64,000 nucleotides of DNA from positions 147,436,001-147,500,000 of the forward strand of contig NC_042999.1 in assembly GCF_006345805.1 (NCBI RefSeq), given 5' to 3'. Position numbers and translations under genes: made by a program. Each line of letters begins with the position of its first letter. Position 1 is the first letter of the stretch. This document shows, one piece after another, positions 1 through 64,000 of this stretch. Under the pieces are notes generated by a model. The model was given only the letters and a program-made list of their open reading frames with translations. It made no database searches and was not told where the DNA came from. This stretch comes from Octopus sinensis. Lineage: Eukaryota.

Positions 1-4
1 GAAT

Positions 5-60
5 TTCGAGCTGATGATAGAAGTGTTGTTTTGACTAATCTTGAAATGTACGTTCTCAAT
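5..60 (+). ncRNA. Degenerate type I hammerhead ribozyme in a probable Penelope-like element end
   Basis: gag-CTGATGA-(aga..agt/act..tct)-GAAA-TGTACG-TT-ctc: intact core, palindromic GTAC in stem III, 3-bp stem I, eroded stem II. About 180 bp of tail follows and ends in (TA)n. Confidence 0.45.
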
Positions 61-239
61 AACCTTAGCATTTGATTTTTCGATGTCCTTACCCCCAAAC
101 TTTTGTGAGTTGAATTAAGCAAGCACTATATATGAGAGAGATTTTCTTTAAGTATTAGAAATAGCTTTAAAAAAGTTTTTTAGCTGCTATTTCTAATGAG
201 TTCAGTATGCGGCAAAGTAATTATTTTACTAAGCCCTTT

Positions 240-240
<1 letters not shown>

Positions 241-301
<61 letters not shown>

Positions 302-428
302 CATCATACATACATATACATACATACATACATACATACATACATACATACGTACATACATACATTCATACATACATACATACATACATACATACATACA
401 TACATACACCCATGCATGCATGCATGCA

Positions 429-459
<31 letters not shown>

Positions 460-510
460 TTGCGTTGTGTGTATATATATATATATCTGTGTGTAAATAT
501 ATACACACAC
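241..510. repeat. Compound (TA)n/(TACA)n microsatellite
   Basis: Read directly. Confidence 0.95.
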
Positions 511-1006
511 ACGTGGCGGCAGTCAAATGACTGAAACAAATAAAAGGGTGCTCATTTTCATGCGACACAAGAATATTTTGTGGTTTTTGTTATTTGTTGC
601 ACTTTCGTAAGTCAAATTTCTCTGTCATCCTGTTTTCTCTGTCATCCTTTTCTTGTGTATGTCGATAAATGAAATATCAAAACATCGCAGCATTTCATAT
701 TATGAGAAGAGGTGCCTTGTAGTATCTATTTCGGTTTGTTTTGTCCTTTATTGAAATACTGCTTGGAGTCACAGGCAAAATTGTTTCGGCGAACGATTAA
801 AATTGTAATCGGTTTGGCATATCCTTAAGCAAGTGCTAATCTATATTTAGTTGGTTATTTGCCATACCAGCACACCCACTAGCGAGAAGAAGCCAAGTGA
901 TTTCCAACTGTCGTGATATTACTCAAGAAATATCACGTACAAACGTACACATACGCAGGAATACACACACAGACACATACAAAGACATACACACACACAA
1001 ATAGAC

Positions 1007-1050
<44 letters not shown>

Positions 1051-1333
1051 TGGCAACCAGTTCTAATGGGAAGTAAGTTCGTTTCAACGAATCTAGTGGT
1101 AATCAAATTTATTTCATGAGGATCAAATTGCTTGCGTATATTTTAATTAAGCAAAGCCTACTTGATCAAACCCGCCCCCTACATCTCCGGTAACACACAT
1201 ATAATTAGTGTTGGTGCTTGTGTATTCGTGCAATTTCAACATCGATATGTATGACGTCGTTGTATCGAAACTATAATACTAGTGATTATGAATGCAACGC
1301 ACTAGCGACTGAGGCCCTGAACCTCCACGCAAA

Positions 1334-1514
1334 CATACATACAAGCATACATACATACATACATACATACATACATACATACATACATACATACATACAT
1401 ACATACATACATACATACATACGTACGTACATACATACATACATACATACATACATACATACATACATACATACATACATACATACATACATACATACAT
1501 ACATACATACATAC
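1334..1514. repeat. (CATA)n microsatellite
   Basis: Read directly. Confidence 0.95.
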
Positions 1515-1554
1515 GTGTTCTTCTTCCACTTTTGATTGTCCTGTCGGTATGAAA

Positions 1555-1810
1555 TGTACTGTTGTTGGATAACACATTATATTTATGTGCGAATTGTTTG
1601 GGTGTGGCAGAAAAGGAAGTTGTTGTGGTAGGAGAACAGACACGACGAAAGCCTGCTCAAGTTGATCAATGGTGATAGTTTCCTGCATACGCTGAATGCT
1701 CAAAGCCATAGAAATTGGTTCAGCTTTTAAAACATGGTATGGGCCACAATAAACGTCTATCAAGTGTTCGTACAAATACGTGAGTCAAGTTACTGATAGT
1801 GGGTTGAATA
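1555..1810 (-). mobile_element. Ty3/Gypsy integrase C-terminal (GPY/F) relic
   Basis: Minus-strand translation YCGPYHVLK...QETITIDQLEQAFV resembles the Gypsy 'Y.GPY.VL...VSIDRLKPA' motif. Confidence 0.55.
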
Positions 1811-3461
1811 AAAGTTATTCGACTGAGGTTTTGTTCTTAATGCCGGTATCTCCGTCATGTACTTTCGCAGCTGATGAATATTGTTGGTTAGGACTAATAA
1901 TTTGTAGGTAAGTGGTATTTCGTTATGCAACAATAATATACAATAAAGTATATTAACTGCGTTTATAAGTAAATACCACGTTCTACTACGTTAGCATATG
2001 CTTTTTACATTATTTTGTCAAGGTTATTTGTAAAGATATTTCATAACAATTATAGCTAGCACTGATTGTTTTCTACAAAGTTTTGTAGTTGTAAACAATG
2101 TGATCGTTGACAAAAATAGGTAATGAGTGTGTGCGCCTTTCATCAGTACTCATCTAACCCATTCTCGACTCGAAAACATTTCTTATATAGCCACCGCATA
2201 CAACGGTGTTAAGTTATTGGATATACCAATCTACATATTAAACACATTCCAGGAGCTGGTACGTAAAGACTAATGATTTGTAGGAACGTATTTTGCTATG
2301 CTAACAATATATAATAAAGTATATTAAATGCTTTTATGAGTCAATACCACGTTCTTGGTAACTTGTAGCCATTTTTATTTGACCAGTCATTTTATGTGAC
2401 GAACCATACAGTAATTCTACCAAAGAGTAACCTAGGTCTTCCTTAACAGTGGCACATCATCTCAAGAACACAATCTTCAGGGCATGTAACCCGCTATTGG
2501 AATCGAAATATGATAGTAAAGCTGTTTTCAACTGTCGATAAACGACATTCAATCATTCCGTTAGTGGTAAGCAAAGTTAAATAGGTCGGCAAAAAGACTG
2601 GATTCGAACGGACGACTCAAGTCAGTCAATATTTTCATAATAATGCACCAGATGACATTTATTCAAAATGTAAACAGGGCGATTTATAACTGCAACAAAA
2701 ACAGAAAACAAAGCAGCAACATCTTTGAACAAAGTAGAAACATTTACTTTGAATTCTTTGTGAATATGTCAATAACAGAACATAACACTAAGAATTCAAA
2801 AGTTGTATCACCACCGATATAGTTCAAGTTTTTCTTAGAAACCGACATAACACGAAAAAGAAATAATGATATACATAGAAAGGTTCGAGTGAAAGAAAGA
2901 TTTATTTTTTTTAAATAAGACATTGATGCGACGGTTATAAATGACAGTTTTTTAAACATACATTTATCTTTTCGCTATTCCATCTCTATTTTCGTTAACA
3001 CAAAACGAACAATGGTGTTAAGAAAAAGACAAAACTGAACGTTTGAACATGTATTGTTGTAGCAAATTTATCAATCTCTCCCTTTCCCTACCAATCAATC
3101 TAGCTAGCTACTTAGCTACATACATACCTAACTACTTATGTATCACAATTTCTAATAATATAGACATTCTCTTTTTTTCCTCTTTCCCTCTCTTTCTCCC
3201 TTTTCTCATGTGTTTTCCCTTTCTAGTTTTCACTGATTCCATTATCCATGTTTCATTTCTATATTTGCTTCCCTTTGTCACCTTCCATCCTCTTTCTATA
3301 TATATTTTTCTACATTAGAGCTATAACTTTTCTTAAATGGCGTAGGCCTGACACACAACGAAAACAGACAAAAACAGGAAGAATGTAATAATAATAATTA
3401 TTATTATTATTATTATTATTTTTATCATCATCATCATCATCACCATCACCATCACCATCAC

Positions 3462-3502
<41 letters not shown>

Positions 3503-3541
3503 ACAACATTATTATTATTATTATTATTATTACAATAATAA

Positions 3542-4097
3542 TTCCCTAATGCAGTACCAGGCAGTGGCTCTCGTGGCTTCTCATCTTAACCGATTGGAAG
3601 TGTTATCATGTACATTGTTTTGTCTTGGTATAAAAGATGGGCTACTGTAAATATTCTGTTCAACATCACATATTTGCTTGTCGGTTGTTTCACCTTTACC
3701 AGTTGAGCATGTCCCTTAGTGGCTGATGATATGTGCATCTCTGATCACGAGCAGAAGTAGTGGCGGAGCATTATAGCCATGTATTGAGAAGAATTCTATG
3801 GGGTTTGGATAATTCACCTCTGGAAACATGGTTGTTTAGTTCAACATACTTAAATAACCCTTAATCAAGGACATTTTCAGTGTGATGGACTACCTTACAC
3901 GAAGAAAAATTTTAACTATCCTTCACCTGCAAGTTCATGCGCTGTTAATCTTGATATGAGATCACCATGTCGCGCACATATGGTTGTGATGTATGTGCCT
4001 AGTGTACACTGATCAGACGGGGAGTCATGCTGAATATATTGCGCTTCGTATGTTTTATCCCAGTGTCATTTTGATGGCATGCACTGCTCTCATACTC
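3542..4097 (+). mobile_element. ~560-bp non-coding AAT-embedded retroposon, copy 1 (diverged)
   Basis: Colinear with copies at 36116, 40382 and 40876; flanked by AAT/AAC trinucleotide repeats. Confidence 0.85.
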
Positions 4098-4136
4098 AAC
4101 AACAACAACAACAAAAATAATAATAATAATAATAAC

Positions 4137-4180
<44 letters not shown>

Positions 4181-4203
4181 TAATAATGATGATGATAATA
4201 ATA

Positions 4204-4236
<33 letters not shown>

Positions 4237-4455
4237 TGTATGTATGTATGTATGTATGTATGTATGCATGCATGTATGTATGTATGTATGTATGTATGTA
4301 TGTATGTATGCATGAATATACATATAGTAAGACAAGAGATGTAATATCCAAGCAGACACCAAATTTCTCTATGTAAGATGCCAAAGCATGTTTCTTCAGA
4401 TAGTACGTTTAATAGTAAATTTCCTTTAACTCCCATCCGATGTTACAGATATATC

Positions 4456-4509
<54 letters not shown>

Positions 4510-4531
4510 ATATATATAGGCATATACATAT

Positions 4532-4602
<71 letters not shown>

Positions 4603-4699
4603 TATATGCATGCATGTATCTAGAATGGTGAAACGTAGCACACTAATTGATATGTATGAGGAAAATAAGATAAAATAGAAAATGCTAAAATGAACATTT

Positions 4700-5600
4700 T
4701 AGTACCGGTTTTAGACTTTTAGACTTTTCCAATTTGGAACAAAGCATAAAATAAACAATCAAATAGTGAAAAAATTTTAATGAAATCGTTTTTTAAAAAT
4801 ATATTCGCCGAGGAAGTAGTCGGTGAAGAAGAAGAAGAAGACGGGCGTGGTATTATAGTAGTAGACTGTTCGTGGGATCTTCTTAAATGGTCAGTGATCT
4901 AAAAGTGACCTCTTGTGGTTGTAGCATTAGTGAGTGGAATTCTGAATAAATTCAAAGGTAGTCATTTTTCTGAATATATAGTTTTCAATATTTGCGTGGG
5001 TTTCAAGGCGACATGCAGGCAGAAACGTTAGCACACCGAGTAAAATGCTTAGCGGTATTTCCTCTGTTTTTATGTTATAAGTTCAAATTCTGGCGAGGTC
5101 GACTTTGCTTTTCGGGATCGATGAATTAAGTACTGGTTGCGTACTAGGGTCGATCTAATTGACTGAAGCCCACCCCAAAAATTTCGGGCCTTTTGCCTAG
5201 AGTAGAAAAGAACATTTGCGTCGGTTTTATTCAAAGATCCTTGTAGCAATGGCATCTGTAGTGGAAGCATTCAAAATGTGGTTTATAGTTTGCAATAAAA
5301 TATGATTCTTTGCTAATGCGCTGACTATAGGTTGCATTGCTTCTGAATTTATAGCGGGGGATGTGGAATTCTGAAGTTCGGTTGAAGATTGCAGTGATGA
5401 GAAAAGTTTATTAGACAGGATGCATTCTAAGACTGAAATGTTGGTATACACAACATATGAATCGCATAATCGATTCACTGTGGGAGAAAATTGCCTTGAA
5501 TATTAGGGCGGAAGAGTTTAAATAGGAGATTTAAAAAATAGGCTGGCTGCTAGTAGGAGATTTTCAGCTTGATAGCTAGTTTGAACCAAATCATTGTTCT
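4700..5600 (-). mobile_element. Highly decayed Penelope-like 3' (GIY-YIG) relic interrupted by a SINE
   Basis: Minus-strand remnants such as SYVVY and ENYIF..K; eroded 'aaaccggta' ribozyme-like end near 4700; TA-tract flanks. Confidence 0.3.
5026..5212 (+). mobile_element. tRNA-derived SINE, family B (Meta-domain-like core)
   Basis: ggcagaaacgttagcac...gttcaaattc (B box)...gtcgactttgc...taagtactggttgcgtactagggtcgat; matches the copy at 45962. Confidence 0.8.
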
Positions 5601-5733
5601 CTATACCTTCTATTTTGAAATACTTCAGGAAAAAGCTGTTTATCATTGAATATTTATGCACTGGGACAAAAGAAATTTAATGAAATGTGTTCATCTAGGA
5701 TTGTAATTATATTTCGTTATGGTTGATGTCCGA

Positions 5734-5775
<42 letters not shown>

Positions 5776-5871
5776 AGAGAGAGAAAGAGATTGAGAGAGA
5801 GAGAGAAGTACAGAAAATGAAGTATTCTCAGACTATATATATATATATCTCTTTCTCTCTCTCTCTTTTTT

Positions 5872-6280
5872 CTTTTTCTACTTGTTTCAGTCATTTTTGA
5901 CTGCTGCCATGCTGGTGCACCGCCTTTAATCGAGCAACTCGACTCCGGGACTTATTCTTTATAAGCCCAGTACTTATTCTAACGGTCTCTTTTGCCGAAC
6001 CGCTAAGTAACGGGGACATAAACATACCACATCGGTTGTCAAGCAATGCTAGCGGGACAAACACAGACACACAAACATACACGCACATACATATATATAT
6101 ATATATATACATATATACGACGGGCTTCTTTCAGTTTCTGTCTACAAAATCCACTCAGAAGGCTTTGGTCGGCCCGAGGCTATAGTAGAAGACACTTGCC
6201 CAAGGTGCCACGCAGTGGGACTGAACCCGGAACCATGTGGTTGGTAAACAAGCTACTTACCACACAGCCACTTCTGCGCC
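5872..6280 (-). mobile_element. tRNA-derived SINE, family A (CORE-like), full length
   Basis: Reverse complement of the copies at 32579 and 38922: A box tggctgtgtgg, B box ggttcagtcc, ccttgggcaagt core, internal TA/TG tract, LINE-like tail. Confidence 0.9.
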
Positions 6281-6619
6281 TATAAAAACGAAAATGTAGA
6301 ACCTACCTCCGAATTACCTACATAATCTGAGAATATTTCATTTTCTGTAGTTTATCTTCATACGTAGGAAGGCGAGTGTTGATTCATATTACTGTTGATA
6401 ATTTTCTGGTATATAAGGAGGATTCGTATCTTAAAATTTAAATTTTAACATTTAAGATGTTTTAAATTTTAATTTTGGTACTCTTAAAAATGTAGCTTAA
6501 TCTTATACATGGACCATGCTCTGATATCCTTTGTTGAAAATAATTTAGAAACTAATTTGTGATCCTCTCATTGTGAGTTTAGATAGTGCGGATTTCGACT
6601 CAGTCTTGTAAACTACTGG

Positions 6620-6990
6620 TGTAAAAAGAAATGCCACGTAGTTGTGCCCAGGATTCGTTGCCTGGTGAGAAATTGCGAGCCACGTGATTTCGGGTTCCAT
6701 TCCCATTGCGTGGCATTTAGGATAATATGTGTGTGAGTGTGTCTGTGTGTGTGAGTGTGTCTGTGTGTTTGAGAGTGTATGTCTGTTTGTGTTTGCGTTG
6801 GTCCCCCACCACCGCTTGACAACCAGTATTGGTTTCTTTAAGTCCCGTAACTTAGCTGTTCGGCAAAAGGGTGCGATAGAATAAATACCAAGCTTTTAAA
6901 AAAAAACTACTGGGGTTCGAATCATTCGATCCTTCAAGGCGTTTCCCCAGCATGGCTGCACTGATATGATGGAAACAAGTCAAAATGTCA
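6620..6990 (+). mobile_element. Diverged family A SINE
   Basis: gcttgacaacc...gttcggcaaaag...gatagaataa...ccagcatggc tail. Confidence 0.7.
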
Positions 6991-7761
6991 AAATGATACT
7001 GCGCAGCAATTTCCTCAACTGGTTGCTCTTCCAGTTTATGTGGCTTTGTGATCATGTTAATACGTATTGCATTATTTATTATTTGTTAGATTTGATAGTA
7101 TTCCTAGATTAGGAATAAATCCATTGAAACTTCTACCTGCTTGATGTCGGCCTTGTTTCAGATTTAGAGATCATGACAGAACGAAATCCCAACATTCCAC
7201 ATCAATAAATGCATTGCGTTTAGTCGAAGTGATTGATAAAGGAAGATGGTGGAAAAGTTAACATTTAATCTGACGAATTCGACCTTTGTTTAGAGAATTT
7301 CTTTTTACATATACATTTACCCCTTAAAAGAATGTAATGTATTGTTTCTGTCAAAATATTAGATAAATTAGTTTTCTTATGAATTAAAATTAGTTTTAGG
7401 ATACAGTGTTCGTTACAGCCAAAAGTATTTCTATAATACTGTTTTGTTTTCTGTGTTAAATTTTTTCCACATCAATAATATCGTTGTATAACATGTATTA
7501 AACAAGAGATTATCAATAACTGTATAAATTAATATAACCAATAGAAAATTTCATACAATAGTCCAGTACACAGAAACACACTGAGACACACACAGATCCA
7601 CACACGCAGACAAACACGTACAGACACACACACACATACATACACACACAAACGCACGCACACACACATACATATATAAATATATCCTTGGCAGGACCAA
7701 TAAAATAGTATGTGAGCATGCGAATAATTTCTAACACAGAAACAAAATACATATTCAATGT

Positions 7762-7799
<38 letters not shown>

Positions 7800-8465
7800 A
7801 ATGTAGAGATGTATTGCCAAAAACGATTAAAGATTCAGGATAACTTGCGGCCTTTGTTCTGATACTCTCCCTGCTTAGTTCGAATACAGCCGAAGCTTTT
7901 TACGTCGTCATTTACATTACCTCAATCTTAATATCTTACACAGAGATAGTTTTTTATGTTTTCACATAAACTTTTGAAGTCTAAGCTGTGTGCTTTTGGA
8001 GCGATGAATAATTGAAGGAGTTTGCGTATCTCTACTTTAGTCATATATCAGCGACTTTCTTCCTTTTCTTTACTGTTTCCGCTCTTTTCTTAATGGCTAC
8101 TTAGTATTGTAATCTTCATAAACGAAATAAAAGAAATTACATTTCGAGCTTTTGTTACAGGCGAATTCTGTTAAGCTAACTTTAAACAATCTCTTGTAGT
8201 TAACGTTCAAGCAGTATGGATTGTCTTTGCCTTTTAATCATCTTCATTCTCTTCCTTCAGTAAGAAGATACTAAATTAGTTTTCAGTAAGATGACAACAT
8301 ATGAAAGAGTTTCCTGTATTGTCCTCAATGATCAATCGAAATTTTCATTTGTAAAATTCAAAACATTTTATATAACAAAGAAACGACTTCATAAATAAAG
8401 TGAATATTTAAATTAAGTCATTTTTATTGAAATAAGTGACTCCATTAAGATTGTTGCTAAAGTTT

Positions 8466-8650
8466 GTTTCAAATTTTGCTACAAGGCCTGCAGTTTCGAT
8501 GGAAGAGGCACATCGATTACATATCAACCTCTTGACATGATGTAAGGCAAAGTTGAGTTCGGCGGGATTTGAACTCAAGAAAGTAAAGACGGACGAAATA
8601 CCGCTAAGCATCATGCCCGGCGCGATAACAATTCTACCTTCTAATCGCCT
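8466..8650 (-). mobile_element. Diverged family B SINE
   Basis: gatttgaactcaaga...gacggacgaaataccgctaagca is the reverse complement of the family B head; a second eroded copy lies at ~8870-9060. Confidence 0.7.
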
Positions 8651-8722
8651 TAACTGTTTACGAATATTGAATGCTGGTTACTTGATGAAACAAATATTTT
8701 GCATGAATATACACTCATTGAT

Positions 8723-8813
<91 letters not shown>
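8723..8813. repeat. (GATA)n microsatellite
   Basis: Read directly. Confidence 0.95.
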
Positions 8814-8814
<1 letters not shown>

Positions 8815-10514
8815 CATCGTATGTGTGTGTTTGTGCGTGTGTGTGTTTTCGTATGTACCAATGTAATATTAGTTTCAAATTTTGACACAAGGCCATCCAT
8901 TATGGGGGAGTAAGTGAGGTGATTACATCGACTCAAATGCTGAAATGGTACTTGTTTTATCAACCCCGAAAGGCAAATTCAACCTCGGCGGAACGAAATG
9001 ACAGATGAAATACAACTGATTCTTTTTGCCTGGCGTGTTTATTATTGTGCCAATTCTCAGCCATATGTGTCAAAGTAATATTGACAGGATCGCTCTACAC
9101 TGAGCTACACATGCCTGGCGCTGTTCGGCGACAAACGAAGAAAAAATAACTGTTTTCGAACGACTCCAATGCGCGGAAGGACTCCGACACTCTACTTGGA
9201 AATCCGTAATCGGTTACCTGATATAAGAGCCTGCAGCTCGGACAACATGTTTTATACAACTGCAACTCTACAAGAGTTACATCCTCACATTACTAATGGT
9301 GTCTTTTAATTTGCAGGTATATCCGTGATTAACTGGAAGATTTTATGAAATAACCTTTGAAAAATCCCATTATAAAGCTGACAAATGTATATTTGAACTC
9401 TAAGACAGATCTCTTCTCATTCCAAAATCTGACACGATTTTACAGGTTAAATAGAGATGCCGTGGAGAATAATTAAATAATTACGCCTATAGTTCGCACT
9501 CACACCTTTGTCATATCTTATGCTATGTTTAATTCGGGCTGTGAAATGACATTACGTTTTCACGCGTCTCTGAGGTTAATTACCGATACGGTAGTACAGT
9601 CAATCGAACTACTGCATGCTCGCACTCGAAAGCGACGGAGGATTTATTAACCTTGGCCGTACAACTGCAAAGTTAGAACTCTCTGTGGGGTATTGTACAG
9701 TTATTGTAAGCGAAAATGTCAGTCGGTTACACTCCACTCATACGTAATAAAGCAGACCTATTATGGTGAACACCATGTCATTTTAATTTATATTGGTAAA
9801 CAATATCCTTTTGTTCATGCTGAGTCTAAGATTGAAAGGTGTGGTTTTAGCGATATTTGCTGCTATTTCTAACAGAGTGATTAAACTCATAGAGACTCTT
9901 TTGTTATCACTAGTAATAAATGTCATTAGTTTTTGGCCCTGCATCATACAATTAAGACCAGTGCAGAGTAAGTCGCTTTTAATATCCGTTCGTCTGAATT
10001 ATGGGATATGAATAACAAAAGCGTGAACAGTCGCCACCAATCAGTTATGTCTTTATATTGTACATTATAGTGGTATTAATCACTTTATTAGCTATCTTAG
10101 TAAATTAAATAAGCGCCAAACATTGCTAAAAATAATCAATTTATACATACATACATTGATACACACACGCACACATGTGCTAAAAATGCGAATGTTTTTT
10201 AATATTCCAATAAATGATTATGACAATGCTAATGGTCATTTGAACATTTAATACAACTGACTATATAAATGATAATAAATAGATTTCAGCAGCTAACGAC
10301 AAATATTAATGTTATATTCAAAGTATTAATTAATCACAGTAAATATGACATTTATTTCAGTGTTGCGAGAGGAAACGATGATAAAACTTCTGTTGAAGCA
10401 GCTGGCTGTATCTGATGCAAAATCATTCATGATGTATATGAGACGTATGTAATGTAGTTGGAAGAACATGAATATTTTAAAATTATGTTGAAATTCTATA
10501 CTATAAAAAAACCA

Positions 10515-10656
10515 TTAATCTGAACTTCGCAATGGTGCAGATGGTGGCATTCCGTCGGTTACGACGACGAGGGTTCCAGTTGATCCGATCAACGGAACAG
10601 CCTGCTCGTGAAATAAATGTGCAAGTGGCTGAGCACTCCACAGACACGTGTACCTA
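10515..10656 (+). mobile_element. Fragment of a third interspersed SINE-like repeat
   Basis: gttccagttgatccgatcaacggaacagcctgctcgtgaaat...gagcactccacagacacgtgtacc, recalled as a high-copy octopus repeat; truncated by the adjacent fold-back. Confidence 0.5.
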
Positions 10657-10660
10657 TATA

Positions 10661-11020
10661 TACGGGAAATAAGAAAACGGAGCGGATATAAAATCGAACA
10701 GACTTCAGCCAGTGAAAACATTCAAGTATGTCTATTTATTCAATAGTAAAGGATAAATACACTCACACGTATGAGGTATACAGATTAGCGAGTGGAAACA
10801 GCTGGTAACTGCATAGACAAGTGTGTGAATACATATAAGTATATAAAAGCAAATGAGCAACTGGGCAAATGAGTTACCAGCTTTTTCCACTCGCTAATCT
10901 GTATAACTCATGCATGTGAATGCATTCATACTTTACAATTGAATAGATAGACATACTTGAATGTTTACTGGCTGATGTTTCTCCACTATATATCCTCTTC
11001 GTTTTCATATTTGCCGTATA
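10661..11020. repeat. Diverged inverted repeat (~150-bp arms, ~60-bp spacer) with a one-sided tail to 11190
   Basis: 10661-10810 is the reverse complement of 10872-11020 (e.g. tatacagattagcgagtggaaa / tttccactcgctaatctgtata; cattcaagtatgtctat / atagacatacttgaatg). Confidence 0.85.
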
Positions 11021-11188
11021 AATCATGCGTAAATCACTCTTTTACCCCTGCCCAGATATAATACTCAATTGCGAGATTGCCATTCAATAACTAGCACTTG
11101 ACTAACTATGAATAATTGGGTACACTACCAGCAGTATATTACATAGGTACTATCCCTTAATTGGTTTATCAATATCGAACTCACAGAG

Positions 11189-11238
<50 letters not shown>

Positions 11239-11267
11239 ATGTGTGTGTGTGTGTGTCTGTATATATA

Positions 11268-11440
11268 CTGGAGACTGTTTTAGCTGAAGAATGGACAAAA
11301 ATACCTTTAGAAACAATTCAAACTTTGTACGAGTCCATACCCCGTAGAATTTAAGCTGTATTTACTGCCAAAGGCGGTCCTGCCGTATATCAAAATAAAG
11401 TGGTTTGAAATTTTAAGGTGTTTCCATTTTCTCCAACCTC

Positions 11441-11442
<2 letters not shown>
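11268..11442 (+). mobile_element. Tc1 transposon 3' end (transposase C-terminus plus TIR)
   Basis: LETVLAEEWTKIPLETIQTLYESIPRRI*AVFTAKGGPAVY is a typical Tc1 terminus; ends gtgtttccattt..tccaacctctg followed by TA. Confidence 0.8.
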
Positions 11443-11494
<52 letters not shown>

Positions 11495-11524
11495 GATGTG
11501 TGTGTCTGTGTGTGTGTGTGCGTA

Positions 11525-11555
<31 letters not shown>

Positions 11556-14320
11556 GCGTGTGTGTGTGTGTATAGATATGACTGATTTCCATGTAGTTTA
11601 CGTTTGCCAAAATTCACTCACTAGTCCTTTACTAGTTTGGATCTCTAGTATAAGGCATTTACCCAATGTTCCGTACATGCATTTCCAAATCGATTACCTT
11701 TTCATATCTTTAATATATTTCCCTTGTCTATGAGAGTTTCTAACAGTTTCTAACTACTTGCTTTCTACTCTAACTAGCAAGAAACTTTTCATATATATAA
11801 CCTTTACCGCCAGCTCAGTCTAATAAACAATTCATCCCATTTGCTTACATAACTTATTTCCCTTACTTCACTTTTTTGTAAATATATAAAGACTGAAGTA
11901 GCTAGATTCGGAAAGTCATTTCTTGAGAAGAACAATTGGATGATTTATTCTTATGTCCAGTGACCCTATTGAAAATGTCAGAAATCAAGAACTCCATATT
12001 TTTAGCTACGCTAGTCTATAATATTTGATCATTATAAGGATGTCATTTTCTTGTTTCTTTCAGTTTATCGGTTTCTTTTTGTATGTATTTCTTGTTTCAG
12101 ACTCGTTTAGTTATTTATATGTATCTTGTAATAAAGATGTGATGAGATGAGAAGGTCGATGAATAGCAAAAAGAATAGAGTGCTGAGATAAATGACTTTT
12201 GATATTTCGTTCATTCAATTTACATTAAAAGTTCAACCCGGCCTGGAGTTAACTTTGTCTTACAATTTCTGGATACAGAAGAATGATGATGAAAAAATAG
12301 ATTCTAATTTTTGGCACAAAGCAAGCTGATATTTTTCGGTTGGGTGGGGCTTAGTGGATAACATCTATCCCCAGTGCTTGACTGATGCTAACTTTATAGA
12401 TCCACAAGGAGAAAACCAAAGCTAATTCTGGATGTAATTCAAGTCAGGACGTAAATATCCGGAAGAAATACCTTAATGTATTTCGTTTGATATTCTGATG
12501 CGTCTTCCAATCCATCGGCCTTAATAATAATTATGATTTATTATTTAGATGCGAGGTCAGCAAGTTTCAGGTGAGTGGTTTCACGATAACACTGACCCCA
12601 CTACACTTTACTAACACTTGAGGGATCAAAGGCAATTTCGAACCCATATTTGTTTTCAAAGATAAAAGTCCCGGAAGAAATTTCCCAAATATTTTGGTTC
12701 GACTTTCTGTCACTTCTGGCAATCTAACACACTTCATAATACTAATAATAATATGTAATAAGGGCACAGAAATACAACTTTAGATATGTGTAATTGCTAA
12801 TAAATTCCATACCAGTAATTTAGCAAAATTTCGTTTTAGCGGTATGGGAAAGATGAAAAGCAAAATCAGTTTGGTGAAATTCAAACTCTGAACATTTTGA
12901 GCAGGGCATAATACTGGAAAGTAGTTTACCCACCGCTCTTGCGATTCTAACAATCTACCCGCATTAGGTAATTCCGAATTTGATGTTATTCCAGTCGCTG
13001 CATCTACTGATTCTATTCTTGTCTCTTTATCAATGGCTCTTGGCGCAGTAATATATGTTGCTGCTGTTGGTAGCATTATATCTTTTGCTGATGGTATTGG
13101 GGCAGATGTTGTTACTCCTTTTTGCACACGTTGCTGATGTGTTGTTTTACATGATTGTCGTTGCAGCGTTGATGTCACCTACAGGAGGTATCTTCCATTG
13201 TTGGCTATGTAGGAAGAAATCTGTTTGAAATTTGTTGGCTATGTGGGAAGAAATCTGTACTTTATAAGGGGCAGCTGGTCTTGTGCTCGTCACAATGTTT
13301 CGCAGCATCACACTATTCGGCAAGGATTATATCTGGTTTCCTTTCTATTTGCTCCTGTTGAACATGGAGAAGAGCTTCCAGTGTGATTCCAGAACAATCC
13401 TCCTGCCTCGACAGCTCACAACCAAGAAGTATCGTACCCTTTTTTGAAAACTAGCTCGAATCCATCAGAGATCCAACTGGGAGAATCATCAGAACACTTA
13501 ACATGTCAGTTTGTCTACAATATGAGAAGAACTCAACATTCTCTCAGTTCCAGCAGGGCGAGGTGCGTTATTCTTAAATAGGAATTCGACCTGAAATGTT
13601 TTACACTGGATAAGGACCGGATGTCTTTCTAAAACTTATAGTGAGCGATCTGCTTGTAAGTCACTTGTTTGTAATTCACTTGTTTGTAATTCACTGTTTT
13701 CAGACTACGACATTTTATTGACAGATATTGATGTGTCTTTCCCGCAGCTGCAGCTGGAATTTTTGGTGGCATACTACACACTTTGGTCCTGGCAGTAATG
13801 ATGTATTTGAAAAATGAATTAAGATGTCGTTGCTAATAAATTTGAGGTCGGCAAGAAAAACCTGTTACTAACCTCTTCACACATCCTATTAGCGTGCGTA
13901 TGTGTTGTGTGGACGCCCCCAGACGATGACGTAGGCTAGCCCGATACGTAGATATAGAGGGAGAAGCCTAGACGTCAGAAGAGCAGGAGCAGAGTGAAGT
14001 GGAGTAGCGGTCATCCGAACGTGCGGCATAATAGTATGTTTATGTAACGCCTTGACTTTAAACCTAAAAAGAGATAAGATTAAAAATTTTGAAAAGAAAA
14101 ATCCTATGGAATTACATTTGCTCTGCCTCATCTTTATACTGTGCAGTACTGATGACGCAAAAAACAGCTTAAACAAATAATAAGAAAATAGTAGGAGACG
14201 CAATGAATGAGATTCAAAATAAACCAACAATAATAATAATAAGGATTTCGAATTTTAGCACAAGGCCAGCAATTTGGGAGTAGGAGATGAGTCGAATACG
14301 TCGACCCCAGTACTCAATGG

Positions 14321-14428
14321 TGCATGTGCTTAGTGTACCCTTATCAGAAGGGTAGTCATGATGGGTATACTGGGCTTCGTATATTTTACCCCAGTGTCAC
14401 TTTGATGGTATGCACTGCTCTCTCACTC
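14321..14428 (+). mobile_element. 5'-truncated copy of the 560-bp AAT retroposon
   Basis: Last ~108 bp of the element followed by (AAT)n. Confidence 0.85.
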
Positions 14429-14469
14429 AATAATAATAATAATTATTATTATTATTATTATTATTATTA

Positions 14470-15330
<861 letters not shown>

Positions 15331-15529
15331 CTCTTTTTTTATTACGAACGCATGGCCTGAAATTTATGGAGTGGGTGTTTATCGATCACATCGACCCCAG
15401 TGCTCGACTGGTACTTATTTTATTGACGACAAATGGATGAAAAGCAAAACCGAATCAGTACGTAAAGCCGCACGAAATACCGTTATGCATTTGTATCGGC
15501 ATTCCAACGAATCCACCATCTCGATACCT

Positions 15530-15583
<54 letters not shown>

Positions 15584-15874
15584 AGCTGCTGCTGCTGCTA
15601 CTACTACTGCAACTGCTTATGCTGAGGCGGTGGCTAGCCTTTTACATTGATCCCAGTACTGGACTGATATTAATTCTCATCGAGTCCTAAATAGTAAAAG
15701 GCAAAGTGGACTTAAGCGTGATTTGAATACAGTGCGTAAATGCAGCGAAGCACTTCGTCAATATAAGCGAACTCGCTTATGTAGCTATTATTTGCAATGT
15801 AAGCATAAGGCCTGACATTTAATAGTGAGAAATTAATTCGTTACCTGGGTTCCTGTCCTTGACCGATACTTTAT

Positions 15875-16277
15875 ATTTTTTCTACTCTAGGCACAAGGCC
15901 AGAAATTTTGTGGGAGAAGCCCAGTCGATGAGATCGACCACAGTACGCAACTGGTACTTAATTTATCGACTCCGAAAGGGTGAAAGGCAAAGTCGACCTC
16001 GGTGGAATTTGAACCCAGAACGTTAACACGGACGAAATACCTATTTCTTTACTACCCACAAGGGGCTAAACACAGAGAGAACAAACAAGGACAGACAAAC
16101 GGATTAAGTCGATTATTATCGACCCCAGTGTGCAACTGGTACTTAGTTAATCGACCCCGAAAGGATGAAAGGTAAAGTCGACCTCGGCGGAATTTGAACA
16201 CAGAACGTTCACACGGACGAAATGCTGTCAAGCATTTTGCCGGGCGTGCTAACCTTTTCTGCCAGCTCGCCGCCTTA
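15875..16277 (-). mobile_element. Family B SINE dimer with two different tails
   Basis: Head ggcggcgagctggcag..., two gtcgactttgcctttca cores, tail A (...ccccttgtgggtagtaaagaaatagg) then tail B (...ggccttgtgcctagagtagaaaaaa). Confidence 0.9.
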
Positions 16278-16290
16278 AAGAAAAATCGTC

Positions 16291-16382
16291 TCCACGCAGA
16301 GGGACTTGAACAAGCGACCCTCAGATTTCATTACTTGACAGTTCTTAAAAGTCTCATGATCTATCCACTGAACTATGAGGGC
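16291..16382 (-). pseudogene. Intron-containing tRNA-Lys(UUU) pseudogene
   Basis: GCCCTCATAGTTCAGTGGATAGATCATGAGACTTTTA-[19-nt intron AGAACTGTCAAGTAATGAA]-ATCTGAGGGTCGCTTGTTCAAGTCCC aligns to eukaryotic tRNA-Lys-TTT. Acceptor and T stems are mismatched; TTTTT lies downstream. Confidence 0.8.
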
Positions 16383-17069
16383 TGACTTGACCGATACTTT
16401 ATTTATTAAACCCCAAACCAGGACAGGCAAACCTGCCCTCGATGACATTTGGGCTCACATTAAATAAATACAAAGTGCTTTGTCTGACGTTCTCATGGTT
16501 AATAATTGGATTATTTTCTTACAGCAGATTTAAAGTCACATTTTTGTGGAGACGAGGGGACTGATCGTCGATTACATTCAAGCTATGATATCTCGTAGTT
16601 TTTAAATGTAAAACTACTAAACGGTGCAGTGATCTAACGATTAGGCTTTTCTAAATTCTCTCATTTTACTGTTAATAATAATAGCAATTATTGATAATAG
16701 TAAATTAATAAAACATAAATATATATTGATGAACATTAAATATTTAATGTTCTTAATATATTTTATTAAAATATGCTCATAGAAGATTATTAATATATGA
16801 AAGAGTTAAAATGTTAAGCAGGATATATTAGATGTGAAAATAACCTGAAATAAATAAAATGAAATGCCATCTATTTATATCCTTATTCTTTTCCAATCAC
16901 TTTCTTTCTATCTGTCTCTCTTTACCGTTTCTTTCTCTTAGCATCCTATCTAATTAATTGACAATATCGATAATGTAAACCAAAATTTATAGACGTAATT
17001 ACCAACATTCTTATATTTTTTATGATTATTTACGTCAGTCTCTCTCAGCCGGAGTCCATATTAACACTT

Positions 17070-17429
17070 TGGCGGCCCCAAAGTCCATCCCCTCCTCACC
17101 GTGGTGGGAACGCTGGTAGTGTCAGAGCTATGCCGTCGGGAACTTCGGTTCCTGGTAGGGCCACCCAAGGCGGATTGGTCTGACACCGAGTGGTATTAGG
17201 GCCACAACCCGGCAGATGGGGCTCTGGTGGAAAACCTCGGAGTGTGTGTTTCGGCTCCTCGGTCGTTCTGTCCCTGCGTCTGCGGACAATCTCCGGCAAA
17301 CAAGATGTCTCTACATGCGGGATTGTTGGGCACTGCTTGTGAAATCCACTTATTCCCACGAAACTTCTTCCAATGAAGAAGGCGATTCAACCCGCCCAGG
17401 GTGAATGTCGCCACAAGTACCAAGTAAGT
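17070..17429 (+). mobile_element. Non-autonomous bipartite RTE-derived element (RTE 5'UTR/Ceph-domain-like part plus RTE 3' end)
   Basis: 12-bp TSD atattaacactt (17058-17069 and 17430-17441); GC-rich; gagctatgc...ggtagggccacccaaggc motif of RTE 5'UTRs; 3' hairpin and (c)aagta tail. Confidence 0.75.
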
Positions 17430-18313
17430 ATATTAACACTTGGGGTTCCATGTAAGGTTTTGTGGTTAAAATGTATCTGCCTCAAATTGGTTATACTTCT
17501 AAAATAGACAAATATTTTCATTTCCTTAACTTTCTAATAACATTTAATTATTATAGGAGACTTTAAATATCAAAAGTCTCTGCTGGTTCAGCAGAGTAAA
17601 TCAGAGCGCAAGAGGGTCGATACGTAAAAAAATAGTTAAGAAACACTGATTTAGACTATTCTATGTTTTAAGTCATTCACGATTTCAAAGATAAGAGGTT
17701 TAAGATAAATATAGCCACTGTTTGTAGCTCTTCCGCTGGTTTCACAAAATTTCATTTGTATATCAAGATATATCTTTATCTACCTACATATCCAACTCTT
17801 TCAGTATCCTCTCCCTCTACGTCGTTCTGTCTCTATATTTCTCAACGTACACAGAAATATATATTTACTCACAAACACACGCTTAGACACCCATATGCAA
17901 GCGTTGATATTATCAAATGTGGCTTAAAAAGTTACAGAAGCTTAGCGAGTGTGATGTCTCTGGATTGAGTCTCTACTGTCGATATAATTGTTCATAAAAC
18001 CGTACAAAAGTTGGCAACTTACTTATCTTATCGCCAATTTTAATCAACCAGAATATAACATTTTCCGCTCTTTACCTCACGCTACATTCCACTCAGATGC
18101 AAAATAATAGAAACAGTAAATAAATAAGTAAAAACGGGAAAAAACTAAAAAACAAAGAAACTTGCAATCTTATTCGTTTTGCTACATACGTCATTGATTG
18201 TCAGAAAAACGCTGTCTGAAATTCGAGACGATGCTAATTAAAACTTGAAGTATTAGCATACTACTACTACTGCTGCTGCTACTACTACTACTATACTACT
18301 ACTACTACTACTA

Positions 18314-18352
<39 letters not shown>

Positions 18353-18373
18353 AGCAAGAATATATATATATAT

Positions 18374-18412
<39 letters not shown>

Positions 18413-18620
18413 TATATAAATATATATTTAGGTATATGCATATGCATATGTATATATATATATATATACATAAAGAGAGAGAGAGAGAGAGAGAAACAGA
18501 AGAAGAGGATTGAATATATAATATATAAATATGAAGAGAGCAGGGGGAAAAAGAGAGACATATTGTGCATTTCTATCTATTTAACTCTATCTCTCTCAGT
18601 CTCTATCTCTATCTATCTAT

Positions 18621-18696
<76 letters not shown>

Positions 18697-19080
18697 TAGA
18701 GAGTGTGTATTAGAAAAGCAAAATTTAATAAATATCTCAATTAGTTTAAATAACTATAGCGACAATGTTTCGAGTATATCGAAACATTGTCTCTGAGGGA
18801 GACAAGGCCAAAAATCGGCGCACAGTAGGTGGTCTTATATATTCAATCTATTCTAAATGTTGGTGTTATATATTAGAAGTTATTGAGGCGTTTCGAACAC
18901 GCCTCCGCAAACTAATTACATAGGATGTATATTCGATTCTGTGTTAAAAGTGAGTTCGCTCTAATTATAAGTTTGTGCCATTGAGAAGGCCAATATCATA
19001 GAAATCCACATTGGTTTAAATAAAGTTTTATTTATGTAATCTGTGTATAGTGGATATACATGCATATAAATGTATACATT

Positions 19081-19117
<37 letters not shown>

Positions 19118-19192
19118 TATATATATACGTATATGTATATATATATATATATATGAATATATATATTATATATATATACGTATATATATATA

Positions 19193-19270
<78 letters not shown>

Positions 19271-19420
19271 TATTATAAAGCAATAGAGATTCAAGTCAAT
19301 TTTAATGAATTTACTTGAATATGGTACCTAACTTAGATGCACCAAAAAACTATACGGTTTTAACAATACAGTAATGTGGGGTGATTATAAGCGAGAAAGA
19401 AGCAACAAGAATGGATAAGT

Positions 19421-19511
19421 TTTTAGTACAATCGTTTCATACAAAGACAGGCTTTATTAAAAGTTGCAAAAATTGCAGCATATAAACGTGTCCCGTACTC
19501 ATCAGCTAAAA
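19421..19511 (-). ncRNA. Type I hammerhead ribozyme (3' pLTR copy)
   Basis: Reverse complement of 23477-23567. Confidence 0.85.
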
Positions 19512-21002
19512 TACATGTGAGTTCTCTAGACATCTTAGTGGTTGAGGCTATACTCATGAAGTAAGTAATGTAGAATTAAGTAACATAAACAGATTTCCAA
19601 AGCTCATTAAAGTTCTTTAAAGATGATGTACAGTCTTATCACAGATTTTAAAAAAAGTTTTAATAGCATCACAGAGAAGGTGACTTAATCCATAGTGTAC
19701 ATATGAATTTCCAGAGATATGAGGAGGGATTACATACTCACAGACGACAAATTTATCCATGGCTAATCACAACGAGGTGGGTATCAATTCCTGCTTATTA
19801 GCATTACAGAGAGGGTGAATTAATCCTTTGTATAGGTGCACAATTTCCAATGGTGTAGATGTAAATTTCCAGAGAAATGAAGAGGAATTTCATATTCACA
19901 GACGATAAATTTATCAATGGTTGAACACAATGAGGTAGATATCAATTCTTGCTATATGATTAGGTATTTGCCACATTAATCACATTACTGCTATTTTCAA
20001 GAGACTGTAGCTATTTAACTTTTAAAGGCTGAAGGGCTTTCTAGAGAGGCAAAGAACAGAAAGGGAAGGAAAGAGAGGAAAAGAGAGAAAATAAAGGAGG
20101 AGGGAGCAAAAAAGGGGGGGGAGACTAAAAGAGAAGAGAAAAGGAAAAAGAAAAAAAGAAAAAAGAGAATAAGAAGAAGAAAAAGAAAAAAGAGAAAAGA
20201 GAAAGAAAAGAAAGAGGAAAAGAAGGGAGAAAAGAAAAAAAAGAAAAAGAGGGTTCTAGTTATACAGAAGAATTAGTAGACGGCAAGTCTGGTTTTAATT
20301 TGCAGGCATCTAGGAACTAGAGGAGAATATTATTCCTTGACCAGTAAAACAGCTAAATTATTGCTAACGTGACGCCGTTGAAAGCAGCTATGAATTTAAA
20401 GAGAATCTAAAGAGATAACAAGGTCAGGGGTATAGGGGTCAAAGGCTAAAATCAAAAGAAAATACTTTAGGAAAATCTAAGTATAATCTTATCAAAAAGT
20501 CATTAAAATTTATTTATTTAATTTATTCGTTTTACTGTCTTAAGGAGTTGCCGTTATTATTCATACATTGACGGACTACAGGTCAAATCTTAGAAGATCA
20601 TTTACAAGGTGTTAGGGAATTGTCTATCATAATGAAGATATTCATACTATCATCGAGGGAGTAGCCTTATTTATTTAATTTTGAAATAGAATTATGAGGC
20701 TTTAGTAACTTATTATATTTTATTAAAGTTATGTTACTTAAATTAGATTAAGTTAAGAATTAAAAATTAAAAATTAAAATTAAGATTTAAAATTAAGATT
20801 TAAAATTATGAATTTGAAATTAAATAAAGCTTCAATTAAGCAGCGTATAAGTACTATTTATTTCCCTGCTCTCAAAAAACTGGTGCAGATATAAGGAAAA
20901 GATAACTGTAGTGTGAGAACTCTTAGTTATCTACTTAAAGCAGTGCTATACTAGTAAAAATCAAGTTATATCTATCTATCTATCTAGTTACGAATATTCT
21001 AA

Positions 21003-22630
21003 TCATTTAAAATATTTTAAAGTCTTCAATTTAGCGTGGACACAAACTTGACCTAGTTCGATATGGTTATTCAATAAGTTTCTATGTTTTCTATGCTTTA
21101 GAATTTCATACGTCTCCATGGAGCATAGGTGGCAAACCAACCCTGCTATTTTTATACGGAATTGCTCTCCTAACTATTTCCCAATTAAGGTTATAATTAT
21201 TGTTATTATTTTTGAGTTCCCAGATTTTGTTTGAAAGTGTGGTGGTACCAGCTTTATGACGTAATTTAAAAGACGAGGTGGTTTTCTAACTCTAGCTAGA
21301 AAATTAATTGTACATCCAATGTAAAAATATTTGTTATTCTCCGTGGATATGGTACATTTATAGATTACGTTATTTTCCCCGCATAGACCAGGTGCCGGGC
21401 ATTTTGATTTTATTCTACACTTACACACAGGAGGAACAACTTCAGGTTTTGGATTATTCTTGGGTAGATGTCTTATGTTCCTATTATTTTGATTATCATG
21501 AGTATAATTGTCCTTATTGTTATTAATAGTTTTATAGTTGGTGCTGATATCTAAAGTATTGCTATTATTTATTGATCCTTCTGTTTCATCTTTTAGGTCT
21601 AAAGTCCTACCATGATTTTTTTTTATTATTGGTAATGTTACTATTATTGTTAGTCTTTTTATCCGACTGCATATTGTTGTTATAGATATCACTGATATTT
21701 TCATTCTCTGTATTTTCTCCATTAGCCTTATTTCTATTATTTCTATTATTAACATTATTACTTCTATTAATATCGGTATTGTTACTATTACTATTAATGT
21801 TAATGTTATTAGTCATTCTGTGGTTACTAATTTCACCCATGTTTTGATAGTTACTATTGCTGTTTTTATTGTTGGTAGTATTATTATAATTGCTATTGGT
21901 ATTCATGCTGATATTATTATTTTTATTTCTATCTTACCTGGCTAGTTTAATGTTGTTATTATTAATCTTAGCTATTAAAGTGGACATATTTGGGAGGGTT
22001 GAATAAGAAATCCTAACTGTTTTCCTAGAAATAATTCTATGATATCTATGAGAGATTGGGAAATTTTTTCTAGAATTACTTTGAATTTGTTCTGTATATC
22101 CGATTGTATCGCACAGTTGAAAGGAATATTCAGCCATAATATATCTTTTTTATTAAATTTCCTTGAACTAGAATTAGGGTTCGTAGAATTATTACTATTC
22201 ATCTCACCAGAGTTATTGTATTTATTACCATTATTTTTATTTTTATTTTTATTTTTATTTGTGTGCATCTTTGGTTTATCTACTTCGATATTATCCGAGT
22301 TACCTATGTTTTGGTCAATGCTTCTATTTGAATTGTTGGGCCTGTACGTTAGATTAGCGTTTACCGTTAATTTAATTCTACTTTTATTTCGGGCTTGGTC
22401 TGTATTGCTGCTTACGTGATTACTGATAACTTCTTTATTAGGAATACGTAAGTTTTCTTTATCAACGAATGTAATCTTTTGGTTGTATCCAGCCTTAGTT
22501 AACGCCGCATTATAATGCTCAGAATGGGAGTTAAATATATCCTTATTGGATGATAATTTTGAAATTCTTAATGAAATATTTCTTACTAAAGATTCAATTA
22601 TATTTGGGGGATGATTTGATAAAAATATAA
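21003..22630 (-). pseudogene. Frameshifted PLE ORF: RT thumb, Asn-rich linker, CxCx5Cx5C finger and GIY-YIG endonuclease
   Basis: Across frames: SNHPPNIIESLVRNISLRISKLSS; ILWLNIPFN; ISYSTLPNM; CKCRIKSKCPAPGLC; NVIYKC..YFYIGCT; TTLSNKIWELK..NWEI; CHLCSME; LLN..E...CVH; TGA stop at 21003-21005. Confidence 0.88.
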
Positions 22631-23476
22631 TTAGCAATAAATTAGCTGTTTTACTGGTCAAGGAATAATATTCTCCTCTAGTTCCTAGATGCCTGCAAAT
22701 TAAAACCAGACTTGCCGTCTACTAATTCTTCTGTATAACTAGAACCTCCTTTTTTCTTTTTTCTTTTCTCCTTTCTTTCCCTCTTTCTTTTCTTTCTCTT
22801 TTCTCTTTTTTCTTTTTCTTCTTCTTATTCTCTTTTTTCTTTTTTTCTTTTTCCTTTCTCTTCTCTTTAGTCTCCCCCCCCTTTTTGCTCCTCCTCCTTT
22901 ATTTTCTCTCTTTTCCTCTCTTTCCTTCCCTTCTGTTCTTTGCCTCTCTAGAAAGCCCTTCAGCCTTTAAAAGTTAAATAGCTACAGTCTCTTGAAAATA
23001 GCAGTAATGTGATTAATGTGGCAAATACCTAATCATATAGCAAGAATTGATATCTACCTCATTGTGTTCAACCATTGATAAATTATCGTCTGTGAATATG
23101 AAATTCCTCTTCATTTCTCTGGAAATTTACATCTACACCATTGGAAATTGTGCACCTATCAAAGGATTAATTCACCCTCTCTGTAATGCTAATAAGCAGG
23201 AATTGATACCCACCTCGTTGTGATTAGCCATGGATAAATTTGTCGTCTGTGAGTATGTAATCCCTCCTCATATCTCTGGAAATTCATATGTACACTATGG
23301 ATTAAGTCACCTTCTCTGTGATGCTATTAAAACTTTTTTTAAAATCTGTGATAAGACTGTACATCATCTTTAAAGAACTTTAATGAGCTTTGGAAATCTG
23401 TTTATGTTACTTAATTATCTACATTACTTCATGAGTATAGCCTCAACCACTAAGATGTCTAGAGAACTCACATGTA

Positions 23477-23567
23477 TTTTAGCTGATGAGTACGGGACAC
23501 GTTTATATGCTGCAATTTTTGCAACTTTTAATAAAGCCTGTCTTTGTATGAAACGATTGTACTAAAA
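23477..23567 (+). ncRNA. Type I hammerhead ribozyme (inverted pLTR copy)
   Basis: ttttag-CTGATGA-gtacgggaca...tgtctttgtat-GAAA-CGATTG-TA-ctaaaa: perfect 6-bp stem I, intact core, GUA cleavage triplet (after 23561). Confidence 0.85.
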
Positions 23568-23820
23568 ACTTATCCATTCTTGTTGCTTCTTTCTCTCGTA
23601 TATATATATTTATATATATATATATATATATATGAATATATATTATATTAAATTAGAGATAAAACCACTATTAGGCAAATGAAACAGTGAAAATCATAAA
23701 CCAATACATAGAAATAAAATTAATTAATAAAAAATATAAAATAAAATTCAAAATTTAAAATATTTAAATTAAAGTAAAAATTTTAAAATTATTTAATATA
23801 TATATATATTATATTATTAT

Positions 23821-23853
<33 letters not shown>

Positions 23854-23857
23854 GAAC

Positions 23858-23940
23858 GTTCCACATATTAGAGGAGGTTCTTCGTAATAACAGTGTAGCA
23901 CAAAAAAGCGCTGCATCACTGATCTGAAACAAGAAAAAAA
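23858..23940 (+). mobile_element. Extreme 3' end of the CR1/L2-like LINE family also seen at 25178
   Basis: ccacatattagaggaggttcttcgtaataacagtgtagca is identical to 26018-26057; embedded in (TA)n. Confidence 0.85.
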
Positions 23941-24034
23941 TATATATACATATATATATGCATATATATATACATATATGAATATATATATATATGAATA
24001 TATATATATATATGAATATATATATATATATATA

Positions 24035-24131
<97 letters not shown>

Positions 24132-24220
24132 ATATATATATATGAATATATATATATATATATATATATATGTCCCGCCACTTGCACGTTTATCTCACGA
24201 GCAAACTGTTCGGTAGATCG

Positions 24221-24274
<54 letters not shown>

Positions 24275-25089
24275 ATCCATCGCCAGATAGTGGTTCACCT
24301 ATTGCGGTTTGATATGTAAGCATATGAAGATGCCGCCGTGGCGTTGTTTTGCATTCATAATAAAAGAGATATGTATACCTTATAAATGTTTTTTTTAATA
24401 TACAGCACAGTACTTAGCAGATTTTTACCTATCACGGGTATTACGTTCCAAAAACCCCCGCGATAGTCGAGTTCATAAACATACATATATATATATATAT
24501 ATCGTCAATTTTGATGGGATCGCACTAGTTGGAGGAAAGGCAACATGGAAGGATTGTGGAGAGGTTAAAAAAATAAAGAGTGAAAATGATCATGGTACTA
24601 CTCCAGCATGACCACATCCAACTGGCTGCAACAGTTGTACAAGACATTCCAGACTGACCGCAGCTCAGCCTAGCACCACTCCCAGTAGGAGCCACACAAT
24701 CTGGATTTTGAGACCTAGAATGCCTAGTGAGTCATCCGGCCGGCGCACAGATTTGCTACATGAGTTGTATAAGAGATCCCGCTGGATAACCCATTAGTAG
24801 CTTAAGACACCTCAGTAAACATGCTTGTGGTCGAATAGGCTTGCCTTTAAGCGCAGATATAATCGGACAGGTCACATGAATGAGATTCTTTCTTGCCCTT
24901 CACTGAAAGAGGGGTTTACATCCTCCAGACGTTGCAAGCAGGTTTCAGCTCAGTGTATGCAAGACTGTTATTTTCATATTTTTTAACCAGAAGAAATTAG
25001 GTCCCTATCTTTGTCGGACGATATATATATCTATGTGTGTAGGTATGTATGTATACATGTATGTATGTATGCATGATATATGTGTAAAG

Positions 25090-25176
<87 letters not shown>

Positions 25177-25177
25177 G

Positions 25178-26112
25178 TTGCACACCTACAGCAGGAGTTG
25201 GACTCAATCTACAGATGGGCTGAGGATAATAATATGCAGTTTAATGCTGAAAATGTCCAGGCCCTGCGCTACCAGCATCCAAAACTGAATATTAAACTTA
25301 CAGGATACACCGGCCCACAGGGAATTTCAATCCCAGAGCCTAAGTCTGTGAGGGACCTGGGTATCGACATGAGTGATGATACCTCTTTCCAAGTGCACAT
25401 TACCAGGATGGCGACAAAGTGCAGACGACTGGCTGGATGGATCCTAAGAATATTCAGAACTAGAGATAAGGAAACCATGCTGGTCCTCTGGCGGACATTC
25501 GTCCTCAGCCGCCTGGATTACTGCTCACAACTATGGTCACCCACCAGTGTAAAATTAACAGCGGACCTTGAAGAAATCCAGAGAAGATTCACAAAGAAGA
25601 TCATCTCTTTGCAACAGCTCAGCTACTGGGAAAGGTTGAAACAGCTAAGACTCTACTCCCTAGAGAGAAGACGGGAGAGGTATGCAGTAATATATGTCTG
25701 GAAGATCCTGGAAGAAATTGTGCCAAATTTTGGCATTGTAAGCTACACCAATGCTAGAACGGGACGACACTGCATAGTGCCAAATATCCCAGCAATGCCA
25801 TCACGCTTCAGGACCAGCTTCTGCAACAGCCTGGGTTTCAAGGGCCCACAGCCTTTTAATATTCTCCCAAAGAGTCTGAGGAACTTGCACAAAGTAGATG
25901 TTGCAGTTTTTTTATCAAAGCTGGACATATTCTTGTCGAGAGTCCCAGATGAACCTACCCCACGGCAAGAGGTGCAAATGAGAGTAGCTATGTCAAACTC
26001 CATCCTTCACCAAGTGCCACATATTAGAGGAGGTTCTTCGTAATAACAGTGTAGCATAAAACGGCGGTGCATCAGCATGGCTACAGATCTAAGCTGAAAC
26101 AATAAAAAAAAA
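25178..26112 (+). mobile_element. 5'-truncated CR1/L2-group LINE (RT C-terminus and 3'UTR)
   Basis: Open frame [20 protein letters not shown]...VRDLGI...SRLDYCSQLWSP...LSYWERLKQLRLYSLERRRER to the stop at 26043; short UTR and A tail. Confidence 0.9.
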
Positions 26113-26282
26113 TGTTTATGCATGTATAACATTTTGTGATTTTCAAGTGTTTTCACATCTAGTGTAAATTTGGGAGCCGTGCTCTGGGCGCTATGTCACA
26201 ACGTAGCGGTGAAGAGACAAAAAACATCCATCAATTACGATCAGTAACGTCTACAACACTAGCGCTGGTATTAATTCGTTAA

Positions 26283-26325
<43 letters not shown>

Positions 26326-26493
26326 GAGTAAATGTGCTACGCAGTGTTTGCGCAATCGCAATTTAGGTTCATTGAAATATGTTTGTCAAATAAATATTGC
26401 AACTGCATATTAACCTTTAGCACTTGAGATATGTGACAAACATTTTTCAACTAACCTAAATTACATAAATAGATACATACATACATACATACA

Positions 26494-26586
<93 letters not shown>

Positions 26587-26711
26587 ATCAAGTGACCGAC
26601 CAGGCTATCAGATGTTGCTACACATCGCAGGTCACAATGCGCTTTGCATTGTTTTAGTCATCAAGTGACGCGACCCCGCTGGCTAAGCGAACAGGCCATA
26701 TATATATATAT

Positions 26712-26759
<48 letters not shown>

Positions 26760-26777
26760 ATATATGTGTGTGTGTGT

Positions 26778-26816
<39 letters not shown>

Positions 26817-26979
26817 TGTGTATAAGTATAAGGAGAAGGAATTTAGGCAAGTCGATATACACAATATATTAAATACATTTAATACAATAAATATACATGT
26901 GTATATATATAAAAGAAGTCCAACTTACACGGAATAGAAATGTTATCAGGAATTAAGGGGTTGGGTAAGTGTTTTACGA

Positions 26980-27060
26980 GTCAAACAACTGTTTCTGAGG
27001 GATTGGTAATCGAAAATATCGATTCCATCACCGCATAACACCAGCCTCCGTCTTCAGAGA
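26980..27060 (-). ncRNA. Degenerate type I hammerhead ribozyme in a PLE end
   Basis: Minus strand tct-CTGAAGA-cggagg...cctca-GAAA-CAGTTG-TT-tga; near-palindromic stem III; mismatches at the bases of stems I and II. Confidence 0.55.
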
Positions 27061-27529
27061 AGAATTTTACATTTGTGTTGTTGACAGAATTAAAACTCTA
27101 TTCTGTCATCACTCAAGGTCATCAGTGTCACTAGGGTTCGTCACTGATTTCACATAAGACGCAGGCCCGCTCGAAGAAGTTCACGTTTTTCCGCTTTATT
27201 TCAAGCCCCAAATGGCTTTTTTTTAAATCTCGCACTATGCCATTCTCCATTTCTAAGTTGAGGGTAAAAATTAAGCTGTCCCGCAAAACACAACTCATCT
27301 TTACACAAAGTGGCACCGAATAAAAGCAATCTAATAACGGCAGTGGAGTGCACAGCAAACATCAGCGATCTGACTATTGCCTATACTGTTGACAAGAGGT
27401 ACCAGTTAGTCTTTTACACTTACCAGCCTGGTTAATATTAGCCCGAGTTCCTGGTTAAATTTTCGTTCTTTTTGTAGAACGGAAGTTTTTCATAGATTGG
27501 AATTTAAACCCTAATCTCAATAGAAATTT

Positions 27530-28710
27530 ATTGTTTTAAGAAAATATTGAATAGAACACAACATGTTGTCTGGTGAATAGAACACGACATGTTGTAGTCG
27601 ATTGAGTTCACTCGAGCCCAGCAAAAGTCACCAGCGGTGTCTCTCAGGGGACTGTCTTGGGCCCGATCCTCTTCATAATTTACATAAACCACCTTTCCAG
27701 TGTCGTACATCACTGCAAAGTGAAAATATTTGCTGATGACACTAAGCTCCAGCAAATCATCAATGAAGAAGCAGACCGAACTCAACTCCAGTCTGATCTA
27801 CATGCTGAGAGTCAATGGGCAGATAAAAACAAAATGCAACTGAACGAGGGAAAATTTGAGCTGATGCATTTTGGAAAGACATCCACACTAAAACAGCCAT
27901 ACTCTCTTCCTTCAGAAGAACCGCTCACAGCCTCTAACAATGTCATAGACCTGGGCGTAATTGTTCATGACAATCTCAGTTGGAGTGCCCACATCAACAA
28001 TAAGGTCGATATAGCTCGTAGAATGAGTTCCTAGATCGTAAGAACTTTCCGGTCCAGAGAACAAGGTACCATCATACCACTTTTCTCCTCCTTCGTACGG
28101 CCAAACCTCGAATACTGATGCCCACTGTTGTCTCCCCATACAAGACAAAACATCTCGAGGATTGAATCACCCCAGAGAGCACTCACTAAACGAATTGAAG
28201 GTATGACTTCTCTCGATTGTTGGGACCGCCTTAAAGCCATGACATTCTATCCTCTCCAGCGCCGCCGCAAGCGGTACATCATTTCAACGATGTGGAGAAT
28301 ATACCGCCAACTTTGCCCAAACGACCTGAACATTAGTTTCAAGGTTCATCCAAGGCTGGAACCACGGGCCATACGTCCCTTGCCCAATTCAGGGTCACAG
28401 CATATAAGTACAATGCAACATAATTTCTTTTCCTCAACAAGCCCTGCCCAATTTAACATTGTCCCGAAAGAGATCAAAGAGGAAAAGGATCCCATCAACT
28501 TTAAACGGAGTCTGGATAGATTCCTTCAAGGAATACCAGATAAGCCATCCATAATTGGATACAACTCACCCTACAAGAACTCACTACTTGAATGGATCAT
28601 AAACAAAACTTGAGTTAAACAGAATTTAGATAATCCTATCAGGTGGTGCTATTAAGTTAGATGTGGCCTGGACCAATCTTTGGTTGAAATATATCTAAAT
28701 TTATCTAAGT
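27530..28710 (+). mobile_element. Second CR1/L2-group LINE fragment (RT core to 3' end)
   Basis: SGVSQGTVLGPILFIIYIN...KIFADDTKL...DLGV...RPNLEY; stops and frameshifts; tail of atctaa(g/a)ttt repeats. Confidence 0.88.
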
Positions 28711-29040
28711 TTATGTAATATTTATAATTTTTACGATTTTAGATAACAACTCGGGCTGTAATTTCTGAGACCGAGTCAGGCGCGTATGGATGATGCCGAG
28801 AGAACGTCTGCAACAAATGATATTTTTTTGATACAGGACAACTCTAAGATGAACGGCAGACGCTGAAAAAAATAAATGGACTTCGACGAGGCCCAATCAG
28901 AGGATCTCCAGTTATTAACCTCAATTACATACTTGAAGTCAGTCTTTGCAGAAATTAAATCAGCCTTCAAAGACAGTTTCACTTAACTAAATTTATACTC
29001 GGGCTAAGCCCAAACAGCCCGAATACCGGAGTCGCCACTG
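28711..29040. mobile_element. Possible hAT-like element end
   Basis: Terminus gtcgccactg (CAGTGGCG on minus); ctcgggct subterminal motifs, mirrored as agcccgag near 27440. Confidence 0.3.
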
Positions 29041-29059
29041 ATATATATATATATACACA

Positions 29060-29830
29060 AACAATGAGGCGTATAGCACCGTTTCTCAAAATTCTCACTA
29101 GGAACCATGGGATGAATCACATTCTACAAACACAAATTTATCAAAAGTAAATAACGTAAATAACTAAAATAAATACTGACAAATGAGAAATTATACCCAA
29201 CAACAACTGAACCAACAGTTAAAAGATGTGATCACCCAAATTGTGAAACATGTCCCACCCTAGTTGAAGGTTCAGAGTTCCACTTCAAACAAGGACAGAG
29301 ATTCACAAATAAGGCTGATTTAGTTTGTGCATTCGAAAATATAATACATGTGATAATTTGTTCAGGATGTGGACACAACTATATAGGGCAAACAGGGAGA
29401 AAGAAAAGTTACGTTTCCCAAGGTTTAGACAGATACCATTCAGCGAACACATTTCAAGATGTGTAGGGAATCCCCAACTAAACTTCAACATTTCCCTCAT
29501 TAACTAGCACAAGGAAACTTTCAGTACAACAACAATTAAATAAATAATATATATTTATTGAAAAATACAATCCGCGCCCGAATATGAACACATAAACAGT
29601 TTAGGATTTTTGAAATATTTCAATTCATGAACGCATTTGTACATACTTTAATTCATAAATGTGTAACTTCGTAATATAAAAACTATCAATTCTTCTCTCA
29701 AGAATAGAGAAATTCCACATAGTGTTTCCCTCTCATATTTATGTATAAAATAATATTTACTGAATCTCAGTTTTTATGCGCTAAATTGATGTTATTAAAT
29801 TGATATCCAATTTTTCACCCTCATTTTGAC
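29060..29830 (+). mobile_element. Neptune-type Penelope-like element fragment (Zn finger plus GIY-YIG)
   Basis: In frame from 29221: KRCDHPNCETCPTL...LVCAFENIIHVIICSGCGHNYIGQTG, then RQIPFSEHISRC; lies between (TA)n tracts. Confidence 0.8.
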
Positions 29831-29929
<99 letters not shown>

Positions 29930-30020
29930 AAATAAATTAATATTAATTTTAATATCAATTTAAAACCAGTAGTCCAGCATACAAAAATCTGAGGAGTCAG
30001 AGAAAATTCTAATATATGTG

Positions 30021-30306
30021 TATATTGGCAGGGCTTACTGCTAGGGAGTCGGCCATATGCTAGAAATAGACCATCAACGGTCAAACTACAAGGAAATTCT
30101 CTAGAGGAAAAATACAGCGAACACCAGAACCAATTTTGGCGGGCATGACAGATGAAAATTTATATAAATTTTCATCTGTCATGCCCGCCAAAATTGGTTC
30201 TGGTGTTCGCTGTATTTTTCCTCTAGAGAATTTCCTTGTAGTTTGACCGTTGATGGTCTATTTCTAGCATATGGCCGACTCCCTAGCAGTAAGCCCTGCC
30301 AATATA
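30021..30306. repeat. Perfect spacerless 286-bp palindrome
   Basis: Centre gatgaaaatttat|ataaattttcatc at 30163/30164; no mismatch seen between the arms. Confidence 0.95.
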
Positions 30307-30313
30307 TACATAT

Positions 30314-30347
<34 letters not shown>

Positions 30348-30357
30348 ATATATATAT

Positions 30358-30394
<37 letters not shown>

Positions 30395-32578
30395 TATATA
30401 TGTAGATGCATGTATATATGTATGTATAAGCAAACAGCATACGATGCTTATAGTTGAATATTTTTCATTAATGCCTTAATGTTTATGGTGAGATAAATAT
30501 TCTAGTAATCCTTCAATACAATTATTTTGAAATAACGCAATGCAACATGTAGGCATTGAGTGATGTATACGTTTTTAATTCAACAAAATCTTCCATGTTG
30601 ACACCAGATTTATATTCAGATATAAATATATACAATGAATATAATGATTTAATAGTCAGAAAATTCCTGAGAGCAAATAATGACCTCACATATTTAACTC
30701 GCAGCAGAAAGCAAGGCATCTCCTTACACAAACGTTTTGAACGTTAACTGACACTAACATTAAGTTAACAACCCAGTAACTCCATAATTGCATCAGGACA
30801 GGATAATAAAGGATACGCACTCGATAATGAAGTGTAAGTTCGTAAGCATGAATAGGTGTTTAAAACTTCTTTAGTGTGCCAAATTTGATATGAAAATACT
30901 TATCTTATCTTATCTCTCGTACGTTCAGCATTGTCATACATGTACAGTAAAGAATCGTATAAATACAATGGATAAATGATAATGTGGTGCTACTCTTCAA
31001 TGGGATACAATATGGTTTATTTGAAATTCATAAATATGTCCACAGAACGGGCGACAATTTTTGTATGCTTTACGATTCAGTGACATAAATTATATTGACT
31101 TTCATACTTTCATTGACTCTCATCTCGATAAGAAAAAATCACATTAAATATAAGGAATAAAACAACAGAAATGAAATATATATTTGCCGAAGGTAAAAGA
31201 TCTGAATAACAATTGTTTCAATTTCAATTCTAGATTATTTTGGAAGCAAACTAATGGTTTTCGTCATAAACATGCAATATGCGAACAAACTACTGATTAA
31301 CCAAAGTGATTTCATTTCTTCTTGATATGTTAATTTCCGCAACTAAATGATTCTACTAAATAATTCAACTCAGTTATTTAGTTATCACCACTTCAGAGGT
31401 TTCAATGGCGAGTTTGCTTCCCTAAAGAGTTTTGTTATCATCGAAACATGATAAAATCTGTCTCTTTTATTTGTTAAAATGTTTAAAATAGTAAATACAT
31501 TGTGCTAAAAATTTAGTTTCTTCATGGAATTGTATTTCTTAGTAGATTTTTGATAACAAATGAAATAGCCTTCACCGACGTGGCTGTTCGTTTCCTTGTA
31601 AATAACGTCTCTGAGTAAATAATGGTCCTGCTGTAGTTTTATCTTCTTTATCTGCTTCTTTTTAGATAAAGTAATCAGTGTTTAAAGATTCATCAATCAA
31701 CAACACGCAAACGTATTTATAAATTAATTTACTATGTCTATACAGCAGATTTTGTAATATAATCCAAGCAATTAAAAATGTAATAATTTTTTCAATATTT
31801 TTTGAAATATTTTATTTAGTTGCCATAGTGTCGAGAAATGGATTTTCTTCAGTAAGTCTTGAGTTGTAATTTGCGGAACTAAAGACAGACTTTGAGAGAA
31901 TTTTGAAGCTGTTTCTTCTCTCTTGACAGGACATTCATAATTTACTAATGATCACCCTTGCAATGTTGACGATGACGACAATGAGAATGAAAATTATGTA
32001 GAAAATTATGATTATGATGAAAGTATGAGTATGGAGACAATGCAGTTGACAATGATGATAACGAAGAATGATGATAATATATTCCTTAAACGTCTAGATA
32101 TTTATAAAAATTGAATAATACGATTTTCATTGTTGCCAAAAGAGCACTAAATAAGGTTATTATCAGGAAAATAGAATATGATATTACTGTCAAAATTGAT
32201 ACGACTAAATGTTTCAAAAAAATGATAAAATAAAAAGGTTAAACACATACACATGCACACACGCACATAGATGCACATTTGGGAAGCTGTCAAAAAACCA
32301 CATTCACAAAAGCATACAGACACTCGTATACACTCATATAGCTTGTGTCTTGAAATAAGTACTGCCCTTTAGGGACGATAAGTAGAACACTATGCACATG
32401 ACGGTTAATCTTGAATATCAGATGAAGGTCCCTCGAAAATTATAACCATGTGATACTGGCAGAAGAATTTAAAGGCTGGTTATAGTCCAGTGTGATGATA
32501 GTGAATTGGATAATATATGTAACTTTCTGCATTATATACATACATACGTACATACATACACACATATATATACATATA

Positions 32579-33012
32579 GGCGCAGGAGTGGCTGTGTGGT
32601 AAGTAGCTTGCTAACCAACCACATGGTTCCGGGTTCAGTCCTACTGCGTGGCAACTTGGGCAAGTGTCTTCTGCTATATCCTCGGGCCGACCAATGCCTT
32701 GTGAGTGGATTTGGTAGACGGAAACTGAAAGAAGCCTGTCGTATATATGTATATATATCTATATGTATGTGTGTGTGTGTTTGTGTGTCTGTGTTTGTCC
32801 CCCTAGCATTGCTTGACAACCGATGCTGGTGTGTTTACATCCCCATCATATAGCGGTTCGGCAAAAGAGACCGATAGAATAAGTACTGGGCTTACAAAGA
32901 ATAAGTCCCGATGTCGATTTGCTTGACTAAAGGCGGTGCTCCAGCATGGCCGCAGTCAAATTAGTGAAACAAGTGAAAGAGTAAAAGAGTAAAGAGTAAA
33001 AGAGTAAAAGAG

Positions 33013-33013
<1 letters not shown>
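32579..33013 (+). mobile_element. Family A SINE, full length
   Basis: ggcgcaggagtggctgtgtggtaag...ggttcagtcc...ttgggcaagt...ggcggtgctccagcatggcc...(gtaaaaga)n. Confidence 0.92.
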
Positions 33014-33052
<39 letters not shown>

Positions 33053-33090
33053 TATACATTCATGCATACATACATACATACATACATACA

Positions 33091-33121
<31 letters not shown>

Positions 33122-33162
33122 GTACATACATACATACATACATACATACATACATACATACA

Positions 33163-33194
<32 letters not shown>

Positions 33195-36042
33195 GGCATG
33201 CATTTATAGTAATATTGTAAATTACATTTTTTCCAATAATCGAAATAATTATTGTTTCCAATAATAGAGCTGTAAAAATATTTCTTGTTCGATTATTGGA
33301 AATACATTTCATTGGTGTTATGATCTTCATCATATAACTTATGTTGACAAGTGCTTTATTGTAAAATAGAAAAACCTATAAAAACTGATTCTGATATAGA
33401 CGACGTATAGGTATTGGAGCATAGAAGAAACACAAATTCATTTTAAATATTTCAATAATCCTGAAATCTTATATCCATATAGTAAACTCATAACATGGTA
33501 TCGTTTTTCATCATATCTTTTTCAGGTATTATAAAAGAGATCCTATAATCATTCTTCGCAATAATATTATTACCGACAACATATATATTACATTTAGCTT
33601 ACATTTTTCATGTATCTTGCGTGAATATATTGAATGGCTTTGTGTAGACTATAGTGTACAGATAAAGTTTTCACTTGTTGAATTTAGAGGAAAGAGCTTT
33701 ACATTGAACTTACAGGTTCTGCGAAACTTGTGAGATTTATGATGAAAATATTCCATTTACAATTAAGCAAATGGAGCACTACAAGAGATATATAAGTGGA
33801 GAAGAAATACCGGAAGGCCTGTGTCTAGAGTAAGGAGATTTAGAAACAATGGTAATGTGGGAAAATTGAGTTTGGATGCAACAAGGACGAGTGTGTCAGT
33901 GATACCTATGTAGTCATGGAACGACACCAAGAAAACACAGGAGCAAAAGCTATTATTGTAGAGATATAAAAACCAGAAAGAGGAAACAGTATGCCGGTAT
34001 ATTAGAGTTTAGAGTGAGTCCACTGGTGATAGAATGCCAATCACTTGGGTGAGGCTCTTCTGGATGCATCCAGATTGTCAGTGTGCGTTGCAGCACCACT
34101 GTTCTAGGTGTCGAGGAGTAATCTATTATTGGTCTCAGTTTTGACTTGTAGAGTATCGGCAGCTGGTGGAGTCTGAAGTATCGTCTACTTTTACCTCAAC
34201 TTATTAGTTTTGGGATATTGTCCTAGCTATGTAAAAGATGTGTTTTCTTCAGGAAAGAGTTATAGTCGTAGTACATGATATTACTCAGGGAAAACAAAAC
34301 TTAGTACTCAGGGAACTTAGTAGTCAGGGAAAACTAAACTTAGTTTGATGTATCGAATTAACGATACACAATTCAATGAATAATATTAATTAATCCATCG
34401 AATTCGAAAAAATATTCCTGCAATGTTTTTGTCTTATCAACCCTACCAGCTGAAAGATGAATTTAATGTTCTTCCCGAATTCACGTGCACTATTCCGCAT
34501 GTGTTGATCTAGACAGCTTATTTTAGACAATTAAATAAGTAGAGAAGTACTTATTTCAAATTTATTTTAAATTTTCTACGCTTTGGCTCTGAAAGTCCGA
34601 TGACATTAGAGCTGTTCCTATCAGCGAAACTATGAATGTGTGTGTGTGCAGGCGGGTAAGTATGTGTGTGTCTGTATGCGTAAACAAACAAATCTATTAT
34701 AATTAATGTGAAAGCAAATGTCCGTGTATCCCTCTTTTTCAACTTTACTCCTGCAATCCCTCTCTCACTATTCAATGACACTTCTACTATTCCTCATTCT
34801 TGTTCGAACCCGCGATCTCACTATTCAATGACACATATACTGTCCCTTATGCCTTACCTGTCTCTCACTATATAATGAATGCGAATGTCAGTGTGTCAGT
34901 GTGCCACACTTTTTCAACTTTATTCCTAGAGGCCATAGCCCAACATATCACACCATCTGGGAATCAGGCCGACACTGTGAGTAAGTTAAAAGCATTTCGG
35001 GTCGAATCTTGACCCGCAATCCTGGAAAATTTGATTCCTAAGTTTTCATTCCTACAAATGTTTTCGGCAATTTTTACATGATTTTTTGCGACGAATTGTT
35101 TTGTACGATAACAATTTGTATAACTTGGAAATAAAGTTTGGGAGTAATCGAAATTGATTGCGAAATCCAACGATTTCGGTGATTTTGTTTTACGCGAATT
35201 TTTGCGACACATACGATCACCAATGAGATGTGACACTGGGGAAAGCAATTGTAACAAATTCTCTAAAAGAAATCAGAGATCTGTTTTCAGATCTTCCCAT
35301 TTGGGGTCAGTAACTTAAAAGCTATATACTAGCTTAAAAGACGCCCTATCGAGCGGATTTTATGCTAGTGAGTATATATATATGGAAAACTGTCTATAAA
35401 AATTTCTCATAAATAAAAAAAAATATATTAGAAAAGTGAGAACAGGAATTTCAGAAGAATAAAGTTAGAAAGTAATGTAATATTTCATTATTTCAAATTC
35501 TTTTACATTTGTTCATTTACTCAAGGTGTTAATTAATTTTACAATTTATATATTAGCTATTAATTCACATAATGACTGAATATATTTTCAATTTTGCAAA
35601 CATTATGAGTCAGACTTGTGCAATCAATTCCCTCTAAACCGATTCATTCCCTTTCATCTTCCCTAAGTGCACCTCTTCTAATTTACTAAAGGCACTCTAA
35701 GGCTTTTGCAATACTGTAGTATTACGATAGCATAGGCTTATGTATAATTCTCATACTGACATGCCTTTTATAAACATTAGCAGTCAGATTTGTTGAGCAT
35801 ACTACCTGAATAATTTACAAAAACTAACTGAAACACAAAACGTTGAAACTAATTTGTAAGACCAAATTATTTTCTATCATTGTTGTTTGCATACAAATTG
35901 GAAAAAGAACATATCTCTCAAGAGAGTAGCAAAATGCTGGACAAGTAATGTTCCCTACCCAAGATAGTTTTGCTGAATAAAACACATTTATGTTAGAATT
36001 ACTGCTGTTTACGTGTTTCGAATAATAATAATGATAATAATG

Positions 36043-36096
<54 letters not shown>

Positions 36097-36115
36097 TAAT
36101 AATAATAATAATAAA

Positions 36116-36670
36116 TGCCCTGATGCAGTACCAGGCAGTGGCTCTCATGGCTTCTGATCTTAACTGATTGGAAGTGTTATCATGTACATTGTTTTGTCTT
36201 GGTATAAAAGATGGGCTACAGCAAATATTCTGCTCAATACCACAGATTTGCTTGTCAGTTGTTTGACCATAACCTGTTGAGCATGTCCCGTAGTGGCTGA
36301 CGATATGTGCATCTCTGATCACGAGCAGAAGTAGTGGGGGAGCATCATAGCCATGTGTTGAGAGGGATTCTTTGGGGTTTGAATAGTTCACCTCTGGAAA
36401 CATGGGTGGTTCTTTCAACATCCTTAAACAACCCTTATTCAGGGACCGTTTGAGCAGGATGGACTACTCAAAATGAAGAAAATTCTAACTGGGCCCCACC
36501 TGCAAGGTCATGTGCTGTTTATCTTGATATGAGATCACCATGTCGCGCACATATGGTTGTGATGCATGTGCCTGGTGTACCTTTATCAGACTTATAGTCA
36601 TGATGGGTATATTGGGCTTCGTATATTTTACCCCAGTGTCACTTTGATGGCATGAACTGCTCTCTCACTC
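36116..36670 (+). mobile_element. 560-bp AAT retroposon, full-length copy
   Basis: tgccctgatgcagtaccagg...ctctctcactc between long (AAT)n arrays. Confidence 0.9.
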
Positions 36671-36674
36671 AATG

Positions 36675-36938
<264 letters not shown>

Positions 36939-36997
36939 AATAATAATAATAATAATTGTAGTACATTTCCAGCATTAGAAGCTGTGCAAAGACAATA

Positions 36998-37014
36998 AAA
37001 TAATAATAATAATA

Positions 37015-37067
<53 letters not shown>

Positions 37068-37069
37068 GG

Positions 37070-37112
<43 letters not shown>

Positions 37113-37239
37113 GATGGCGATGGTGATGGCGATGGTGATGGTGATGGTGATGATGATGATGATGGTGATGGTGGTGGTGGTGGTGGTGGTGGTGGTGATG
37201 ATGATGATATGATGATAATAATAATAATAATAATAATAA

Positions 37240-37270
<31 letters not shown>

Positions 37271-37326
37271 AAGAAGAGGAGCAACAAAAACAACAACAAC
37301 AACGATGACGACGACGACATGATGAT
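36998..37326. repeat. Compound trinucleotide array (AAT/GAT/GGT/GAA/CAA/GAC)
   Basis: Read directly. Confidence 0.95.
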
Positions 37327-38470
37327 AAGTGCATGGAAATATAAATACAAAAAGTAATGCATAAAAACTCGATACAAGTTAATTCATTTAACTTTAACAA
37401 AGAAATGTTTCTTCGTATTATGCACCCGGGCAATGCCAAGTACATCTGCTACTCTAAGTTAATGTAATTTACAATGTGTCATACATAAATAAATCAATAA
37501 TATTGTGAGAAATGTGTCATAGATTAATCAATAGTGTTTTCTTATTGAAAATGCTGAAAGTGTATTTTAACAAAATACTCTCAAAAACGTGTGTGGAAAC
37601 ATTTGCGGGTATCACATCTATCACAGATACAGAACACGAATCTTCGTAATGTAAAATACAGTATTAAACGTATATATCAAATAGAAAAGAGGTGTCTTGA
37701 GAGTGGTTTAATGTTGCACCAGATCAGAGTATACTGTTACATTGTTTAAGAGAATTTCTTCATAAAAGGAATTTGCAATTGCCTTCTAAATCTTTTGATG
37801 GTTTTAGAATTAGGAGAGGAATTCTTGATACTCAGGTGACTGGTTTCGTTATTGTGTATATCGGGTGAAAAGCTTGCCTAGATCAAACTGGCATTGCTGT
37901 ATTAGCAAGTAGTTGTAAAAACATTACAATCCATGTGGTGCAATTACATATGCGGTGTGGGTATTAAAGAGATAAAGAAAGGAATTGAAATAATTAAGCA
38001 CTTTGAATGATCTGAAAAATAATTTGAGTCTCAACTCCTGCTTAGAATGAAGGAAGGGCAAATGATTGTGTTAACTGGGACGTCATACGTATTGAGAACG
38101 ATTACCTCCTATACTCTTTTACTGATTTGAACCATGCAGCTGCGGTCATATTGGAGCACCACCTATATAATTTTTTTTCACATAGCTTTCGTCCATCTTC
38201 ATATCCAGTATTCAAATTCCACCGAGCTCGGCTTTCCTTTCATTATTTTAGAGTCAATAAAATATAAGTACCAGTTGCGTACTGGGGTTCATATAATCGA
38301 TATCTCCGCTCCTAGAAATTGATGGCCTTGTACTGAAATTTGAAATCAATATTTCATATGCATTATATTGCAACATATTACTTTAAGCTTCCCTTTATGA
38401 AGGATATCATGCGGTAGACATCTTCCAGTTAGCGTAAAACTTATAATAACTTGTTATAAATAGAATACCA

Positions 38471-39096
38471 GGATATTTGTGGTTTTCGTCACTGTTTACA
38501 ATTTTGTTCCAATTGTTTTCAAATTTGATATATGGATTAAGTTTTGTATGCTAGTTATGAAAGTGAAATTCATTTTTCCTATAAGTCCATAATTAAAAAG
38601 TTAAAAATTTGCGAAATTTGGGTATTATAGCCAATCAGAAGCGAGGATTTTAGACACCACTGTGGTGAAGAAGTCTGTTTCTATAGTAACCAAAGCAAAG
38701 AATCACTTCGTATTCTAAAGCTAATTGCGAAGAGCTCTGTTTCCGTAGAAACTAAAGGTGCTGCGCATGCGCACAATTAGTGCAACCATCACTTGTTCGA
38801 AAGCAGATGGAACTCACTCTCAACAATAATTAGCTTAATGTTTAGACATGTCGATGCCCACCGCCGTCTGATGATAGAAGATGTAGCAAACGCGCTTTTT
38901 TCTGATTGATTGAAAACTCTAGGCGCAGGAGTGGCTGTGTGGTAAGTAGATTGCTTACCAACCACATGGTTCCGGGTTCAGTCACACCGCGTGGCACCTC
39001 GGGCAAGTATCTTTACTATAGCCTCGAGCCGAACAAAGCACTGTGAGTGGTTTGGTAGACGGAAACTGAAAGAAGCCCGTCGTATGTATATATATA

Positions 39097-39137
<41 letters not shown>

Positions 39138-39550
39138 TGTGTGTGTGTGTATGTGTGTGTGTGTGTGAGAGAGTATGTGTGGGTGAGTGTGTGTGTGTGT
39201 TTGTGCCTCCAACATGGCTTGACAACCGATGCTGGTGGGTTTGCGTCCCGTCACTTAGCGGTTCGGCAGGAGAGACCGATAGAATAAGTACTAGGCTTAC
39301 AAAAAATAAGTCCTGGGGTCGATTTGCTCGACTAAAGTCGGTGCTCCAGCATGGCCACAGTCAAATGACTAAAACAAATAAAATAATAAAAGAATAAAAG
39401 AACCTTGTAACACCTGTAACATTTCTGCAAAATTTTTCTGGAATAAATTAATAACACATTCGGATTCAGCGTCAAAAATTACATCTATATGGTACATTAA
39501 GGGTTTTTTGAAAGGTAATTGTAAAGAGTGACGAAAACCATAAAAATTCC
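38471..39550. mobile_element. Non-autonomous TIR DNA transposon (~33-bp imperfect TIRs) with a nested SINE
   Basis: ggatatttgtggttttcgtcactgtttacaatt at 38471 versus aattgtaaagagtgacgaaaaccataaaaattcc ending at 39550. Confidence 0.6.
38922..39401 (+). mobile_element. Family A SINE, full length
   Basis: Same head, core and tail as the copy at 32579. Confidence 0.92.
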
Positions 39551-40245
39551 GATATCGTATGAGGTGTTCTTTTGTTTGTTACATATTAAATGATATTATA
39601 CTATGTACTCTCTTGACGCATTACTCTGAAGTAGAAGCATTTTGGGTTCTAACAACAGGCTTTTAGTACCGCTATGCCTAAACTAAATCATAATGCACAC
39701 GAACTCGCGCGTGCACACTCACACGGACACACGTGCATGAATAAAGGTGCGTTTGCGGGAGCCTATATGTGTACTTTCATATATCTGTAAATATGTTTAT
39801 GTCCAGGTATATTTCTACCACTCGCTCAGGTGATTATATTGTCTGCAATGCGTGCGGCTACAAATAAAATGCTATTTGTGACATAAAAGCGAATGCATCA
39901 TTATTTTTGTTACTATTAGTATTTTTATCTCTAATCTTTTTTTTTTTTTTTCGGTTTCATTTTTTATATCGTCTGTGCAAAAGCTTTTGTTCGTTTGATG
40001 GGGATTGTCTGGTCGACATTTGTTTTGAAAGACGGCTTGTGGAGAAGATATTTTCAAATCATTTATCCATAAATAGAAGAGAAAAAATTCTCGCCTATCT
40101 CAGGCGAGGAATTTTTCACTTACACTCGCGATCTCCTTGAGTAAACATTCTGCGCAATAACGTAACAACTCTAATACGATTTTAGTAAACTTAAAAAACA
40201 ATATGTGTAGACGTATACACAAATACAGATATTTTACCGAGGTGT

Positions 40246-40857
<612 letters not shown>

Positions 40858-40875
40858 AATAATAATAATATTAAT

Positions 40876-41431
40876 TGCCCTGATGCAGTACCAGGCAGTG
40901 GCTCTCATGGCTTCTGATCTTCACTGATTGGGAGTGTTATCATGTACGTTGATTTGTCTTGGTAAAAAAGATGAGCTACACCAAATATTCCGCTCAATAC
41001 AGCAGATTTGCTTGTCTCTTGATTGATTTTAACCAGTTGAGCATGTCCCTTAGTGACTGATGATATGTGCATCTCTGATCATGAACTGAAGTAGTGGAGA
41101 GAGCATCATGGCCATGTGTTGAAAGGAATTTTCAGAATTTTGGATAAATCACCTTTGGAAACATGGGTGTTTCGTTCAACATCCTTAAACAATCCTTATT
41201 CAGGGACCTTTTGAGCAGGATGTGCTATTCGAATAGAAGAAAATTGTAACTGGGCAACACCAGCAAGGTCATGTGCTGTTTATCTTGATATGAGATCACC
41301 ATGTAGCGCACGTATGGTTGTGATGCCTGTGCCTGGTGTACCCTTATCAGACGGTTAGTTATGATGGGTATACTGGGCTTGGTATGTTTTACCTCAGTGT
41401 CACTTTGATGGCATACACTGCTCTCTCACTC
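40876..41431 (+). mobile_element. 560-bp AAT retroposon, older full-length copy in tandem
   Basis: Separated from the previous copy only by aataataataatattaat. Confidence 0.9.
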
Positions 41432-41434
41432 AAC

Positions 41435-41477
<43 letters not shown>

Positions 41478-41510
41478 TAATAATAATAATAATAAAATAA
41501 TAATAATAAT

Positions 41511-41587
<77 letters not shown>

Positions 41588-41949
41588 TGCCAGTAGAACA
41601 AAAGGGATGTGGTAAAGGATCCAATGGCACCAATGGACTCAACCAACTTTTCTTGATGGATTATTTGAAACTTTTCGCAAAAACAGTGCGTGAAATGGAA
41701 AGGGTGGTTGAGACTATGCAAATGTGTGCAGTAAGGATATAGGGATGGTGGTGGTGGTGGTGGTGGTGGTGGTTTTTTTGTGGTTGCATATATGGAATGG
41801 CGCGTGTTTCAGGTGTTAGAGGTGTTGATGTCGATGCAGTGTTTGTTTTGGTCGTATTTGGTTTTGTATTTTGATTCTTTTCTTTCCCCTTCTCGTGTGG
41901 ATAAGGATTGTTGTTGTTGTTTGTCTATATCTTTATTTTTTCTTCTGTC

Positions 41950-43020
41950 TCTTTTACGTTCTTTTGTTTTTAACTGCCAGTTTCCATCGTGGCACGCCTC
42001 CCCAGCTGTGATGTGCACTCGCTCTGCATTAGGAAGTTGAGTCTGTTATGGCGCTGAGAATTGTTTTGGTGAACTCGGTGTCGGTATGGTGGTTGTTGTT
42101 AGTGCTGCTACGACTGAATCAGCTTGTGGTGATGGTGCTGTTGCTATTGTCACTGGAGTTCTGGGGGCTGTTGTTGGTTTAGAGGGGCGAGGTGCCCGTC
42201 TCTCTTTTTCGCTTTGTTTAGGGCAGTCGATTTTTAAATGCTTAGGTGAAAAGTAAAGCTGGCACTTTGCTTTCTTTCCATTAACCCTGACGGGAATTAT
42301 ACTGCCGCTACGAAGAAGAATCTGGTCTGGGATAAGACCCACATCGTTTTGTGTTGTTTGAATGAGTTCTATGGTCATACCTGACCAGTTTTTTTTTCTT
42401 TTTGGCCTGATAGGCTTCGATGATTTTCGAATTTTCCTCGATGTCTATTATCACTGCCGCAATTAGCCAGAGAATGATTATTTCTGACGGCATTTGCTGG
42501 ATAATGATTTTTGTCAGTCTCTGACCGCAGTAGAAAGGAACTAGCAACAGCTCCTCGCTTTTGAGAGAATTCCGAGCGTGTTGTTTGGTTTTTTCCTCGG
42601 TGTGGAATTGAACGTCCATAGGCCTTTCTTCTCTGTATATATTCATTTAGATTGCAGAGGGAACTGAAAGCTTGTTGTATTTGAGCTTTTGTCGATCTTT
42701 CCACCTTCCTTGACTTTAACCCAATTATACGCTACGTCACTATGCGACGTATCGTAGCTTGGATTTCTCAGGTGGGGGTATACAACTTTACAGCTAGTCC
42801 ATCTCTCTCGACTAGCTGTCTATCATATGTCAGTTCTTCTGATGGGAATTATATTCTCTGAAGAGATGATGTAGCTACTCCAAAAAAAGAAAGATTTGAA
42901 AGTCTGTTCCAAGCCGTTGTACCGGTTTGCTTCTCAGCTCCTTCATTGCCTTTGTTGTTGTTGTTGTTATTGTTGTTGTTGTTGTTGTTGTTGTTGTTTC
43001 ATTTGCTGCTGCCGTTGTTG
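41950..43020 (-). mobile_element. Decayed LINE ORF1 (gag-like, zinc knuckle)
   Basis: VQFHTEEK...PFYCGQRLTKI...IPVRVNGKKAKCQLYFSPKHLKIDCP (decayed CCHC) followed by a Pro/Thr-rich tail; a possible older relative lies at ~12960-13750. Confidence 0.5.
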
Positions 43021-43699
43021 GTTTTTATTGCTGCTATTGTCACGTTTAAGAGATTCAGCGCCGAGCTGAATAACAACATGGGTGTGCTACACTGGGCTCT
43101 CCATACAAAAACAAATCTAATCTAATAACATTGATGGATTAGGAAAAAGGAACTTATGGAAAACTTGAAGGAAGCAACCTTTTAACGAAAATAACCACAA
43201 AAACGAAATTTTACTGCCATACAAAGCACAGTTTCTCTTATGTACGATGTCTTAGTGAAACGTGCGAAATCAACATCGGAAAGTTTACAAATTATAAAAT
43301 ATAAATGGAACAAAACGGTAAGTAAATTGATCAATTATGCATACACTCGAATGTCTATACAATCATATATAAACGTACATCCCAATGTTTACACAACTCT
43401 GAAATTTATAGGACAAACATACACGCATAGGAAAGTACGTGTCACAAATGAAGCAAAACAATGACAAAACAATTTTCTTCGAACTAACACAGACTAAGTG
43501 AATAATTCATAAGTTTCAAAACACCGCAAAAATCTATGCCCCGAGATAAATCTATCAACAAAAAAAAAATACAGATGAATACTGATCTCTTGGCCTTAAG
43601 AAGCTACGGTACGAGCAATGTTTTCATTCAGAAAACTCGGAGGCGGTGTTGTTTAAAAAATTAACCATAAACAGACAGATCCACTCCATAATGTCAACG

Positions 43700-44832
43700 T
43701 CCAAACTCGTCATGCCTCAATGATAATCAAAGCAATATACAAACCGGTTCGGCCGTCACTCGGATCAACAAGACTGGGTGAGAAAAATCAACTACTGGTT
43801 CAAATCTCAATCACCTGCACTATGCATCCGCGAAGATCTCAACGAGTCTATATGGTAAGATAAGAAAACGGCAATATCCCTACAAAAAGCTATTTGGCAA
43901 GAGCGTATTCAGCACCAAATTCAGCTACTTAGGTCTGACATAGAATGTTTAAGAAACAATACTATCTAACCCACAAAAATCCGAAAATTAAAGAAAATGT
44001 ATAATATGAAAACCATACTTGACATTGATAGCACCATAGAAAATATCAAGCAAAAGTTATCTGCTAAAGCTGCCCGCATAGCACGGTATGAAAAGTGCGT
44101 TAGATTCTTCAGGGGCAACAACATGTTCAAAAATAACCAAAACTTTTTACAGAAAGATAGGGAAAATACCAGTTACAGTAATATCTGTCCCATCAATAGA
44201 AGAAATGCAGGAATTTTGGAAAAAAATTTGGGCAAAAGAAAAAACACAAAAAAAGTTCCTTTAGATGGATAGATATTTACTGATTTAACTCCTTAGAAGA
44301 GCAACAGAGGGGGGGTATCAAGGTAGAGGGTGTAAGATCAGCTCTCATGAAGTCAAACAAACGGAATTCCATAGGATAGGATAAAAGTCCTTACTTCTGG
44401 TTGAATGCGTTCTCAGTGAGTCATGAACTGTTAACAAAACTTTATAACAATGCTGTGCAACAACCTAGTACGATTCCCTTTTAGCTAGTTCATGGTGTTA
44501 CATTTCTACTTCCAAAAATTGAAACAAATGAACCAAAAAATTATTGACCCATAACCTGCTTAACAACAATGTATAACATGCTAACATCTGCTTCCTAGCA
44601 ATTGTTAAAAAAGATGCAATTTGCCTCGATAAATGTGCAAAAACTACTTTTATCACAGAAAGTATGATAGAAACATCCAATAGTAATCTTTACCAACAGA
44701 ATGTCATAAAGGTGGTGGAACAAGCGGAGAGCTACAAATACCTAGACTTATTTGAAGGTGATGGAATCAAACATTCAATGATGAAGGAAAGGATCAGAGA
44801 AGAATGTTATCGCAGGATGAGGGCAGTGCTCA
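43700..44832 (+). mobile_element. Decayed R4/Dong-like LINE with the RT core deleted
   Basis: KQKLSAKAARIARYEK; PITCLTTMY; directly followed by LDKCAK..ESYKYL..MKERIREECYRRMRAVL. Confidence 0.7.
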
Positions 44833-45961
44833 CCAGGTACTTACTTTAATCACCCACAAAGTTTAAAGGGACAAGTCTACCTCGGCAGAATTTGAACTCA
44901 GAAAGTAAAGACGGACGAAATACCGTTAAGGATTTTTGCCCGTCGTGTTAACGCTTTTGCCAGCTCACCAGCTTAACAACAACCGCATTCAAAATTTTTA
45001 CTTTATTACCCATTAATGATTCGCAAAAAAATGGTTAAGGACTATAGAGGGCAACAGTTTGAGTCTACATAAAACCTTAAGAATTTTAACATAATTAAAA
45101 CAAAGATACAAAACATTCAAACGAGAAATAATTATCCCAAAATGGCAAGCCTCCAAGGGTGGCTTGCAGAAACCCCATTAAAATATCAATGAGCCTGGCC
45201 ATTGGGGCATATATACTCCTATTATCATCTTCGGTGAATCTAGAAGCACCTACTTATTGCAAGACCGCTTATTCGAAGCTTCTTTGCCATTGTTATCTGC
45301 CTTTCAACAAAATTTCTTTGAGGTATCACTTCCCTCTTCCATTTCACTTTACATTTCAGTTTGAAAATAGTTGATGAGGGCTTGGCAAAGGACAACGAAT
45401 GCATATGTCTTCAGACTTTTCAGCCTCATTAACTAAACAAGCCATTAATTAGACAGGTGACGACTACTTGTCATTCCCAGCCAAAGAAAGCGGCAAGGCG
45501 ATCTTCACAATGGATTCGACTAATAGCCGGATGCGGCCTGCACACGAGTAACCATTGTAGGCAATGCTTGGGCACATGACAGTCACGTTCAGAACAGTTT
45601 GGTGTCTGCTCTATGCGCTCCTCGGCCAGGCCCGGCTCACAGCACTTCATTGCTTGCTAAGATTATCGCCGACCGCTAAAGACTTCTTGTAGCACTACAG
45701 GCCAGGTAGTTATGATTATTATCCTTGGGCACCGGCATACTCGTCACAAACCTTCTACTGAAAGCCTGAGTGTACATTCAACAGACCCGCTGCTCAACTG
45801 GCAGAGTGCTATGAATACCTGAAAACAATTTAGATGCCAAGCGCCCTGCCACAGGTTACACTTGAACAGGACTGCAGCTTTCTCAAGCAAACGACTTGTG
45901 GTGAAGCGAATCTGACAACAGTGACGGGAACTACTCACTGCCAAGAAAATCCTGGAGATAA

Positions 45962-46379
45962 GGCGGTGAGCTGGCAGAAACGTTAGCACGCTGGGCGAAA
46001 TGCTTAGCGGTATTTCGTCAGCCGCTACGTTTTGAGTTCAAATTCCGCCGAGGTCGACTTTGCCTTTCATTCTTTCGGGGTCGATAAATTAAGCACCAGG
46101 TACGCACTGGGGTCGATGTAATCGACTTAATCCGTTTGTCTGTCCTTGTTTTTCCTCTCTGTGTTTAGCCCCTTGTGGGTAGTAAAGAAATAGGGTAGTA
46201 AAGAAATAGGTACGTTCTGAGTTCAAATTCCGCCGAGGTAGACTTTGCCTTTCATCCTTTCGGGGTCGATTAAATAAGTACCAGTTATGCACTGGGGTCA
46301 ATATAGTCGACTTAATCCGTGTGTCTGTCTTTGTTTGTCCCCTCTGTGTGTAGCCCCTTGTGGGCAATAAAGAAATAAG
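45962..46379 (+). mobile_element. Family B SINE dimer
   Basis: ggcggtgagctggcagaaacgttagcacg head; two gagttcaaattccgccgagg...gcctttcat cores, each followed by tail A. Confidence 0.92.
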
Positions 46380-47959
46380 TAAATCCTGGATATGTTGCAG
46401 TCTCAGAATATGTCTGTGAATCAGCAGCTACGGTACGCCTAATCCTCCACACCTTTGACTCAATACAGCCTATGACAACTTGAACCCGTGCCCTCCGCAG
46501 ACAGCGGAATGGCAGGCATCCAGTAAAATGTAAACGGGACAAGGCACAACAATTATGTGATAATTTGATACTAATATGGCAGAGGCAATTTATGCATAGT
46601 CTCTCCTGCTGGAATTTCAGGGAAAGCTTCTAATCACCAACATTTACGTAGGTATCAGCGTATTTAACGTACAGGTAATTTTAAAAGCCAAACAGGATTT
46701 AATATTAGATGAGCCAACTATGAAATTAGTCGATGGTTGATATCTCTTTGATGCCGGAAATGTTTCCGTTTCGTTGAGCAATATCATCGGAAGTGAATCT
46801 TCGTAGCGGCCTTACAAATATGCAGTAAATAAATCGTTAACATATTAAAAATAAAATATTCACAGTTATAGTTACTCCGTGGTTGCATATTGGGTAAGCA
46901 TGCAGGAAACATTTTTTCTTTCTGCCTATTTGTTTTGCGACCACCTCCACAATTTACTGTGAGGCCAAACGCCCGCCAATAATACTAATATTAGCGAAAA
47001 AATACCTGATATTTCCCCACACTTGCAGATAAAGGAACAAAATAGTATTTCTCATCTACTACGTGTAATTTTCTCAAAGTATATTTAATGTAAAACGCCC
47101 CTTCAAGCCTGTCAACTTCAAGCCGTCAACGAAAAGCTTGAAGTAGCAACCAAATGTTTCTGATCTCAGGCAATATACATTTATAAATCTAAGACATACT
47201 GGATAATACCGTATTCGAACACGAATAAACAAATGGAATAGTTACAATTGATTTTATGTTTGATCTACTTAAACTGAGGAGGGGGTTAAACGAAATCTAT
47301 TTTCATGTTTCACAGACCGGATTGCAGTTGGTAATTATACCCGGAGAGAGATAGGGAGGAGAGGAGAGGGAGAGAGCTCTAATTGATTTGGAATATATTA
47401 AAAGTGGTTTGTTCTAGGACCTCTTAACATCTATTCACATAGAACATATCTAGGACCATATTGCCCCGTTATTCCTCTTATCCTTCCACCCACCTTTTGT
47501 AAGATCGTACATGTGTTTTGCGAGAAAATTTGAGAAATTTCAGTTACAACGTAGATGCTTCTGTCTCTGGCTCAGGACAGAAGAGCTATACATATTTAAA
47601 GGGCATTTAACGAGGACTTCACATTAAAAGATTGAATAATGTGAGCAAACAAACACTACATTGATATATAACAATTATGTTACTACCGATACTCTGCAAT
47701 ATATCTGTAAGGATAGTCAAAAACGTTAAGTCGGCATTAAGAAAACCAGTGGCGCTGTACTTTACATTTTATTGTCAAGTATGTTAATGAACTCGGGTCA
47801 TATCTCGGTGGCTCTCAAGATGATAGGTTACTGGCAATCGTTTTGTCTCACTGAATAATTAACAAAATAGAAGGGAATAGAAATAGAAATTTTTTTAAAA
47901 TCTATCTTACTATAGCGCTGCTTATAGGGTTAAATGAAGCAGCGACAAAAATTCATATC

Positions 47960-48330
47960 ATACAAGTTCGAAGAGTGCTTACAGAGATCTATGTTTTGTA
48001 TACATCAGAAACCTGGACTCTAGACACCTCAATGTCCACCAAACATGTCAGGGGAGCTCAAATATATTGCGTGGTTCGCACATAAGACCAAAAGGGGAGA
48101 TTTACGGAATCGTTCCAACTATCTCTAGTAGTGGTGCTCACGTAAGAAGGGTAGGCTGTATTTGCTAATATTTGGCAAAATCATGCTTTTTCGGATGCTA
48201 TATTTTGAGATGCCCTCACTCTCTTAGAAACCAATGAGCTATCAAATACATCGATGTTGATGTTAGAGATACACGCAACAAAATCGAGGAAGTACATACA
48301 ATAATGGAAGGAAAGGGATTTGTGGTATAG
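47960..48330 (+). mobile_element. Possible decayed RTE-clade RT C-terminus
   Basis: LYTSETWTL resembles the RTE LYGSETW motif. Confidence 0.35.
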
Positions 48331-48590
48331 TGTTGTGAAATGCATTTTCGTTGTAGTCACTTGAATAAGAAAATATATTGGGTATAGCATGCTGCTTTTC
48401 GGGTACGGCAGATGTAAGTCAACACAATAAGACAAAATTAACACTACGCATGATATAAAATATCATTTCAAGATATAAAAAGCATATTTTATATATATAT
48501 AATACCATTCGCTCTATGATAGCTCAATCGTTCGTACATGAAATTCATGTTGTTGTTCAAGAGATTTAAGTTTCTGTACATACACATATG

Positions 48591-48647
<57 letters not shown>

Positions 48648-49466
48648 ACTTACTTGGAAGAGTAAGCGTGGCGTTCAATCATATAGTAATATAAATAGTA
48701 TATATATGAATATATACATACGTATATGTACATACTTACATCTATACGAATATATATGCGTGTGTGTGCAAAATTGGTAACACAAACAGGACAGTGAAAA
48801 CAAACAGGAAGGGCTGCTAACCCTAACCGAGGCTCCCACGTGACCTTCGGCCATCTTTCTTACTTCTTCTAACTTGTGTTTCTTTATATCCGTTGTAGCT
48901 GGAACAAGGAAGACGTGTTCTTGTTTGTTTCCTGTTCAAGCTTGCTTTACACGTTTGCCACCACAACCTTTAGTTGAATTGGATATATCTGCCACGTAAA
49001 TAAGCGTGAATATTTCACGGAAGTGACTTATGCGCTAGCGTAAAGTGATTGGTGATATAAAATATTTATTTCAATAAGAAAACAATACATTTTTCACTAT
49101 CCAATTACTTCCGCCACTTCCACCACCACCACGTCCATTTTTACCACTTAGCCAATCCAACGAGTTATATGCTGATAGCTTGTAAAATCATGAGCTGATA
49201 TGCCCGAAACATACAAGACCATGATTTTATAAGTCTTTAAACTGCCTAGGTGATTCACCCTCAACCCAGGTGCTTGATACTGACAAGCCAAAATAATGGC
49301 GAAACATGGATGTCCATTATTCCCTGTCCGTGCTTTAATACTGGTGGCATGAAAGTTATATACGCTTTTGCAGCCACTGGAAATAACACAATGCGTATAT
49401 ATTAGCATATGTGTTTATTGATATATATATATATATACAATAATATGTTACATTACTCGGTAGTCA

Positions 49467-49529
49467 AGATAAAACTCTGAGTTTCAGATGCCGAAGTGGA
49501 AATCCACAACACCATCTCTTCGGTTATCT
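49467..49529 (-). ncRNA. Type I hammerhead variant (CCGAAGA core), copy 1
   Basis: Reverse complement of 50056-50118. Confidence 0.7.
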
Positions 49530-49573
49530 GGCTATTTGAAAACGCTATTTTTTCATAGCGTTTTCAAATAGCC

Positions 49574-49634
49574 AGATACCGAAGAGATGGTGTTGTGGAT
49601 TTCCACTTCGGCTCTGAAACTCAGAGTTTTATCT
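49574..49634 (+). ncRNA. Type I hammerhead variant, copy 2 (two 1-nt deletions)
   Basis: agata-CCGAAGA-gatg...ctct-GAAA-CTCAGAG-TT-ttatct. Confidence 0.6.
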
Positions 49635-50055
49635 TGACTACCGAGTAATGTAACATATTATTGTATATATATATATATATCAAAAACACATTGCTAATAT
49701 ATACGCATTGTGTTATTTCCAGTGGCTGCAAAAGCGTATAAAACTTTCATGCCACAGTATTAAAGCACGGACAGGGAATAATGGACATCCATGTTTCGCC
49801 ATTATTTTGGCTTGTCAGTATATCAAGCACCGGGTGAGGGTGAATCACCTAGGCAGTTTAAAGACTTATAAAATCATGGTCTTGTATGTTTCGGGCATAT
49901 CATGCTCATGATTTTACAAGCTATCAGCATATAACTCGTTGGATGGCTAAGTGGTTAAAAATGGACGTGGTGGTGGTGGTGGAAGTGGCGGAGGTAATGG
50001 GATAGTGAAACGGGTATTTGAAAACGCTATGAAAAAATAGCGTTTTCAAATAGCC

Positions 50056-50118
50056 AGATAACCGAAGAGATGGTGTTGTGGATTTCCACTTCGGCATCTG
50101 AAACTCAGAGTTTTATCT
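50056..50118 (+). ncRNA. Type I hammerhead variant, copy 3
   Basis: agataa-CCGAAGA-gatg..gtgga tt tccac..catc-t-GAAA-CTCAGAG-TT-ttatct; perfect 6-bp stem I; GUU triplet; tail continues to ~50220. Confidence 0.7.
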
Positions 50119-50232
50119 TGACTACCGAGTAATGTAACATATTATTGTATAGATAAATTTCCTCTATTTACATAATATTGAGGTCTCTTTCTTTCCTTTG
50201 TTATTTTACCGTTTTATCTATACATATATTCA

Positions 50233-52080
50233 TCTATACATATATAAACACAAGTTGCTTGTTTGGGTGTCTGTTTGTGTCAAGTTGCCGTCTACACTTG
50301 TTAACAAAATTTCGTGCAACTTTGCAAACATGTTAAGGTAACATTCAATTTGTTACTACGCTCATTGATGTTTAATATAAAGCTATAATTGGATGGCTAG
50401 GGCCCTAGAAGGGGTCCACACATATATAACCCATTTGTTTCCTTTAACACCCAAGGGATTTAACCCATTCATTATGCAATATATAATAAATGAGAAAACG
50501 TATAAATACTTCTCCGATTTATTACAGAAGTTGTAACAAAACGTGTGGAATATATTTTCGTTTGCAAAACAGCTAGCACTAGAATCGAAATCAAATCTTC
50601 CATTTTCCCATTAGCTAGCAAATGCTATGGTTCGTAATTAAAAACAATAGATATCCTTAGTGGTGTATTTCATCGGCACGTGACATTTAACCTCCTGCTC
50701 GCACGAAAACTACGGTAAAGCATTCAATAATAGATCCACTTATTTCAGTTAGTGACTTATTCACGAATATACCATAAATGACGATGCCTTTCGTGTCACT
50801 TCAGGCAATTGACAAGCGCTGCATGAAGAACTGTTCTGTTTTAGATAAATGCACTGTCATCACAAATGTTACACTCTGAAAGGAAACCTTCTTAATTTAT
50901 GTTGATTAATATTTTGTAAGGATGTACTCTATGTAACAGCCAACCACACAAGCAGAGAGAAATCGCCATTTATCTATGAATATTATTGCAATCTGAACTG
51001 TCCTCATGCAGTTCACACGCTGTTTACATGCATGGATGTTTTCTTAATTGATATTGATTGCTGTGTTGATGTTTCCTTAATGTACCCTTTAGTTTTCTTT
51101 AACGGCCAAGGCGAAATAACTGATCTAAAATCCCTCATTTTTCTTTTCCACCCACTGCTCGTCAGCAGTCATAAAGGTCACACGCTGTTTACATGTAGGA
51201 ACAATTTCTTAATTTATATTGATGGTTGTGCCCCGCGAAAAAGATCAAATCTCAGTTCTCGATGTGTGCGTGCACGAAAACTGCAACTAAAGCGATCACA
51301 GGTAATAAATGCTTCCCACTATCGATGTAAACCGTAGCGCCCAGCACACATTTTACCACGTTTCTCATCACATATAGTGCTCTATTTAAACTAACACTTA
51401 AATCGATATTTCAACTAATTTAAGTTGTATAAATGGTTACTCACAAGTAAAACAATTTATCTATTTATTACTTAAGAGACAGTAACAGAAACAGAAACTC
51501 GTCTTGCTGCGGCCAGAACAGTCAGTAGAAGGACAAGGCAAAATGAGACGGCAGTGGAGAGACAAGCTCGCCTTGCTGCAGATAGAACAGCCTATAGAAG
51601 GGCAAGACCGTCCGAGACAGCAGTTACAACAGAAGCTCGACTTTTTGCGCATAGACTATATCAAGAAAGTGCATGGCAAACAGAGATGACAGTGGGGAGA
51701 CAAGCTCGCCTAATTGCACAGAGAGTATACCAAGAAAGAGCAAGTCAGGCAAAGACATAGAGAAGCTCGCCAAGCTGCAGACAGAGAGTCACACCGACTC
51801 ACGACACAAGTCGAACACTCCTTCGAAAGAAGTCTAAGACAGACACTCGACAGGACTGCGCGAGCATCAAACAACCAGAACTGACTTCACGATTTGAGTG
51901 TACGTAACTTATTTGGATTTCCTAAAAACAAGAACATATGTAAGACATTTGGGTATTCTCTGTAAATCCACAAAAACCGTTTTAAGGGCTATATACTTTG
52001 GATTGTCTTTATTGGATTAGCGAAACAATTACTGGATACGTCAGGTAGTATTAATGGGAAATAACGGATACGTCAGGTAG
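50233..52080 (+). mobile_element. Internally deleted Helitron retaining STPR-repeat coding sequence
   Basis: A|TCTATACATATATAAA start; duplicated ...ggatacgtcaggtag|T end; PRKRSNLS segment and four 23-aa ETxxxxxxRL repeats. Confidence 0.65.
51476..51760 (+). pseudogene. STPR (23-residue repeat) domain remnant
   Basis: ETVTETETRLAAARTVSRRTRQN / ETAVERQARLAADRTAYRRARPS / ETAVTTEARLFAHRLYQESAWQT / EMTVGRQARLIAQRVYQERASQA. Confidence 0.75.
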
Positions 52081-52165
52081 TATATTTATATATATAAATA
52101 TGTACATATAATATATATGTATACACATGTATATATATATATACATATATGATATGATATATATA

Positions 52166-52768
52166 GGAGGGTAATTCAAATATTAGTCACACTTTCGCGA
52201 TAACAGCTTTATTATTGTCAAAATACCTTCTGTGCATTCGTGCTTATAGCTGATACAATTATAGTCACGAGATCGAATTTTGATACTGATCGCGCTATTT
52301 TTCTTTCTAGCTTTACAGTGTAAGCATGACTACTCCACTAGCAATGTGCATCAAAAAAGAACAATGAGCAGGGACCCGACAAATGGTAATGGTGAACGCC
52401 CTGCTCCCTCTTTCTTGTGTCACGCTTCTCCGGCCACTTTAAGCTTCTCGATCCACTCAAACACACTTCTAGGCGGTAGTGCACTTCCCGCGTATTGTGC
52501 TAAGAGCCTCCGAAGAATTTCAGCAGCTGACATACATTCCGATCAGAGAAATCGGATCACTACTCTTTGTTCTTCTTTGGTGCCCATTTCTAGTGGAACA
52601 GCCATGCTTACACTGTAAACCCAGAAAGAAAAATGGCGCGATCAGGATCAATCTTCGATCATGTGACTACGCTATTACTAACTATATGTACGCATGCGCA
52701 AAAGTCAGTGTGACAATAATAAAGTTACTCTGTAGCGAAACCGCAGATAATTTTTTAACTTCCCCTCG
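52166..52768. mobile_element. Mariner-derived fold-back element made of two left ends
   Basis: TA flanks; ~195-bp diverged inverted arms; minus strand encodes MAVPLEMGTKEEQRVVIRFL*SE...SVFEWIEK (mariner HTH); plus arm encodes MTTPLAMCIKKEQ. Confidence 0.8.
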
Positions 52769-54922
52769 TATATACACACACACATATACACACACACATA
52801 TACACACACATACACACACATACAGAGAAAGAGGGAGAGAGAGAACTATTGGAGCTATTGTAATTTTATTATCGCTCCTCATCAAATTTTGCTTAGAGCT
52901 TAGATATGAGAATACATAAAATTGCTTACGCTCTCTTCAGCTTGTTATTTTCTTTTGATTTTCATTTCATTTAAAGAAACTTCTTCATATTATCGAAGAT
53001 AAATATACGGTGTACTGCCAAAAGATAAGGCAATATTTTAAAATTTCTGTATTCTTAGTTATATGGTACAAGGAACAGATAACTTTTCAACTGATTTTCG
53101 TATTCATTTATAACTATAAATAAATAACTAAATGTTTTAATTACAATATTTAATGTTTGTGTTCTCTTTTATATTTCTTCCCCTTTAAGTATATTAAACT
53201 AAAATATTGCTAGCGGCTTAGGTACAGAACACACTGTTAGTGTTTAATGTAGATAGAATCCCTCATATATAACAGACATTTATCCCCATATTTATATACT
53301 CCCATACTTAAATAAATACAAAGATAATATATACGTATATTTCAACGTTCGGTATTGGTCAGCATACTGTACTCGTTGTAATATTTGTATATATGAATCT
53401 GAGTTTTACCATATTTATTCTTGTATGTGCCGCACCATTAAGTTAGTGTTAAGTCCAATATAATTGCCATTGTTTTAACTTTAATTTGTATTTAAGTCAA
53501 ACACGAGTTCCTTTTATGTTTTTGTTTTGTGTATGTGTGTGTGTGTGTGATTTTCTTTTCACTTAAAATCAGGCATTACATTGTTCAACTTATACTCGAG
53601 TAATCCGGCAATTATTTGTTCTCTGACCAGAAAAAATTATTCTTTTAAAATAATGTTGTAATAGACTGAGATGTGTCGATGTACGTTATTCATGACCTTA
53701 TCCACACAAATCATCCCATTCTGTTACCAACATTTTATTTCAACATTCTTTGTTCTATGAGACTTATCAAATAAATTCTAGAGCTTTGTAACAATACCAA
53801 TGCAGATCTGCCATCTTCCTTTATTGTATCTCGTCCTACCATATTACATATTTCAATCATTGCAATGCAAAAATATTAAATACTTAACCCAAAATACAGC
53901 AACTTTAAGCACATTCGTTGAAATATTCGATATCCTGTTTCTGAATAATTAACTTGTAGTCATTCACACTGAGTAAGCTGTTTCAAACAGGTAAAAATTA
54001 TTCTATTCGTGAGAGAAACAAGCTTCATCGCGATTGAGATGCATTTTATTATAAAAGTATCCGGTCGATTAAGTCTGACTTGGAGTTAAACATAAAGAAC
54101 AACTGCAAAGCATTTGTTAGAAATGCTAGTTAATATTCGACATTCCTATTCAAAACAAGAAGTACGGACTACTATTTCCCCATATCTCATTACGATTACT
54201 TCGAAATTCTATGGGGTTAATTGTAACGTAAACTACTTAGTCATGCAGCACAGGGAGAACGTTGAGAGCTGATGCGAACTTCTAAAACGCGAGGTAGATG
54301 TACACTAATTTGATCATTTCTGTCACATAAAAAGAAGATTCATATTTAGTTAGATCAATATCAGAAACAAAATATTTTCTGTTTTAAACAAAAGATATCT
54401 TGTATTTAAAGTTTGTGGTTAGGAGTTATTTTTTCTTCTGTTTTGTTTGTTTTTCTTTATCAGATTTCAAAACTAAAGATTTTTCCGATTTATATCTATT
54501 TGTAAATAACATAATATATTTTAAATTTTTGAACGGAGGTGCAATAGTATAACTCTGAAGTAAATCTATGACATCGTATAATTTTCATATATTTTTATGT
54601 CTTTTTTTGTTTTCTTTTCAATCACATTCTTTAACGAGTGTGGAAGTATTTTTCTTTCCTTAACATAGCAATAATCTTCGTCAGAAAACACAAATATGAC
54701 GTTAGCAGATTTCTAAACTATCTCACATAAATGTATACAGATTGCATCTAAATATTGATGTGCTGAAGACAAATTTATGAGAAACTCCCTTTTTTATTTC
54801 TCTGTATTTCTGTCTAACTGTCTGTGTCTCTCTCTGTCCCTCTCTTTTTCTCTTTCGTTGTCTTTGTTCTCTTAGAAAATTATATAAATTTGTTTGTTTG
54901 TTTGTTTGTGTATGTGTGTGTG

Positions 54923-54969
<47 letters not shown>

Positions 54970-55074
54970 ATATTTCTACTACTATATCATTCTACATGTG
55001 TACAACACATGATCGCATATAGGAGGTCCAACAAAACCAGCGATGAAAAGGAAAAATAATAATAATAATAATAA

Positions 55075-55288
55075 TCCTTTCCACTATAGACACAAAGCAT
55101 GAAATTTGGTGGGAGGGGCCTAGTGAATTACATCGACTGCAATGTTTCACTGATACTTAATTTATCGACCCCGAAAGGATGAAAGACAAAGTCGACCTTG
55201 GTGGAATTTGAACTCATAACGTAACGACGGGCGTAATATCGCTAAGCATTTCCGCCAGCGTGGCAATGAATTTGCCAGCTCCCCTCCT
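55075..55288 (-). mobile_element. Family B SINE
   Basis: ttatcgaccccgaaaggatgaaag...gaatttgaactc...gccagctc; further eroded copies at ~12170-12520, 15350-15760, 38160-38345, 44835-44975 and 62440-62635. Confidence 0.8.
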
Positions 55289-55305
55289 TAATAATAATAA
55301 TAATA

Positions 55306-55355
<50 letters not shown>

Positions 55356-55357
<2 letters not shown>

Positions 55358-56185
55358 GCACTTAATGGGAAATACTGGACTAAACTAAATGCAAAAGAAA
55401 TAGACAGAGAAAAATCCCAGCAGAGGTTGGGAAGCTCAGGATTCAAAGCAGGGACTGAAGGATTTTTAATTACAGCACAAGACCAAAGCCTCCCCAAAAG
55501 AAATTGCGAAAAACATATAATGAAACGAAACATAACATGTAACTGCAGAATATGTGGAGATGGACAAGAAACAATAATTATATTTTCTGTGGCTGCCCAG
55601 TCCTGGCTAAGAAGAATATATTCACAGACACGACAGAGTTGGGACCTACATACACTGGAACCTATGCCAAAACTATGGAATAACAACATAGAAAGATGGT
55701 ATAAGCACACGCCAGAAACGGTCACAGAAAACGAGAAATCAACCATACTTTGGGATATGCCAATACACACAGATACAGAAATTAACACCAATAGGCCAGA
55801 TATAGTTATCAGAGATCATGAAGGAAAACAATACTTTCTAATTGAGGAATTAATACCAGCAGATGACAACGTTTTGTTAAAAGAAATGGAAACTTTCAAA
55901 ATACAAAAACCTGGAAATAGAGGTAACTCGAATGTGGAATCCAAAAACAGAAGCAATTCCAATCATAGTTGGCGCATTAGGTATGATAAAAAATCTTCAG
56001 ACAAATACATAACAAAAACACCGGGACTTACAAATATATATAACAAACAGACAATTGCATTACTGGACACTGCACACATTCTACGCAAAGCACTTTCAAT
56101 ACAGTAACTATAAGAGCATCACAGCAAACCACAGCACATACCCATGGCACACAGAGCTGGGCTCAGTAGTGAAGTGAAAGCACGC

Positions 56186-56188
<3 letters not shown>
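55356..56188 (+). mobile_element. 5'-truncated R4/Dong-like LINE (Zn knuckle, RLE, 3'UTR)
   Basis: TEGFLITAQDQSL..CRICG...ILWDMPIHTD...NRPDIV...TIALLDTAHILRKALSIQ*; lies between (AAT)n arrays. Confidence 0.9.
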
Positions 56189-56228
<40 letters not shown>

Positions 56229-56229
<1 letters not shown>

Positions 56230-58972
56230 AACATGTAAACATGCGTGGTACATTACGATCCATCAACACCAGATCATCCCCGACCCCAAACACTATGTAC
56301 AAAGGAACTACGAAGAAATTAAATGCCACCGATATTATTCAACCCAAGAATAACAATCGAGCGGTACGTACTTTAAACTTACAACACAAAAGGTACGAAA
56401 AACTACACGTGCAAAATAATGTGACAACAGAAATGAACGGACCGGTACCCTACGAAAATGACGACCGTCAAAATAATGGGCCGGACGTTGTTCCTCATGT
56501 CCCGCAAATAAAACCCAAAAGACATAAATGGACACGTGAGGAATACATTTCTATCTTACAAGCATACTTCACAGCAGTGCTCTACCCAAAAAATGAAAAC
56601 ACAACAACACATACATATAAAATATGGAAGGAAAATAATATAAATATAGACTTGGATACAGCGATGAACCCTAATAAATTAGCTAACGGACGAAGATACA
56701 TTCTCAAAGCAAAGAAATATCAGAAATAGAAATAGAACATCTAAAAGAAAAAATACACCAGGAAAATGTAGATAGAAGCCACACAACAATGCCCAATAAT
56801 ATAAACACTGAAACAGTAAAACACAAAGACAAACGTAACATTCCCAACAAACACGATGTAAACAACGAAGGGGAGCCTAATGATTATGATAATATAAAAA
56901 GTAAAATAATCAAAGAACTGAAAACCACAGAGCTCAAAATGGACCACCGACCATACCTCCCAAGAATCAAAATAGACGAAACAACAACACCAATTATAAA
57001 CAGCATAAACCTAGCCGTCAAGGAACTAATAGCCACTGAAACAAAAAGCGATATCACTGAGCTAAATGACTTAATATACGCAGCAGCCACTGCAGCCACA
57101 AAAGAAGCTGGATACTCACTCTAACCCATCCAAACAGGAGTACCACCACCCAAACAAACCCTGTGGATAAATAACATCCAAAGCAAAATACAAAAAATGA
57201 GAAAAGATCTGTCGATTCTTAATGAAATCAGCAGACAATCAACGCTACTGAGCAACAAAAGAAAACAAAAATACTCCGCAAATATAACATCACAGAAAAA
57301 GATTGACCTGAGATAAAAGAAAAACTGAAGCAAGATATCCTTGCCAAAGCACAAAGGATCCGCCGGTACGAGAAACGCCAGCGCTTCTTTGAACAAAACA
57401 AAAAGTTCAACTCCAACCCCAAAAAGTTCTACCAAGAACTTGGCAAAAATAAAATAGAGATCACTGCAGCACCAACGGCAGAAGTGGAAGAATTCTGGAG
57501 AGAAATATGGTCGGCGAACGAACAACCAAAAAAAAGGAGTATCAAAATAACAAACTCGGCATCTGAACAACTTTGGACCCCCATAACAACTGAAGAGGTC
57601 ACCCAGGCACTGCAAAGACTAAGCAACTGGAGGGCACCTGGGCATGACAAGATCCCCAACTTCTGGTTGAAATATCTAACAGAATTGCACAAAAAGCTGG
57701 CTGAAAACTTTAACAACATACTAGCAGAGCCAGAGACAATGCTTGAATGGCTCACGAAGGGGAAAACCATCTTAATTCCCAAATCAAATGAGACAGCAAA
57801 CCCAGAAAACTACAGACCGATAACCTGTCTCCCTACAATGTTCAAGGCATTTACTGCAGTGATATCGCAAAGGTTGAACAAGCACCTGGATGAAAACAAA
57901 CTGTTCCCAGAAGAGCAGAAAGGATGCCGCAAAGGCTCATATGGCTGTAAAGATCAACTAATGATTAATAAAGCCATAACGGAAGACAGCCATAGAAAGA
58001 AGAAAGGCCTCAGTATGGCCTGGATCGACTACAAAAAGGCGTTTGATAGCTTCCCCCACACATGGATCCTCGAAACACTAGCCATTAACAAAGTAGCACC
58101 AACCAACAATCATAAAATTCATAGGGCACTCTATGAATAAATGGCAAACAGTGCTACAGCTCCAAACAAAAGAAGGACTCATGAAAACCAAAGACATCCC
58201 CATTAGAAGAGGAATATTCCAGGGAGACACGCTCTCTCCACTCCTTTTCTGCTTCGAACTGTCACCTCTATCTGATATGCTAAATAGAACTGGATGCGGA
58301 TATAAATGTTACGGCAAAACGATCAGCCACCTTTTATATATGGATGCCCTAAAACTATAAGCTGCAATGACAAACAGCTGGAAACACTATTAAAGACAGT
58401 TCATGGATTTACCAAAGAAATAGATATGAAATTTGGATTAGAAAAATGCGCCAAAGTAACCATGAAAAGAGGAAAACTAGTTAAGAGTAGCAACATCACA
58501 CTAGATAAAACCAATGAAATAAAAGAATTAGACCAAAGCCAAACTTACAAATACTTAGGAATCCATGAACTAGATAAGACACAACACACACAAATGAAAG
58601 AGAAAATAAAAAAAGAATATTATAGACGAGTTAGATCAATACTAAAAACAGAGCTCAATGCTAAAAACAAGATAATAGGTATTAACACTTTAGCTGTCCC
58701 AGTTATAAGTTACAGCTACACTTAACTGGACACTAAATGAACTGACCAAAATAGATAGGAAAACAAGAAAAATAATGACAGGGTCTAGGATGCATCACCC
58801 AAAATCTGACATAGAAAGACTATATATACAACGTATAGAAGGTGGTAGAGGCCTTATACAACTGGAAAACTACTATAAAATAACCACTATAGGACTGCAA
58901 AAATATCTATTTCAGAAGGAAGGAAAACTGATACAAATAGCGGCAAAACACGAGCAAAACAAAAAACTGTGC
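56229..58972 (+). mobile_element. 3'-truncated R4/Dong-like LINE (N-terminus and RT), frameshifted
   Basis: RHKWTREEY; WRAPGHDKI; YRPITCLPT; EEQKGC; WIDYKKAFDS; GIFQGDTLSPLLF; LLYMDA (YMDD decayed); YKYLGI; GGRGL. Confidence 0.92.
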
Positions 58973-59437
58973 TAGTTGGGTGTGGTGGTGTGTGGTGTGG
59001 TGGTGTGGTGGTGTGTTGAGTGATGGTGTAGTATGCCGGTGGCGTTGGGGTGTGGTGGAGGCGAGAGTGGGGAAAGCAAGACTGGGGTGTAAGGGGTGGG
59101 TGGGATATAAACAAATAAATAGCAGCGATTAAGAAACAGGATGCAACTACATGAAGCAGAGGGTTCCTGTCTTACTCTTCCTTTGTCCTTCCTCCCCCAC
59201 ACACCAGAGCAACGACTTTTCATTCCACGGCTTTTTCCAAATCTTCTATGGAAGACGCTATAAACCCCAAATATAAAAATACAAGGTAGACCTGCGACTT
59301 TGCTTTGTTTTCTTTTTATTTATATTTTGTAGTTTGCTTCTTATCTATTCCCATTTTTCTGCCATTGTACAAAAAAAATTCATTTAAGTTTATACCATGC
59401 CAAAACCAAAACACGTCCTTATATATATATAATATAT

Positions 59438-59503
<66 letters not shown>

Positions 59504-59639
59504 TACATACATACAATAATACGTACATACATACATATACATGTATGTATATATATACACATAAATTTGCATTCATATACATATATATATGTATATATAC
59601 ACACATATACCCACACATACATACATATATATATATTTA

Positions 59640-59725
59640 CCTTTATTTTATTTTATCTAGTTTCAGCACATGAGCTGTGGCCATGCTGGGGCACCACACA
59701 CCACCATACCACACCACAGCACACC

Positions 59726-59728
<3 letters not shown>
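59640..59728 (-). mobile_element. CR1/L2-like LINE tail split by a (TGGTG)n tract
   Basis: Minus strand ggcggtg-(tggtg)n-ccccagcatggccacagctcatgtgctgaaactagataaaa. Confidence 0.65.
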
Positions 59729-59761
<33 letters not shown>

Positions 59762-59899
59762 AGAAAAGATCGTGGGTAAGGCCGACGCAATGTGAAGTAA
59801 ATGCAAGGTGAATCACAAGAAAACAAATATGTGAATTAATGTAGACTTACCTTGTATTCAATATTTCGGGGTTATGAGCAGATTTTCAAGAAATTGACG

Positions 59900-60100
59900 A
59901 ATGTTGCCGATGTGCGTGTATGTGGAAACATGCAGGCAGACACTTCCGTGAAGAAACAGCTATAGAAATGCCAGACCCGGGAATTCACAGGGCACCTGAT
60001 GGCAGCACAACGGAACAAAGCAACCTTAGAATCTCTGAGGCCATCCTCATACACCAAAAGAAACCGAAAATCACAATAGAAGGGACTTAGAGAAAGTTAG
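59900..60100 (+). mobile_element. Possible PLE GIY-YIG C-terminal relic
   Basis: LRISEAILIHQKKPKI resembles the PLE endonuclease end. Confidence 0.4.
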
Positions 60101-60227
60101 CTGCAAGACTTTATAAGATTTGCCCCAGCATGGCAGCAGTCCAGTTAACGGAATTAGCAAAATATACAATGAACATTATAGTGTAGAGAAAGTCACATCT
60201 TCAAAGCTTATATTCCTTTATATATAA

Positions 60228-60272
<45 letters not shown>

Positions 60273-61099
60273 ATATATCGTGATTCTTTCTTATATATAT
60301 GTTTTAGCTGCCAACGCTGAGTAGTATGCAGGTGTAAATTTTTTCAAAGTATTTTGTAAATATATTTTGCAAATATTTCTATTGCAATGCTCCTGTGTAA
60401 ACAATATTTTTTCCTAAATATCTGATGAGAGAAAAATATGATGTTAAGTGTACGTGAGTTGGTATTAATTCACGTTTGTGATGAAATCGATATAGGTATA
60501 GTCAATATAAAATGCCGTATGTTGATTTTGAAAGGAAATAGGGCTTTCAATAATGTTTTAAAATTTGGAAGGATTTGTTTAAACTGAAAATGAGCTGGCA
60601 TAATAAGGAGATAAATTACAGCAAACAAGCTGTAATGGTATTTTGACGTCTTACCGTAGTTTCGTATTTTTTTGTTTTCATTGTTATATTTTAATACATA
60701 TATTTGCATTGCGTGCTATCACTGCATTCGCAAACACATCCCTGTTCGCTTTGGGTATGTGCGGTGTTTGGTTCTGATCTTATATTTCTGTTTTATTGAT
60801 ATTCCTCTACTTTAATATATGAGCAGTTCCTAGTAGGCCCCTTTACTCTAGGTTATGCATGATTGTAAACCCATAGGTTTCCTCATATATTTTGTTGCAT
60901 GGATTTTACATTATAGCACGTATTACTTCATAAATTAATTCCGTTTTCATTTCCCACTTTCTGGTTGTCTCTCTGTCCTGGTCTGTAAATTCAGATAACA
61001 ACTCAGGTTACCTTTATTGATATATTATCGCATTTGACAATGACACTGCTTTTGGTTGGCATGACCTGCAATTGTGGTCCTAGATAAAAAAATAAAAGA

Positions 61100-64000
61100 T
61101 AAATTAACCTCTTTGCTTGTATAAATTATTATATTTCAACGTCTAACTATATAAGCTTCGTTATTCTGTGTCTCAGTTTTGCAATATGTCTCTGCTATTG
61201 TTTCATGAGATTTGTATGATTTGCAGTGTACGAGAGCTCAACTGATCTATGCCTTAGTTTTATACTCTCTCCTAGTTAAGTGTGGTCAGCCAAGTGTATT
61301 AATGTTAGCTGCTTCTGTCCAACCGCCATATATCAACAAATAAATATTATATTTTGCTTCATGAAATATTTTTGGGAACTCTCAGATGGGATGACTCTGA
61401 TTCTGTAACGAAACCCTCATCTTAGTTGTAAACCATCACTCCAAATCTAGTTTGGAATATTGCACCACTTCTATTTTTCTTCCCATATATTTAATCTAGT
61501 ATTGTACGCATCCATTTTTAGTTTAGTGTTTAGCCATACAAAATTTCTACCGTTGCATCGCCTTTCTCTCCACAATTGTCTGCCGTTTTAGTTTCCGTTT
61601 TTTAATATTCCTTGGACTTCTTGAAATAGAAACCAATTTGTTTCTGTTTTGTTCGCAATTTGTAGCTGTTTGTATTAGATGTTATTTATTCGGTTTAAAA
61701 TATAATTTTGTAGTCCTACAGCCGATAATTTGAAATAGATTTTAAGGTGCATAAGAACCCTTCTAGCGATAATTGTTATAATCATGTTTCAGATTTGATA
61801 TTGTGCATTCTAAATGAAGTCGTTAGTTTTATTCTTTCTCCGTTTAGACTTCCAACTTCATTTAGTATCTAATTGAGAATATGTGTATGAGTATGCGTGC
61901 ATGGGTATGTATGAGTATGCGTGCATGGGTGTGTGTGCGTGTCAGTATATCTGTGTTTCTGTGCATCTGTATCATTACTGGTATTGCTAGTGTAGTGTTG
62001 ACTATTATTTTTTGGTACTGATATAGAAAATATTCCTTTCATTGATCTCTTTCATTTGTCTATCCCATACACTCTGTATTAAGTTGGTTCATGCTGGTTT
62101 GTCTATCTACAGTTGATATGATTCTCTAATCTATGTTCCTTTATTTAGCATATCAGTGACATTAATTCATTATTCTCTAAGTGTACTTCTCCCGTAAATC
62201 TGTATCTAGCCTTTGTAGTGGTATCTCGATATTTATTCCCTGCATCATACAAAGTTTATTTACTTACAAAATAAGACTGAATACTATGTTGTAGTTTTTG
62301 TAACAGAGGCCAACTTTGATTAATATGTTACTTACAGGTGTTTATATTTTTATTATTACTTGTATGAATCTGCAGAATTGCTTGCCATTTAAATATGATG
62401 TTTAATGTCCCGTATATTGCCAAACGTGCCACGCTGCCGCTATCGATAGTAGGTCTGGCATAGCGCTTAGCAGCAAGTCACCCATCTTTAAGTTCTTAGA
62501 TCAAATTGCGATGGGGTCTACATTGCTTTTCAGCCTGTCGAAAATTAAGTACCTGTTAAGTACTGGTGTCAATATTATCGACTTCGCTCTCCCCTAAAAA
62601 AACTGCTGGTCTTGTGCCAAATTTGAAACCATCATTGATAATACTCTGCAGTTGTTTGCAGCCTATCAAACTCTTGTGTAGGAAAGCTGGGCAAAAGCCT
62701 TTTTGTAGTATATCCAAGATAGGTTTAATCCGTTTCTTCTATTTTTTTTAATGTTCAGTTATGGCTTTCTAAAGTAGTAATTGATATTTACATCCATTTG
62801 AGAAACGTTAGCATTCATCTTGCCTTCTGCTAAAAACAATTTTCTCCCAAGTATATTTTCTCAGCAATATGTCCTAGTAAGTTATATAAAGGCAGGTGCA
62901 TGTTATAGATCTGTATGTTAACTGTTATACTTGAAGATGGTGCATCCTTCAGTGGGACGGTTTCGATTAGTTTCAAGTTTCAACAGCACTTTATGTTACA
63001 TTTTCGTCTGTACTTTAGTGTATCGGTTAAATAGATATTACCGAAATGGTCTTCTTGCCTCCTGTTTGTTTATTTGTTCACTGCGTCTGGGTTGCGTTGG
63101 CTGTTATGTTCATACAACTTTGTTGAGGTCCTGTGTCAGTTAACTCGTACAACCCACACATTTCTTAATGTAACCCACCATCCTTCATACTCCTGTTTAT
63201 AAATTCATTCATTCCATTGCTTTCGGTGATGCATTAACTTAAAATTTATTTCTATTTTCTGTTTCATAGAATCCTTTGGGGTGTGTTATGTTCGTTTTCT
63301 TCAATAGAATGCTTCTTCTATTTCATACCAAAGATTTTTATTTTCTAAATCATCGAAGATCTATCTAGCCAGAAGTTATTCAATTTCACTTGATGCTTAT
63401 TTTTTGCTGTTTTTGAAGAATTTATGTTTAGTTTCAGTTGTGACGACCGTTATTGAGTTCATTAAGAATTGAAAAGATTTTTCTGTTTATTCGTTTTTCA
63501 AGTTTTTTCTCATTGGTTTTCTTATTTTTGAATGAACAGATCTGAAGAAGAGCTTCTCCTTAAACTACAATCTTTGTTGCATATGTTATTTGCTTTAACT
63601 TAGTGGTATTGACATCTGAATGTAGTTTCATTAAGTAATTAAGGTTAGCGTTGTTTAAAGTTATTGCTATTTTACAAATGTGATTTTTCTTAGGGGGTAC
63701 CTTCGTCAGTAACTAGGAAGATGTATTGATTTTAATACTCTAATTAGATTCTCATGTAAATTTTTCCTATCTCTTGTACAACCTATTCTGAAATATTCCT
63801 AATAGTTATTTTTCATTATATTTTTTGTCTGTGTTGTTAGTTATGATTTGTTTTACACTGGTTACATTTTCCATGTGTGTTTTCTTGTTTTCTATTGTGT
63901 TTTATTGTTTAGATTCTTTTGCACACGCCGTCCATGATTTATGCCCTCCGTTTCAAGTTCTTAGTTTTACTTGGATTTTCATTTTATACGGTTCTTGTTT
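61100..64000 (-). mobile_element. Long, heavily decayed retroelement, possibly Penelope-like
   Basis: Strong A-rich bias on the minus strand with scattered remnants (GESIKLRHR); no intact motif. Confidence 0.3.

What the first reader, a model, noticed from the sequence alone, without database searches (positions are those of the whole stretch)
49092..50220. Three-copy hammerhead variant locus with a hairpin-centred 920-bp palindrome
Seen: X-(TA)-P(minus)-hairpin-P(plus)-(TA)-X(inverted)-hairpin-P(plus with tail). P contains a hammerhead with U4C (CCGAAGA), an extra U before GAAA and a CTC-A-GAG stem III that can pair fully only between two copies. The 16-bp hairpin tatttgaaaacgctat/atagcgttttcaaata at the palindrome centre recurs at 50015-50052 with the loop flipped (tttttc versus gaaaaa). 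Copies 2 and 3 are tandem on +, ~480 nt apart, the spacing expected for a dimer-cleaving, retrozyme-like unit that here includes captured flank X. Inference: snap-back priming at an element-encoded hairpin copied neighbouring DNA. The many 1-nt indels between arms could also reflect poor polishing or an assembly artefact.
Basis: partly seen in the sequence, partly recalled or inferred. Interest (0 to 1): 0.72.

Follow-up and report, generated by a model that had tools for sequence, protein, structure and literature searches.

The report
Back-to-back Penelope ends, doubtful third copy
This is a back-to-back pair of ends from a common jumping gene with a predicted self-cutting RNA motif, a well-known arrangement; the extra mirrored stretch and third copy that made it look special are likely an assembly error, or else a one-off local rearrangement.

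Summary
The sequence is as described: a 935-bp imperfect palindrome and three copies of P. P is the 3' end (pLTR) of a young, protein-coding Penelope-like element with Hydra-clade motifs. Head-to-head pairs in (TA)n are its normal insertion form (53 of 72 sites; tail on one arm in 51). The central hairpin is not element-encoded: intact copies lack it and the fold point varies between sites. U4C marks a large subfamily (2930 matches versus 2284 for canonical U4); activity is untested. Only the 483-nt block P2-TA-X'-hairpin is unusual. It differs from the left arm by 12 indels and 3 substitutions. Short-read contigs from three samples carry left-arm letters at all 7 tested differences, and contigs run unbroken across X's left edge. 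The X'-hairpin junction itself could not be tested. Best reading: ordinary insertion plus a fold-back assembly artefact (0.55); otherwise a real template-switch duplication. A second locus (L055) has an inverted flank copy with ageing-type substitutions, so real cases probably exist. A retrozyme unit is not supported. This scan has already reported such Penelope palindromes many times in this genome.

The parts
49092..49420 (.). X: single-locus left flank containing decayed hammerhead-like relics of older repeats
   Evidence: Only two full-length matches in G000, both here. Short-read contig identical over 49016-49407 (run X1).
49275..49325 (+). Decayed hammerhead-like motif inside X (core CTGACAA, i.e. 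G8 changed), unrelated to P
   Evidence: Motif scan; short pieces of X match older repeats at 69-92%.
49421..49437 (.). (TA)n target at the left end of the insertion
   Evidence: Sequence; (TA)n ends are typical of the family.
49438..49548 (-). P1: tail-less arm of the Penelope-like pLTR, with hammerhead motif at 49467-49529
   Evidence: 100% identical to P3 over 110 nt.
49533..49570 (.). Head-to-head junction hairpin: the loop tttttc is the element's own upstream sequence; inferred 3-nt microhomology join
   Evidence: Intact copies have no hairpin here and other sites have other loops.
49555..49663 (+). P2: tail-less pLTR copy with two 1-nt deletions, in stems I and II; part of the doubtful block
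   Evidence: Alignment; 3 of 88 complete copies have two or more gap openings, and P2 is one of them.
49664..50010 (-). (TA)n plus X': inverted, indel-rich copy of the left flank; likely assembly artefact or template-switch duplication
   Evidence: Arms differ by 12 indels and 3 substitutions; contigs of 4 of 4 runs show left-arm letters at 7 of 7 differences in 49692-49944.
50011..50052 (+). Junction (cggg) and second hairpin: reverse complement of the central junction, entered at a TATT microhomology
   Evidence: the read tool skipped this stretch, so the junction is untested.
50037..50149 (+). P3: pLTR with hammerhead motif at 50056-50118 (core 50062-50068, extra T 50099, predicted cut after 50112)
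   Evidence: family ORF upstream in intact copies.
50150..50215 (+). Family 'tail' extension, present on one arm only
   Evidence: Matches other copies; on one arm in 51 of 53 pairs; tail-flank junction bridged by an identical 131-nt contig in run X1.

Best explanation
The locus is a back-to-back pair of 3' ends of a young Penelope-like retrotransposon inserted in a TA repeat, and the extra 483-nt block (copy 2, TA, inverted flank, second hairpin) is likely a fold-back assembly artefact that arose at this palindrome. [quoted passage not shown] Inferred mechanism of the insertion: the endonuclease cuts both strands of (TA)n; each end primes reverse transcription, one at the tail end and one at the internal site; the two truncated cDNAs join through a few bases of microhomology. 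Inferred origin of the extra block: a path that crosses from P1 to the opposite strand inside the inverted repeat, runs back through the loop, P and X, and re-enters 16 nt before the loop. This flips the first loop with no further step. The true allele would be X-(TA)-P(minus)-loop-P(plus)-tail.
For: Family: RT plus GIY-YIG ORF directly upstream of P in L018/L019/L020 and L065/L066; Hydra motifs (against PMC8557442 section 11). 53 of 72 sites are head-to-head pairs and 51 of these have one tail; the tail is on the shorter arm in 22 and the longer arm in 13, which simple self-copying of one cDNA cannot give. Both-strand extension and two RT start sites bounding the tail are shown in vitro for another PLE (PMC11167929). 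Artefact: arms differ by 12 indels and 3 substitutions in 464 columns, whereas 5 of 6 control arm pairs and L055 have more substitutions than indel events and the sixth has 3 and 3. The left arm matches a contig with 0 differences over 392 nt. In 4 of 4 runs (3 samples) the contig on X' carries left-arm letters at 7 of 7 differences. Contigs bridge X's left edge unbroken in runs X1, X3 and X4 (3 samples, 3 studies). Run X1 also holds the exact tail-flank junction, so that sample carries the insertion; its X contig (depth 8.2) and junction contig (8.41) have like depth, which is only a weak hint.
Against: The diagnostic X'-hairpin junction was skipped by the read tool (49956-50070). Contigs show presence, not absence, and no run is known to be the assembled individual. 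Indels alone would also arise if a real second arm were badly polished; control pair L069 has 7 one-base indels in 445 columns. In run X3 one contig enters X at 49110 with 42 letters that were not shown; a length allele of the local repeat seen in run X7 is the simpler reading, but this was not checked. L055 shows the same kind of inverted flank copy with ageing-type substitutions. A plain fold-back read does not by itself explain the re-entry that skips about 440 nt. Foldback reads were common in nanopore genomic data but near absent in PacBio HiFi (PMC12870357), and this assembly's platform is unknown.
Confidence: 0.55

Rival explanations
1. The block is real and arose after insertion by DNA template switching (replication or repair) at the inverted pLTR pair: one switch by homology inside P, one by microhomology. 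This duplicated 330 nt of flank in inverted orientation in one lineage; the indels are polishing errors.
For: It predicts the flipped loop and a third copy that replicates the site-specific junction. L055 has a 760-nt inverted flank copy with 15 substitutions (10 transitions, 5 at CpG) and 3 indel events. Inverted duplications and triplications beside retrotransposon insertions are described for LINE-1 (bioRxiv 10.1101/2024.12.14.628481, passages).
Against: Contigs from three samples cross X's left edge unbroken, one of them in a sample that carries the insertion's right junction. The event would have to be private to the assembled haplotype. By my reading of the flagged hits, only this site among the 72 had an adjacent inverted flank copy (L120 not assessed, L113 unresolved).
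Confidence: 0.3
2. The block is real and was made during the insertion itself: the element's RT or end repair snapped back or jumped onto flank DNA and captured X between two direct pLTRs.
For: One inverted plus two direct pLTRs with captured host DNA, and 5' palindromes on pLTRs, are published for Adineta vaga (PMC3846280, passages). In L055 the inverted flank interrupts the element almost exactly at the P/tail boundary, resuming at tail position 14.
Against: All carriers should then have X', yet sample S1 has the insertion's right junction and an unbranched X contig; later loss by recombination between P2 and P3 could rescue this. Snap-back from the left flank predicts loop gaaaaa at the centre, not tttttc. 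The third copy repeats a junction that must already have existed.
Confidence: 0.12
3. P2-X'-P3 is a functional retrozyme-like unit that is transcribed, cleaves as a dimer and yields a 484-nt linear or circular RNA.
For: Spacing of 484 nt between predicted cut sites; palindromic stem III suits dimer cleavage (PMC4209133).
Against: X has no other copy. P2 lacks a base in each of stems I and II. In the lowest-energy fold of 49560-50130 neither hammerhead forms; in the monomer the hammerhead fold lies 3.5 kcal/mol above the minimum. U4C is reported to lower activity considerably in vitro (PMC3088659, passage).
Confidence: 0.03

Closest known systems
Hydra clade of C-terminal-endonuclease Penelope-like elements (Craig et al. 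2021, PMC8557442; passages, section 11 and a search of supplementary file S1 read)
   Same: [quoted passage not shown]
   Different: The paper calls Hydra hammerheads canonical; this subfamily has C at core position 4 and an extra base before GAAA. The tail here is about 66 nt, not 30-40. No tree was built. Their hammerhead file S2 was not among the held supplements.
Adineta vaga Penelope insertions with one inverted and two direct pLTRs and captured host DNA (Arkhipova et al. 2013, PMC3846280; passages read)
   Same: Same order of parts as assembled here: inverted pLTR, direct pLTR, foreign DNA, direct pLTR; palindromes at the inverted junction.
   Different: In the passages read, the captured DNA is not described as a copy of the adjacent flank. 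Here it is a mirror of the immediate flank with an error-like indel pattern.
Poseidon_Ac of Anolis (Frangieh et al. 2024, PMC11167929; parts 1-2 of 4 read)
   Same: Two RT start sites bounding an optional tail; both strands cut and extended; hammerhead mutants do not block insertion in vitro, which fits a U4C subfamily amplifying.
   Different: Different clade; there the hammerhead overlaps the ORF start.
Non-LTR retrozymes (bioRxiv 10.64898/2026.07.22.740005; part 1 of 5 read)
   Same: Type I hammerhead with tandem spacing of a few hundred nt; derived from PLE pLTRs.
   Different: No dispersed or tandem family of the P-X unit; only one of the two tandem motifs is intact.
Foldback long-read artefacts (PMC12870357; passages) and LINE-1 insertions with inverted duplication of flank (bioRxiv 10.1101/2024.12.14.628481; passages)
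   Same: Both give an inverted copy of neighbouring DNA.
   Different: They are the artefactual and the real precedent; the data here favour the first but do not settle it.

Membership tests
EN+ Penelope-like element | ORF with RT and GIY-YIG endonuclease | tested here: met
   RT motifs (YKDD) and KYVG upstream of P in L018/L020/L065; Pfam GIY-YIG only weakly, E 0.026, below cut-off. No complete ORF was read in one copy. The window locus itself holds only pLTR pieces.
EN+ Penelope-like element | pLTR in tandem or inverted arrangement with an optional tail | tested here: met
   53 of 72 sites head-to-head, 51 with one tail; partial tandem in L054.
Hydra clade | RWK and DKT motifs in the N-terminal part | tested here: met
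   Both found in the L067 frame, which lies directly upstream of family-matching RT sequence.
Hydra clade | CxCx5C linker; CxxC and CxH near the C-terminus; CCHH absent | tested here: met
   L065 ORF: CSCRNKELC, CGLC, CPH; no CX2-5CxxC; no cysteine in the GIY-YIG core by inspection.
Hydra clade | Insertion into (TA)n | tested here: met
   Most copies listed end in TA runs.
Hydra clade | Placement in the RT phylogeny | not tested
   No reference proteins were fetched and no tree was built.
Type I hammerhead ribozyme | Core C3 U4 G5 A6 N7 G8 A9 / G12 A13 A14 A15.1 / U16.1 H17 | tested here: inconclusive
   All positions met except U4 (C) plus one extra base before G12. The sister subfamily has canonical CTGAAGA in the same frame.
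Type I hammerhead ribozyme | Three stems supported by covariation | tested here: inconclusive
   89.7% of cells paired versus 36-57% when slid, but 0 pairs with changes on both sides and no excess over shuffles; 12 of 15 rows were picked by a pattern that fixes stem III.
Type I hammerhead ribozyme | Self-cleavage, as monomer or dimer | not testable with these tools
   Needs an in vitro assay.
Non-LTR retrozyme | Repeated unit with intact hammerheads in at least two consecutive copies, present as a family | tested here: not met
   X only at this locus; copy 2 damaged.

The most novel reading that the evidence does not exclude
Insertions of this Hydra-clade family occasionally mirror hundreds of bases of neighbouring host DNA between their own ends, at insertion or by later template switching at the inverted pLTR pair. 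They would then be a recurring germline source of local inverted duplications; L055 would be an aged example and this locus a fresh one. Separately, a subfamily with a U4C hammerhead has amplified to thousands of copies, a natural test of whether PLEs need ribozyme cleavage.
Probability: 0.3. Interest if true: 0.45.

Novelty: new member of a known kind. Interest (0 to 1): 0.2.

Why it matters
Mostly as a caution: a striking three-copy ribozyme locus reduces to the usual Penelope stump plus a block that short-read contigs do not support. If the block is real, it and L055 record strand switching at PLE insertions, a step of the PLE cycle that is still unexplained. The paired U4 and C4 subfamilies offer a ready comparison for whether hammerhead cleavage matters to PLE mobility.

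Tried and rejected
Rfam scan: no hammerhead hit, only hairpin-driven miRNA matches below their gathering scores. X as the internal part of a non-autonomous element: rejected, since only two full-length matches exist, both here. Palindromes adjacent to other P copies as mirrored flank: L068, L110 and L119 carry their own hammerhead-like motifs, so I read them as other families sharing the TA target; L058, L059 and L145 are unexplained palindromes, not copies of the opposite flank; L113 and L135 are unresolved. Such palindromes were rare at background points (1 of 920). U4 copies as CpG decay of C4: rejected, because the opposite-strand decay product has 115 matches against 2284. Covariation test: uninformative. 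Read cover: none on 49950-50070, but the tool skipped 49956-50070, so this is no evidence; little or no cover on the right arm is likewise not used. Expression: no RNA holder listed. The 49541-50021 joint fits the family's intact sequence and is not diagnostic. Pfam Ntox35 hit (E 0.015, below cut-off) is treated as noise. PMC9977147 passages held nothing on flank duplication by PLEs. PMC5785218, on hammerhead variants of PLEs, is not held and was seen only as a citation; it may already describe this core. Searches for print on PLE-linked inverted flank duplication and on U4C found no direct report, but the library is partial. The sequence look-up of earlier findings returned nothing.

Full report
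1. Observation. The window shows a palindrome at 49084-50018 (94.7% over 950 columns, 30 gap columns) and three copies of P at 49427-49573 (-), 49530-49674 (+) and 50012-50158 (+). The 16-bp stem recurs with its loop reversed. Copies 1 and 3 carry a type I hammerhead-like motif with core CCGAAGA, an extra T before GAAA and a palindromic stem III. Copy 2 lacks one A in stem I and one in stem II. Rfam has no hammerhead hit here.

2. What P is. A 32-nt P pattern has 415 exact matches. [quoted passage not shown] The motifs RWK, DKT, CxCx5C, CxxC and CxH are those given for the Hydra clade (PMC8557442 section 11). No tree was built. The 66 nt after P3 are the family tail.

3. Normal insertion form. 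I took one record for each of the 72 sites behind the first 100 of the 415 matches. 53 are head-to-head pairs, this locus included; 51 have the tail on one arm and 2 on neither. Among pairs with unequal arms the tail is on the shorter arm in 22 and the longer in 13. The other 19 had no adjacent pair by my rule; some records were short and L120 gave no BLAST hit. Inverted truncated copies and an optional tail are textbook for these elements (PMC8557442 passages; PMC3846280 passages). Because the tail can be on either arm, two separately primed cDNAs joined by microhomology fit better than self-copying of one cDNA. This is inference, in line with the two start sites and both-strand extension shown for Poseidon_Ac (PMC11167929 parts 1-2).

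4. The hairpin is a junction. 14 of 34 copies listed continue upstream into the element with no hairpin there. The other 20, at 10 sites, have junction hairpins with varying loops, and only this locus has the 6-nt loop. Fold points run from element position 1224 to 1640, with 27 of 53 in 1501-1535. The loop tttttc is the element's own sequence. So the second hairpin is a copy of this site's own junction read from the other strand.

5. The hammerhead. 84 of 88 complete copies have C at position 4. Genome-wide the C4 17-mer has 2930 matches, the U4 17-mer 2284, and the CpG-decay control 115, so both states are subfamilies. The diverged sister copies mostly have the canonical core and a C as the extra base; that U4 is ancestral is inferred. 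Stems stay paired but show no compensatory change. The constrained hammerhead fold is -13.6 kcal/mol against -17.1 for the minimum. U4C is a known natural variant with lowered in vitro activity in a viroid (PMC3088659 passage). PLE hammerheads cleave weakly and as dimers (PMC4209133 parts 1-2). Activity is untested here.

6. The extra block. X is single-locus DNA. The assembled order equals a two-copy allele in which the path crosses strands inside the inverted repeat, returns through loop, P and X, and re-enters 16 nt before the loop at a TATT microhomology. That explains the flipped loop. Snap-back from the left flank would leave gaaaaa at the centre. The arms differ by 12 indel events and 3 substitutions in 464 columns; of six ordinary arm pairs, five have more substitutions than indels and one has equal numbers. 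Short-read contigs match the left arm (0 differences over 392 nt in run X1) and bridge X's left edge in runs X1, X3 and X4. Laid on X', contigs of 4 of 4 runs from 3 samples show left-arm letters at 1 substitution and 6 gaps. Run X1 also has an exact contig across the tail-flank junction. A second entry into X would normally break such contigs; that is inference, and contigs cannot show absence. The X'-hairpin junction was skipped by the tool, and one X3 contig enters X with 42 unshown letters.

7. A second case. L055, one of the 34 records, reads flank Y, P(minus), P(plus), inverted Y (about 760 nt), tail remnant, TA. Its arms differ by 15 substitutions (10 transitions, 5 at CpG) and 3 indel events in 950 columns, which looks like ageing of a real duplication. 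It was not tested with reads. It keeps the real-rearrangement rivals alive. Precedents exist for captured DNA between pLTRs (PMC3846280), for inverted flank duplications at LINE-1 insertions (bioRxiv 10.1101/2024.12.14.628481 passages) and for foldback read artefacts (PMC12870357 passages).

8. Verdict. The element and its head-to-head form are a new member of a known kind, already noted many times in this genome by the scan. The extra block is probably an artefact (0.55), else a post-insertion template switch (0.30) or capture at insertion (0.12). A working retrozyme unit is unlikely (0.03). Supplementary file S2 of PMC8557442 and PMC5785218 could not be seen and may already list this hammerhead core. 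Interest 0.2.

Noticed in passing
L055 (G000:C5:126091605-126097718), locus 2231-4330: Same family with about 760 nt of left flank copied in inverted orientation between P(plus) and a tail remnant; CpG-type substitutions suggest a real, aged duplication. Related repeat copies face each other on both sides.
   Followed up: partly
window 21174-22718 (-): Broken frames of another Penelope-like element with a CxCx5C linker and YIG motif, so probably also Hydra-type.
   Followed up: no
window 49180-49230 and 49275-49325: Two decayed hammerhead-like motifs about 100 nt apart inside X; short matches to older repeats elsewhere.
   Followed up: partly
window 49106-49126: Length allele of the local CCA/CCG-rich repeat in run X7 (joint with 21 extra letters).
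   Followed up: no
window 51491-51785: 69-nt repeats encoding arginine-rich peptide repeats; the likeness to Helitron N-terminal repeats is recalled and untested.
   Followed up: no
window 30121-30206: 86-nt palindrome that scores equally on both strands as a miRNA-like hairpin.
   Followed up: no
window 24907-26043, 27606-28613, 55307-58725: Fragments of LINE-type reverse transcriptase frames; type recalled from motifs, not tested.
   Followed up: no
L068 4982-5419, L110 2165-2310, L119 2055-2219: Palindromes with their own hammerhead-like motifs sit in the same TA run as a P copy, suggesting several families reuse one target.
   Followed up: partly
L054, L135, L138, L056: Repeated insertion units side by side: a 1.3-kb partial tandem (L054) and two head-to-head pairs in a row or nearby.
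   Followed up: no
L077, L102 and others: A C4 sub-branch with a 3-nt deletion in stem II (about 18 of 88 copies) that, by inspection, can still pair the stem.
   Followed up: partly
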